Shown here: positions 1-64,000 of the stretch, piece after piece
How positions within the stretch are numbered: position 1 is the stretch's first letter
Layout: the number at the start of each line of letters is the position of its first letter
The notes under the pieces: model-generated
Database searches by the model: none
The model's input: only the letters and a program-made list of their open reading frames with translations
Told to the model about the DNA's origin: nothing
From: the human T2T-CHM13v2.0 reference genome, Homo sapiens
Length of the DNA stretch: 64,000 nt
Direction: 5' to 3' (one strand)
Assembly: GCF_009914755.1 (NCBI RefSeq)
Contig: NC_060944.1
Position numbers and translations under genes: made by a program

Positions 1-1250
1 TGAAGGTTATCTCTACAAAAGACTTTTGGCTAACATTATACTTAATGGTAAAATACTGAATGTTCTTTCCTAAGCAAAGATTGGGAAGTAGGCAAAGATG
101 TCCACTTTTATCGCTTCTATTCAACATTGCACTGGAGGTTCTATACATTGCAATAAAGCAACAAAAGGAAAGGAGGGAGGGAGTGCATAAGGATCAGAAA
201 GAAAGTAGTAAAACTACCTCTTTTGCAGATCCCATGACTGGTAAAATTAAAGATCAATTCTATTTATAAACATATAGACTGAATACTTGGGAACAAATTC
301 ATCAAAAGACTTATACAATGAAAACTATGAAACGCTGTTGAGAGAAATCAAAGACCTAAACAAATGGAGAGATACACCATGTTTATAAACTAGTTATGAC
401 TGTTAACATGTTATTTCTCCCCATATTGATCTAAAACCTGAGTCATAATTCCAGCAAGCAATTGATAAACCAATTCTAAAATTTATATAGAAGCTCAAAA
501 GGCCTATAATTTCCAAAACAATATTTTAAAAAACCACAATGTTGGAAGACTTATACTGACTGACTTCAAGACTAACCACAAATCTACCATAATCAAAACA
601 GTGTGGTACTGACATAAAGAAAAGTAGACCTATGATAAATAGAACAGATTGGAGGACCAAGAAATAGACACACTATTACAGAGTCATGATTTTCAACAAA
701 GAAACCAAAGAAATCCAATGGAAAAGAAAAGCCTTTACAGCAAATAATCCTGTAATAACTGCATATCTATATGAAAAAATGAACCTCCAATCTCTGCATC
801 ATACCTTAATCAAATATTAATTTGAGATTATAATACTCCTAAACATAAAAGCTAAAACTATAAAATTTTTGTGGAAAAATAATAGAACATCTTAGTGATT
901 TAAGAGTCGACAAAAATTTTTTGGGTCACGGAAAGCAATAACCATAAAAATAGATCAAGTAGATTTCAAAATTTAAAACTGCTCACCAGATATCATTAAG
1001 AAAATGAATAAGCAAGATACAATTTTGGAGAAAACATAGAACATATATATGTCAAAGGAGTGGAATCTAGGATACCTAAGAACTAGATAGTCCAATAAAA
1101 AATGAACAAAATATTTAAAATATATACTTTACAAAGGAAAATATATGAATGGCCAGAAAGCACATGAAAAAGTGCTCAGCATCACTAGTCATTGGAAAAA
1201 TGCAAATAAAAAACATGAGATATTATTACATGTCTATTGAAATGATAAAA
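1..1250 (+). mobile_element. Old L1M-type LINE-1 ORF2/3' fragment
   Basis: Degenerate L1 ORF2 motifs (ctattcaacattgcactggaggttcta, gacttcaagac...aatcaaaacagtgtggtactg, cacatgaaaaagtgctcagcatcactagtcatt); boundaries approximate. Confidence 0.8.
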
Positions 1251-1637
1251 TATGTCTTAATATCTAAATTTGTAATAGTACTAGTCTGATTTTGTCCACT
1301 AGCATTATGCAGTTCCAGTTATAGGATTGGAGAAACCAGATATTCAGATTTAATCAAGCAAATGGGATGGAAGGTCAGGAGCCTTAAACATAGAGACCAG
1401 AATGACAAACTGGATCACTGGTTTTAGACTAGACAGGGAAGGAGGTAAGTACAGGGGTAGAGCTGGGAGATTAGTAGGGAAACATGGGATCAAGGTGTTT
1501 GATGAATTTCTGAATGTGAACCTCTGAAAATATTGATTTTGCTTTCATTAGTCTGTTTTGTTAACCCAGAAAGGATGTAACATTTGTTCCATATGGTAAG
1601 AATTAAGAAAATTATTAGAAAAAAACAAGTTTAATAC

Positions 1638-1698
1638 CTTCAATGCTGTATATTTGTACTTTTTCCTCTGGCACAGTAACTGCTTCCCATTGATGATC
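1638..1698 (-). CDS. SYCP2: SYCP2 coding exon 13 in window (DHQWEAVTVPEEKVQIYSIE+G); gene continues off the left edge
   Basis: AAG acceptor, GTATTA donor, 61 nt, in frame with preceding exon. Confidence 0.9.
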
Positions 1699-2238
1699 CT
1701 TAAATTTAAAAGCAGGTTTTGGCCATAAATAATTTATTTCTGATTTACAGTTTCTTTAAACATCAAATTTCAAGTTACAGGAACTATGAATTCTTTTTGC
1801 TAGTCACTAAGTAACTAGTTTATATAACACCTTTCTTGCTCCACCAATTAACTACATATTACACATGTTATATTTAATGTATTTGTTCATTATTAAAACG
1901 AAATGATGATTTTGACAATTTTCTATTCTTAACCAAAAAAAAGAATGACTGTTAATATTATATTTATTAGAGGATACCCTTTTTAAAAATGTTACCAAGT
2001 CTTTTTATGTTTTCTTTGAAATATTTTATGAAGTCATACTCATTCCTCAATTCCCACTCCTACTACCTATCCCAGGTCCTGTAACCACAATACTCATTAA
2101 CTGATTGTCCTTTGATTTAAATATGAATGCGCATGAATAATAACCTAAAATGTTTGCCCCAAGTATTTTCACTGAAAATGTGTATAACTGAATGATACTG
2201 AATTCACAAAGTTATAGTAAAAATTAAATACCATTCCT

Positions 2239-2562
2239 GGCCAGGCACGGTGGCTCACGCCTGTAATCCCGGGACTTTGGGAGGCCAAGGCAGGCGGATC
2301 ACGAGGTCAGGAGATGGAGAACATCCTGGCTAACACGGTGAAACCCCGTCTCTACTAAAAATACAAAAAAAAATTAGCCGGGCGTGGTGGTGGGCGCCTG
2401 TAGTTCCAGCTACTCAGGAGGCTGAGGCAGGAGAATGGCGTGAACCCGGGAGGCGGAGCTTGCAGTGAGCCAAGATCGCACCACTGCTCTCCAGCCTGGG
2501 CAACAGAGGGAGACTCCATCTCAAACAAAACAGAACAAAACACAAAACAAAACGAAAAAAAA
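2239..2562 (+). mobile_element. AluY-like element
   Basis: Full dimeric Alu with Y-type features (gatcacgaggtcaggagat, gaatggcgtgaacc, gcggagcttgcag) and (A3-4C)n tail. Confidence 0.9.
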
Positions 2563-4647
2563 CTAAATACTTTTGTTATTTAAGGACAACTCATTCCCGA
2601 GAACTTCCTCTAAATCCTTACTATTTTCACCAATTCCCTTCTCTCCTATACCTTAATTGAAACCAGTCACACCCTGATGACATCACCACCTTTTTCCCTT
2701 ACCTCAAAACCTCAGGATCAGGAGGAAAGGGACAGTATTCTAAGTTTTCCCCAAGGCTTTGAGCAGCCTCCTATTTCTGTGTGTAAAAAACTTGCTCCTT
2801 TGAGGAATATCTCAGTTGGCATACTCTATTCCCAATAATTGTTATCATCTACCAACTTAAAACTGATTCTTCCTTATATATCAAGGCACTTAGTTCACTT
2901 TTTAAAAAAACACACATAATGGCAATTTTCAAACAGATTTTTAATCAGAAATCATAGTATTATAAACCCAAAATATGCCCTTACCCAGATTCAACAGTTA
3001 TCAGTATGTTGTAGCAATTTTGTTCCATTTTCACCTCCCACTCTCCATTATACTCCTTCCTCCTGACCTCAATTTTTTCCTTCAACCTCTCCCTATCTGC
3101 CCTTCACCATCAATTTATGAAAGCTCTTATCCTTAATATACCCAAAAAAACCCCTACATTGAATCCACATGTCACGCTCTTTCCTTAACTTGATGTCTTT
3201 ACTTCCTTAACCGATATTTTAACTTTCTAGGAATGCCTAAACTCTTCACCATGTAAGTGAAACTGCTCTTTCATGGGTTACCAGTTTTTATTTAACCTCC
3301 CCTCTCAGGAATATTTCACTGTGTTGATCATTTCCTCTCATAAAACCTCCTTTCCTTTGTCGTCCGTAACACTATACCCTTTTAATTTGTTCCCTTTTGG
3401 CCGATTCTTCAAGTATCCTTCTGGCTAAAATCTCTTCTACTTATCCTGTAGAAATTTGTTTTTCATAGTTCTTTCATATAGGCACTCATTAAAACCCATG
3501 GTTCTGTCATTTATATACAGATAGCTTCTATATCTCTACTTACAGCTCAACTTCCATCCAGCTACCCAAATTTTAGTAATCCTTCTTTTTAAAAAATTAC
3601 AAACAAATCACCAAGTTTGCTCAGTTCTGTCTCCTCTCAAGTCTTTCTGGATTCTATCAATTTCCATCCATGCCCATCGTTATATCTCAAAACCATCCCA
3701 CAATTATTTCTCACCTGGATTATTGCAAAAGCCTCCTAACTGCCTCTAGTGTTTTTTCTTTTTATCCATTCTCCCCAGTCTATTTTTATCCATTTCCCCT
3801 ACCAGGGGGGATCTTTTACACAAATGTGTTCTCCAGTGCCTAGTACATACGTGACACATAGTTCTCAATAGATATTCATTGAACTGATGTTACCTCCTAC
3901 TTAAAATCCTCCTTTGGCTCCACACTTCCTATATTTTTGCAATCCCCTATGCCCTCTGTACATCTTTCAATTCTTTCAATGTTCCGTTTACTCATTCTTC
4001 CAACAAACATGAGCCACTGAATAGCTATAAACTAATCTTATACTCTATGCGGGAAAGCAGACAACAAACAACAAATAAACAAAATGATTTTAAATAATAA
4101 CTACTATAAAGGAAATAAGACAATGTGGAATAATGTGGTTGTGAGGCTACTTTATATTGAGTAACCTGAGAATACTCTATGAGAAGGCAACATTTGTGCT
4201 TAAATCTAAATGGGAAGAACTAAGATGCAAGGACCTGGAGGAAGAGGTCTATGCAGAAGAACTAAGAAAGACCTAAGATGGGCATAATCTGTGTTAGAGA
4301 AATAGAAAAATAAATGTGACTGGAACACAGTCATCATAGAAAATATATGAAATATCAGAGAAACAGCCAGAGACCAGGCCACAAAAAGCCTTGTATGCCA
4401 TGTCAGAGAGACAGAAGAAGGATTCAAGGAGCCACTGTGGAGAATGGCTTTTATGGAGAACAAGAGAGAATAAAGGGATAACATACTACAGCTACGGAAA
4501 TTCAGAAGAGAGAGGATTCTAAATATAGTTTTGGAAAGAAGAGTCCCCCAGCATCTTGATCAGTGTCTGGAACACACTAGGCATTAAATACTTATAAATG
4601 CATTTTATACTTTCCCTATCATGTATACTGCTATAGTGTAATTGCTT

Positions 4648-4859
<212 letters not shown>

Positions 4860-4993
4860 TAACTGCTTATTTTCTTATCTCAATAATCCATTAGACCAAA
4901 CTGAATAAAGGAACACTGCCCTATTTATTTCCTTTATAGTAGTTACTGCTATTTAATAACAATACTTTTCTCTTCTCCCAAAACGAAATTCTA

Positions 4994-5073
4994 TTAGGCT
5001 GGTGCAAAAGTAATTGCAGTTTCTGCCATTGAAAGTAATGGCAAGAACCGCAATTACTTTTGCACCTGCCTAA
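4994..5073. mobile_element. MADE1 (Hsmar1-derived MITE), 80 bp
   Basis: ttaggctggtgcaaaagtaattgc...gcaattacttttgcacctgcctaa: ~37-bp terminal inverted repeats with a 6-bp spacer. Confidence 0.92.
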
Positions 5074-6023
5074 GTAGCTCCTCGAAAAAAAATCAGCTTA
5101 AAACACTCCTACAAATCCTGCAGGAGAAATATACTAATGGAAACTGTCAGTGCCCCTGAGAAGCAGTGCTAGTCATTGGAACTCAATTTTAAGCATTCTA
5201 AGAAGGTACTTTAAAATAAAAAGCAATAAAGGCATGTGGAAATCCTAAAAGGCATTTGATTAATGTTCATCTATAAAATGTTTACCTGGAACAAATGGCA
5301 GGATTCTATAAGAAACAGACTAAAAAGACTAAAGCCTTATTATAATATCACCAGCCACAACCAGATTAGTAAATGCTGATCAACTCTTACTCAGATTTTG
5401 GCAAACGGACTGCATAATTTGAGCTAAATGTATGCAAATGTATCAAATACGAGGTGGTAGCTATTATGAAATAATGGCTCAAGGATTTTCCTCAGGTAAA
5501 AAATATGCAGGTCAGCAGAAAATATGCCACCTATTTGGAAGATCTGAGCACAGCTATGATAAAGCATAGGAAGAAAAAAACTAAAATTAACTCCCACTCA
5601 AGTCCTATTTCCAAAGAGAAGGTTTTATGAATGATTAAGTTAGGTCCACTTGTCACTGTCTGTTAATATTTTCAATAGAATGCCACTGTATTTGAGTAAC
5701 TTCCCTTTTCTAAAGTCAATTCACTTTGTTTATGTGAATACAAAATTTTAACTGTCATAAATTAACATTTATTTTTTAAAAGCTTATGTTAAAAAATGAG
5801 CATTAAAACTCAGCATTATTTTTTCTTATACAATAAAACATCAGAAGTAGTTTTCATTTATAATTAGCTTGGTAGGTTGCTATGCTAATCAAACTACTAG
5901 AGCTAATATTAAAATCTAGGTAAAGACTGGCTAGAACATATAAAGAAATCCACATTCTTAAAGTAAGTAAAAATCTTATATATGCATATACATAAAGAAT
6001 AATACCAACCAAATTAAACTTAC

Positions 6024-6119
6024 ATCATTATCTCCAGCAATGTAGAATGAGAGAGTCTGACTCCCAAGATTAAAATCAATCCAAAATTCCTCAAGTTTTT
6101 CATCTGATGGTATTTGCAG
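6024..6119 (-). CDS. SYCP2: SYCP2 coding exon 12 ([32 protein letters not shown])
   Basis: TAG acceptor, GTAAGT donor, 96 nt, phase 0/0. Confidence 0.95.
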
Positions 6120-6646
6120 CTAATAAAATAAACATACAAAACTGGAATATACAATGATTTTAGAAATAACAGACAATTATGATGTTATATTCATGGCTAA
6201 AGCAAGAAAACAAAGCTAGAAGGAGAGAGAAGAGAAAGAACAGACAAGTATAATATTTAGATAAATTTAAAAACAATCAAATGAAATGCTACTTTAATAT
6301 TTTATAAAAAATCAACTAGCTCCAAGAAATTATGAATATTCCAAGTGCTAATAAAGGTTGAAAGTACTAGTTTGAATAGATTCATACATGATAAATCAAT
6401 AATGGTCTTAAGGAAACACGAGAAAAACTGGACTACAGCCTTTATTTTTCAGTTATTCTTGGCAATGAATATGCTGTTCCATAAAACTTCTCCTGGTTTC
6501 ACTGTCAGATACAGAATACTAGACCAGCTACATTCATGATCTAATTACAACTATTTTTAGTGTTCTTATTCATTTTTAACTCATAATTCACTTGACTATC
6601 AAAATTCATGCAATAACTAAAATAATGTGTTAAATTAAAATTTTAC

Positions 6647-6692
6647 CTCATATTTATCAAGAAATGCTGATAAACAAGGAAATGTAAAGACC
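6647..6692 (-). CDS. SYCP2: SYCP2 coding exon 11 (VFTFPCLSAFLDKYE)
   Basis: CAG acceptor, GTAAAA donor, 46 nt, phase consistent. Confidence 0.93.
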
Positions 6693-6949
6693 CTGAAATA
6701 AAAAGTAGTTTAAGAAAAAAATAAATAAGCTTTCACAGCATAATCTTGTCCAGTAATAGAAATCATGCCTAGAATCAAAAGGAAATCAGGCAGTGGTCAT
6801 AATAATTGAAATAAAATCATATTTCCCTCTTTAATACTTTTCAAAATACATGTTTAGTGGACATTTATGTAGAGAAAATCATATTACTTTGACAATACTA
6901 CTCAATCTACCATTCTGACTAAAATGATTGCACCAAATGTTTTTGTGTG

Positions 6950-7325
6950 TGATATGGTTTGGTTCTGTGTCCCCACCCAAATCTCGTCTTGAATGGTACT
7001 GTCATAATTCCCATGTGTTGTGTGAGGGACCTGGTAGGAGATAACAGAATCATGAGGGCAGTTTCTCCCACACTGTTCTTGCGGTAGTGAGTAACTCTCA
7101 CGAGATCTGATGGTTTTATCAGGGGTTTCCCCTTTTGCATCTTCCTCATTCTTTCTTTGCCTGCTGCTATCCACGTAAGATGGGACTTGCTCCTCCTTGC
7201 CTTCTGCCATGATAGTGAGGCTTCCCCAGCCACATGGAACTTTAAGTCCAATTAAATCTCTTTCTTTTTTAAATGTCTCAGTCTCCAGTATGTCTTTATC
7301 AGCAGTATTAAAACAGACTAATACA
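6950..7325 (+). mobile_element. THE1 (MaLR) solo LTR
   Basis: TGATATGGTTTGG...AGACTAATACA termini; exact 5-bp TSD gtgtg at 6945-6949 and 7326-7330. Confidence 0.92.
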
Positions 7326-8248
7326 GTGTGCTATCAAATATGAGCAGAGTTTCCTAACTTAGCTTATTGTTTCCATAGAACTTAAATAAGAATACAAGTG
7401 AATAATTACATTAAAAATGGTTAAATTCACAGAATTCTTTCTTAGATACTATTTTACATAGTTAGCATATTATCTCATTTTAATCTATATCACAAACATA
7501 TGAGGTAGTTATTAATATAACAGCTAAGGAAACTGAGGCATGTAAGGTTAAATAATTTGCCCAATATTAGAACAGGAAGAGAGGAACTTATGATTCAAAT
7601 CAGGTAATATGACTCCTTGCACAACCCTTACAATACCGTTAATTTCTTTAGTAAGTAAAATAAATGTGAACTCATTCATCCAATAATTATGTTGAACATC
7701 TATGAGGTGCTAGGCATTGCAAATTCTGTTTTTCTGTCGTTATAAAAAAAAGATTAAAATTTATATTACACATCCTTTCATGCCCCTCAGAAAGATCCTA
7801 CTTACTGTATGTTAATTATAAAGGAAGATGATTTGTTTGCTATATATTTACATTCCAGTATGTGGATGAAGGAGATGATTCAAGTAATAAATATGTCTAG
7901 ATTTTTATTATCCCTCAAACATTAAATAATAATGGATATGCAACTCAGAAGTATAGTAAGCCAATTTTGAACATCTAAAGTTATTAATTAATATGAATTA
8001 AACAGAAATGAACTTTTCCCTCTAAAAAGTACAAAATAAAACAAGGCCAGTGCAGAATTATTTCAGATTACTGGTGTAGTAATTTGCTAAAATCATGTTA
8101 TTGTTTTAAATTATCTATGCACATTCTACACTCCAACATAGTGTAGAGAACAAGAATAAAGTTAAATGTATAAAGATGCAACACTGGGTGCTCACTCTTG
8201 AGCTCTATTTATTTGACAGTAAATGGTTGTATCTTGCATTAAGTTTAC

Positions 8249-8301
8249 CTTCTTTTGTCTCCAAGCATGCCATTTACAAGGTTGAGAAATATCCTGCAAT
8301 C
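8249..8301 (-). CDS. SYCP2: SYCP2 coding exon 10 (DCRIFLNLVNGMLGDKR)
   Basis: TAG acceptor, GTAAAC donor, 53 nt; preceded by an 81-nt intron. Confidence 0.93.
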
Positions 8302-8382
8302 CTAATTTTAAAGAGAAATACTTTTAAAAATCATAATAATTTTTAAAAATTCACGAATTTCTGTTATTGTTATACAACTTAC

Positions 8383-8525
8383 TGTTTCAAATTCAGAGTC
8401 CTTAATTCTTTTAAATGCCTTAGCAATAAAATCCATTGAAAACCACTGATGTGCCAGTTCTTGTCTTTGTTTTTCTGTGGTCATTCTACACAAAGCTTCT
8501 ACAATGCCTACCTGTAAGTCATAAT
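8383..8525 (-). CDS. SYCP2: SYCP2 coding exon 9 ([48 protein letters not shown])
   Basis: TAG acceptor, GTAAGT donor, 143 nt; overlaps ORF-track 8308..8493. Confidence 0.95.
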
Positions 8526-9104
8526 CTATTAAAAAAATAGTTAATGTTTGATTTACAATTATGAAAATTAAGTTTATAAAAGACCATATATTTTACAAGG
8601 TATTAGAATAAGCAAGAGAAATAAGAATATATTAATGTAATTGATTAATCTATTAATATTTTCTTCATATGGATTAGAAATATCTCATCATTTGAGGAAT
8701 TAACACAGCCCAAATAACAAGTGTGCCAACAGAAGAAATAAGTAAAATTTAAAAAAATGTTGAGACTTCTAAATATTCAAAGACACTGCCATTTCATTAT
8801 TATTAGAGATATAAAATGCAAAGTAACCCACACAGTTGTCTGTAAGTTACAAAGTCTGTTTTCCTCTTGTGTAACATGTTTACAGTTATCCCAGAGTACT
8901 TTAAACCATGATTTATTCTACATGTAAATCACCATATTAAAATTCATTCACAAAAAGCTTAGAAAATAAATTTTAAGTTATTTTAATAAACACATTGTTT
9001 AAAAACAAATCCATCAATATGAAGAATATTAGACACCCTAATTTCATAAAAAAATCTGAGGAATTTCTTAGCACAAGTAGTTCAGGTCTACTGAAAAATT
9101 AAGC

Positions 9105-9212
9105 CATTATATTAAGCTATTATATTAATCTATTAATTTAAGCTTTATTAATTAAGCTATTATATTAAGCTATTAAATTAAGCTATTAATTTAAGCTATT
9201 AAGCTATATTAT
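9105..9212. repeat. AT-rich degenerate minisatellite, ~12-bp unit (ATTAAGCTATTA)
   Basis: About 8 copies of a ttaagctatt-like core. Confidence 0.8.
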
Positions 9213-9438
9213 TCATAAGTCTACCATTAGGCACAAATTGTATGTATCTAACGCCTACTGTCATAAATTATTTTTGTCCCAGACAAATTTCATGTATATT
9301 TATTAAAAATTGCTTAATTGTACATAATGTTTATAATTCCCTCAGTCTCACATTGCTATGCTAATATTTAAATTAAAAAGATACTATCTGCTATTCATAA
9401 ATATGGAATAATTTTAGATTTGGAAAAGACATACTTAC

Positions 9439-9473
9439 CTCCAGCATCTAAAATCCTTTCTCCCATACTACTC
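9439..9473 (-). CDS. SYCP2: SYCP2 coding exon 8 (SSMGERILDAG), 35 nt
   Basis: CAG acceptor, GTAAGT donor, phase 2/1 matches neighbours. Confidence 0.92.
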
Positions 9474-9738
9474 CTGTGAATTAAAATAACAGATTACAAA
9501 ATAGACCAGTATCAATTAAATAGGAAGTCCACATGTTTAGGAGGAAAAGAAACTTCACAAAAATTTACAATTGGCTAATATCATCGACTTTTGCAGAAAT
9601 TATATGCATACACTAAATTATATTAAAAAGCTGCAACAGTTTATCAGTTTCATTATTAATGCAAACTCATAGTTGTCTGTCTTATAAAACATTCTTATGG
9701 ATTTTAAGAATAAAAACCATATAAGTACAGATTATTAC

Positions 9739-9824
9739 ATGAGAATTAACATTTCTTGGTTAGAGAGTATTTTCCGGGCATCTTGAGGCATTTTGTCAAG
9801 CATAGCATTCATTTTTTTTATAAT
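9739..9824 (-). CDS. SYCP2: SYCP2 coding exon 7 (IIKKMNAMLDKMPQDARKILSNQEMLILM)
   Basis: TAG acceptor, GTAATA donor, 86 nt. Confidence 0.93.
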
Positions 9825-9942
9825 CTAGAAAAGAAAAAAAGATAATGCATTAACTTTACATTCAGTGAAACACTATTAAGAGAAATATTCTAGGCACATA
9901 AACTTAGAAGCCTAATTTTTTCTTAATCACTGAGTTTTATTA

Positions 9943-10357
<415 letters not shown>

Positions 10358-10759
10358 TTAAAGCACTTGTACTTTTTGCAATAAAACTTGTATTTATTTT
10401 AACTCCATTATAAGATCTGAGGAAGCCAAAAAATGTTACTTTATTTTGTTCTTATGATTATAGTACATGTACACACATACATATACTAATACAGATTATT
10501 TTTAGCATTTAAATACTTAAGCACCCCAAAAATCTGGTTGGTATAATTTATTTCCACTTGAGCTATATGCACACATAAACCCATATGGTTATAAATTTTC
10601 AGTAAGTATTTCGGAAATATGTCAGGCAATAGATTATGATAGAAATATACTCCAAGCTAAGTAATTTTGTCCTACATGAAATAAATTGTCAATTTAATTG
10701 CTATTGATTTTCTTCACGTTCTCATTTTTAGTTTTTAAAACACAAATAAATGACTTTAC

Positions 10760-10845
10760 CTCTTGCTGAATACAAATATTCACTCTTGAGTCAATAACCA
10801 GGGAACAAATGCGAGGTACGAAACTTTCCACTACTTGTTTTTTAC
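10760..10845 (-). CDS. SYCP2: SYCP2 coding exon 6 (GKKQVVESFVPRICSLVIDSRVNICIQQE)
   Basis: CAG acceptor, GTAAAG donor, 86 nt. Confidence 0.93.
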
Positions 10846-10931
10846 CTGAATAAAAGTGTTAAATTATTGATAAATGTTCATTTCAAATCCTCTTAACTGT
10901 CAGTCTTTTCTTATAAGAGTTAGTGGAAAGG

Positions 10932-11208
10932 GGCCAGGCATGGTAACTCAGGCCTATAATCCTAGCACTTTGGAAGGCCCAGATAGGTAGACTGCTTGAG
11001 CCCAGGAGTTTGAGACCAGCCTGGGCAACATGGCAAAATCCTGTCTGTACAAAAATTAGCCGGGCACCTGTAATCCCAGCTACATGGGAGGCTGAGGTGG
11101 GAGAATCACCTGAGCCCAGGAAGTCAAAGCTGCAGTGAGCCGTGATCGTGCCACTGTACTCCAGCCTGGGTGAGAGTGAGACCCTGTCTCAAAAAATAAA
11201 AATAAATA
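10932..11208 (+). mobile_element. AluJ-like element
   Basis: Diverged Alu; exact 17-bp TSD aagagttagtggaaagg (10915-10931, 11209-11225). Confidence 0.9.
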
Positions 11209-12129
11209 AAGAGTTAGTGGAAAGGATATACTACTGCAGTTCAGAAGAAGGCCCACCAGGGCTTGGGGATGAGAAAGAATGAAATTAAGTCCTAATTCTA
11301 CTTGGCCTTGCAAAAAACACCACTCAACAAATGTGACTGATTTTAATACTGTCAAGGGACAACTCTAGATCTAGTTTCTAACTGCAGGCACATAAGGAGG
11401 TATTTATTTTTTTTTTTAGATTAAGTAAATATAGTTCAAAATTGAAAACTTCAATTCTAAGGCTTTTACCAAAACTGACCTCATTAATTTTTAGTTATAC
11501 ATCAAAAATTTTTATACCCATAAAGACCAACACATCTTAACCCCAATGAAGTTCTAAATGATGTGAGCCCCTTTTACGTTAACGCATTTTTGAAAGATGA
11601 GGCTTTATCAATACTAAGTATATTCAGAGGAATGTGTACATGCTGTTTCATAATGCAAATTTTAAAAATAACTTTAAACAATGGAAATACTGTAACAACA
11701 AATGTACAGTTTTCCAAAGTGACTGCATAAAAAGAAAAAAGTACTCAGATGAAAAGATACAATTATTTACTTTAAAAATCAGGTGGATCACTTTACAATT
11801 GCTGGTGCTTTAGGATTTTTTCCCTAAAAACTTAAAAATTTAGACTACATTGTTATGTAGCAAAAACAATCAACGAAGAGGTAGGATTAATTATTATTTA
11901 AATCAATGGCAATCTGTTTAAAACTTTTTGGCTCTGAAGACAACAAGTACCTTTATTTATAAATAATTCACCAGCCTCATTGACCAATCCTAGGTAAGTC
12001 TTCTTCAATCAACACAGAGCTAAAATAAGTTGGATCTGATTGCTTGGCACAAGCAGGCCACAAGTCAAAGAATGAGTAGGAACATATTCTGTATTCTCAA
12101 TTTACTATTGAAAATTTGTTCCATTAGAT

Positions 12130-13319
12130 CAAAGGTTGGCAAACTATGGCCCACGAACTAAATGCAACTCACTGCCAGTTTTTGCATGACTGTATTACTC
12201 ACCAGCAAGTGCTCTGTGAAAACTATTTGAATCTATCATGTTTTATTAAAACAGTAGTGTCAAAGGTGAACATCATTCACTCTTGTCAGTTTACCCATGG
12301 TCAGTTCTTTGAATTTTTGTCAGAAGCAGAAGCTGAGTATTCTGACTTTCCCTACCACACAGCAGTCCAATGGCAGTGGGGTTTTATTGTGACTTTTTGA
12401 TATCCAGCACCAAGACTGAAATTTTTCTGAACAAGAGCTGTCCTCAACCTTTATTGCTGAATACTGAATGGCTTTGGTAATTAGCACTGGCTGCAGAGTT
12501 GACAATGTTTCTAAATGAACTGGGCACAAAATTACAAGATAAAATTATGCTTGCATCATGAACTTAACACTGCAGTGAAGTCATTCTGATAACTAAGGTG
12601 ATCTGAAAGGCAAGCAATGCTATGCTGCTTTATACACTTCACAGACTGTCAAAACAGGAAGCAACATCTCCATTTCCACACAAATTTGCAGGGAATATAT
12701 TTTTTCCAAACTCCAACTACAGGTCTAGCAGTGTTTTTGGGCTTTGTTGTAAGTACAAAGGAAATTTCCACATTTCAAAATCCATTTAATTGTGCAACTG
12801 GGAAGCTTCCACATAACCTTCAATTGGAAGTGATTAATTTGCAATGCAATGACATTCTAAAATGCAAATGTTAAGAACCTAACAATTCTATTAATGCCTT
12901 TCAAGTGATGAACACGCTCAATTAAAAGCATGCTTATGCACTGATATCAGTATTTGGCATTGTCTGCATGAAAAGCCATTTTCTAATGTGACATACATAA
13001 AACCTCATTATAGACAGGGATTAACAAATGAACATTTACAATCAATTTTGAAAACAGAACACTAACTCTGAACCCTAATTAAATGAAATGTTATTCTCTC
13101 GCAAAAAGAATGCAAGTTTCATTATTAGTAGACCTATATTACAAAAAATTGTACAACTATTATATTTTCAATGGCATCAATAAATTATTCATAGAAATTT
13201 GTTTTTCTTTCTTGTTATACAAGTACCCTACATAATATTCTTAATTGTTTTTCTCTTGGACTACAAAGTCTAAAATATTTATTATCTGGCCCTTTACAGT
13301 AAAAGTTTGTTGATCCTTG
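12130..13319 (+). mobile_element. hAT-Charlie DNA transposon remnant (Cheshire/MER58-like termini) with decayed transposase
   Basis: Ends caaaggttggcaaact / agtttgttgatccttg; degenerate 8-bp TSD cattagat/aatcagat; ORF 12146..12400 contains CITHQQVLC and FFEFLSEAEAEYSDFPYHTAVQW, resembling Charlie/Buster transposase motifs. Confidence 0.8.
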
Positions 13320-13431
13320 AATCAGATAATGAGTTCTTAATACTAGGACAACACAATGGGAATTGTAAAATTATACTAAAACTCTAACAGTAAAATTTAT
13401 TGTTCCAATAGAAAATAAGTGTTTATTATAC

Positions 13432-13456
13432 CTTCATCACTGACATCATGTATGAC
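13432..13456 (-). CDS. SYCP2: SYCP2 coding exon 5, 25-nt microexon (VIHDVSDE+G)
   Basis: ttttttcAG acceptor, GTATAA donor; required to keep frame between flanking exons. Confidence 0.9.
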
Positions 13457-13766
13457 CTGAAAAAAAGTGAATAATATTTAATTTACAAGTTACTATATAT
13501 TACAAACCATTACAATATTATAAACCATTACAAATGGTATTGAAATGACAGATTACATTTTAACTCAGAGCATAATTACTTTTTATTAACTAACCATTTA
13601 ATTATATTTACCAGAATAAATGCTTTATACAATCTGAACAGACCAATCCAACCAAGTCACCAACCAATCTGTTAGTGACTTTTAGGCTCAGGGCACAGAG
13701 AACACAAATTGTTTTTTAAATAAACACATGCTTTATAAATATCAGTGTAATCAATGTGATTTTTAC

Positions 13767-13871
13767 CAGCAGAAGATCAACTAAGTCTTCTATCATATTT
13801 AGAACAGCTTCATCTTTTGAATTTCCTTGACTCTGAATAATGTCCTTGGATTTTTCAAACCAGGCAACCAT
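13767..13871 (-). CDS. SYCP2: SYCP2 coding exon 4 (MVAWFEKSKDIIQSQGNSKDEAVLNMIEDLVDLLL), preceded by an AC acceptor
   Basis: 105 nt, GTAAAA donor; upstream intron ends cctttttttAC. Confidence 0.9.
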
Positions 13872-14632
13872 GTAAAAAAAGGAATGAACTTATTAGAGTT
13901 CCATTTTAATAATTTTAAGAATGTACTTATCTATCTTTGCATAAACAGTAAACCTAGGAATAAAGACACATCAAAATTAAAATTTTAGTGTTGTATCAAA
14001 ATAAATTCATGTTTTTAAAGATCTTCCTTGTTTTTTTTTAACTATCTTTTCCCATTGTTTAAAATGGGAATAGATGAAGTTAATTTTGATTCCATGTAGA
14101 AGATCCTTATTTCTCCTTCAAATTCCTAGTTAGGGTACGTTTATTATAATAGAAGGAAGTAAATTATCATCACAATTTAGACCATTTTGATATTGTTACT
14201 ATATGAAAAGTTTTCATATTATTTTACCTTAATTTAGATATTTGAGTACATACATCTCAGATACTATTCTAGGTGCCAATAATGTAGCAATGAACCAAAG
14301 AGACAAAAATCAATACCCTACATGCTAGCATGGGAGACAGACAAACAATATAAAAACAAAAAATGAAGTTAGATAATAAGAGTTAAAGAGACAATAAAGC
14401 AAGTCAAGGCCTTAGGGAGCTTAAACTCACATGATTACCAAGGAGTCTGTCTTTGTACAGTTTGTGATCTTTATATTTGTAACATATATCACAAGTTATA
14501 GAAATGTTTTATTCCCAAAATTGTACATAAAGTTCCTAAATTTATTTTCAACAATTTGGATAATTTCTTACTAGAAAGCATATCTTTTATAATATTTCAT
14601 TCACATGAATATGTTACATATTCTATACTTAT

Positions 14633-14761
14633 CTTTTGTATTAGTCCTTGTTTTATCATCGTTAGAAGTCCAGCTTGCCCCAATACACTGATATTTTTGC
14701 CACATCTTCCAACAGAAACCAAAATGGCTGAAACATTGTGGATATCCTCTTTATTAAGTTC
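14633..14761 (-). CDS. SYCP2: SYCP2 coding exon 3 (ELNKEDIHNVSAILVSVGRCGKNISVLGQAGLLTMIKQGLIQK), followed by an AT donor
   Basis: CAG acceptor, 129 nt, donor AAG|ATAAGT. Confidence 0.92.
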
Positions 14762-15583
14762 CTGAAATAAAAGGTATACATTAAAATTTCTGTAAACACA
14801 AAACAGTATGAAATAGACATTGTACAAGGAGTGTTACACATATATTTTAATCTTCACAAATCCTGAAAGATGGTCATTTTAATCATCTCTATATTGCAAC
14901 AGATGAAAATGTGGTTTAAGAATGTGACCTGCCCAAAGCCATACAGTCAGGGAATGACAAACTCAGGACAAAAATGGAAATCTGTATAAATCCAAGAAAC
15001 TTTATACTATGATACAATGAATCAGCAACTTTCCATTCTAAAAAGCTCCATGTATTTAACTAACAGAAACAAGAAATTTTTATTCAATTTCTTGGATTCA
15101 TAATGAATCTCAGATACTGGGGTAAGGGGATTATCAATAATCACCTTTTCTCATGTATGAAAATGCCTTAAATATGATTAAATTCAAAGTTTGGGGTGAT
15201 TTTTCTATGTTTTAGTTTTGACAGAAGTAGGCATTGCCTATGTAACATCAAGTATACACTGATAGGTTTTTTTTAAAAATCTATGAACTTGTTTAAACTT
15301 CAAAGAGCTAAAGTATTTTTTCCCCAGTTTCAGCCACAGTTAATAGTAAAGCCCTTGTGAACACATATTTTTGTATATTTTATTTGGGAAATGACATTCC
15401 AATGTGTTGAGATTCCTCAAACAAACAAACAATAATAAGCAAATGGTGAAATAAGCATTTATTTATATAATTATGACTGAGCTTGCCCAAGCCTATTCAT
15501 TTTTTTCTAATGGAGTACTTCCTTCTAAAACTAGAGTTCTATCTAATAATTGTAACAATCATTCAGCAAAAATGAATATTTAC

Positions 15584-15727
15584 CCTGCATATAAGGTTGT
15601 CCACCTTGTGGAAAAACTGTTTGCTGCATTTAATCTTCACATCTTCACAAATATCAATTTGCAAAAGTGTTTTCAAAGGTTTGAAATCATTTTTTCTTAA
15701 AGCATCATCAATGCATTTTTCCAACTG
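15584..15727 (-). CDS. SYCP2: SYCP2 coding exon 2 (QLEKCIDDALRKNDFKPLKTLLQIDICEDVKIKCSKQFFHKVDNLICR)
   Basis: TAG|CAG acceptor, GTAAAT donor, 144 nt. Confidence 0.95.
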
Positions 15728-16663
15728 CTAGAGAAATATATTTAATGGCACATACTGTATCAAAACCAAAATTAATTACCTTATGCAATCTAGTAATTTG
15801 AGAACCGTTTTCACATGAAAACTCTCAAATGAACTCATAAAATATTAATTCACGTATTTTTTAAAAATATGGCCACTATTAAATTTGGAACAACTGAATT
15901 AGAAATTACATTTCTTTGATAATATGATTAGAAAAAAATATTTTATTAATATTTCCAATTCATATCTTTTATTACTAAGGTCATCTTTATGTCAACCTCA
16001 ACAGAAACTTGATGAAAAAAGCAAAAAAATTTTAAAGTAACGAACACTTAAACCAAGAATAAAAGCCTAGCATACCTGACTACTAATCTCTTAACGGGGT
16101 TGAAATAGTAAAGAAAAAAATACATAAAGACAGGCAAAAGCACCTTTTAGAAATTATGCCAACTAACATAAATTAAGCATTACCATTATATAATATTTAT
16201 AACATTATTAAAATCTGCCATCCTTGCTATTAAAGTACAACTTCATTAATAACAAATGTTCATACTACAACCTGATCACTAAACAGGTTTGGCTGTGAAC
16301 TGCATACATGTTGAATAGATTATTAACACTTACACTTTACCTAAATACACAATATCTTAACCTCTAAAACTTAATACAAAAATATCCAAGCATAAATTAT
16401 GCATGAATCAGTGCATAATTCTTTTCAATGTAAAAGGTAGGTATAAAGAATCAGCATTTTTAATACTTTATAAATATTCTTAACATAGCTTTTGCAAACA
16501 TCTAATGAATACATGAAAGGACACTTTATTTAAACTATTCTTGACCATTTCATAAAAACATGTAAGCTTTATCATTGCTAAAAACATAGCACTGAATACC
16601 TATAAGTAAACAAAAAGTGATTTTCAGAATGAAAATACTTACTTTTGGTCTAGGACTACATAC

Positions 16664-16687
16664 CTGGAGATCTGGTCTTATTGGCAT
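16664..16687 (-). CDS. SYCP2: SYCP2 first coding segment MPIRPDLQ (exon spans 16664-16733 including 5'UTR); synaptonemal complex protein 2
   Basis: ATG at 16687 (A at -3), CAG|GTATGT donor, TAG acceptor ending at 16734; matches recalled SYCP2 N-terminus. Confidence 0.93.
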
Positions 16688-17794
16688 TTTGACTTCATTT
16701 AAAAAAAAAAAAAAAGCAAGACAAAATAAACACCTATAAAAGAAAACATATATTTTCTGTATCTCACAATCTGTTTCATGTGTTTATCAGTTTAAATATC
16801 TTACACACATAAATATGCATTTGTTATTTATACCAAAGGCAACATTAACTTCCTCACTAAACACCTGTTTATTAAATTACACATTTGAATATGATCAAAT
16901 AAGTTTCTAGAGAAAAGCCTGAAGATCATTTAGTCAAGCTCTTCCTTTTTATAGATTACTTAAATTAATGTCAAATATCCTGCCAAAAGGTCACAAAGCT
17001 AGTTAGTGAAAGAATAACCTGGATCTCCCTTTCCAGTGATTCCCTGCTATACTTGTTCCACCTCTGAGAACAAGGAAAAAAAAAAACTCTTGAATTAATG
17101 TGCAAATGAAATTTGGGCTATTAATATTCAAGAAAGGAGGAATATGCAGATATACTAACAATGAACAGGATCAAAATATGCAAGGAAAGGAGTGAGGAAA
17201 AGATAACTCAAATGCATTTCATATGTCCACAAGAGTGTTCAGGAAAGAAAGAACTCCCAGTTTCTGGTTGAATGCTGAAATTAAGGTGAGGACCTCACTT
17301 TCCCAAAGTTATCTGGGTCCTTAAAGACCATGGGATGCAAATACAAATAACTGCCACAAATTAATATATTGCAATATGGCTAATAGAAAATATCCACCAG
17401 GTTCTAAAGAGAGATTCCATGCTTATGAAAACAGGACCAAAAATAGATTAAATCACTTCAAACAATCCTATCTTGTGTGTTTCTGACAAAGATCAAAGAT
17501 AAACGTCATTGATTCTCCCTGCCATGAACACCTAAGGAATTAACATTATTTTGGTCAAGAAAATGCAAATCATTGCTGTAGTCTTCCTCAAAGCTCTGTA
17601 TCCCTATTGTGTTTTGTAGAATATGCATAATTATTTGCCTGTCTTTTTTGGAACAAAGTACTAAGGTTATTCTGAGAGGAACCATGTGCCTGATAGTATT
17701 ATTCATTTATAAATAATAAAGTCTGATGATTATGTTTCTTACCATCTCATTTTAATAATTATGGGAATTTTTTTTTTAAATATTGTATGTTACA

Positions 17795-17990
17795 AAACTC
17801 CATGTCTACAAAAAAATTTTTTTTTAATTAGCTGGGTATAGTGGTGTGTGCCTGTAATCCCAGCTACTCTGGAGGCTGGGGTGAGAAATTGCTTGAGCCT
17901 AGAAGTTGAAGGTTACAGTGAGCTATGACTACAACACTGTACTCTAGCCTAGTCAAGAGAGGGAGACTCTGTCTCTAAAATAAACAAAAA
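17795..17990 (+). mobile_element. Partial old Alu (AluJ-like right arm)
   Basis: attagctgggtatagtggtgtgtgcctgtaatcccagctactc...gagactctgtctctaaaa. Confidence 0.75.
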
Positions 17991-18224
17991 GAATGCATGT
18001 CATCATTTCTAAGGTAACCACTAAATGAGTAGTGAAAGAATACGTAACTACTAAGCTAAGTGTGAGGAGGGAGGCTGTAATGTTTTCATTTTAATCAATC
18101 CAGAGAGAGAGAGAGAAACAGAAAGAGACCCAGAAGAAGAAAGAAAAACAGACAACACAAAGTAAGGTGATAGATTAAAAGTTACATCAATAATTACATT
18201 GAAAGTAAAATATATTAAATACTC

Positions 18225-18733
18225 TGAAGAAGTAAGAATGTCACCCTCCCAATATGCTGCTCTGACATATTGACTATTTTAAATTAAAGGCACTCAACAA
18301 AAAACAGCAGGTACAAGATCACTCCCACCTTCATTCTGTTTCCTAAAAGCAGGAAATGAAATTCCCATGTGAAAGATGTCCTCTCTATACCAAAAGAGAA
18401 GTAATCTTATAATTAAGGAGGGGAAGTTAAAATTAAGAAAATCTGTACAACCAAACTTTGTTAAACCCACTCCTATCTTCCTAGTCATTTCTCCACCCAA
18501 TTAACTACCCTAGCCTAAGGCCTCTTTGCCTTATCTTAGTTCACAACTTACTATTCTTTGTCCAATTCAGTATATAACTGACCCTAACTACTTCTTTGGG
18601 TCTTCATGTTCTTATGAGGGATCCTGTGTCATGTAAAACATGTATTAAAGAAATTTGTGTGTTTTTCTCCAGTTGATCTGTCTATGTCAATTTAACTCTA
18701 AAAGGGAAGAGGTAAAGTTTTGCCTCCCCTACA
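18225..18733 (+). mobile_element. ERV1 solo LTR (MER34/MER39-like) inserted in an old L1
   Basis: TG...CA termini, 4-bp TSD actc (18221-24, 18734-37); flanks rejoin into the L1 ORF2 start (aaatactccaattaaaaggcagattgtc). Confidence 0.75.
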
Positions 18734-18764
18734 ACTCCAATTAAAAGGCAGATTGTCCTCAAAG

Positions 18765-19640
18765 GATCAGTGCTTGAGGGATGGATACCCCATTCTCCAT
18801 AATGTGCTCATTTAACATTGCGTGCCTGTATCAAAACATCTTACATACTCCATTGACACCTACTATGTACCCACAAAAATTAAAAAGAAAAAAGTTGGAT
18901 TGTCGGGTAGGTTAATCATTTTTAAAACTATATGCTGTCCAAAAATATTATATTTTAAGAGATATACCTTAAATAAAGGGCTACAAAACAGTTGGAAATA
19001 AAAAGAAAAGATAGCTACCACACAAACAAAAGAAAGCTAATAAAACTATATTACTGTTGGATTTACCATAAAAGTCCAACACAGATGGTACTGAAAAGAG
19101 AATCCAGAAACAGACCTATACACATGACTTGACTTATGATCAAGGTAGAACATAAAGCAGTAAGGAAAGGGTAAGATAATCTTTTCAATTAATCTATACT
19201 GTTCAACTGGATGTTCATAAGAAATATAACAAAACCTCACTACTTCATACCATCTCATACCATATGCAAACACCATTTCCAGGTGGAATGAAAATTGAGA
19301 ACAATTAAGTTTCTAGAACATAATATATTAGAACATCTTCATGACCTGCAATAAGCAATAAGCAAGATTATAAAAAGCTCTAACCATAAAAGACAACTGA
19401 TAAGTTGGACAACCTTAAAATCAGAAACTCTTGTTCAATGAGAACACATGGATACAGGGAGGGGAACAACACACACTGGTGCCTGGTGGGGCAGCAGGAG
19501 GGAGAGCATTAGGAAAAATGGCTAATGCATGCTTAGTTTAATACTTACAGGTTGATAGGTGCAGCAAACCACCATGACACACATTTTCCTATGCAACAAA
19601 CCTGCACATCTTGCACATGTAGCCCAGAACTTAAAATAAC
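18765..19640 (+). mobile_element. Several L1 fragments (L1MA-like 3' end, L1M ORF2 piece, L1P-like 3' end)
   Basis: gatggataccccattctccataatgtg...; gagaacacatggatacagggaggggaacaacacacac...aacctgcacatcttgcacatgt. Confidence 0.75.
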
Positions 19641-20497
19641 CTATTGATTTTCTCAATCCATGAGCATAGGATTTAACAAAAGAAAGAACTCTGTTGGAAA
19701 ACATCATTGAGAGAACAAGGCAGGCCACACAGATGAAAGTATTTTTCTCTTGTACATTATTCACATGTGTGAATATTCACAACTGTTACTAAGTTATCTG
19801 GTTATCAGTTAATGTAAACATACTCTTGGAAACATGAACTGAATAAAAGGGTCCTATTTTGGCACCTCAGCCTATTTAATGTCATAGCCTCTGACCTTCC
19901 ACCTTCAAAAGAGTCTATAACTCTGACCAGTTGCCTCACTTGTTAACGTATTGCCCTGGTAACAAGGTTATAATTGACATCTTTGATTCCTAAATGTTTT
20001 AAATAGAGGGAAGATTTCCTCATCAAACAGAGGATTACTGGGACTACTACTGCTCCCAAATGCATGTAGGTACTATAATTTATTATCAATCTGTTAGATT
20101 TCTTTTTTTAAGAAAACCAGAAGTTCATGAGTGTTCATTTAGATGAAGTGAAGCAGAACAATACTGCCTGCTTTAAAACCTCACTAGTTTGTCAAAACCT
20201 CACAGAGAACTGTGGAAATAATAGCTCTGAATTTATGTTTGTCTATAGGCTCAGAATTCTTCCTAACCCCACCTCCTAGTATTAAGGAAACAAACTTTAG
20301 AAGTAACAAAAGCAGCTTCCATTCAGGAATCTGCTGGGAGACAGTCTCCAGCCAAAACAAATATGGATTGAAGGAGGAACCTTCTCCTGTAAGACAGGTT
20401 TCATAAATCCAATAAATTCCATAAGGGATGGAATTGTGCCAACTGCCTCTGTAACAAGAAGAAAAATGTTTGCTCACAGCTATGTGTGGACTCTCAC

Positions 20498-20951
20498 TGT
20501 ATTAATTTCCTAGGGTTGCCTTAACAAAGTGCCACAAACTGGATGGCTTAGAACAGCAGAAATTATCTCAGTGTGGAGGCAAGACGTCTAAAGTAAAGGG
20601 GTCAGTAGGATCATACTCCCTCTGAAAGTGCTGGAAGAAGGATCTTTAAGCTTCTGGTAGCTGCCGACATTCTTTGACTTGTGGCAGTATAAATCCACTC
20701 TCTGCCTCCTTTATCACATGGTATTCTTCCTTTTACTTTTCACATTGTCTTCTATGCATATCTGTATCCAAATTTCCCCTTTTTATAAATATATATTGGG
20801 TTAGGGCCCACCCTAATAACTTAAATAATAAGTTAATAACTTAACTTGGTTAAATGCAAAAGACCCTATTTCCAGAAAAGGTCACATTCTGAGATACTGG
20901 GAATTAGAATCTCACATATCTTTTTAGGGGAACACAATTCAACCCATAACA
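20498..20951 (-). mobile_element. MLT1 (MaLR) solo LTR
   Basis: tgtattaatttcctagggttgcc...acaattcaacccataaca; near-TSD ctcac/gtcac. Confidence 0.85.
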
Positions 20952-22489
20952 GTCACTACATAAAGCCCAAACTTAATATTGGAATGCCAAAAACATGGGA
21001 TTCAAAGAAGAAATAAAAGTTGAGGTTTTGAATGTACTGGGTGGGGAAGGAAAACATGTCATATAAGAGCTAGTAACCAGGGCAGCCTGGGTTACCCCCT
21101 TGCACATAAGGCAGCAATGCCATTACAGGGTGACATAATTATAGAAATTTTCCTCAAATGTAGTGCCAAAATTAGCCTCTTGCTGAAATATTTTCTCCAT
21201 TTCAATTAAAGTGAAACAAGTCAGATTCTGGATAACTGACAGAGACTGGTCTACTGGAAATATATACCAGAACTTTGGCATTGGACAAACAGTTTCTGAG
21301 AACATATAACTGGTACTTCCTTTCCATGGAAAACAGCTGAAGCTACAGCTGATGAAAGAACTCCAACTCCACCAAAGAATCTGACTGCACTTGAACGTAA
21401 TGAGATTTGTTGAGAATGTGTCTTTGGGACTTAAAAGTTTTGGCCTTTAGACTTTTAAATTCAGAAGCACAAAAAAAGGATTCTGGACACTTAAATCTTT
21501 CAGTCCTTGGTCTTTAACTTGTAAAGGGTTTTAATCTTGCAACCTTAATGTTCCCTGAGATGTTCAAAACAGAAAATCTTTACATTCAAATTTGTTGGCA
21601 TTTTACTGCTGAAACATCTTTATGTATTGCCAAATACCTTTGTTCAGTATAGTACATCAAAGGCTCTACCATATATCTAGAGATAATTTGGAATGGGAAG
21701 TAAAACAGTGACATTTCTGCCTCAGATATAGAGTGGCATTAGGTTTCAATTTTCTGTTCTAACCCAAAGTAGAATCTTCTTCCAGGGTCAACATCTAAAG
21801 TTCTTCCACAATCCAAAGAGAATACCCAAAAGAAGGTAATGGCCTCATGAAGAAAGGAAAAGAATCATCCAGATAAATCTCCTCCAAAAAACAGGTTAAT
21901 AATTAAGTGAACAAAAAGCTAGGAAATGTTAGAGAGAAATACCTTTTCCCTACTCCTAGCTTCCGTGAGAAAGACTGAGTATACCATCGGCCTCTCTCTA
22001 TTTCTTTAATTTACATCACCACTGAGGAGCTGGAAATATTTGATTGGTAAATTTGGGAAGGAAAATGAGCCAGGCTCAGCTCAGGCTCACCCTTTTGTTT
22101 ACATGAAAACTGAAAGAGGAGTTTCATGTTGTTTTCAGTTTTGTTCCTTCTGGAAGCTCTGCCCCTGTGAGAAAGTCAGTATTTTGTTCTGTCCTTTTTT
22201 TCTGGAGTCAATACAGTAAGCTTTCTCTTCCAGGGTGGAAGGTGAAAAATGCAGGGCTGGAAAGGTCTAACTCAATTACCTTGCAGTGCCTTGGGCAGTA
22301 AGTTTGCTCAATTCTGGAGCTCAGTATTAGCAAATTCACTAGGCCAACAACCTAAACTCACACCCATGAACCTAGCCAATATAGGACTAATGAAGGTTAC
22401 GTTTCTTTTCCTACTCTGTCAGAACCCAGGAAGAAAGAGGAATGCTGTTTATCAGAGGACCTTTGAGAGATTCCAGCGAGGCTCAACAT

Positions 22490-23960
22490 AAATATCTACA
22501 GTGTTCCTTTTTATATTAGCAATAATCAGACAATTGCATTTTTTAATATAAATAACTAAAATGAATAAATCTAACAAAAAGATCTTAACAAGAGATATGA
22601 ATACATGGAGTTGTTCCTATTCATTAATGGAAGGACTTAACATTATAAAACCATCAATGCTTCACTAAAATAAACATCTGAATTTCTAAACTCCAAAGCA
22701 ATTCCAGTAAAAATCACAAAATAATAATTTGAGAGATTTGGCTAATTCTTTTAAAACATGTATGGAGGAATAATGCTGCTCTAATACTAAAATAACTTTT
22801 AAAATATTAGAGAAGAAAAATCACCTTATTTGATATTAAAACATATTACAAAGTCACAAGAAATAACTATAAACAGTGAAGTATTAAGAATGGAAAACAA
22901 ATGGATCAATAAAACAAAACAGAATTCAAACACATAAGCATATATTGGAAGTTCATATTTGAGTCAGATGGTTTCGCAAATCGGGAAAGGTAAACTGGTC
23001 AATAAATGGTCTGGGAAAAGTGACTTGGCATGTGGAAAAAATAACATTAGAAATCTATTTTGCCATAAAAAAATAAGGTCTAGATAAATTAACTACATGA
23101 ATGTAAAAAGTAAATGTTTATAAACTATTAGCAGAAAATTCAGGAGGCTATCACTAAGATGTTCCAAGAGGAAAGAATTTAAAACAAATGCACAAAACAT
23201 AAAAAGTAATAGATTTTAACTTTTTGTGCATCACTGTTTGTAAAAGAGAGGCAGCATACTAGGAAGACATTTGCAATGGAATAAGAGACTAAGGATTAAC
23301 ATAAAAAGTATTATTATGAAGAACTTAACAAATCAAGGAGGAAAAAAAAGCAATAACCCAACAGCAAAAATGGAAAAGAAGAAGAGGTCATTCAGAAAGT
23401 AAAACTCAACTGGCTAATAAAGAAATGAAAATGCTACCTCCATGGTAATCAGAATGCTAGTAAAACAATAACCAGTCCCCTCTCCACCATCCACCATATT
23501 GGCAAAAACTAAAGAGACTGATACTACGAAGTCACAGTGGGAATAAAGGAAATTGGAAATCATGTATGTACTCCTGGTGGGAAGCAAATAACTGCACTTT
23601 GAAAAAGAGTTTGATAGCATTGGGTAAAAATGTAAACTTGAATACCATATGACACAGTAGTTCCACTTCTAATTTTACACTTTAGAGAAACTCAGAAGCA
23701 CAAAGGGAATATAAAAATATTTACTGAAGCATTTCTTCTAATATCAAGAAACTGAAAACTGCCTCTGTCAGTGTGTTGGGTGAGGAGGTAAACATGAAAT
23801 GTGGTGAGTGATGCAACTGAATTCAGTAGCTGAATATAATGAAGAAGATCTGTATCTCAGAATATGGTGCATCTCAAACACAATATAAAGCATAAAAAAT
23901 GCAGAATGAGATAATAGAAATTCTTTATGTAAAATCTAAAGTATACTTAATAAAGGCTTA
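22490..23960 (+). mobile_element. Highly diverged L1 (L1ME/MC-like) ORF2/3' fragment
   Basis: A-rich strand with L1-like motifs (caataaatggtctgggaaaa, ccatatgacacagtagttccacttcta); boundaries approximate. Confidence 0.6.
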
Positions 23961-25407
23961 TATGCACTGTTATTGATATGTGTATATCTGTGTAACACCA
24001 GAGGATACTTTATTAAAGAAGGATACAAATACTGGGCATATGAACATTGGATGATTTGCACAGGTAAAGAAAATAACCCTAGGGATAGGGAATAAAATGG
24101 ACCAAAAGACAAAAAAAAAAAGAGAATTTTAATTATTTATTTAGAGGAGTGTAGTAAAGCATGGTGTCTAGACTGAGAATACAATTGATTAAATTAACTT
24201 AATTCTGTTTCCTAAGGTTCAACATACACTCATATATACCCTTTCAATCACCACAACCATTAGGACAGAGCAAAAGGGGCCCCTGCTATGCGCTCTATAT
24301 AGTGTAATCTCTTTCTCACTATCTCTTATTACTGAGCACACAGGCATCTCTATTAGCTCAAAATCCAGGACTCAGCCCTACCCCCAGAAAGTCTATAACC
24401 ATGAACACATTATTCATTCTCATAACTCTATCTTTCAGGCCCCTGAACTTCCTTTGCCTATGCCTATGAAAGAAGAGGACTGCAATTAATTACACTATTC
24501 TGCTTACTTTACGTATGTCCGAATTTTCCATAATAATAAAAAAAAAATGCTTAAAGAAGTCGGGGAGTGTGAAGCCACAATTGAATACAGAGAAGGTTTC
24601 AGATTGTGCTAATGCTAACATTTTAGTCTCTGCTTCAGAACAAAGATAGCATGTGAGCAAGTGCTTAGGTAAGAGAAAAGAGATATTGTCAAATCCTTCC
24701 CCTGCAAAGCAAGAACACAGATGATTCTTGCATGACAAGATACTACTTCTTAACAGTGCCAAATGCCCATCTTCTTCCTTCTCTTTTTACTCCAATTTGT
24801 GACTCTAGAAATACTAGCAAATTAGTGCACAGTATTTGCAACAGTAGCACATGGTGGCTGAGGAACATTCTGTAGTAGTAAGCAATCTATATTAATATAT
24901 ATGTAGATCTAGACATGAACTACGTGAACATGATATGGACTCTTTAGACAGTAAGCAAACACTAAAATAGTGAATAAATGTATTGTTATAATATTTAATA
25001 ATATGCAATTATTCAAAAATAAGCAATTCCGGTGTTATTAAAATTTTTTAAGGAAACAATTACAATTCTACAATAATTTTAATATTTAAGAATTTTTTAA
25101 AGAAAAATACTTTTTACACCTATTTTATGTTTGTGATATAAACCCAAATTTGATACATTTTGAGTATAACACATTTTGAGTAATTACAGTTTTAACCCTT
25201 AGATCATGGCTGTCAATAGTAAATAAGTAAAAGTCTTCATTATAACATGATTTTTAAAATAAAAATGAACTATATATAGTAACTTATGAATTATGTAAGT
25301 ATTTTATCACTTATTCAAAGATTACCAGTCCATCATCAGATATCCATAATAAATGCATTCAGTTATCTTTGGTACTTTTCAGGATTCAGTCATAAAAATA
25401 ATAGCCT

Positions 25408-25680
25408 TGGCTGGTGGCTTATGTCTGTAATGCTGGTGGCTAGCACTGTGGGAGGCCCAGGCAAGAGGACTGCTTGAGCCCAGGAGCTCCAGACCAGCAT
25501 GGGCAACATGGTGAGATCCTATTTCTACAAAAATAAAAGTTAGCCTGGCCTGGTGGATCGCAGCTGTGGTCTAGCTAATCAGGAGGCTGAAGTGAGGTCC
25601 AGGTTTCAGTGAGCCATGTTCACGCTACTGCACTCCCACCTCGGCGGCAGAGCAAGACCCTGTCTCAATAATAATCATCA
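25408..25680 (+). mobile_element. Diverged AluJ-like element
   Basis: ggactgcttgagcccaggagctccagaccagc...gagcaagaccctgtctc. Confidence 0.8.
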
Positions 25681-26333
25681 TAGCCATACATGTAGTTTTC
25701 TGTTTTGATGCAGTGAAGGTGTATTTGTGAAATTTGAGACTATTTTATTTTACAATGTGAAAACTTGATTTAAAACTTTAAATACTTAAAATATGTTGTG
25801 GGGGCTCCATTTATACTCTTACCCTAGGGCCAGCAACTGTTGAGGCAGGCTTGCCCATTAGCTATGCTTTATCTGTTTTCAGAACTAAAGCAATTTGAAA
25901 CAGTGTATTTTACAAAATGCCCTGAGACATTAATTACAGCACAGAAAAAAGTACAGCCAAAGAGGCACATAAAGCTAACAAGATGGTTTTAGTTTCTAAT
26001 CTACTTTTGCACGAAGTCAGTTGGGGAAAAACAAACCAAGGAAAGCAAACTGAATAATCAGGTTACACACACACACACACGCATGCCTCAAAGCTGAATG
26101 CATACAGGCCACAATAGAGTCAAAAGCACAGCACTATCCACAACATCAAACAAGTTAACATTTGCAAGTGAAAGAGAAGGCTAACTCTAAAAAGAAACAA
26201 AAGTTATACACTTATTTTTTCCAGCCTCATAAGGAAACAATTTAAAAGATCTTTAGGAACTACTACTATGTAACAGAACGACTTCGGAAACCGAGAACAG
26301 AATAATAATGTTTCAAGAGAAGCGTGGATTTAC

Positions 26334-26426
26334 CTGACAAGTAAGCAGGCTCTGGGCTCCAGTCTACTGAACTGGGGGACTGGTTAGCGAGCAACACAGA
26401 GAACTAGTAAGATGATGATTGTGTAT
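26334..26426 (-). other. SYCP2: SYCP2 non-coding 5'UTR exon 2 (putative)
   Basis: Long pyrimidine tract and tgcAG acceptor, CAG|GTAAAT donor, 93 nt, no ATG. Confidence 0.75.
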
Positions 26427-26665
26427 CTGCAGGCAGATAAAAGCGTTACGGATAAAAACAACAACAAAGAAAACAATTTGGCAGATGGGGGAGGCAAAGA
26501 TTTTCCCCCAAAGGAAAAACTGCTGAATGAATGCAAGCAGCAGTAGATAATTCAAAGTCCCCTCTGCCCTGGTAACTAACATAGCTAAGGTGTCCAAAAA
26601 GACATTAAAGGTGAATGAAGGGGAGGGAAGGCGTCCTCCTCCTCCCATCATTACTAAAAAATGTA

Positions 26666-27070
<405 letters not shown>

Positions 27071-27836
27071 TCAGGCCCAGCTGCGCGGAGGGGCTGGCGG
27101 CCTCAACCGCAAGGAGAGGCCGCAGGTGGGGACGGCGGGAGGGAGAGAAGGGACTGAAGGCGCCGAGCAGGAGGAAGGTTTTGCGCGCACTCCCTTCTTC
27201 CCTAAGTGGAACCGGCAGTGGCAACAACGAGGCCGAAGGCGAAGTCCCTGCTCCCACCGCCGGCACGGTGACCCTTTTCCCAGGGTCACCCCCGAACCAA
27301 CAAAGCACACACACACCCGAGATGCGCCCCAGGCCGCAGCGCCAACCCCCCTTCAGATGTCCCGGAGACAGGCGAGCAGCGGTCCCCAGGGCTCCCGTCG
27401 CCACCGCTTCTCCCGCACCCCTCAGCCTCCTCGGGCCGGCGACGCGCGCAGCCCCAGGCCTGCTCCCCGCTCGCCAAGCGCACCGCCCCGCGCCTCAGCC
27501 ACCTTGACCGAGTCGCCCACGCGCGGGGGCGGCTCCGAGCGCCCATTTCCCATCCCCGAGGCCGAGGCTGGCCAGGCAGGTGCTGATGGGGAGCCTCGCG
27601 CCTGCGCGAGCCACCCTCGCCGCGAACTCTGCACAGCCCACGCCCTGGCCCAGCCTCGGCGCCTCCCCTCCGCCCACTGCCGCAGAACCGCACCCCCTCC
27701 CCCTCGGCAGCTTCCACAACGGCTCCGCCTCAACCGTCGGAAGCTTCTCGCCTGCCGGCTTGAAAGGCCAAGCCGAAGCCCCACCCTCCCTCCGCGCCCC
27801 GCCGTGGGGGAAGCCCACCCAGGCACTCTGCTCAAC

Positions 27837-27910
27837 CTGCCTGCGGCAGGAGGCGTCCGCGTAGTGTCGGTGGAGCCGCCCCCTATGCCGCCGAGCGTCG
27901 CAACTCTGCG
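27837..27910 (-). other. SYCP2: SYCP2 non-coding exon 1 (putative; TSS approximate)
   Basis: CAG|GTTGAG donor at 27837/27836, just downstream of the CCAAT pair on the minus strand. Confidence 0.55.
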
Positions 27911-28035
27911 CCTCAGGGACCGCCGCAGCGCCTCCGGCGAACGGCGGAAGGCGGGAAGCGCCCGTCCAATCCGCGCCAGGTGCGGTCGATAGTGCGTCCA
28001 ATCGGCGTCGCCGCCAGCCAGGTCCCGCCCCCCCC

Positions 28036-28125
28036 ATCCCCCCCACCCCCGCCAACGCTCGCCGGGGTCGCCCGAGGCCTGAGCCAAGGGGGACGCTGTG
28101 GGCGCGGCTCAGGCCAGGCCCTCAG
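28036..28125 (+). other. FAM217B: FAM217B distal non-coding first exon (putative; TSS approximate)
   Basis: CAG|GTTAGT donor after 28125; alternative donor TGG|GTGAGG after 28422. Confidence 0.45.
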
Positions 28126-29764
28126 GTTAGTGGGTCCCCGCTGTCCCCGCGCTTCGGCCCGTCCTCTCGCGCTATGCTCTCCTGATGAACGCCCCGCGAG
28201 CGGAGTCACCCCCGCCAGCGAGGAGACTCGCTGCCTTGACTGGGGCCCTGGTCCCGGGACAGGCGAGCAGGAAGGGATGGAAGGGACGGAAGCGCGGGCG
28301 GGACCAGGAGAAGCCCATCCCCGCGCTATGCGTCCCCAGAGCCACTGGGACCCGCGGCTCCAGCCAGCCCTGCAGGGGCGAGCTGGACCGGGGGACCAGG
28401 GCGCCGGGCCGACGACTCCTGGGTGAGGCCTGGCTCCTGCCGGCAGGGGGCGCAGGGCCGCCTGGGCTCCTGGGTGCGGGTGCCGGAGGGCGGGAGAGAC
28501 CGCAGGTCCGGAGACGGGGTGCTGAGCTGGGTACCCAACTGTGTATTCCTAGGCTCTTTCAGACGCTTCCATTTAAGAGATCCGTTTAACTTATGCAGCC
28601 AGCGGGTGCTTGTGTAAAAAATCGCAGGCCCTTCTGAGACAGGCACAGCCGCGAAAGGGTCTCCTTGCCCCTTGGCTCGCAGAGGGCGTCGGTGTTCGGC
28701 GCTCAGTCTTCTGCGTGTTTTCCCCGTGCTCGCGTTCTGAGATGGAAACTGTTCCACGTGCACTGAGATGCAGCTCGGTCTTTCTAACAGCTTCGTAATT
28801 ATTTAATCATGTGGATTAACTTCATCCGAGGAATTCAATCCTCCACTGATGAGCCTACACTTCTATTACAAATAATACTGCAGCAAACCACCTTTGGATT
28901 AATATTTGTGTCGGATCAATTTTTAAAAGTTGAATTGTATGTGTAGTTAAACTTTTATAGGTATCTTCAAATCAAAATTTAAAATTATATTTTAATAACA
29001 TTTTAATTTCTTATCTAAAAGGCACTAATTGTTTAAAAATATGGGATTAAGATTTAAATGTGCGGTGGAAAGCACCTGAAAAAAATAAACACAAGGTAAT
29101 AGAATCAAAGCTCAGTTGTGGACCAGAGCAGATCAAATCACAGTAAATAAGCTCTCAGAGGTGTTTTAAATATTCTGCTTAGCTAGAATTACCAACTTCT
29201 TGACAACTTTGTAACTACCCCCATTGAACTTAATTTTGATATCTTAGTTTTTTAATTCAGAGCTGACAGATTACATATGCAATCTAAGGTACACAGGTGT
29301 ACGCAGGGATTTGAGGGGATTTTATATGTTCAAAGCTTTCAATGCTTTTGAATTATACGTTTAAGTACTAATAATGTATAACACAAAATGTAAGAAGATC
29401 GAAGAGTGCTTCAAAATTGTGACCTGGCAATTTTGCATAATTATTTTCATACCTAGTTTTCCGCCAATAGATCTAAGATCCTTCATGGTGGAGTTGCGAA
29501 CGCACAGAAATTTTCCTAATACACTTCAAAAATTAATAGTGATGATTTTTTACCTTGCCGCTTTTTAGTTGAAGAAAAATGTTAGTCTTTTTTATTGCTT
29601 CATGTGTTCAGGAAGCCTGCGGATTATTTAGTAAACATCCGTAAACTACAACATGGAAGAAAAAAAGGATATCATTAATTTTACTGTTAATTTTTTTTAA
29701 AGGTTTTAGACCGTGGCATTTCATGAAAAACCTTCTCAATTATAATCAAAATTTGGAAACTATG

Positions 29765-30055
29765 TGCCGTGGTTCACACATATACTCCCTGCACTTTGGG
29801 AGGCTGAGTTGATGGGATTGCTTGAGGCCAGGAATTTGAAACTAGCCTGGGCAACATAGCTAGGCCCTATCTCTACAAAAAAACAAAATTAGCCAGGCGT
29901 GGTGGCATGTGCCTGTGCACCTAGCTGCTCTACGCCGGAGGCTGAGGTAGGAGAATTCTGCTTGAGCCCAGGAGCTGGAGGCTGCAGTGAGCTATGATTG
30001 CACCACTGCACTCCAACGTTGGTGACAAGGCAAGACCTTCTCTCAAAAAAGAGAA
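29765..30055 (+). mobile_element. AluJ-like element
   Basis: Diverged dimeric Alu. Confidence 0.85.
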
Positions 30056-30215
30056 ATATCATAATGTGGCGTTCAATTAATTTAGCTTTCTGAATCAACA
30101 AGCATTTATTTGCAATATTCTATATGTCATATAACAGGTAGAGAGAGCATTGACTTTGAAACAGGTTTCAATGTTCAATTTGTTACTTACCAGCTATGGG
30201 ACTTTAGGTGAATTA

Positions 30216-30551
30216 CAGTTATGTATTGCTTAATGATAGGGGTAAGTTCTGAGAAAGGTGTCCTCCTCAAGCAATTTTGTTATTGTGTGAATATCTTAGC
30301 GTTTACTTACAAAAACCTAGATGGTATAGCCTACTACACACCTCAGGTATATATAGTACAGTCTATTGCTTCAAGGCTGCAAACCTGTATACAGCATGTT
30401 ACTGCAGTGAATACGGTAGACAACTGTAACACAAGGGTATTTGTGTATCTAAACACAGAAAAGATACGGAAAAAAATCTGGTATAATTCCATGGATCCAC
30501 GTCATATATACAGTTACCCTGTTGAGTGAAATGTTATGTGGCCTATGGCTG
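30216..30551. mobile_element. Tigger3-like (TcMar) non-autonomous element nested in a MIR
   Basis: TA|cagttatg...tatggctg|TA termini; MIR-like sequence on both sides. Confidence 0.75.
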
Positions 30552-31120
30552 TACTTACACCACTCTGAGCTTTATTTTCAGCTAAGAAAAAGGGGATATT
30601 GTCTACCAGGTAGCATAACATTCAGAATTAAATGAAATCACATATTTAAAGCACTTAGCACTGTGGCCAAGCAAATAAGGGAAGACAAAATAAATGTAAG
30701 TTTTCTTCCCCCATGTGCAAGACTTTGTACTTAGGTGAGGGTCACGATCCGGAAGGCAGACAGACAGACACTCATTACTGCCTGCACAGTGTCATTAACT
30801 GTTGTAAGAGAAGTACATTAATGATCACATTCCCTGTATTCCCCTAGAGCTTTCTTCATACCTCATGCTGACCTGGCATATAAAATTGCATTTCCTTTTC
30901 TCAAAGACACATACAACAACTCTGCTACTGACGCTGAGGCACAATGACAAAATTTATTTTTGCCAAGGCTCTACGTTTATCAGTGTTGTAGAAAGGATAA
31001 GACTTGCATGTGAAATGATTTAGACAAGAAGTTTCTAAAGCTTGGTCTTCTGTAATTAGGCCACAAGAAAAACATACTGAAGCATAATAGAATGGCTCAC
31101 AACTGTTTTTGCACATATAC

Positions 31121-31126
31121 TTTAAT
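31121..31126 (-). terminator. PPP1R3D: Candidate PPP1R3D polyadenylation signal (ATTAAA)
   Basis: Hexamer ~2.2 kb after the stop codon, at the end of a repeat-free 3'UTR-like region; other hexamers exist nearby. Confidence 0.4.
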
Positions 31127-32261
31127 ACTTAGGCTTGGGTAAAATCATTTTAAATAACATATTAAAATATGTTTGGGGGGACAACCCAGCAATTGCACAG
31201 CCCACTAGAAAATTTTAACATCTAAGTAATATAACTGTTTTAGGGTCTGAAAGTTCTCCTTCAGTTGTTCCACAGCCTCTTTATCAACTAGGCAAATATA
31301 TTTAAGCTTTTAAATTTCATAATGTTGGTATTTTTTAAAAGGCACGGGAGGTTCACTTAATATTAAATATATAACATTCACTTTCATAACCAAAACCTTT
31401 TTGGCAAGTGACTTTCACATAGATTATGAGATTCTCTACATGCCTTAAAATAAATCTGGCAGCTCTTAACTCATATCTAAATTCTCTGGACAACTGTCTT
31501 GCTCTCTGTTTTGGGGCCAGGGGCGTAGCAGTGAAGGCCCTAACAGGCTTGCTGACCTAATTGGACAGTTTGTTAAATAGCAGGAAATGTAACAAGGCTT
31601 CTCTCTCTCTTGCATGTTAATGTAGTGAACAGTGCTAATAGCCAGAGATTGTGCAATTTAGTCACAATATTTCAAGCCAAAATTCAGTGTTCTTATATTA
31701 AAAGATACCGAAGAAAGCTATCCTTGTTCTTTGAATTATAAAAGCACAGAGGTTGCAATGATCAGAACCAAACTGGTTAAAAGCCGAAATGCATCCTTTC
31801 AGTATTGATTTGACAGATGCCAACAAGCATTCAAAAATTTAGAGTTAATTTCTTGGTGACAGGTAGCATAAAATTGATCAGACTGGTTTCAGCTGTATCA
31901 TAAGCTTCACAAATTGGAGATCTTGTCCTTCCTGGCTGTTTTTTTTTTTTTCCCACACCTTAATTCTAGCACCTGTTGTCAGACCACTGTTCAGCACCAA
32001 AAGAACTCCTCAGCCTGGAGTTCTTTGGAGTTTTAAGTGATTGCCTAACTCAGCAGGGGACAGTGGTCTTGACTTCTTGGTTGACGGTTTAAAAACATAA
32101 AAGAATTTTATATTTTAAAACTGACAAACTAGAAAATGTTAGAAACTCTATCTGAAGGCAGAAAGTATAAAGTTGGTGGGTACCTGATAAAACATGATGT
32201 ATGTAAATACAGTTCAAAACAATTTAAAAGTATAAATATTTGTCAATTATTTTTCCTCCAG

Positions 32262-32384
32262 TGCTCTGGCTATTGCTGAAAACACCTTCTAGTTCCACCT
32301 TGTAACTGGACTCCCAAAAGATGAATGCTGACATCTTCTGATGCTTAACAAGAAATAAAAATAGTCACCTTAATCATCAAAAAG
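32262..32384 (+). other. FAM217B: Putative FAM217B internal 5'UTR exon antisense to the PPP1R3D 3'UTR
   Basis: tttttcctccAG acceptor, AAG|GTAATT donor, 123 nt. Confidence 0.55.
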
Positions 32385-33303
32385 GTAATTGCAAAGGGCA
32401 CTGTTGCCTGAAATTCTCTAGTCACCTGAAAACTGAAATAACTGAGGCAAGACTTCTTAAAATGCTTAGTTTCAAACTTAAACAGAATGGCCTGATAATG
32501 ATCAAACATGTACAGAGAAATACATGAAATCAGAATTGTGAATGCAGAGAAATAACTGTTTTGCTAGTTTAAAAGTCTGAAGCTTTTCCCTCCTCCCCAG
32601 CTGTTAATGTAGGAGACACACAGCCTAACCAGGACAGTCTCAATGCCCAGGAATGGTTGTGTGATGACTGATAAAGCAGAAATTTCTTGCCTATTAATAG
32701 TTTCCCACTGTTAGAAGGCTACAGCCGTTGGCAATCAGATGTGGGCTCAGGTTTTCCTTATCCTGGGGCAGGAATGCCTGGAGGGACCACGATGTGGGTC
32801 ACACTGTACATTCTGTTTACTGTGGGCACAAACACAGAACTTTTTTTTTTTAGCTTATTAAATCGAGAATATTCCTGAGGAGGCATCCGCTATGGGCTAA
32901 AGGTCCCAACATCACAATAATAAATAACAGCTATGTTTACAGAGACACATTCAGGACACATGCAAAAGCTTTTCCTAGCAGGAGGACTTGGGCCTTTGCA
33001 AAACAAGCTGCTTGGGCCTCCCCAGAGGGCCCACCCTCCCATGCACCTACCCCACCACCCTGCCCCAACTCATTACACAACTCGGCCTTCTGGCCACCTG
33101 AGGCTACTTTTTAGACCAAGTGACTCAGACGTTTCAAGTAGAAGACAGGATGGGCCACTGCCAGGGGACCTTGCAGCAGAAAATTAGGTCAGAGGACTTG
33201 GAGGGTGGTGAAGAACAACCAGATAGATGTGAGAGCCCAGCAGGGAAATGACAGGAGGCGCAGCTTAGGTGTGGAGGCTCCAGGTGGCCGGTCCCCGCGC
33301 GGC

Positions 33304-34203
33304 TCAGATGAAGTGGATCCAGCTCTCTTCGCACTCCCCGCGAGGCATGTGCAGCGCGTGGTTGCGACATGTGAGGCTGTAGTCTCGGTGGTCGTTGTTG
33401 TCCCAGTACTCGGCACCCGCCACTTGGTAGCGCACCGCGAAGTGCACGCGGGAGCCGAGCTCCAGCAGGAAGGGCGGTACTGGAAAGCCGAAGGTGAAAA
33501 CGTCCTCCGTGCCCTCGGGGCCTGCGGGCCCGCGCCACCGCGCCACCGCCTCGTGGGTACTGCGCCAGCCCGAGAAAGTGTAGCGCACAGCCACCTGCTT
33601 CTCGAAGGCCACGTTGCACACGCGCACCGTACCGCTGATGCCAAGGTCCGAGCAAGTGACACGCTCCAGGCACACGAGCTGCCGCTGCAGGCGCTCGCCA
33701 AAGTCGGCGGCCTCGACGGGCGGCGGGAAATCGGGCACCAGGCAATGCAGGGTGAACTCCAGGTCCTGGCTGCTGCAGCACAGGTCCGAGTTGATTGCGA
33801 GCCGCGACAGCACGTGCAGCGGCACGGACGGGTCGTCTCCCGCGTTGAACACCTTGACCTGTGCCAGCTCCAAGCCCAGGGCGTCGGCGAAGCGCACGCG
33901 GAGCTTCTGGCTGCAGCCCGGCCGACACGCAGCGCCCGGCGCGCCCGCGGCCTTCTGGCGGCGCTCGGGGGAGCTGGGCAGTGAGCGCGCCCGCCGCAGG
34001 ATGATGGGCCGCAGGCGGGGGTCGCAGCCCGACGGCGCTGGCGTTGGCGGCGGCGCGCGGCCCGGGCTCCCAGGGGGCCTACAGGCCCGCGGCTCCAGGG
34101 CCACGCCGCCGTCCAGGTCCGACAGGCAGCTGAGGCTCCGGGGGCCGAGCTTCCGGGATCCCAGGGCGCTAGGCAGGACCGCGGAGCTCGGGCCTCTGGA
34201 CAT
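33304..34203 (-). CDS. PPP1R3D: Protein phosphatase 1 regulatory subunit 3D (glycogen-targeting R6), 299 aa, intronless
   Basis: gccATG at 34203 (MSRGPSSAVLP...); RVxF motif KLRVRFADALG; CBM21 motifs VCNVAFEKQV and YWDNNDHRDY; C-terminus SWIHFI. Confidence 0.97.
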   Translation of the reverse strand: MSRGPSSAVLPSALGSRKLGPRSLSCLSDLDGGVALEPRACRPPGSPGRAPPPTPAPSGCDPRLRPIILRRARSLPSSPERRQKAAGAPGAACRPGCSQKLRVRFADALGLELAQVKVFNAGDDPSVPLHVLSRLAINSDLCCSSQDLEFTLHCLVPDFPPPVEAADFGERLQRQLVCLERVTCSDLGISGTVRVCNVAFEKQVAVRYTFSGWRSTHEAVARWRGPAGPEGTEDVFTFGFPVPPFLLELGSRVHFAVRYQVAGAEYWDNNDHRDYSLTCRNHALHMPRGECEESWIHFI

Positions 34204-34659
34204 GGCCCCGCCGGCCGTCGGAAGATGAGGCAGGGATGAGAGACGACCTCCCGACCCCGCGACAGCTCCCTCCGTGCTCAGAAGCCGCAGAGAGTCCACC
34301 GTATCTGCAACCTGCGGGGGACCTCTCGGGCCCGGTGCGCCCTACCCTTGGTTCGCCACCTTGCTCCTCGAGTCCTTGTCCAGGTCCTCCGCTTCTTGCG
34401 GTTAAAGACATTGTAAGAGTGGGGAGTTTTTCTCTAGTGGAAGCTTTCAGAGGCCTCCCGGGAGCGCAGGGTAGCGCCTCTTTTTTCTTCTTGCTTCCTT
34501 GGAGGTTCTTACAAGAAGGCTGCGTTCCGGGAGCGGCCCCTCCCACTTTCCCGGTCCGCGGCGTTACTTACAAGGCTGCAACTTGACCGGGTGCAACTTC
34601 CTAGCGAGCCTCCGCCCCGCCCCTCGTGACGCCGCCTGCAGGCGGGCCCCCGCCGGCCT

Positions 34660-34807
34660 CAGCTCAGCCAGGGAGCTCAGCGGAGCTGCGCGCCTCCGCC
34701 TCCAGCTCCCCTGCCGCAGCGCGCCGCAGCCGGGCGTCCCCGCGCGGGCGCCGGAGAGGAAGGAAGGCTGGCAGCCTCGTCACGTGTCCGCTGCAGTCGC
34801 GAAACAG
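34660..34807 (+). other. FAM217B: FAM217B proximal first exon (TSS approximate)
   Basis: CAG|GTCTGA donor after 34807, divergent from PPP1R3D. Confidence 0.6.
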
Positions 34808-36469
34808 GTCTGATCAATTTCTGTTTACGTCTGCCTGGATTGCGCGCCTATCGATCATAGACTTTGTCTGCACAAACGGAGGACAAGGAAAATGCATGCT
34901 GCGTGTCCTTAGATTTCTGGGTTGTGGATGGGGGGAGCGGTGGTGCAAAAACCGGCCTTGCCAGGAGCTGGTCTCAGGCTAATTTTAAACATCGAGGCCA
35001 GCCCACACTTTGGACAGGTTCACTGCAACCTGGACCCTTGGTCAGACCGAGGGAGCCTCACTGCGTAGAGGAGCAGCGTCATGTCCACATCACCCAGAAT
35101 GCTTTGCCGCACCGAATGGCCAGCAGATTCCCTTGAGGGTGGGGAGGGGAGGTGCTGCTGTTGTCTTCCTGGACTCCGCGCCAGAGAGGAAGACAGGGGA
35201 ACAAGAGTTATTACCCGCTGATGACTTCTGCAGCTGCCCTTAATCAGCCTCTGGCGCTTGGGGAGCATATTTGTAGCCAGAATCTCCGACTTTTAGCTTT
35301 GTTTCCAAGCAAGCCAGAAACACCAGCAAGGCCTGGAGCTTGTTTTCTGCCTATTTAGAACCCTGCAGGCATTCGTGTCTCTCACCCGGTAGCTTTGAGC
35401 ACAAAACCCCACAGCCTTTGGTGTAAAGCATACCAGGTGAAATGAAGTAGAAAAGATGCAAGTGCACTTTCCAGAGAGCAGTTTGGGGCCAGCCATTCCA
35501 TTAAGAAGGTTCCTTTTTATTGTCCAGAGGGACAAAGCAGAAAGAAAACCAGACTAATGAAAGGGGGTTGATTCAAGAACATTCGTTGCATCTAAAATGA
35601 GTCAAGGCTGTTGATTGTGGTATAATTCATGAAATGTGAGAGAATGATTTTATTTATCATTGGATGTAAGCTAACTAAAAAGGCTTACATGATTATTGTG
35701 GGAAAAATACAGGAAAGTTTCAGGAAGAAAATAAAAATCTTCTATAATCATCTCTTTTATTTTACAGAGACAGGTGATACGGGAAAGAGAAGTATCCAAT
35801 TTCCATTCAGTGCACTTTTAATAGGCCACTCAAAATGAGAGGGGAATAACAGCAATATGTGGTATAGGTCAACAATGCTTCATAAAGAGATGATATATAA
35901 TATGTAATATGTATGAATATATGGAAAGTCTTATAATGGATTGATGTGATAGAGAAGGCCGAAAAATTGAATGGGAACGTTCCTCCTAGAGTTTAAGCTC
36001 CTTCTGAACAGGGACGTGCATAATCATTGCCATTTTTCTGGGTACTCCTGTAATTATTTGTTGCATGAATGAATGATTGGGCAATGCAATGATTGAACGC
36101 TGTAATAAGACCTGACCTTATTTAGCCTTCCAGATTTCTTCAACATATTATTTCCAAGGAAGATTATACCTGTGTGTGAACAGGGAGAGAGAGAGAGAGA
36201 TGGAATCCATTCACAGTATTTATAGTAGTGTGATCCTGTGATCCTGTCTCTAATATCTACTGTAATAAGCAGAAAAGACAAAGCTGTAAGCATAAGACAA
36301 TGTCTCCCTTCCCCAGTATTTCATAACCTAGAGTGCAAACCACTATATGATCACAGCCTTAATATTTCAATATTATACAAGTATTAAAAAACAAGTGAAA
36401 AACCAACCCGATACTGGTGGTAGGACCATTTGCAATCAATAGTTACTGACAGTATTCTGTTGCTTCTAG

Positions 36470-36581
36470 TTCCGGTGGTGAGGAGACCTTTCCAAATATA
36501 AGAGGAATAAAGAAGTCACCTCCCCAGCTGTCATCATCTTCCAGCAGATTGAGCAAGAATATTTTGAGCACTACAGGAAAG
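36470..36581 (+). other. FAM217B: FAM217B leader exon (112 nt)
   Basis: Branch-like actgac plus ttctgttgcttctAG acceptor; AAG|GTAATG donor. Confidence 0.8.
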
Positions 36582-36698
36582 GTAATGTAAACTTAGAAGA
36601 AAAATCTGACTTAGATTTATTCTGGGATTTTTGTTTGTTTGCTTGCTTGTTTCTTGTGTACATGTTCACAGTGTTTATTACTGCATCCCTGTTTTTAG

Positions 36699-36784
36699 AC
36701 AGTCCATCAAACCCGAGATGATGATCAGCCACGTGATTTTTTCAAGAAGAGGAATAGGGTGAATGAATCTCATCAGAAAAGCAG
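36699..36784 (+). other. FAM217B: FAM217B leader exon (86 nt)
   Basis: ccctgtttttAG acceptor; CAG|GTAAAT donor. Confidence 0.8.
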
Positions 36785-38215
36785 GTAAATAGTTTTAGTA
36801 TAATTGCTTTATCTTGCAAAAGACTCATTATCTCTGTTGTCCAGATTGAATATGTGGAGTGGGGAAAAAAGTATGTCTATAGATAAGAAATATACATTTA
36901 TAATTTTTTTCTAGCAGAAATGAATAGAAAAGTGGTTTAAGCATAATAGTGGATAAGGATTCCAACGGTCATAATTCTGGCAGTTGTTAGCAGAATTATA
37001 ATTTTGAGTAAGTCCTTTAATCACTTTTCTATGTTAGTTTCCTTTTATATAAAAGGATAGTGACAATAATTAATTTTTATGGATGCATACTGACAGGCAG
37101 GAACAAAATGTTTTAACAGTGTTATGAATTCTGAATAATGGAGATTCCTTCATTTCTTCATTTATTCAACATTTATTGAGCACACGTTGTACTATTGGCA
37201 ATGATTTAATGTCCTGCATATTTATTAATTAAAATGTAGCACGTATTCAAATAGTTGCTTAGGTTGTTTGAAACCACTGGGCAAATGAACCTCTGAAGTT
37301 TCCAGAAAGCATGTTTACCACCCATTTCTATTCATTCTATCTGACTTATATTACAGAGAAGTATTATTAATCTTAAATGCCACGTTCTTGGTAAATAAAT
37401 TGAAAAGAGGATATTTTCAACTCTGATGTGAGATTCAGCATCAGAATAAATTATGCCAGAGAGAATTAGTTTCTATACTCATAATGCACACAGTATTCAT
37501 TATTCCCTTTACCTGCTATTCACAAGGTAACACTAAGACCCTGTGTTTTCATTCATATGTGTTACAGGGCACCATATGATTTTATTTCTGTTCTTTAAAC
37601 ACAATTTTCCCAAATGTGTTTTCTGTTTGAAAACATTGTAACAAGCTTTTGATTTAAGGTACAGGTTTGTATGTGCAATACTTTTATATATTAAAATTTC
37701 ACTCAGCTCAGAATCGCCACCAATCAGTGATTAAACTGCAAAACTTGCATGTTTATTTGATATTTACACTTAATTTAAAATAGGTGTATAAAATAAAACT
37801 GTTTTTACTTCTGAATGTTATTAAATGCTTTTGATGGTAACAATTCCAGAGTTCTACGACTGATTTTTTCCAAACTAATGTTTTTTTTTTAAAGTACACA
37901 CGAAAGTATGAAACAAGCACTTTGAGAAATGTTAATGTTTTTCCTAAATGCTAATATTTGATATAAAATGGAAACTGTGCATTCTCTTTTGTCACATGCA
38001 TTATATAATGTATCTCAAATAGAGTATTATATGGGAAAATGTTCTGTAAAATTACTTATGCTTTAAGGAGTTTGGAAGCTGACATTTTCTAATGCCTACT
38101 AATAGCTGAGACAAAAAAAAGTACAACTAGAAGATTCTTTTTGTTTGTTTAATTATAGCCAGACCATTTTTTGTCATATGTGGTAAGAATTGCAGTTTTA
38201 TTTTCTCACAGCAAT

Positions 38216-39367
38216 ATGAATGCTGGCCCATCTTGGAATAAAGTGCAACATTCAAAGAATTCTTCAGGAAAAAGGCAGAGTAAATCCCAAGTACCCCACG
38301 CTTCTTCCCAGCCGAGAAGCAGCCTCACAGCTGTCACCCAGCCTACTGAAGAAAAACTTAAAGAAAGCATTTCCCCGGAAGCAAGACGCAAAAGGAATCC
38401 ACTCGGTTCCAGGTGTCAGGGGGCCTCAGGGAATAAACTGTTTCTTGATTTTCAGTCAATGAAAATTATTAAAGAGAATGCTGATGAGGACAGTGCAAGT
38501 GATCTCTCTGATTCGGAAAGAATTCCCATTCCTCCTTCTCCCCTCACACCTCCAGATCTCAATCTTCGAGCTGAAGAAATTGATCCAGTTTACTTTGATC
38601 TTCACCCTGGTCAGGGCCATACAAAACCTGAATACTATTATCCTAATTTCCTTCCATCCCCTTTCAGCTCCTGGGACCTACGAGATATGGCCCTGCTTCT
38701 GAACGCAGAGAACAAAACGGAAGCCGTGCCCCGAGTGGGAGGACTTCTTGGGAAGTATATCGATAGACTTATTCAGCTTGAGTGGCTGCAAGTCCAGACT
38801 GTACAGTGTGAAAAAGCAAAGGGGGGCAAAGCAAGGCCCCCCACTGCCCCTGGGACCTCAGGGGCACTGAAAAGCCCTGGGAGAAGTAAGCTAATTGCTA
38901 GTGCTCTGTCCAAGCCACTACCTCACCAGGAAGGGGCTTCAAAGTCAGGCCCTTCCCGAAAGAAAGCTTTTCACCATGAAGAAATCCACCCATCACATTA
39001 TGCATTTGAGACTTCCCCTAGACCCATTGATGTGCTTGGTGGTACCAGGTTTTGTTCTCAGAGGCAAACCCTTGAAATGAGGACAGAAGAAAAGAAAAAG
39101 AAATCAAGTAAGAGTACGAAGCTGCAGCGCTGGGATCTGTCCGGCAGTGGAAGCAGCTCTAAGGTGGAAACCAGCGGTCACATTCGAGTTCCCAAACAGG
39201 CAGCTGTGATTCTGGACTCAGCAGATTCCTGTAAGGCCTCCAAAACACAAGCACATGCACATCCTAGGAAAAAGGGAAAGGCAGAGAGCTGTGGTCATGC
39301 CACTGTATCGAGTGAGAAAAAACTGAAAACAAACGGAGTAAAGCAAAACACATATAAACTAAAATAA
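38216..39367 (+). CDS. FAM217B: Protein FAM217B (C20orf177), 383 aa; terminal exon begins at 38212
   Basis: ttttctcacAG|caatATG; MNAGPSWNKVQ...; core SDLSDSERIPIPPSPLTPPDLNLRAEEIDP, YPNFLPSPFSSWDL, KYIDRLIQLEWLQVQT recognised as FAM217-family. Confidence 0.95.
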   Translation: MNAGPSWNKVQHSKNSSGKRQSKSQVPHASSQPRSSLTAVTQPTEEKLKESISPEARRKRNPLGSRCQGASGNKLFLDFQSMKIIKENADEDSASDLSDSERIPIPPSPLTPPDLNLRAEEIDPVYFDLHPGQGHTKPEYYYPNFLPSPFSSWDLRDMALLLNAENKTEAVPRVGGLLGKYIDRLIQLEWLQVQTVQCEKAKGGKARPPTAPGTSGALKSPGRSKLIASALSKPLPHQEGASKSGPSRKKAFHHEEIHPSHYAFETSPRPIDVLGGTRFCSQRQTLEMRTEEKKKKSSKSTKLQRWDLSGSGSSSKVETSGHIRVPKQAAVILDSADSCKASKTQAHAHPRKKGKAESCGHATVSSEKKLKTNGVKQNTYKLK

Positions 39368-41375
39368 ATATCTAAAATGCTGAATTGCCAAGACCTGCAG
39401 GTACCTCAATGTTAGAGCGCTTCCAAAAGTCAAAATACTGTGAATTTTAAGGAATTTTACAAATACTGACATTTAAGTAGTTGACTGGCATTTTTGTCCA
39501 CCTTTATTTCTACCCTGAGTGGGGTTATTTTCAAAGGGAAGTGTCTTTCAATAAGCCTTTCTTTGTATTGTCAGTCTTAGGCAAATGAGAGCCCTTTAGA
39601 TAAAAATTATGTAAAATATGTGCCATATAAAGGAATAAAATGGCACCTCTCCAGGGAAAGTGTCAGTGAAACCTCAGCTACAGTAGCCGGTCTGTGTAGA
39701 GCAGCTAGTGGTGTTACCTCCCCATTTTCACATGCACGTAAGTATATGAAATAGTGCAGACTGTTTCAAATGGTGTGGAATCCTAAATGTTTAAAATAAG
39801 GTCCTTCTTGCCCACTCCCTCGCTTACTTTTTTATAAACTCCTCAAGCAAAATTTCTGTTCATTTTACCCTTAGGAGAAGCTTTAGTTCTTCCTCAAGTC
39901 AGGGAGTAGTGAGTTTGTATTTTGAGTAGTCATTTCTCACTAAGCTGGTTGCTTTCTAGAGAGACAGTGGAATCTAGTACTTTAATACATTTTCTCTGAC
40001 ATGGTTTTTTTTTTCTTTTTTGAGGGGCATTTTAAACTTAGAGGTGGTGGTAAAACCTACTTTTGAGTTCTCCGAACTGAGGTTAAAATAACTTGCAGAA
40101 TTTTCCAAAGTCAATGGGCTTAGCATGATTACTGCTGTTTGGTGGGGCTGAGAATGAAATATTTGACATTCTGGAATTGCTGGCATGTAAAGCTTCTCCA
40201 GAGAGGCACCCCAGGGAAATCACTCTTTACAATTTGTAAAGGAAGGGCCTGTAAAAGGATCAAAACACATGGACCTACATTCAGTGTAATAGTTACAAAG
40301 TTACTGATTTGGGTTCCACACCCTGTGGTCCTTAGTCAAAAATAATGATCTGTTTCAGTTTGCAAGAGCAGGATTTTATTATTTTGCTTGGGGTGAGGGG
40401 CGGGAGAGTGGAATATGAGTAAGGTTGCTGAATGAATTCTAAACTCGCTTATCTGGTCTTCAGGCTTCCCAACTCTCTCCAAGCCTTCTTATTTCACTGC
40501 AGTTAAATAACATCTTCTTGTTCCTATAGTTGTGCTGTGAGTTTTCTGTTCATATTTGCGCAGTGTATTTTAATACGGCCCATGTCATTATAGTTGATTT
40601 TATCCCTTTAAACAATTACTGTATTTGTTTTTGACGTAGAGGTTTCAATTTTTTCACCTTGGGGGCAAATGAAAAACTTGGCATTTTTCATTTGGGAACA
40701 TATAATAGCTTGTAAACTTTTCAGACAGCAGTAAATGTCTGAAAAAATATCAAAAACAGCATAAAGACAAGATTATGTAGCTCTAATTATACGTATATAA
40801 TTATAAAAAACAATGTGCAAGGGTTATATTTTAAGGTCTTTTAAAATCTGATTTTGATCATACCAAATGACATAATATTTTTTATGGTAGCCTTTTACTT
40901 TCAAGACTTAATTTTCAGACTTGTACAAGTTCCTTCTTACATTCTTTCCCTCTCACACCATCCTACTGGAGAAAGCATACTTTTATGCTAAGATCTTACT
41001 TTAAGCTTTTTATGTGAACAAAAGATGTACATATAGTAAGTATTACTTCCGTAGTCCTCAAATTTACTATAACTTTTGTACTTAGTATATGTTTTATATT
41101 TGGAAAACAGCACTACGCTTAGTTTTCCTGTAGTTCCTGAGTGATGTCTGTGTGTTCCTTGCCTGCCCTTTTTTGTGAGCACAGATTAGTCTGTTATCCA
41201 TGGCTGGCACTTCACTTATGATCCTTTCTCTGCTAGATTTTTATGCAGCTCTCTATGAAGTTTCATGGCCCATAGATATTCAAAAGCAAGATATTCTATA
41301 CATATGTGTATATGTATATATACTCCTTATGTTAATACTAAAGTGTTTATGCTGAGTTGCTGCCTTTCCCCGTCA

Positions 41376-41794
<419 letters not shown>

Positions 41795-42924
41795 AAGAAA
41801 TTGAGAAGTAACGCCTCATAATATTTGTTCCCAGCTTTTTAAATTGAAGCTGGTTGCATAATCTGGGGAATAGTCATAATTTCATGTGTTATACAGTTTA
41901 AAAAGCCTGCAAAAGTGACTTTGCTTGTTTACTTTCTGCCTCAGATTGACTATTTTAACCAATATTGTCACGACTAGATCATAGCTCCTAGTGAATAACA
42001 TGAGGTGTTTTAAAGTTAGGTCTATTACAGAATTAACATAAGCACAATTTTAATTTTATGATATCTGATATGCCTATCTAATACATCTTAATGCATTAAA
42101 TGCTGCAGATAAGAATCTTGCTATTTTTCAAGTAGACAACATTAGAAAGTTGAATCATGAACTCATTCAATTCATCAAGTCAAAAGCACTGAGTGTTTTG
42201 CTAGTCTAGTGACATGGGTTATTGTATTTCCGAGAAGTGCCTCTCATTTCTGGGGAGTTGTTTACATATACCCTGCATTTAAACCAATTAAAACAATCCA
42301 AGTTTCTTTAAAAAAAAAAAAAAAAAGAAAAAGAAAAAGAAAAATATTTTAGGCTTAGAATTATCTAATGGAAAAAATGTAAAAAAGTACAAAAATGAAC
42401 TAAAAGTATATCAGTATTTGCAGTATTTGCTGTGATTACTTAGGTTTAGACTTTCTCAACTTCTTAGATGACTAAATGGGCTGAAGACTTGTAACTAACT
42501 TGAATAGGATAGACTTCATACCCTGTGACAAAAAGGATGGGGAAGAGAATATCATTGGTCTTGCCATATACCTCCTAGCTAAAAGGAAAATGGTTTGTAG
42601 TTGTTCTTGGGCCTACTGTGTTGCTTTTCAGAAGGACATAAGACTTTCTACTTTATCTGATATGGATATCGTCTACTTCCTCATTCCTTTATGCTCACTT
42701 ATGGAGTAGTTACATAGAAATATAACTCTTGGTGGTACTGTATTTTAAGGTAATTCAGAAGCAGTATGTATTATTTATGTACATGTACAGGACACCATTC
42801 AAAATGGCTTGAAAATATTCAGCATGTTTGTTATTTGCTGTTATATTGTATGTTTAGTTTTGTATGTGATAAACAGAATTGATGTAAGTTTTTGTGGACT
42901 TGAATTTCTCCTTCCTTGAGATCA

Positions 42925-42930
42925 ATTAAA
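42925..42930 (+). terminator. FAM217B: Candidate distal FAM217B poly(A) signal ATTAAA
   Basis: Followed by a GU/U-rich element at ~42945-42985. Confidence 0.5.
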
Positions 42931-44381
42931 CAGCAGAAAAATATTGTCTGGATTTTTCTGGTATTGTTTTGTTTTGCTTTTCATGCAGTTCTCTTCTGAA
43001 GCTTGCCTTTATTTTCTCCCTGGTTATTTAAAGGAATTGCCCAGGATGAAATGCTGTTACAACTCCTGTCTTAACACTAAGCGACATGGGTGGCCAAAGC
43101 ACAGGTTAACATTACCGGATATATCAGAGAAGCATTGCAGTACATTTCTTGAGTCGCTCTTCCACTTACTACTCCATGTTGAGGATTAATTAGGGTAGCA
43201 GGATGCAAATTCAGTAAGCATAAATTAAGGTAACCTGTGATGTAATGAACTTGCACCTTTATGTACATATCCGGAAACGAGTACCATCTCTTTCAAGGAA
43301 GTGGCCTGGTTAGGAGATAGCAGTTTTGAGCAGCTCCAGCTGCAAACATTCTCAAAAGCCCTTTGCTCTTCTTTCTAACTTCACTCTGACAATAGGGTGC
43401 ATTCTTTTGAGTCTACCAAATTGTGGCAGTAATGTTCAGTGGCTTAAAAAGTAAGTTTTTGGATATGTTTTGAAAATTAACCACGCTGGAGGTTTAAAAT
43501 CTTTTTTTTTTTTTTTTTTGTACAGGAAATGTATTATTTTGGGCTGTTGCTGTTTTATTATCCACAAGGTGGCGACCAAACCCTTTCAGATAGCAGTGAA
43601 TTTGGCCTGTGAGTACCTTCTAGTCAAATAAAAAGGTTTTTACTGGAATCAAAAAGAAATGGAGAGAAAAAGACTTTTTGACTTCAGGCCCAAAGCATGT
43701 TCTTTATTTAACTTCACTCTGCCATCAGAGAATACAGTGGTTTATCATATGCAGTTAGGTGCTGTGGAGGATTCTCTTTGATTCATTGAACAGTCTCACA
43801 TCATAAAACACTGTATCCAGCATAGAATCGTCCTCAATGAAGTAACATAAATCATCAATTTATAAAAATCTTCACAGAGATCCCTGTTTCATAAAATGCA
43901 ATTTGAATATTTTTGTCTTCAGCAATTTAATGTATAAGGAATTACTGTAATAATACTGGAAAATATATATGGAATTAAAAATGGAATAGTCATAAATAAT
44001 TGCCCTAGCTTAAATGAGATTTTAGAGCAAACAAATAACACATATTTAACTTTAGATTACATTAAGCGAGGACAATTTCATGTGAGCTCCTCCCTAGACC
44101 TACTGAGTCAAAGTCTGCATTTTAACAAAATCCTTGGCACATTAAAGTTTGAGAAATCTGCTTTCCTGGTACTTAAGTCTGCAAGTTTGAGTGACTACCT
44201 TTATGGTGGGTGAGTAGCTGGTAGGCCCTCTCCCCCTCAAGCAAGCCATTTGCTTATCTAGCCCTATTTTCTCCGTAGTTTAAAGGCACTGGGCTGGCTG
44301 CTTACCTAACAGGTTGCCTAAATGAATGATTCACGGCCTCTGATAAAATCTGCTCCACAAGTGAATGCTAAGGAGTTGAAG

Positions 44382-46250
44382 TTTATTTATTTATTTTTTT
44401 CAATAGCTTTTAGGGTACAAGCGGTTTTTTGTTACATGGATAAATTATATAGAGATGAATTCTGAGATGTTAGTGCACCTGTCACCCGAGTAGTGTACAT
44501 TGTACGTCATGTGCAGTTTTTTATCGCCAGCCTCCCTCCCAACTTTCCCCTACTGAGTCTCTAAAGTCCATATGTCACTCTGTATGCCCTTGCATATTCA
44601 TAGCTTAGCTCCCACTTCTAAGTGAAAACATAAAGATTTGGGTTTACCACTCCTATGTTACTTCAGTTAGAATAATGAGGTCAGGAGTTCGAGACAAGCC
44701 TGGCCAACAAGGCGAAACCCTGTCTCTACCAAAAGTGCAAAAATTAGCCAGGCATGGTAGCATGCGCCTGTAATCCCAGCTACCCAGGAGGCTGAGGCAG
44801 GAGAATCCTGGAACCCGGGATGCAGAGGCTGCAGTGAGCTGAGATCGTGCCACTGCACTCCAGCCTGGGTGACAGAGCAAGACTCTGTCTCAAATAATAA
44901 TAATAATAATAATAATGACCTCCAGCTCCATCCAAGGTTTTGCAAAAGACATTGTTTAGCTCCCTTTAATGGCTGAGTAGTATTCCACAGTATACTATAT
45001 ATATGTGCGTGTGTGAGTGTGTGTACATATATATCACATTTTCTTTATCCACTCAGTTGATGGGCACTTAGGTTGGTTCCACATCTTTACAATTGCGAAT
45101 TGTGCTGCTATAAATATACGTGTGCAAGTGTCTTTTTCATATAATGACTTCTTTTTCCTTTGGGTATGTGTTAGTCTGTTCTCATGCTGCTATAAAGAAA
45201 TACCCAAGCCTGGGTAATTTATAAAGAAAAGAGGTTTAACTGACTCACAGTTCCACATGACTGAGGAGGCCTCAGGAACCTTACAATCATGGCGGAGGGC
45301 ACCGCTTCACAGGGCGGCAGGAGGGAGAATGAGAGCTGAGTGAAGGGGGAAGCCCCTTATAAAACCATCAGATCTCAGGAGAACTCACTCACTATCAGGA
45401 GAACAGCATGCGAACCACCCCCATGATCTAATCACCTCCCAAGAGGTCCCTCCCATGACATGTGGGGATTATGGGGACTATAATTCAAGATGAGATTTGG
45501 CTGGGGGCACAGCCAAACTGTACCAGGGCAGATACCCAATAGTGGGATTGCTGGATCAAATGGTAGATCTACTTTTAGCTCCTTAAGGAATCTCCATATG
45601 TTTTCCATAGAGGTTGTACTGATTTACATTCCCATCCGCAGTGTACAAGCATTCTTTTTTCCCCACATCCATGTCAATATCTATTGTTTCTTGAGTTTTT
45701 AATAATGGTCAGTTTTACAGAATTAAGGTGGTATCTCACTGTGGTTTTAGTTTGCATTTCCCTGATGATTGGTGATGTTCAGCACTTTTTTCACGTTTTT
45801 CTTGGCCATTTGTGTATCTTCTTTTGAGAACTGTCTACTCATGTCCTTTGCCTACTTCTTAATGAGATTACTTAGTTTTTTCTTGCTGATTTGTTTGTGT
45901 TACTTGTAGATTCTACATACTATTCCTTTTGTCAGATGTGTAGTTTGCAAATATTTCCTCCCATTCTGGGGTTGTCTGTTTACTCTGCTGATTATTTCTT
46001 TTGCTGTGCAGAAGCTTTTTAGTTCAATTAGGTTCCATTTATTTATTTTTATTTTTGTTGCATTTGCTTTTTGGGTCTTAGTCATGAATTCTTTGCCTAA
46101 GCCAGCGTCTAGAAGAATTTTTCCAATGTTGTCTTCTAGAATTTTTATTGTTTCAGGAAACTGGCAAGCCACATGTAAAGGAACGAAACTGGATCCCTAT
46201 CTGTCACCTTATACAAAAACCAACTCAGGATGGATCAAAGACTTAAAATA
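44382..46250 (-). mobile_element. 5'-truncated/inverted L1PB-like element interrupted by a truncated Alu (44677-44915) and a THE1D-like LTR (45167-45525)
   Basis: L1 3'UTR and ORF2 C-terminus on minus strand ([24 protein letters not shown]...); nested LTR with near-TSD gggta/gggca; Alu with (AAT)n tail. Confidence 0.88.
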
Positions 46251-46745
46251 TAAGCGTTCGGGCTTCTTAGATCACCTAACCACCTCATCTGATTTTCCTT
46301 ACATTCAGACTCCTAGATTTTCAAACTCCAGGTGTGGAACACTCACTCGACTTCCCTTGTCTCTTTCCTTTCACTCACTTGGTCATTTTGTCCAGGATTA
46401 GAAGAGTGTTCACCATCTGTCAGCAAGCTTTTCCTCTAAACCCATCTCTTGAGATACTCTGCCTAAATAAAGCAAGGAGAAAGAAAAGGAAGTCTTTGCT
46501 TTTCTCGCGTGGTGTTTTCAGTTTTCTAAATGCTGGAATGAAATGCTTTTTATTTGTAGAATTTATATAATATTGAAATAGCTTAACAAGTTTAATTGAA
46601 GATGTTCTGATTTTTTAAAGTATATATGTTCACCTTAACAGAACAGTTTTTGATGCAGGAAGATAAAAACAGCTGTTTAAATCTTCCCCTTTACTTTCCT
46701 TTCCTTCATTTTCTCCTTTCCTAAAGAAGCATAAACAATTTATGT

Positions 46746-46947
46746 CAGGGGTGTCCATTCTTTTGGCTTCCCTGGGCCATACTGGAAGAATAATTGTCTT
46801 GGGCCACACATAAAGTACACTAACACTAACAATAGCTGTTAAGCTAAAACAAAAAATGCAAAAAAAATTATAATGTTTTAAGAAATTTTATGAATTTATG
46901 TTGGGCCGCTTTCAAAGCTGTCCTGGGCCACAGGTTGAACAAGCTTG
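46746..46947 (+). mobile_element. MER30-like hAT-Charlie element
   Basis: caggggtgtccattcttttggcttccctgggcc...gggccacaggttgaacaagcttg. Confidence 0.8.
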
Positions 46948-47398
46948 ATTTACAAACATAAATGATAGAAGAAAGAGCATGGCGATTCATACCACTAGTA
47001 TGATTAGCATTGGAATATACTTGCAAAAAGTGAAAATGCCTTCAATAAGTTATATCTGGCAGCGTTTTTGTTTGTTTTTCTAATTGCATATCTGCAACTA
47101 CATATTAGTTAAAAAAATTGGGGCAAGAGATTAAAATCTCTCCAAGATAATTTTCTGGCCAGCTCTTAGTGGCTGACAAGATACCAAAACCTAAGTTTCA
47201 GTATGCACGCTCAAATCAACCCATGTGATTAGTAATCAGAATTGAAAAAATTCTTAGTCCTTGAAAAAAATCCAGAAACACAAATGATGGATTATTTTAT
47301 TCTAATATGAAATCTAATGAACTTCAGCTCTTAATATATGTGACAAGATATTGGGGTACAACTAGAGATACACTATCAGGTATTGGGTAAAACTACAC

Positions 47399-47608
47399 TT
47401 AATAATGATGAATGCATCATGAGGGCATCCCCGCCTGGCTTGGGCTTCTGCTTGGACAGTGGTCTGGCTGGTCAGGCCCCATGCCCAGCTGAAAGGAAGA
47501 GAACCGAGGTGGACAGCAGGACTGAGGGAAGATGACAAACACACTGGACTCTACCTGCATTTGGCATTTCCCATATGGATCAAGTAAACAACAGAGAAGT
47601 AAAGTGCT
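47399..47608 (+). repeat. Left arm of ~210-bp inverted duplication
   Basis: About 88% identical by hand alignment to the reverse complement of 49280-49488. Confidence 0.92.
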
Positions 47609-47680
47609 GATGGAGTTTTCCTTGATGGAGTCAAATTCACCTTCTGGTTTTTTCCCAATATTGCATTATAAATTTTTTCA

Positions 47681-48066
<386 letters not shown>

Positions 48067-48183
48067 CTACTCTGTCCATCCGTCTAGCCACCTAGCAGTC
48101 CCAGCTGTGGCCTATTCCAGGCATCAGTATCCTTCCAGCTTCTGCCTGCCATGCTCACCCTCCAGGGCCTCCACTGTGGGTAG

Positions 48184-48689
<506 letters not shown>

Positions 48690-49279
48690 TAAACTTTTCT
48701 TGTGACTATGAAGAAACGGGAATTGAATTCAGAAGTATTGGCTGGAAAATTATTTTTGTGTTAGTGAATATAGAAAGGTCTTGACTCAGGGGACATATAA
48801 GCATGAGCCATTTTATTCTTCCTTAATCTGAGCCTTCAACCAAACCATTTCAATCCCTCAGTTACAACTGGGGCTCATCATTACCCAGTCACGTCAGTCA
48901 GTAAAACCAGCCCAGCTTAAAACTTCGATGTCAGCCTTGATGGAAATCTAATCTCTTCCATCCACCCTGGGTGGGCTGGACTCCCAGGTGGGTGTGTGGG
49001 CAGGGGAGGCTTGGGCAGCCCCTCCTCACCTTCCAACCCAGCACTGAGATCCTAAGGCATGGTGGTGCTTTGCTGTTGGGACACCTCTGCTCCCTCCCTC
49101 TTCCAGGCTCTGCCTCCCCTAGCGTTGGTGACAGAAAGAGAGACTAAGGGAAAGCCTAAGGCCTGTCCTCTGTAACAGGCCACTCTCCCAGCCTTTCACT
49201 GCGGCTGGCTCACCTCTGCAGAGGAGGCATCGAATGCCAGCCTTCTCACCTCCCCAGCCAGGAAAGAAGGCTTGAGCCT

Positions 49280-49488
49280 AGCGCTTTACTTCTCTGGTGT
49301 TTACTTGATCCATATGGAAAATGCCAAAGGTAGGCAGAGTCAGGTGCATTTGTCATCTTCCCTCAGTCCCACTGTCCACCTAAGTTCCCCTCCTTTCAGC
49401 TGGGCATGAGGCCTGGCCAGCCAGACCACTGTCCACGCAGAAATCCAAGCCGGGTGGGGATGCCTCATGATGCAATCATCATTACTAA
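49280..49488 (-). repeat. Right arm of ~210-bp inverted duplication
   Basis: See 47399-47608. Confidence 0.92.
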
Positions 49489-49926
49489 AAAAAGAACAGT
49501 GAGAACTGGAGGTGGCTGGGGGCACTCCTCAAAAACATGAGAAGGTTGACCCTGGGTAGGTAATTGTAGCTCATACCTCCCTTGCAATCAAGTAACTTTT
49601 ATCTCATGAGCAATCTCATTTCTTCACTTGTCAGCTTACAGGGAGCTGGGAGCTGCCACCATGTGGCTATAAAGTATTACTGTACTTCCAAGGACACAGA
49701 AAGGAGCGCTAGACTATTGTCACTATGATCACATGCTCAGAATAGAAAGGGAGTGGGGACATCTTCAAGCTCAGGCTCACCCAAGATGTGCAGCAGGTGA
49801 TGCCCAGAATCACCAGCTGAGTTCCAGGCCCCGTGGCCTACCCAAGTAGGGTTGCCGTGTGGGGAACTGGCATTCTGCTTAGTTATTTTAAACGCTTGAG
49901 AATGTTGAAAACTTGTTTGTTTCTAA

Positions 49927-50163
<237 letters not shown>

Positions 50164-50590
50164 TGAAAGTGGAATCCTTCACTGTTGTCCCCCAGCTCCG
50201 CCCAGACTAGAACATTGTGAGGCTAATGCCTTTCTAGCAACAATATTTTAGTCCCCAGCGCTATTCTAGCAGCAGGGAGTGCTCAACTGACGTGGTTTTT
50301 TCACATATATTTAACATGGTTTAGCTCACCTGACTTATATATTCTAAATTAGTGATTCTAACTTAATCAGTTTTTTAAAAATAGGCTATCATTATAGAAA
50401 TATCCACTTTGAAAATAGGCACAAGGTATTCAGTTTCTCTTTATGCACAGGAAATATCTATAGACTTTAAAGTTGTATTTATTATTCTTTTCAATAATAA
50501 GCTATTAATTTCAATAAAAATAAACTATTCAAATTAAAATATTCAGCAGCATCTCAGAGCTATGAATGTTCAGTTAAGCAAAGAAAGTTT

Positions 50591-52030
50591 TTTTTTTTTA
50601 ATTGGGAGATTTTTATTTTATATTTTATTTTTGATGAGTTCTTTTTTATTTTTATTTTTTAATTTTATTTTTCCATAAGTTATTGGGGTACAGGTGGCAT
50701 ATTGGTTACATGAGTAAGTTTTTCAGTGGAGATTTGTGAGATCCTGGTGCACCCATCACCCAAGCAGTATACACTGCACCATATTTGTTGTCTTTTATCC
50801 CTCACCCTCTTCCCACTCTTCCCCCCAATTCCCCAAAGTCCATTGTATGATTCTTATGCCTTTGTGTCCTCATAGCTTAGCTCCCACAAATCAGTGAGAA
50901 TATACAATGTTTGATTTTCCATTCCTGAGTTACTTCATTTAGAATAATAGTCTCCAATCTCATCCAGGTCACTGCAAATGCTGTTAATTCATTCCTTTTT
51001 ATGGCTGAGTAGTATTCCATCATATATATCTGTATATACACATATATATACATATATATGTGTATATATATGTGTATGTATATATATACATATATGTGTG
51101 TATATATGTGTATGTATATATATACATATATGTGTGTATATATGTATGTATATATGTGTATATATGTACATACACATATATACACATATATGTGTATATA
51201 TACATATATGCGTGTATATATGTACATACACATATATACACACATATATGTGTATATATGTACATACACATATATACACGCATATATGTGTATATATACA
51301 TATAGATACGCATATACACATTTTCTTTATCCACTAGTTGATTGATGGGCATTTGGGTTGGTTCCACGATTTTGCAATTGTGAATTTTGCTGCTATAAAC
51401 GTGCATGTGCAAGTATCTTTTTCGAATAATGACTTCTTTTCCTCTGGGAAGATACCCAGTAGTGGGATTGCTGGATCAAATGGTAGTTCTACTTTTGTTC
51501 TTTAAGGAATCTCCACACTGTTTTCCATAGCAGCTGTACTATGTTATATTCCCCCCAGCAGTGTAGAAGTGTTCCCTGATTGTCACATCCACACCAACGT
51601 CTACTGTTTTTTGATTTTTTGATTATGGTCATTCTTGCAGGAGTAAGGTGGTATCGCACTGCGGTTTTGATTTGCGTTTTGCTGATCATTGGTGATGTTG
51701 AGCATTTTTTCATATGCTTGTTGACCATTTGTATATCTTCTTTTGAGAATTGTCTATTCATGTCCTTATCCCACTTTTTGATGGGATTGTTTTTTTCTTA
51801 CTGATTTGTTGGAGTTCATTGTGGATTCTGGATATTAATCCTTTGTCAGATGTATAGATTGTGAAGATTTTCTCCCACTCTGTGGGTTGTCTGTTTACTC
51901 TGCTGACTGTTCCTTTTGCAGTGCAAAAGCTCTTTAGTTTAATTAGGTCCCAGCTATTTATCTTTGATTTTATTGCATTTGCTTTTTGGTTCTTGGTCAT
52001 GAAATCCTTGCCTAAGCCAATATCTAGAAC
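50591..52030 (-). mobile_element. 5'-truncated L1PB/L1PA-like element with internal TA/CA-rich microsatellite (51022-51320)
   Basis: ORF2 C-terminal remnants in ORF track (51489..52036); exact 15-bp TSD aagcaaagaaagttt at 50576-50590 and 52031-52045. Confidence 0.9.
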
Positions 52031-52733
52031 AAGCAAAGAAAGTTTACCTTTTATTTTATCTGTTTACTACTTTAAACAAGGTAATGTGATAAAAAGGTCA
52101 TGTTAAGGTAATCAGGGTTAATGTATCACAGATTGTGTTTTAAAACTTGCTTACTGCAACCTTAAGTATTGGTATAATATAATCTCAAATTGTCTCTTTC
52201 AGAATTCTCATGCAAAGACTCCCGGGTTGCCACAGAGATCCCTGTCCATAGGGAGGCTCTTTCCCATCTCTCCTCCCTCCCACTTTAATTCCAAACTCAA
52301 AAAGGCAGATTAATCTAAGCTTAAAAAAGGTTTTAGTAGAAATAATTTGAAAACCCCAGAGCCCTGGGATATTGTTGGAATAACGATTTTTAGTGCTTTG
52401 GAAAGTAAAAGTTGATTTTTCTTTTCTTTCATTCTTCCCCATCCCTTCCCCCTTAATAAAGTTATCATTCTTGTCATTTTCTAGTTTTTTTTGTTTGGTT
52501 CAAGAGGATAAGATTATAGAAAATAGTCACTAACATATCCTGCTATAGAAAGAGATGATTGGACCTTCTATTTGGAAACCAGAACAAACAAGGAAACAAA
52601 GAAACAAATAATTCTGCTTTCCGATAGGTGCTGGTTTTACTTCCGCTGGCTGAGCTGTTGTTCCTGAGGTCAGACCCCAGCCAGTCTTTTGTGTACGTGC
52701 AGGACCATGGTGGCTTTAGTTTCTACCCCACCC

Positions 52734-52743
52734 TTCCTAGGAA
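52734..52743. promoter_or_regulatory. Palindromic STAT6-type site TTCCTAGGAA (TTC-N4-GAA) in the CDH26 5' region
   Basis: Exact motif ~240 bp upstream of the CDH26 ATG; function inferred. Confidence 0.55.
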
Positions 52744-52982
52744 CTCTACTTGTGGCAAACGTATGTTCAAGCTTACAAGTCAGCCCACCCCACTCTGATA
52801 AATGCAAGAAAAGCTGAAAAGGGAGGAGCAAGATGGGATGAAAGCATCTGGGCCAAAGTGACCTGAAAACCTTTAGAGAAGAAGCTGCTGGCTGAGAAGG
52901 AGGTGTGTGGCTCCGGTGAGACCACCAGCTTGGAGGACTGGTCATCAGCTGCACGTTCTGGGTCTGTCTTGGGTATTCCCAT

Positions 52983-53051
52983 ATGGCCATGAGATCCGGG
53001 AGGCACCCCTCGCTGCTGCTGCTTCTAGTGCTGCTGCTGTGGCTGCTGCAG
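52983..53051 (+). CDS. CDH26: Cadherin-26 coding exon 1, signal peptide MAMRSGRHPSLLLLLVLLLWLLQ
   Basis: Leu-rich signal peptide, CAG|GTAAGC donor, 69 nt; matches recalled CDH26 N-terminus. Confidence 0.9.
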
Positions 53052-53303
53052 GTAAGCTGAGCCTGCAGCCTAGTGCTCAGGTGCAGGGAACTGAAAGCAA
53101 AGCACAAGCTGGCCCTGCCCCTTCTAGGCTAAGGGAGGGGAGAGGGACTGAGTGTGACCTGCTGGGACCCAGGGCTGGCTGTCTTGAGAATGGCTTAGGT
53201 AGCAGGGGCTCTGGATTTATATAAAGGGAAGTTAAGGGTCCCAGTCTGTTTGGGGCAACAGTGGGAGCAGGCTAAGGGACCTGTTTAAAACTAATTTATA
53301 TAG

Positions 53304-53956
<653 letters not shown>

Positions 53957-54608
53957 AGTTTTATAATGATACTTCTGTTCACACTTTACATAAGATTGAG
54001 GAAATCTCAGTTGTCTGGATCCAAGGCAATTTGAGCAAACCCATGGGGATGGAATGGCTAAATCCATTGCCCCCAACTGCCACTGTTTAAATGGGAATAC
54101 AAACTAGTGGAGTCAGGATTCGAAACACATGGGCTTGCTCTGTTTGTACTTAGAGTGGACAGAGGTAATGTTGCATGCGCTTGTTGGTTATGATCTGCTT
54201 CGTTGGCTTTCTGTAGGTAGGGAGAGGGAATCATTTCTTCCTTTGAATACCAGCTGAGGGTGGGAAGCAGCCCAGTGGCTGGTAACTGTGAGCTCTGGAC
54301 TGGGCTGCTTGGCGTCCTGACCTAGGCTCCTTCACAGCCCGCTGGGGACCTAGGCCAGCTTAACTTTGTTCCTTACCTTGGATCAAGTTGAACTTACCTA
54401 GGGAGCTTCAAGGGATCTCAGTGCCTGGGTTTTGCCCCCAAAGGTTCAGGTTGAGCTGACCTGGGAGTGCACTGGGTGTCAGTGCACTGGTTTTAACATA
54501 ACCTTGTTAAGCCTATTTTTCTTCACCTGAAAATGGAGCTAGTAACTGAATTTATCTGAGCCAGTGGTTGTACCAGTGAATGAGGAAATGCGTAAAAGCC
54601 CTTGGTAC

Positions 54609-55081
54609 TGCGAAAGTTGTCAGAATCAGAATGGAGTTCCTTATGTTAAAACACACACACACACACACACACACAGGCACAAAGCCTGATATATAGACAC
54701 AAAGAAGGTTATGAAAAGGGGGTTCTCACATTTGTAGGCTTGATAACTAAAACTATCACAAAAGCTCTGCAAAAATAACAACTTTGCACAAAGGCCGTTA
54801 AAACCTTACACAAAAAATACTTTTTCGAAGAAATCTTCCCAGCAACTTTTTGTGCAAACTCAGACCAGTGTCACCCTTCTTATTGATCTTTGTAGCCAAA
54901 GATAATTATTTCAAAACAATGATATAATCCTTCTCATTTTTTCCTTTGAAAACCTTTATCTCCCTTTACCTCCCTGACTCTGCACATCGTTTACCATGGC
55001 ACACATATTCCCATGGATATGTCCTTGCCCAGACAAACGTCATCTTCTCTTAGAGAGCCTCTGTCTACTATTAGGTTCACA
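54609..55081 (+). mobile_element. ERV1 MER4-group solo LTR (MER65-like) with internal (CA)n
   Basis: tgcgaaagttgtcagaatcagaatggag...ttaggttcaca; near-TSD gtac/gttc. Confidence 0.7.
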
Positions 55082-56490
55082 GTTCAGTAACGACCCAGCC
55101 GTTTTTCTAATCACAGTGAAAATGGTTGGCAATATTCATTCAGAGCTCATGCTAAAACTATTTACTGGATACCTGCTTTGGGCCAGGCACTGGGAATACA
55201 CCAATAAACATAATAGGGGGAAAACCCTGTCTGAAAGTGGATAACTTGTTTGGTACCAGTTGCTTGAGGTTTGGAGAATTTTCTTGGTCACATTTTGCCA
55301 TATCAAGAGTTACGAGTTTCCTTAGTCAGACAGCACATTAATTTGATCTCCAATACTTCACAGAAGTCCTTTTTAGTAGCCCATGTTTGCATGGATTTGA
55401 ATATAGTCCAGATCAAATCCTGTCCCCATCCTTCCCTCACTCCTGCTCCTACCCACAATGAGTCTGATCAGGAAACAGACCTGAATTCTCTTCCCTCTGG
55501 CGTATTAGTGCAGTGCCAAAGCAAATTAATTGACTTCTGAGGGTGGTTGGGTGGGGGTGGGCAGTGGGAATGGGTCTGTGGATTGTACTTCAGTGATTGA
55601 TGACAGCAGCTTTATGTAGATTCCAGGGAATCAAGACAGATGAAGAGAACATGATTCAATAGATGTAAGAAGTTTTTAGCAATCAGAATGCTGGACCTTT
55701 AACTCTTAAAGAGCTTTACACCTGGCAGGTGCTCAATAATTGTCAAATTGGCTATGAGTAACATTCCGTTCCATTCCTTTACATCCCCGCCCCCTGAATT
55801 GGCTTATTGCCATCTGTGACATCTATGACAGATACCTACTTCCCCCTGTTCAGATCTCCATATTTACAAGCTGATACCATTTCTGCTGGAGAGCTATTGT
55901 GTCCACAATAGTTTTCCTCTGAAATCCCCACACCCTTTCTTTGTCATTTGGCCATGAAGCCAAATCACCAAGTCAGGATTCTGTTCTGCAGGTTTATGTC
56001 TTTGTTCCAGGTTCAGTGACAAGTAATGACAAGCCAAGGAAGAGGAGTTTTCTCCCCTTTTGTCATTTCCAGGCCTCTGAGCTCATATGTCCTCACCTTG
56101 GGGCTGTGGCAGGCTTCAAAGACCAGAGAAGAGGGAAGTTTTAAGAGAATGAAACTGTACAATGAGAAAAGCCACTTATGATTTTTTGTTGTTGGTGGTG
56201 GTGGCGTTGTTACCAATCTGGGAAATTCTGAATTGAGTTACATTTTAATAAATTGTTAGCATTTATGCTCTGACTGAATTACTCTTTCAGCCCTTCATTT
56301 AAGACCAACAGAGTGATGGGTTGCAGAAGGTGGGGATAGTGTGGTCAGAGGTGAAGCTGAGAGGGTCAGCAGGGGACAGAGCAGGTTGGATTCTGTCCTA
56401 AGAGAAGTAAAAACACTGGGGGGAAAGGGGTGTGAGATCTGTGCTTTTAAAGATCACTCAAGCCTCTGTGCAGAGAATGTGTTAGGAACA

Positions 56491-56949
56491 TATATTAGTG
56501 TCCTCAGACTGCTGAAACAATGAACCACAAACTGGTACGTCGGCTTAAAATAGGAGAAATGTACTCTCTTGCAGTTCTAGAAGTCAGAAGTCTGAAACCA
56601 AGGCGTCAGCAGGGCCAAAATCCGTCTGAGACTGGGAGGACCCTCCCTGGCCTCTCCCCAGCTTCTGGTGGGTTGCTGGCAATCCCAGCTGTTTCTTGGC
56701 TTGCAGCTACGTCACTCCAGTCTCTGCCCCTGTCATGACATGGCATCATCCCTTTGTGTCTGTGTTTTCCTATCGAGACACTGCTCACTAGATTAGGGCC
56801 CACTCTAACCCAGTGTGACTTCATCTTAACTGTAATTCAGTTAAGAATTACATCTGCAAATAGCCTATTTCCAAATAAGGTCCCGTTCACAGGTACTGGG
56901 AATTAAGTCTTCAATATACGCTTTTAGGGACACAATTCAACCCACCACA
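56491..56949 (-). mobile_element. MLT1 (MaLR) LTR within an L2 fragment
   Basis: ccacaaactgg...cagttctagaagtcagaagtctgaaaccaagg...ggacacaattcaacccaccaca. Confidence 0.8.
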
Positions 56950-57492
56950 GAAGGATGGAATGAATGGGAGAGACCAATCCTGTGGGTTCCCGAGGTGGTG
57001 GAAACTTTAGCTGTTTGGGGTGGAGGCAGAGAAGAGCTGGCCTTAGGAAGTGAACTTGACAGAACTTGGACATGGGGATGAGAGAAGCAGAGGCATCAAG
57101 GATGACCTTTGGAATGAGTAGGTAAGTGTCTTTTGTGGTTAGAGAGCCCCCAGGATGGGCAGGATTGTGAGAATACAAGCTATGCTATCAGTCTGGGACA
57201 TGTAGGATTTGAGTTGCTTGTGGGAGATGCCAGTGGAAATGTTGCCTAGAGACTTGAATAGGAAAAAGAGGAGATACTTACGTAGCCCTTGCCATCCTGA
57301 GCACTTTGTGTGTGAGTGTTGTATGTTAAAAAGGAATAATAATAGTACCTTCATGATTGGGCTGTTGTGAGGATCAAATACATACAAACACTTATACATG
57401 TACGTATGTGGGGGTTGTGCATGTGTGTGCACAGATGAGGAAATGCAGACTCCAGAGCATAAATTACCTGCCCGACATCACATAGCTGGTGA

Positions 57493-57765
<273 letters not shown>

Positions 57766-57789
57766 TAACCAATACTTTATACTATCTGC

Positions 57790-57980
57790 ATTGGCCTCTA
57801 GTCACATGTGGCAATTTAAGTTAATTAAAATTAAGCAAAATTTAAAATTCAGTCCTATACTAGCACTAGCCACATTTTAGGGGCCCAATTAGCCACATGT
57901 GGCTAGGGGCTACCACACTGGCCAGGACAGCAGGGACATTCTCATCTTCACAGAGATTTTCCTAGGACTGCCCTGGTCTA
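57790..57980. mobile_element. MER3/MER33-like hAT-Charlie MITE
   Basis: tagccacatgtggctag and aaaattcagtcc...cactagccacatt motifs. Confidence 0.7.
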
Positions 57981-59599
57981 GAGCCCAGAAGAGAGATATT
58001 GGGTACGGATTAAAAGAATCTCTAGAGGAATCTCTCATAGGAAATTCTGTGATTTCTAGGGTCCAAATTCTCCCTGAATGAAAGCTTAAGAGGCTTTCCT
58101 CATCATCCAAAAATAAAAAAAAAAAAGAGGCTTTCCTCACTGTCCAATTTCATTATCTTAAAACCTCTCTCCTCCATGGTCTTTCAAGCCTGCCACAGAC
58201 CCAAGCTGAGGACTCGTCGGCTCTCAGAACTGGAAATGACTGAAGAGGGGAGAAAGACTCCTTTCCTATGGCTAGTCATTACTTGTCACTGAATCTGGAA
58301 CAAAGACATAAACCTGCAGAACAGAGTCCTTGATCCAAATTCTGCTGATTTTTAGGACTCGAATTCTGCTTAAATAAAAACTTGCATTTAAAAATGAAAT
58401 ACTTCCAAGCATTTTGGGAGAGAATGATTTCTATATAGGCCTCTTAGCTCTTTAGTATCCTGTATAGTCACAGATTACATCTTCATTCATTCAGAGAATT
58501 TTCTCCCAAAAGATGCCATGGCTGCCCAGCCAGGCCAGCCTGAATGATATTGGTTACATGCCCCAGGTCCAGAGCCATCTGTCAAATCATGTGCAGGGCG
58601 GACCATGCAATCATATGTCTGCCTGGCCCCCTCTGATAAAGTGGTTTGGTGGACATGGTAGCTGAGGGAACAAGCATCTAGAAAGAACCCCCCGCCCCCG
58701 ACCCCAGGCCCACACCACCGCATTATAGAAAGCATTATGTAAATCTTTTGAAAGATTTCCTCTTTGGACAGACTGCCTAAATTTGGCACAGATGAGAAAT
58801 ATAATGAGAGCACTTACAAAATCATTACAGAAAATATAACAATTTCCAGTCTTCCTGCATCACCCAGATGAGAGATCTCAAGTTAATTTCTAAGACATGC
58901 ATAAAGAGAGGAGAAATGAAACACACACAACAATGTGAAATTTAAGGCATCTCTGGCAAAGTATAAACATCCACCATTTCAAACCTCTTTTTGAACACTT
59001 CAGCCAGCTCTTACATGACTGTCAACTGTGCCGTTTATGTCTTATCATAATAAAATGAATTTACAGAGCTTTAGTGTTGAAAGAGCCCTTAAAGACACCT
59101 TGTCTCATACCCTCAATTTACAGAAGGGGAAACTGAGGCCCAGAGGGAACAAGAAACCTCAATATATTCCTTGTTAATAACCTTGGCCACCTGGAAATAC
59201 ACCTGTTTCAGAAACGGAATTAATTTCTTTATCTTTTGCAAGAACTACAATTTTCTCCATTTAAAAATTATACACCTGGGTAGGCCCTTAATTTAAAACT
59301 ACTGACATTAATCAAGAAGCATCCATTGTCTAAAAAAATCAGTTTGAGATTTCAGACTTAAACTCAGAGTTTAAACATTCTTTTCCTTCAGGTAAATAGA
59401 CAGAAATATAACCTGGCCAGGAAACAAATATTATCGTTAGCCCTGATGCTGACAATACAACCCAATAACATCACCCACCCACCACCCACCATGGCCTCTT
59501 GTATTGTAATGTGAATAAGGATAAATAATGATAGATTCTGACGCGGACGAGCCAACCAGAGTGGAGGCTCTGTCCCTGGTGATTTAGGTATCAGTCCTA

Positions 59600-61022
59600 G
59601 AGATTTAGCTTATGTGGGTTATATTTGCTGATACCATGATAGCTATTAAAACAGGGAAATTTTAAACATATTTCTCAATTCATTGGACATAACCATAATA
59701 AACCCATTCTATGTTAATAAAAATAGCACATATTTTGGAAACTATCCATATTTTTCAAAATTCCATTTAGTGGAAAAAGTGCCACTATCTATATATTTTT
59801 TGCAAATATTTTGAATGTCCGGCTTTAAAGAAAACAGCGGGAGTCTCCTCTCTGCTTCTGTATTCAGTCTGTTGTGAATTTGTTTGGTTGGAGTATATGA
59901 AGAAATTCTGGCCTCGAGCAGATATTTGAAAAGGGAGGAATATTTTAATAACCTGGAACAGATAATTGTGGATATTTTTCTTTGATATTACACCAAAACT
60001 CAATACACTGTAATGTCTTAACAGTTATTTACTGGGTGGAATCTGAAACCATATCACTGAATTTTCCCTACTCCGTTCCATTAAAATCCACTGGTCTCTC
60101 TTGCACTCTGGATGACTCTTTTGCCTGCACATGATTTTAGAACATGATGTGTTGATCATTAGGAAGCCATTGGCTATTGAGTTATGCAGGTATTTCCTGT
60201 GTGGACATATTTCAGCCTATAAAATTAAAAAGAAACTATTGCTATTATAGTAAAAATCTTTAATTATTAGGAAGCTTTCATGCTTATATTGGCAGACACA
60301 AGTTTTCTAAAATTCTGATTTTTGCTTGAAAGATTACATTTATCAGTGGGAACAGATACTGTGCATTGATTGATTTTCTCGAAGTGAAAGCTCACTTTGT
60401 TCATCATCAAGGAACCGTATATCAGATACCCTGGCGTGAATCATCACAGTTTCTTGGTTGTTCTTTCAAGTAAAATGGTGTTGCATTAAAAAAAAAAAAA
60501 AAAAAAAAAAAAAGTGGCCTGTTCAGCTGGAAACTGAAGCAATCACGCAAGTACTTTTCTTTGAGATAAACCTTCTGCCTTGATGTACAGCAGCAGTGCC
60601 TTGTACATACTTCCCATCCACTCACGAAGAGTGTTTAAAAGATGTACACTCAAGTGTTGCAATTTAAAACAATTAATATTTTTTACTACTTCATGAGTTC
60701 TCAAGCGATTACAGTAATTGAGTAAATTCACCAATTATTTCATTCTTAAATGAAACTAGTTTTCTTTGTGTTTCTTTTTGGTTTTTCCTGCAAGTGCGTG
60801 AGCAAGTGCATGGTGGTGAAGAATACAATGGGGAGTTTGGTACCACTGCCTTCATTTGTGCTGAGGCATCAGCAATTCCACTCACCAACGTTATTGTTTT
60901 GCACCATCAGTGCAAATGTCAGACAGCAAAATAGGCAAACAATGCCTTAGTGTTCTTATGAAAGAGTTTGGCCTTGTGGACTCTCTTACAGGGCTGTGGA
61001 AACCATACTTTGAAAATTGCTG
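59600..61022 (-). mobile_element. Charlie1-like hAT transposon remnant
   Basis: Minus-strand ORF fragment ALLLYIKAEGLSQRKVL resembles the Charlie LLLHTEVRWLSRGKVL motif; end ccatactttgaaaattgctg; left boundary approximate. Confidence 0.7.
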
Positions 61023-61802
61023 CTACAGAGAAACTTTTCATATATACATGGATGTTTATTACCATAGCATTTTTGGTAATGAAAAACTGGAACCAACCTA
61101 AATGACCATCACTAGGAGAATGGATAAATAGATTATTACCTATTCATATAGTGAAATGTTCTACAGCAATAAAAATGAATGAACTAGAACTGTAGGTGTT
61201 AACACACACATCCTCCCCCAAAATGAAAAATCAATGATAAGTAAAAAAAAAAATAATAATGTTATGGGATGATGATTACTGTGAACCATTATTTAAAAGT
61301 CCAATCCAAAACCATAAAAATTACACATTGTTATGAATATATAGCCATATCTATGCACACAGATACATATAGTGAAGGTTTAAAAACATGCATTGAAATG
61401 CTAAGTATAATTTAGGATGAGAGTTACTTCTGAGGAAAAAGTGAGATGAGGGAGGGGTACACAGGAAGTTTCAATTTTATCTGTAACGATTTACATCTCA
61501 ACACTTCGAAGCAAATAGGGTAAAAGTATGAAGGTTTGAGAGAACTAGGTGATGGGCATCATTATGTCATTCTCTATTTCTTTCTGTATGCTCAAAGCAT
61601 TTTGCTATCAAATTTTCTTTTAAATAGGAAGACTGTATAACAAGAAAAGGTTTTATTAAAAATGTTTCATTTTTAAAGACAGACTTTCCCTTTTTATTAT
61701 AACTGGCAAGAATCTTAGTGCTAAATTGAATACCCAATCTTAGTTCCTGAAATTGTCTTTTTTGATAAGTTTTTGTTTTGGTATAAAACTTATAAGATTT
61801 AA

Positions 61803-62714
<912 letters not shown>

Positions 62715-63220
62715 TGAGATATAAATTATAAATAAGTATTATCACTCTAAGTCATTATGTAAATGTAAAGTGCCATGTCTATTATTTTATTAATTATTGT
62801 AAATAATGTCTTAGAAATAAGGGGCAAAAAAAACAAAAGAAAAGCCCACTTAAACCTCATCACCAATTAATATTTGGTGTTATTTTACATGTGTACATAT
62901 AAATACAGCTGTGCTCATCCTGAATAAACAAGTTCTACTTCCTGCTTTGTTAACTAACAGTAGTATTTTATGATTTTAAACGTCTCCCCACCATTGGTAA
63001 TAATAAATCAGAATTCTTTTCATTATTTCTCCTATAGTTAGAGAAGATAAGTGGCAATCATGAATTAAGATGTAGAGGATAAGAAATTCTATTTACCAAA
63101 ACTAACTACAGAAGTTCTGTTTTCATCATTTCTAATTCTAGATTTGTGCAACTCCAGGTGGTTTCCATGTGATTCTGGTAAGAATATTCTCTACTAATTA
63201 ATATTATTTTTATTTTTAAG

Positions 63221-63277
63221 GTCAGTATCATTGACAGTGTTCAACAGGAAACAGATGATCTTACTAAGCAAACAAAG
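63221..63277 (+). CDS. CDH26: Cadherin-26 coding exon 2 (VSIIDSVQQETDDLTKQTK); gene continues beyond the window
   Basis: Branch point tactaat 63192-98, tttttAAG acceptor, AAG|GTGAGG donor, 57 nt, phase 0/0. Confidence 0.85.
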
Positions 63278-64000
63278 GTGAGGTTTGGAAGTCAGTTTCT
63301 TAATATATAAAATCAGTCTCTACACTTGACTTAGAGACAGAATTGCAGTTTGGAGTTCTTTAGTGCCCTGCCAATGTTTGGTTTGCAGAAAATAAAATAG
63401 TAACTTCATGTGGCCTTTTAGAATCTTGAGGGACTGCCAGAGAGTTGCAGGTGATGCTTTTATGTCTAATTAGAATGTGAGCAGCCTGTGAACATCAAAA
63501 TTCAACTGTACACCATAAGCATGGAGGTTTGTCCACATCATTTTATTCTTTATGGAATTAAAATATATTGAACTTCATATTTTCCATTGCAGCAGTCATG
63601 CACCTACCACTGTGAAGTTTTGCCATATCCTCATGCCACGTTGTGATTATTTACTTGGTATTGTTCTCTTGGTCAATTCACTCTATCATTAAGTAATTTT
63701 TTTAAAAAAGAACTTACATTTTTGTTGATAAAATTAATGTGGCTAGAAACCAACTTCACTTATAATAGATGGTAACTGTGAAAATATATAATGCAAACAA
63801 AACAATGCTTTAAATTTCATATATTCTCTTACCTGACAAATATCTGAGCCCAAGATCTGAGTCTAAGTCACTCTCTTTCTCTTTGTGTACATGTCTGCAC
63901 ATTTGTTAAAAGGGATAGTCATAGACAGAGAGGCATTAAAGGTCTGTCAGCACCTAATCATCAATAATTTCAGGAAGACTGAGAGATAAATGGAAGTGGG

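What the first reader, a model, noticed from the sequence alone, without database searches (positions are those of the whole stretch)
34686..38218. FAM217B '5'UTR' is an uninterrupted in-frame extension of the CDS across three splice junctions: candidate non-AUG N-terminally extended proteoform
Seen: splicing 34807>36470-36581>36699-36784>38212 gives, in the FAM217B frame, ...GSLVTCPLQSRN-S-SGGEETFPNIRGIKKSPPQLSSSSSRLSKNILSTTGK-TVHQTRDDDQPRDFFKKRNRVNESHQKSSN-MNAGP... with no stop and no in-frame AUG. The two AT-rich internal exons alone give about 67 stop-free codons (about 4% by chance with equal codon use), and their Ser/Lys-rich composition resembles the rest of the protein. In-frame near-cognate starts: CTG 34686 (G at -3; +108 aa), ACG 34782 (G at -3; +76 aa), CTG 34791, GTG 36759 (A at -3). 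The extension adds a basic KKRNR patch. Inference: these exons are coding (non-AUG start) or are a decaying ancestral N-terminus. It may already appear in non-AUG extension catalogues; I cannot check.
Basis: partly seen in the sequence, partly recalled or inferred. Interest (0 to 1): 0.8.

Follow-up and report, generated by a model that had tools for sequence, protein, structure and literature searches.

The report
FAM217B leader holds ancestral coding exons
Two exons labelled as untranslated leader in human FAM217B are the old front end of the protein, still read as protein in many other animals; whether humans still translate them without a normal start codon is an open question that was already raised in print in 2011.

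Summary
The 349-nt leader of NM_022106 is open in the CDS frame for 116 codons, with no stop and no AUG.

On its own this is weak: dinucleotide shuffles leave exons 2-3 open 3.8% of the time.

The real evidence is comparative. The 68 codons of exons 2-3 match annotated N-termini of FAM217B in lemur, elephant, carnivores, bats, rodents, marsupials, a crocodilian and a bird at 35-81% identity.

The ancestral AUG exon ("MGPG...") survives in human intron 1 only as a broken remnant.

On the human branch, exons 2-3 changed no faster than the annotated CDS: 5/68 against 41/381 residues.

So they are ancestral coding exons. Either they are still translated from a near-cognate codon, or they lost translation recently. 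I could not separate these two readings.

The candidate is already catalogued. Fedorova et al. 2022 list FAM217B among 28 non-AUG extensions predicted by Ivanov et al. 2011 and still unannotated. It was not found in their supplementary files other than 6 and 9, in the addendum's 177-gene table, or in a 2024 supplement on translated 5'UTRs.

Verdict: real, ordinary, already known as a prediction.

The parts
34602..34604 (+). First in-frame stop (TAG) upstream of the leader. It bounds any extension.
34661..34807 (+). Exon 1 (75% GC), open in the CDS frame. Only its last ~17 codons (GRKAGSLVTCPLQSRN) match the pig and fox annotated N-termini in the same frame.
34686..34688 (+). In-frame CTG (G at -3, C at +4), mRNA position 26. 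Would add 108 aa. No comparative support for the frame here.
34782..34784 (+). In-frame ACG (G at -3, T at +4), +76 aa. It lies inside a CACGTG hexamer.
34791..34793 (+). In-frame CTG (C at -3), +73 aa.
35442..35566 (+). Broken remnant, in intron 1, of the ancestral AUG-bearing coding exon ('exon 1b'). ATG at 35442, then TAG 35448 and TAA 35502 in frame. Two frame changes relative to the bat protein. The last 21 codons (EGSFLLSRGTKQKENQTNERG) are 81% identical to Pteropus. A GT at 35567 keeps the phase needed to join exon 2. It is not an annotated human exon.
36470..36581 (+). Exon 2, annotated 5'UTR. It encodes SGGEETFPNIRGIKKSPPQLSSSSSRLSKNILSTTGK, homologous to annotated CDS in other amniotes.
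36498..36500 (+). In-frame ATA (A at -3, A at +4), +58 aa. It sits at mRNA position 176, which corresponds to 'nte_find 175' given for the Ivanov 2011 extension in the MANE transcript. The start-codon assignment is my inference.
36699..36784 (+). Exon 3, annotated 5'UTR. It encodes TVHQTRDDDQPRDFFKKRNRVNESHQKS, homologous to annotated CDS in other amniotes.
36718..36762 (+). uORF 1 in the +1 frame, starting at tandem ATGs 36718 and 36721 (MMISHVIFSRRGIG, then stop). Its TGA abuts the next ATG.
36759..36761 (+). In-frame GTG (A at -3, A at +4), +10 aa. It aligns to Met in 24 cluster representatives and is the annotated start in 16 of the 121 examined (marmoset, murids, pangolin, Myotis and others).
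36763..38219 (+). uORF 2 in the +1 frame (MNLIRKAAI, then stop), spliced across intron 3 (36763-36784 + 38212-38219). Its stop overlaps the annotated ATG as ATGA.
38216..39367 (+). Annotated CDS, 383 aa. The Pfam FAM217 domain covers aa 95-327. The start ATG has A at -3 and A at +4.
   Evidence: hub annotation

Best explanation
Exons 2 and 3 of human FAM217B, annotated as 5'UTR, are the ancestral N-terminal coding exons of the protein.

**Ancestral state.** In the amniote ancestor, translation began at an AUG in an upstream exon (peptide MGPG...RGTQKKEN...) and ran through these two exons into the large last exon. On the lineage to human that AUG exon decayed to a pseudo-exon in intron 1, and no other in-frame AUG replaced it. 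The 68 codons nevertheless stayed intact and kept changing at the pace of the annotated CDS.

**Most likely mechanism (inferred, not shown).** Some scanning ribosomes start at an in-frame near-cognate codon in the leader. Candidates are ACG 34782, CTG 34791 or CTG 34686 in exon 1, and AUA 36498, the site I infer was the one proposed in 2011. This would make a longer proteoform of about 441-491 aa. Ribosomes that pass these codons meet three out-of-frame AUGs in exon 3 (two short abutting uORFs). They reach the annotated AUG only by leaky scanning or re-initiation, giving the 383-aa form.

**Shown:** homology to coding sequence, loss of the AUG exon, an intact frame, and the human-branch rate.

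**Inferred:** that the human leader is translated at all, and from which codon.
For: - **Cross-species homology.** Human leader aa 49-116 align to annotated FAM217B N-termini: Microcebus 81% over 68 aa, Halichoerus 78%, Lynx 77%, Loxodonta 72%, marsupials 57-63%, Gavialis 37% (E 4e-10), Porphyrio 35%. In several species this is higher than their identity over the annotated CDS (Lynx 57%, Halichoerus 55%, Monodelphis 51%).
- **How other species start.** Of the 121 cluster representatives examined, 27 contain the exon 2+3 peptide, 25 a partial extension, 16 start at a Met aligned to human GTG 36759, and only 38 start at the human Met.
- **The human Met is not conserved.** At that column there is Met in 78, another residue in 27, a gap in 1, and 15 are not aligned.
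- **Ancestral start.** 'MGPG/MGPD/MGPI' is shared by seven unnamed representatives (P0122, P0124, P0125, P0148, P0153, P0182, P0188) and by marsupial isoforms, and lies at residue 13 of the Gavialis model.
- **Internal control.** The human remnant of that exon has 2 stops and 2 frame changes, whereas exons 2-3 have none.
- **Human-branch rate.** Parsimony gives 5/68 changes in the extension against 41/381 in the CDS (Fisher p = 0.52).
- **Neutral-decay simulation on these 68 codons.** At 0.11 substitutions per site, the frame stays intact in 4.5% of runs, the mean is 13.8 residue changes, and 5 or fewer changes occur in 0.3% of runs.
- **No AUG available.** There is no in-frame AUG back to the stop at 34602, nor from the alternative first exon 28051-28125.
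- **Independent prediction.** Ivanov et al. 2011 made the same call, as listed in Fedorova et al. 2022, Supplementary Data 3.
Against: - **No sign of translation found.** FAM217B turned up in none of the Fedorova 2022 supplementary files I searched apart from the Ivanov comparison (file 6) and an HPA-localisation table whose header I did not see (file 9). I assume, without having checked, that the Ribo-seq and PhyloCSF sets lie in the other files. It is also absent from the 2024 addendum's 177-gene PhyloCSF set and from the supplement of the 2024 NAR paper on translated 5'UTRs.
- **Still unannotated.** RefSeq RS_2025_08 (hub table) and GENCODE v35 do not annotate the extension, although 24 of Ivanov's 59 genes were annotated.
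- **Weak start signals.** No candidate near-cognate codon has both a purine at -3 and G at +4, and none has an unusual downstream hairpin.
- **Some lineages have dropped it.** The horse-family and guinea-pig proteins begin 'MMVSHVIFFKK' / 'MMINHVIFFKK'. That is the +1-frame AUG joined to the CDS frame at the T-run, so the exon-2 peptide appears to have been dropped there.
- **Human-branch changes hit conserved positions.** Three of the five (E85G, L92R, C98R) fall at positions nearly invariant in other eutherians.
- **The rate test has limited reach.** It loses force if the AUG was lost recently: at 0.03 substitutions per site an intact frame (41%) and 5 or fewer changes (74%) are unremarkable. 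The neutral distance of about 0.11 for the human branch since the lemur split is recalled, not computed here.
Confidence: 0.48

Rival explanations
1. Relic N-terminus. After the AUG-bearing exon was lost, exons 2-3 became a true 5'UTR in the human lineage. The frame is still open only because too little time has passed. The only product is the 383-aa protein from AUG 38216, held down by the two uORFs.
For: - There is no AUG in frame.
- FAM217B was not found in the supplementary files searched for Ribo-seq, PhyloCSF or peptide lists.
- The extension has remained unannotated since 2011 (hub table).
- Near-cognate contexts are weak.
- Horse and guinea pig show the exon-2 peptide is dispensable.
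- Human-specific changes fall at conserved residues.
- For a loss within about 0.03-0.05 substitutions per site, the simulation gives an intact frame in 24-41% of runs and 5 or fewer changes in 29-74%.
Against: - The human-branch change rate in the extension (5/68) is not higher than in the CDS (41/381).
- Exon 1b in the same locus has visibly decayed while exons 2-3 have not.
- Primate and colugo models of 382-383 aa (Aotus, Carlito, Propithecus, Otolemur, Galeopterus) suggest that an AUG-less major transcript is old. If so, an intact frame needs selection. This step is an inference from annotation, not from their DNA.
Confidence: 0.4
2. The extension is translated in human, but from an ordinary AUG in an unannotated alternative first exon spliced to exon 2. 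Many other mammals have such 'isoform X1/X2' models, each with its own first exon.
For: At least eight different AUG-bearing N-terminal exons are joined to exon 2 in other species: Microcebus, Loxodonta, Heterocephalus, Saccopteryx, Mustela, phyllostomid bats, Lepus, and marsupial/bird 'MK..KEC'. This shows frequent turnover of first exons.
Against: - tblastn of these N-termini against window 27001-36480 found only the broken exon 1b and an intron read-through with stops. The one hit for the lemur exon is a chance match in a T-run.
- The two other RefSeq first exons give no in-frame AUG: 28051-28125 is open but AUG-less, and 32262-32384 has stops.
- Short or human-specific first exons, or exons lying outside the window, would be missed.
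Confidence: 0.08
3. Chance open frame in a non-coding leader, conserved (if at all) for RNA-level reasons.
For: Shuffles leave exons 2-3 open 3.8% of the time. Exon 1 is open 80% of the time because of its GC content.
Against: Protein-level homology to annotated coding N-termini extends from lemur to crocodilian and bird. Different AUGs are used and no stops occur in 27 representatives.
Confidence: 0.02

Closest known systems
[quoted passage not shown] 2011 (NAR 39:4220; PMC3105428). FAM217B is itself on that list, according to Fedorova et al. 2022, Supplementary Data 3.
   Same: An in-frame upstream ORF without AUG, bounded by an upstream stop and conserved as protein between species. There are out-of-frame AUGs between the putative start and the annotated AUG, a pattern described for half of their candidates (section read).
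   Different: Nothing in kind: this is the same candidate. My additions are the broken ancestral AUG exon in intron 1, the non-conservation of the annotated Met, and a human-branch rate test. I could not see their Table 1 entry (rank, Ka/Ks, start codon). The AUA 36498 start is inferred from an index in the 2022 table.
Human FNDC5, where ATA stands in place of the ATG of other species (described in Ivanov 2011, section read).
   Same: The ancestral AUG was lost on the primate or human lineage while the upstream coding sequence stayed intact. Whether the long form is made is disputed.
   Different: In FNDC5 the change is a point mutation at the start codon itself, and specific to humans. In FAM217B the whole AUG-bearing exon is broken and skipped, and many eutherians share an AUG-less major transcript. 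A review of FNDC5 (PMC8284618) mentions FAM217B together with 'non-AUG' (listing only). I could not read the passage.
PTEN-L and other CUG-initiated long proteoforms (mentioned in Fedorova 2022, section read).
   Same: A long N-terminal extension made from the annotated 5'UTR by near-cognate initiation alongside an AUG-initiated form.
   Different: Those have direct experimental proof and a defined start codon. FAM217B has neither.

Membership tests
[quoted passage not shown] | An in-frame ORF upstream of the annotated AUG, with no in-frame AUG, closed by an upstream stop. | tested here: met
   116 open codons in the mRNA. The genomic in-frame stop is at 34602. There is no in-frame ATG between 34602 and 38215.
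[quoted passage not shown] | The extension evolves as protein-coding sequence across species. | tested here: met
   Met at protein level only. Identity to annotated N-termini is 35-81% across amniotes, and 27 of 121 representatives carry the peptide. Codon-level Ka/Ks or PhyloCSF could not be run because no orthologous DNA was available. FAM217B is absent from the 177-gene PhyloCSF set.
[quoted passage not shown] | The frame is maintained on the lineage that lacks the AUG (human/primates). | tested here: inconclusive
   The human-branch rate is 5/68 against 41/381 in the CDS. The simulation rejects neutrality only if the AUG was lost at a distance of 0.08 substitutions per site or more. No primate DNA was available, and no primate other than Microcebus has an annotated extension.
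[quoted passage not shown] | A conserved near-cognate start codon in a favourable context. | tested here: inconclusive
   Ten in-frame near-cognate codons were examined. None combines a purine at -3 with G at +4, and none has a distinctive downstream hairpin. Codon conservation is not testable without orthologous DNA.
[quoted passage not shown] | Direct evidence of translation (initiating or periodic ribosome footprints, N-terminal or internal peptides, protein size). | not testable with these tools
   Literature look-ups found none: supplements; FAM217B + Ribo-seq: 0 papers; peptide strings: 0 papers. Paper reading closed before other ribosome-profiling supplements could be checked.
FAM217 family (Pfam PF15344) | A match to the family model above its gathering score. 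| tested here: met
   The human CDS scores 351.8 bits, E 3e-105, over aa 95-327. In the long orthologues the domain starts at aa 177-218, so the extension lies outside the model.
uORF-controlled mRNA | AUG-initiated short ORFs upstream of the main AUG. | tested here: met
   ATGs at 36718 and 36721 give a 14/13-codon uORF. ATG 36763 gives a 9-codon uORF that ends on the main ATG. Any regulatory effect was not tested.

The most novel reading that the evidence does not exclude
The main human FAM217B product is the long form, started at a near-cognate codon. The annotated AUG, which sits behind three out-of-frame AUGs and is not conserved as Met in a quarter of orthologue clusters, is a secondary start. 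The gene would then be a worked example of how a protein keeps its N-terminus after its AUG exon dies: repeated start-codon turnover across mammals (new AUG first exons, an internal AUG at the GTG 36759 position, a frameshift capturing a +1-frame AUG in horse and guinea pig) and near-cognate initiation in primates.
Probability: 0.3. Interest if true: 0.5.

Novelty: already known. Interest (0 to 1): 0.3.

Why it matters
If the long form is made, the reference protein for FAM217B (383 aa) lacks about 60-110 N-terminal residues. These include the block FPNIRGIKK...LSKNI...DDDQP.DFFKK, which is conserved from marsupials to primates. In that case variants in chr20 'UTR' exons 2-3 would be coding variants.

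The case also warns about non-AUG predictions based on conservation. Here the cross-species coding signal can be explained entirely by AUG-initiated isoforms in other species, so it does not prove non-AUG initiation in human.

The gene itself is poorly studied. The 62 papers that name it look like omics lists, judging from the 30 listed.

Tried and rejected
- **Search with the bat N-terminus** (P0118 aa 1-106): 11 hits, all already seen, no further primates.
- **Search with the exon-2 peptide.** A 40-aa query (window 36462-36581) restricted to longer proteins gave 5 hits and no primates. So a primate-by-primate view was not possible.
- **Lemur first exon (MKERYSGKEHFPHLN) in human.** The only hit (31950-31967) is a chance match after a T-run, with no ATG and no donor. 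Rejected.
- **Alternative RefSeq first exons.** 28051-28125 joined to exon 2 is open but has no ATG back to the stop at 27761. 32262-32384 has stops in frame.
- **Downstream hairpins at near-cognate codons.** None stands out. The only z below -2 is at CTG 34791, which has a poor context.
- **Retrocopy as a fossil of the old mRNA.** Exon 2 DNA matches only itself in the human assembly.
- **Paralogue in the own genome.** P0153 matched only FAM217B exon 4, so no comparison with FAM217A was made.
- **Literature.**
  - C20orf177: 9 papers, none on translation by title or abstract.
  - FAM217B + Ribo-seq: 0 papers.
  - FAM217B + non-AUG: 1 paper, listing only.
  - Leader peptides as strings: 0 papers.
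  - The main text of Ivanov 2011 does not name the gene. The body of its Table 1 is not held, and its supplement could not be searched.


Full report
**Observation.** I spliced the four RefSeq exons from the window. All junctions are GT-AG. The leader is 349 nt. The other two frames carry 6 and 5 stops. Going upstream in the genome, the frame closes at TAG 34602, with no in-frame ATG on the way.

**Is it more than chance?** On its own, barely.
- In 20,000 dinucleotide-preserving shuffles, exons 2-3 stay open in 3.8%, the whole leader in 3.0%, and GC-rich exon 1 in 80%.
- The simple estimate (61/64)^67 is 4.0%.
- An event of that size is expected in many human genes.

**Orthologues settle what the exons are.**
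- A search with the annotated 383-aa protein returned 303 relatives. I examined the 120 listed. Many are longer than 383 aa: lemur isoform X2 495, elephant X1 475, several carnivores, bats and rodents, six marsupials 474-499, gharial 506, takahe 472.
- Human leader residues 49-116 (exons 2-3) align to these annotated N-termini: Microcebus 81% over 68 aa, Halichoerus 78%, Lynx 77%, Loxodonta 72%, marsupials 57-63%, Gavialis 37% (E 4e-10), Porphyrio 35%.
- In several species the extension is better conserved than the rest of the protein. For example, Lynx is 77% in the extension against 57% overall, and Monodelphis 60% against 51%.
- I placed all 121 sequences in hand on the human coordinates:
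  - 38 start exactly at the human Met.
  - 16 start at a Met aligned to human GTG 36759.
  - 27 contain the exon 2+3 peptide.
  - 25 have a partial extension.
  - 15 are truncated or divergent.
- At the column of the human start Met there is Met in 78, another residue in 27 (Ile 9, Val 8, Thr 6, Leu 2, Lys 1, Gly 1), a gap in 1, and no alignment in 15. In those 27, including murid rodents, translation must begin upstream.
- Exons 2-3 are therefore ancestral coding exons. Pfam's FAM217 model covers only aa 95-327 of the human protein, so the extension lies outside the known domain.

**Where the ancestral start was, and what became of it.**
- Marsupial isoforms begin MGPGMKDC..LPRGTQKKENQT. The Gavialis model has the same MGPG start at residue 13.
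- A full HMMER search of 1.84 billion representatives with the gharial protein (102 hits) found seven unnamed proteins that begin MGPGIQ.., MGPDI.. or MGPI.. at the same place.
- A bat (Pteropus) and a porcupine model also read this exon.
- tblastn places its human counterpart in intron 1, at 35442-35566.
- The last 21 codons (EGSFLLSRGTKQKENQTNERG) are 81% identical to the bat. The GT at 35567 would join exon 2 in the right phase.
- However, the ATG at 35442 is followed at once by TAG 35448. A second stop lies at 35502. The middle part is shifted in frame relative to the bat. The codon where sauropsids and marsupials have the MGPG Met reads TTT.
- It is not an annotated human exon. The AUG-bearing exon is dead in human, while exons 2-3 next to it are untouched.

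**Other routes to an AUG in human gave nothing.**
- The RefSeq alternative first exon 28051-28125 is open into exon 2 but has no ATG back to a stop at 27761. Exon 32262-32384 has stops.
- The species-specific first exons of lemur, elephant, mole-rat and bats have no convincing human counterpart within 27001-36480. The one lemur hit is a chance match.

**Exon 1.**
- Only its last ~17 codons (GRKAGSLVTCPLQSRN) match pig and fox N-termini in the CDS frame.
- Further upstream, the pig protein (and partly fox and marmot) matches the human +1 frame.
- Together with the 80% shuffle figure, this means the +108-aa form from CTG 34686 has no comparative support.
- ACG 34782 lies within a CACGTG hexamer. 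Conservation of 'LVTCP' could therefore be a DNA-level effect.

**Is the human copy still under protein-level constraint?**
- I aligned human with 23 of the 27 extension-bearing sequences. I left out the partial Pteropus, Erethizon and Apodemus models, the two sauropsids and the 135-aa fragment.
- Departures from the eutherian consensus are 6/58 in the human extension and 24/245 in the human CDS, a ratio of 1.06. Species in which the extension is annotated as coding range from 0.24 to 2.86.
- Three-taxon parsimony (human, Microcebus, 16 non-primate eutherians) puts 5 of 68 changes on the human branch in the extension (S55T, N74S, E85G, L92R, C98R) against 41 of 381 in the CDS (Fisher p = 0.52).
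- A neutral-decay simulation on these 68 codons, by distance in substitutions per site:

| Distance | Frame intact | Mean residue changes | 5 or fewer changes |
|---|---|---|---|
| 0.11 | 4.5% | 13.8 | 0.3% |
| 0.05 | 24% | 6.9 | 29% |
| 0.03 | 41% | 4.3 | 74% |

- The figure of about 0.11 for the human branch since the lemur split is my recollection, not a result.
- The exons were therefore under constraint for most of primate history. A loss of translation within roughly the last third of that branch cannot be excluded.
- Three of the five human changes hit residues almost invariant elsewhere. That fits some relaxation.

**Leader architecture.**
- Three out-of-frame ATGs lie between the candidate starts and the annotated ATG.
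- 36718 and 36721 open a 14/13-codon uORF whose TGA abuts ATG 36763.
- That ATG opens a 9-codon uORF, spliced across intron 3, whose stop overlaps the annotated ATG (ATGA).
- Ribosomes already elongating in the CDS frame would ignore these ATGs. Scanning ribosomes would not.
- No near-cognate candidate has an optimal context or a notable downstream hairpin.
- In the horse family and guinea pig the annotated protein starts with the +1-frame Met-Met and continues in the CDS frame after the T-run. The exon-2 peptide appears to have been dropped there.

**What is in print.**
- Fedorova et al. [quoted passage not shown]
- The index given for the MANE transcript (175) corresponds to mRNA position 176, the in-frame ATA at 36498, 58 codons upstream. 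This assignment is my inference.
- For Ivanov et al. 2011 (PMC3105428) I read the abstract and section 12, and searched the main text, which does not name the gene. Table 1 is not held and the supplement could not be searched.
- FAM217B occurs in no other searched file of Fedorova 2022 except a localisation table whose header I did not see. It is not in the 2024 addendum's 177-gene PhyloCSF list, nor in the supplement of the 2024 NAR paper on translated 5'UTRs.
- No paper's main text combines FAM217B with Ribo-seq.
- One FNDC5 review (PMC8284618) combines FAM217B with 'non-AUG' (listing only).
- Paper reading closed, so other ribosome-profiling supplements remain unchecked.

**Reading.**
- It is firmly shown that exons 2-3 are the ancestral N-terminal coding exons, that the ancestral AUG exon is broken in human, and that no AUG replaces it in the annotated transcripts.
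- It is not shown that the human leader is translated.
- I put near-cognate initiation at about 0.48, a recently silenced relic at about 0.40, an unannotated AUG first exon at about 0.08, and chance at about 0.02.
- The candidate has been in the literature since 2011. The finding is real but already known as a prediction, and it is still unproven.

Noticed in passing
window 35442-35566: A pseudo-exon in FAM217B intron 1. It is the remnant of the ancestral AUG-bearing coding exon, with two in-frame stops and two frame changes relative to the bat protein, and a phase-compatible GT at 35567.
   Followed up: yes
window 36718-36784 and 38212-38219: Two short +1-frame uORFs arranged head to tail. 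The stop of the first abuts the ATG of the second (TGAATG). The stop of the second overlaps the annotated ATG (ATGA).
   Followed up: partly
window 36737-36742 (T-run in exon 3); proteins P0009 and P0021: The horse-family and guinea-pig FAM217B models start at the +1-frame Met-Met and then continue in the CDS frame after the T-run. This implies a 1-nt length difference there that captures a new AUG and drops the exon-2 peptide. Their DNA was not seen.
   Followed up: partly
window 34780-34785 and 36730-36735: Two CACGTG hexamers (E-box-like). One is in exon 1 and overlaps the candidate ACG start. The other is in exon 3. No test of function was made.
   Followed up: no
window 36375-36469; proteins P0085, P0105, P0121: Carnivore models and one unnamed fragment start at an ATG in sequence that corresponds to the human intron just upstream of exon 2. 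The human counterpart has stops in that frame.
   Followed up: partly
protein P0001 (Gorilla isoform X1, 397 aa); window 36763: This predicted isoform begins MNLIRKA, which is the ATG of human uORF 2, joined to the CDS by a different splice. It is probably a model artefact.
   Followed up: no
protein P0045 (Mus mCG54925, 465 aa); window 36431-36478: This old mouse model reads exon 2 and the intron before it in a different frame from all other orthologues. It looks like a mis-prediction.
   Followed up: no
protein P0066 (378 aa, source ena): It is 100% identical to half of human FAM217B and is fused to a phage-integrase N-terminal domain (PF02899). It looks like a cloning chimera in a public record.
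   Followed up: no

What the first reader, a model, noticed from the sequence alone, without database searches (positions are those of the whole stretch)
36718..38219. Chain of coupled uORFs ending on the FAM217B start codon (TGA-ATG, then ATGA overlap)
Seen: uORF1 36718-36762 (MMISHVIFSRRGIG*, gagATG) ends TGA immediately followed by the ATG at 36763 of uORF2 (MNLIRKAAI*). uORF2 crosses the splice junction, and its TGA (38217-19) overlaps the main ATG (38216-18) as ATGA. Inference: scanning ribosomes should largely be captured before the annotated AUG, so FAM217B output may rely on termination-reinitiation, leaky scanning, or the upstream non-AUG start that bypasses these uORFs. Together with the open leader this looks like a coherent translational control module.
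Basis: partly seen in the sequence, partly recalled or inferred. Interest (0 to 1): 0.7.

Follow-up and report, generated by a model that had tools for sequence, protein, structure and literature searches.

The report
Out-of-frame AUGs inside FAM217B's old coding leader
The two short upstream reading frames before the human FAM217B start codon are real, but they sit in exons that code for protein in other vertebrates, and their neat arrangement follows from those codons rather than from a purpose-built control device.

Summary
In the spliced NM_022106.3 leader (349 nt) the only three AUGs are 36718, 36721 and 36763. They share one frame (+1 relative to the CDS) and form a 14-codon and a 9-codon ORF split by one UGA. 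The second stop overlaps the annotated AUG as AUGA.

That frame is open through the whole leader. Its translation aligns without frameshift to the roughly 100-aa N-terminal extension of lemur, elephant, carnivore, bat, marsupial and crocodilian FAM217B, and is as conserved as the annotated CDS.

The ancestral AUG exon survives in human intron 1 only as a wreck with two stops. FAM217B was already listed in 2011 (Ivanov et al.) among human genes with a predicted conserved non-AUG N-terminal extension.

The uORF geometry follows from the frame-0 codons Asp-Asp-Asp, Val-Asn-Glu and Met-Asn-Ala. Synonymous recoding recreates the whole chain in 19–43% of samples, against 0.36% of shuffles.

Most likely the AUGs are by-products that still trap scanning ribosomes and depress the 383-aa form. 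Selection on them is untested. This is a new member of a known kind, of modest interest.

The parts
34661..34807 (+). Exon 1, the GC-rich first leader exon. The CDS frame is open through it and it holds no ATG.
   Evidence: frame-0 translation; 75% GC, MFE -65.9 kcal/mol for 147 nt; the next in-frame stop in genomic DNA is TAG 34602, upstream of the annotated TSS.
35442..35566 (+). Decayed relic of the ancestral first coding exon, now in intron 1. ATG 35442 is followed by TAG 35448-50 and TAA 35502-04. A GT that could serve as donor lies at 35567-68.
   Evidence: tblastn matches to Gavialis (E 0.015), Monodelphis (E 0.13) and Erethizon (E 4e-4) N-termini; the sequence itself; the Pteropus P0118 model starts with M in the homologous exon and joins it to exon 2.
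36470..36581 (+). Exon 2, annotated as 5'UTR. In the CDS frame it encodes a conserved segment (..SGGEETFPNIRGIKKSPPQLSSSSSRLSKNILSTTGK).
   Evidence: 51-86% identity to 19 mammalian long forms, with at most a one-residue gap inside the exon-2 segment.
36498..36500 (+). [quoted passage not shown] Probably the non-AUG start proposed by Ivanov 2011. This rests on my reading of an index column.
   Evidence: nte_find is 175 for the MANE transcript and 241 for ENST00000358293; index 175 is ATA 36498, in frame. The value 241 fits 90+123+28 nt of the alternative leader.
36699..36784 (+). Exon 3, annotated as 5'UTR. In the CDS frame it encodes TVHQTRDDDQPRDFFKKRNRVNESHQKS, which is conserved and shares DFFK.RN with the paralogue FAM217A.
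   Evidence: 3 of 2000 shuffles reach the FAM217A alignment score, and the other two frames score below the shuffle mean; the region is single-copy in the genome.
36718..36762 (+). uORF1 with tandem AUGs at 36718 and 36721, 14 codons, stop TGA 36760-62, +1 frame. The AUGs lie inside the frame-0 codons GAT GAT GAT (Asp-Asp-Asp).
36737..36742 (+). Run of six T. The horse and guinea pig gene models behave as if they had one more T here, which puts the uORF1 AUGs in frame with the CDS.
   Evidence: sequence. P0009 MMVSHVIFFKKG.. and P0021 MMINHVIFFKKR...
36759..36761 (+). In-frame GTG (Val), 10 codons upstream of Met1. 19 of 120 orthologue models start about here, with M at or within a codon of this position (rodents, marmoset, pangolin, a bat), and M is also present internally in marsupials.
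36763..36784 (+). uORF2, first part (ATG 36763, weak context with T at -3). The ATG lies inside the frame-0 codons AAT GAA (Asn-Glu).
38212..38219 (+). uORF2, second part. It ends at TGA 38217-19, which overlaps the annotated ATG 38216-18.
38216..39367 (+). Annotated FAM217B CDS (383 aa). Pfam FAM217 covers residues 95-327.
   Evidence: PF15344, E 3e-105.
38220..38462 (+). Third link of the +1-frame chain. ATG 38220 directly follows the uORF2 stop and opens an 80-codon overlapping ORF. Its TGA overlaps in-frame Met82 (ATG 38459) as ATGA.

Best explanation
Human FAM217B exons 2 and 3 are annotated as 5'UTR. They are in fact the conserved coding exons for an N-terminal segment of vertebrate FAM217B. 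Humans have lost the ancestral AUG-bearing first coding exon, which survives as a stop-ridden relic in intron 1.

The three uAUGs and their stops are by-products of frame-0 codons read one base later. GAT GAT GAT (Asp-Asp-Asp) gives ATGATG. GTG AAT GAA (Val-Asn-Glu) gives TGA-ATG. ATG AAT GCT (Met-Asn-Ala) gives ATGA followed by another ATG.

Inferred from scanning rules, not shown here:
- A minority of 43S complexes start at an in-frame near-cognate codon in exon 2. The published proposal appears to be AUA 36498. These ribosomes read through exon 3 as elongating ribosomes, ignore the uAUGs and make a long form of about 441 aa.
- The rest reach AUG 36718/36721 (purine at -3) and mostly translate uORF1.
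- After its stop there are 0 nt to AUG3 and 26 nt to the annotated AUG, which is too short for efficient reinitiation. The 383-aa form therefore comes mainly from leaky scanning.

The uAUGs thus act as a constitutive sink that lowers the short form and raises the relative weight of the long form. There is no evidence that their geometry was selected.
For: Shown:
- The three AUGs share one frame, and the CDS frame is open through the 349-nt leader with no ATG. The frame is open in 3.5% of dinucleotide shuffles of exons 2+3, while the two other frames carry 5 and 6 stops.
- Of 120 orthologue representatives, 23 carry exon 2+3 homologues and 5 carry the exon 3 homologue in the CDS frame. Gavialis and a bird add two more that the count missed.
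- Human frame-0 identity to the 19 mammalian long forms is 51-86% in exon 2 and 55-90% in exon 3. It is 40-74% in CDS residues 1-94 and 51-82% in the Pfam domain.
- Human-only versus lemur-only changes are 4 versus 6 in the extension (60 columns) and 23 versus 23 in the CDS (259 columns).
- The relic first exon has two stops.
- Recoding recreates the chain in 19%/43% of samples, against 0.36% of shuffles.
- The residue at human Met1 is not M in 28 of 102 anchored orthologues, so that AUG is not the universal start.

Literature:
- FAM217B NM_022106.3 is in the sheet 'Ivanov et al un_28' of Fedorova 2022 (supplement read).
- It also appears in the sheet RiboSET_ext_HPA by position, near part 5, between sheet 3 at part 2 and sheet 4 at part 16.
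Against: - No ribosome-profiling or reporter data on these uAUGs were available, so their capture of ribosomes is inferred.
- FAM217B is absent from PhyloSET and RiboSET (file 5 has no occurrence), from the addendum's list and from the proteomics-based list of translated 5'UTRs. Current translation of the extension in humans therefore rests on the relaxed Ribo-seq set and on conservation.
- AUA is a weak start.
- The uAUGs are present in horse, guinea pig, gorilla and degu models. That could reflect selection on them. I cannot separate this from frame-0 constraint without DNA alignments.
- The orthologue proteins are mostly automatic gene models.
- The relative-rate test has low power.
Confidence: 0.55

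Rival explanations
1. The chain is a selected translational control module: coupled short uORFs hand ribosomes on by termination-reinitiation (TGA-ATG, then ATGA) and tune FAM217B output, perhaps with eIF2-alpha phosphorylation.
For: The geometry is real and rare for random RNA (0.36% of shuffles). Both ORFs are short (14 and 9 codons), a length that by established knowledge permits resumed scanning. The uAUGs exist in several distant mammals, as seen through gene models that start at them (P0009, P0021, P0001, P0037).
Against: The same geometry appears in 19-43% of synonymous recodings of the conserved peptide. Spacings of 0 nt and of 2 nt forward from the P site give no time to regain a ternary complex. 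There is no UGGGA motif. The pattern simply repeats wherever frame 0 reads xTG-AAT/AAA, for example at Met82. In species with an upstream in-frame AUG the ORFs are internal. No paper in the searched library links FAM217B to uORFs or ribosome profiling.
Confidence: 0.12
2. The leader exons are a dead relic in humans and the extension is no longer translated. The annotated AUG is the only productive start, and the uAUGs are neutral leftovers that merely lower output.
For: RefSeq and GENCODE keep the AUG at 38216 (hub table; tags). FAM217B is absent from PhyloSET, its addendum and the peptide-based list. The ancestral AUG exon is destroyed. The only candidate starts are weak near-cognates.
Against: No stop or frameshift occurs in 116 codons, and exons 2+3 are AT-rich (3.5% of shuffles stay open). 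Human-lineage change is no faster than in the CDS. The frame stays open in all three leader variants for at least 71 codons. FAM217B is a member of RiboSET_ext.
Confidence: 0.25
3. An AUG-initiated long form exists in humans through an unannotated upstream exon, a shift of frame on the T6 run from the uORF1 AUGs, or the alternative acceptor 16 nt upstream of exon 4 that puts the uORF2 AUG in frame.
For: Horse and guinea pig models fuse the uORF1 AUGs to the CDS frame. Gorilla and degu models fuse the uORF2 AUG through the upstream acceptor. Human DNA has the same bases at that acceptor.
Against: The three RefSeq transcripts in the hub table have no such exon or acceptor. The T6 run in the uORF1 frame does not fit the standard slippery heptamer (my reading), and no strong downstream structure appears in the fold. 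tblastn at E<=5 found no intact human counterpart of any orthologue's first coding exon.
Confidence: 0.05

Closest known systems
[quoted passage not shown] 2011, PMC3105428, passages and section 12 read)
   Same: The frame is open and conserved upstream of the annotated AUG with no in-frame AUG. [quoted passage not shown] FAM217B itself is on the list, as shown by Fedorova 2022 Supplementary Data 3.
   Different: The FAM217B case is not discussed by name in the text I could read; Table 1 and the supplement of Ivanov 2011 were not readable. Here the extension was AUG-initiated in the ancestor and still is in marsupials, sauropsids and a bat. The human state is therefore a secondary loss of the AUG exon.
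ATF4/GCN4-type delayed reinitiation (established knowledge, recalled)
   Same: Two uORFs in series, the second touching the main ORF.
   Different: ATF4 needs a spacer of tens of nucleotides between uORF1 and uORF2, and a long uORF2 that overlaps the CDS out of frame. Here the spacer is 0 nt and the overlap is 4 nt.
Termination-reinitiation at overlapping stop-start signals (calicivirus TURBS, influenza B M1/BM2; recalled)
   Same: A stop and a start share bases (AUGA).
   Different: Those systems follow long ORFs and need an upstream 18S-complementary motif. No UGGGA is present here, and the upstream ORF has 9 codons.
Start-codon turnover among orthologues
   Same: Different lineages use different starts for one conserved ORF.
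   Different: Here at least five solutions are seen in gene models: the ancestral exon AUG, an AUG about 10 codons upstream (at or near human GTG 36759), the uORF1 AUGs through an extra T, the uORF2 AUG through another acceptor, and Met1. All are models, not proteins seen at the bench.

Membership tests
Upstream ORF (uORF) of an annotated mRNA | An AUG in the mature 5' leader with an in-frame stop before or just inside the main ORF | tested here: met
   three AUGs forming two ORFs of 14 and 9 codons.
Upstream ORF (uORF) of an annotated mRNA | Ribosome occupancy or an initiation peak at the uAUG | not testable with these tools
   No Ribo-seq data were held. Sandmann 2023 supplements have no FAM217B entry, but as I recall that catalogue starts from ORFs of 16 aa or more, plus 221 smaller ones.
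Upstream ORF (uORF) of an annotated mRNA | Conservation of the uAUG beyond what overlapping constraints explain | tested here: inconclusive
   The uAUGs are implied in horse, guinea pig, gorilla and degu models. They lie in conserved frame-0 codons, and no mammalian DNA was available.
[quoted passage not shown] | CDS frame open upstream of the annotated AUG with no in-frame AUG | tested here: met
   116 codons; also open in the other two leader variants.
[quoted passage not shown] | Amino-acid conservation of the extension across species | tested here: met
[quoted passage not shown] | An upstream in-frame stop that excludes a further upstream AUG | tested here: met
   a stop 72 codons upstream in the leader with exon 32262-32384. 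For the exon-1 leader the only stop is genomic TAG 34602, outside the annotated transcript.
[quoted passage not shown] | A conserved near-cognate start in good context, with translation evidence | tested here: inconclusive
   Candidates are listed (ATA 36498, A at -3). Codon conservation was not testable. FAM217B is a member of RiboSET_ext only and is absent from PhyloSET, RiboSET and the addendum.
ATF4-type delayed reinitiation module | A spacer between uORF1 and uORF2 long enough for regulated reacquisition of the ternary complex, and a uORF2 that overlaps the CDS substantially | tested here: not met
   spacer 0 nt, overlap 4 nt.
TURBS-dependent termination-reinitiation | The 18S-complementary UGGGA motif upstream of the stop-start site (motif recalled) | tested here: not met
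   no TGGGA in exon 2, exon 3 or the first 49 nt of exon 4.
Programmed -1 frameshift from uORF1 into the CDS frame | An X XXY YYZ slippery heptamer in the uORF frame, plus a downstream structure | tested here: not met
   in the uORF1 frame the run reads ATT TTT TCA, which does not fit the pattern; only weak pairing lies downstream.

The most novel reading that the evidence does not exclude
The human FAM217B start is mis-annotated. The main physiological product would be a form of about 441 aa started at a non-AUG codon in exon 2. After the ancestral AUG exon was lost, the run of out-of-frame AUGs was retained as a trap that keeps scanning ribosomes off Met1. That run comprises tandem AUGAUG, AUG 36763 and AUG 38220, each ORF ending on or next to an in-frame AUG. 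FAM217B would then be a near-exclusive non-AUG gene. A bolder variant is that some ribosomes starting at the uORF1 AUGs slip on the T6 run into the CDS frame, copying at the RNA level what horse and guinea pig appear to have fixed in DNA.
Probability: 0.15. Interest if true: 0.55.

Novelty: new member of a known kind. Interest (0 to 1): 0.3.

Why it matters
It corrects how this leader should be read. Variants in exons 2-3 of FAM217B may be missense or frameshift changes of a real proteoform rather than UTR variants.

Any uORF scoring of this gene must allow for the overlapping coding frame.

It is also a clean worked example of a general trap for sequence-only uORF hunting. Tidy stop-start junctions arise automatically wherever a coding frame reads xTG-AAT-Gxx, so geometry alone is weak evidence of design.

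The lineage-specific starts seen in gene models make FAM217B a usable case for studying how a gene copes with loss of its AUG exon.

FAM217B itself is of unknown function, which limits the immediate impact.

Tried and rejected
- Repeat-derived exon: rejected. The region 36600-36900 has one match in the whole assembly.
- Pfam on single leader exons: no hit for any of the three leader-exon translations (28, 37 and 48 aa). This is uninformative because the FAM217 model starts at residue 95.
- Human AUG exon for the long form: tblastn of 17 orthologue N-termini (150 aa each, E<=5) found only the stop-ridden relic at 35442-35566 and a stop-containing stretch just upstream of exon 2. Very short first exons, such as the 8-15 aa ones of lemur, koala and the bird, would escape this search.
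- Alternative 5' exons 28051-28125 and 32262-32384: neither supplies an in-frame AUG. The second adds three more short uORFs and in-frame stops.
- Transcript with exon 38668-42952: uORF2 would become 18 codons, and the next long ORF starts at Met158.
- Literature: FAM217B alone gave 62 papers, of which I saw 30 listed, none on translation. C20orf177 gave 9, none relevant. FAM217B+uORF gave 0, and FAM217B+ribosome profiling gave 0.
- Supplements without FAM217B: Sandmann 2023, Rodriguez/Tress 2024 and the Fedorova addendum.
- Ivanov 2011 supplement: could not be searched, and its Table 1 is not held as text.
- Fedorova Supplementary Data 2 (the RiboSET_ext list with start codon and rank) is too large to read.
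- No mammalian genomic DNA was available, so codon-level conservation of the uAUGs and dN/dS were not computed.
- No structure or complex prediction was run because none bore on the question.
Full report
**1. Observation**

I read the window at the stated places and built the NM_022106.3 leader from the annotated exons. All four exons have canonical AG/GT borders. The leader is 349 nt long and holds exactly three ATGs: 36718, 36721 and 36763.

- ATG 36718 (cccgagATGa) and ATG 36721 (gagatgATGa) open MMISHVIFSRRGIG, which stops at TGA 36760-62.
- ATG 36763 (gggtgaATGa, T at -3) follows immediately. It gives MNLIRKAAI across the 36784|38212 junction and stops at TGA 38217-19.
- That stop overlaps the annotated ATG 38216-18 (agcaatATGa).

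All three AUGs are in one frame, +1 relative to the CDS.

The base after TGA 38217-19 starts another ATG (38220), which opens an 80-codon +1 ORF. Its TGA 38460-62 again overlaps an in-frame ATG (Met82, 38459) as ATGA.

**2. What the leader really is**

The same script showed that the CDS frame is open through all 349 nt of the leader (116 codons) with no in-frame ATG.

A search with the 383-aa protein returned 303 relatives, of which 120 were listed. Many orthologues are about 100 aa longer at the N-terminus. tblastn of 17 such N-termini against the window and a MAFFT alignment gave three results:
- Human exon 2 (36470-36581) and exon 3 (36699-36784), read in the CDS frame, align without frameshift to the coding N-terminal extension of lemur, elephant, marmot, naked mole-rat, hare, bats, mole, tenrec, cat, seal, mustelid, fox, opossum and koala. 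They align more weakly to gharial and a bird.
- Identity to the 19 mammalian long forms is 51-86% for exon 2 and 55-90% for exon 3. It is 40-74% for CDS residues 1-94 and 51-82% for the Pfam domain.
- The "UTR" exons are thus at least as conserved as the annotated protein.

Classifying the 120 listed representatives gave these counts:

| Class | Count |
|---|---|
| Exon 2+3 homologues in frame | 23 |
| Exon 3 homologue only | 5 |
| Start about 10 codons upstream, at or near human GTG 36759 | 19 |
| Start at the human-type Met1 | 36 |
| Start at the uORF1 AUGs | 2 |
| Start at the uORF2 AUG | 2 |
| Other N-termini, mostly intron-derived | 15 |
| Could not be anchored | 18 |

The unanchored group includes gharial and the bird, whose long extension is visible. 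Among the 102 anchored proteins, the residue at human Met1 is M in 74 and I, V, T, L, S, K or G in 28.

Further support:
- Exon 3 shares DFFK.RN with the CDS frame of the paralogue FAM217A on contig C6. Only 3 of 2000 shuffles of the exon-3 peptide reach that score, and the other two frames of exon 3 score below the shuffle mean.
- The frame-0 openness of exons 2+3 is reached by 3.5% of dinucleotide shuffles. The other two frames have 5 and 6 stops.
- The region 36600-36900 is single-copy in the assembly.

**3. Where the ancestral start went**

Marsupial and gharial proteins begin in a shared first coding exon. Its human counterpart lies in intron 1 at about 35442-35566:
- ATG 35442 is followed two codons later by TAG 35448-50.
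- A second stop, TAA, lies at 35502-04.
- After that the frame is open to a GT at 35567-68, but without an ATG.

A fruit-bat model (P0118) still starts with M in this exon and joins it to exon 2. Seal-type starts just upstream of exon 2 carry stops in human. The alternative human 5' exons 28051-28125 and 32262-32384 supply no in-frame AUG. The second adds three short uORFs and an in-frame stop 72 codons upstream of Met1. Humans therefore have the conserved coding exons but no AUG for them in any annotated transcript.

**4. This part is already in print**

Fedorova et al. 2022 (PMC9789052; supplement file 6 read) list FAM217B NM_022106.3 among 28 genes whose non-AUG N-terminal extension was predicted by Ivanov et al. 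2011 and is not annotated in GENCODE v35.
- The column nte_find gives 175 for the MANE transcript. Index 175 of my spliced leader is the in-frame ATA 36498, 58 codons upstream.
- The value 241 for the other transcript fits 90+123+28 nt. Reading this column as the start of the extension is my inference.
- FAM217B is not in PhyloSET or RiboSET (file 5 has no occurrence), nor in the addendum.
- It does occur in supplement file 9 near part 5. That lies between the header of sheet 3, RiboSET_ext_HPA (part 2), and sheet 4 (part 16). It is therefore in the relaxed Ribo-seq set.
- The proteomics-based list of translated 5'UTRs has no FAM217B entry.

[quoted passage not shown] It argues that these can make the downstream AUG unavailable. 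Its Table 1 and supplement were not readable here.

No paper in the searched library names FAM217B or C20orf177 together with uORFs or ribosome profiling.

**5. Is the chain designed?**

Each feature maps onto frame-0 codons:
- ATGATG lies in GAT GAT GAT (Asp-Asp-Asp).
- TGA-ATG lies in GTG AAT GAA (Val-Asn-Glu).
- ATGA-ATG lies in ATG AAT GCT (Met-Asn-Ala).
- The later ATGA lies in ATG AAA (Met82-Lys).

I kept the frame-0 peptide of exon 3 and the start of exon 4 and redrew synonymous codons 20000 times. Results, compared with dinucleotide shuffles of exon 3:

| Null model | Full chain | Three or more uAUGs |
|---|---|---|
| Synonymous recoding, uniform codons | 19% | 12% |
| Synonymous recoding, FAM217B codon usage | 43% | 40% |
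| Dinucleotide shuffles of exon 3 | 0.36% | 48% |

The apparent coherence is therefore explained by the coding sequence. It is neither enriched nor depleted relative to that null.

Gene models that begin at the uAUGs show that the AUGs exist in distant mammals. These are horse and guinea pig, which fuse the uORF1 AUGs to the CDS frame as if the T6 run 36737-42 had one more T, and gorilla and degu, which use the uORF2 AUG through an acceptor 16 nt upstream of 38212. This cannot be separated from frame-0 constraint without DNA alignments, and none were available.

**6. Mechanism**

This section is inferred from the scanning model, not measured.
- Exon 1 is 75% GC and strongly structured (-65.9 kcal/mol over 147 nt).
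- In-frame near-cognates are listed: CTG 34686, ACG 34782, ATA 36498 and 36507, TTG 36549, GTG 36759 and others.
- Ribosomes that start at one of these read through exon 3 in frame 0 and ignore the uAUGs.
- The rest meet AUG 36718 (G at -3) and AUG 36721 (A at -3), and mostly translate uORF1.
- After its stop there are 0 nt to AUG3, 26 nt to Met1 and 30 nt to AUG 38220. These distances are short for regaining a ternary complex.
- Resumed scanners are therefore more likely to reach Met82 (270 nt on) or Met158.
- AUG3 has a poor context. At the uORF2 stop the P site sits on ATA 38214-16, two bases before Met1.
- There is no UGGGA motif (motif recalled).
- The uORF1 stop lies 22 nt before the last exon junction and the uORF2 stop lies in the last exon. 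By the 50-55-nt rule (recalled), neither should trigger junction-dependent decay.

Net expectation: the AUGs act as a constitutive sink that lowers the 383-aa form and raises the relative share of any non-AUG long form. This is the logic Ivanov et al. describe for EIF4G2, R3HCC1 and ENOX2.

**7. Constraint on the human branch**

I used 15 non-primate long forms as the outgroup consensus.
- The extension has 4 human-only and 6 lemur-only changes in 60 informative columns.
- The CDS has 23 and 23 in 259 columns.

There is no sign of relaxed constraint in humans, but the test has low power.

**8. Verdict**

The thing itself is a set of out-of-frame AUGs embedded in a conserved, formerly AUG-initiated and possibly still translated, N-terminal coding region. 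The extension is already in the literature. The uAUG chain is not named there, but it belongs to a described kind.

- Interest: 0.3.
- Open points: whether the uAUGs are occupied, whether the extension is made in human cells, and whether the AUG-creating synonymous sites are under extra selection. The unreadable supplements (Ivanov Table 1 and dataset, Fedorova Supplementary Data 2) may already answer the start codon and Ribo-seq rank.

Noticed in passing
window 38220-38462: The +1-frame chain continues into the CDS. ATG 38220 directly follows the uORF2 stop and opens an 80-codon overlapping ORF. Its TGA overlaps in-frame Met82 (ATG 38459) as ATGA.
   Followed up: partly
window 35442-35568: Wreck of the ancestral first coding exon of FAM217B in intron 1. 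ATG 35442 is followed by TAG 35448-50 and TAA 35502-04, and a GT lies at 35567-68. The exon is intact in marsupial, gharial and fruit-bat models.
   Followed up: yes
window 36737-36742: Horse (P0009) and guinea pig (P0021) models start at the uORF1 AUGs and continue in the CDS frame. This implies one extra T in this T6 run in two separate lineages. It could also be a homopolymer error or a model artefact.
   Followed up: partly
window 38196-38215: An AG 16 nt upstream of the exon 4 acceptor would put the uORF2 AUG in frame and give a 397-aa form. This is modelled in gorilla (P0001, a cluster of 71 sequences), and in degu (P0037) through an acceptor further upstream. The human bases are the same, and the pyrimidine tract is poor.
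   Followed up: partly
window 36759-36761: Human in-frame GTG lies where the marmoset model and marsupial long forms have M; 19 of 120 orthologue models (many rodents, pangolin, a bat) start at or within a codon of it. In murids, squirrels, hare and others the human Met1 position is not M (28 of 102 anchored).
   Followed up: partly
window 32321-32330 and 38216-38225: The 10-mer at the main start, ATGAATGCTG, occurs only once more in the window, inside the alternative 5' exon 32262-32384, where it also begins a short ORF. 3 of 100 shuffles give two or more matches, so this may be chance.
   Followed up: partly
window 34577-34661 and 27909-28051: Both FAM217B first exons sit back to back with the first exon of a minus-strand gene: PPP1R3D (TSS 34577) and SYCP2 (TSS 27909). 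This suggests two bidirectional promoters. It comes from the hub table only and was not examined.
   Followed up: no
L003 (G000:C6:3937071-3940439), minus strand: The paralogue FAM217A has a 408-codon open frame in one exon. It contains both the FAM217 domain match and, 66 codons upstream, DFFKNRN, which matches FAM217B exon 3. There is no intron where FAM217B has its exon 3/4 junction.
   Followed up: partly
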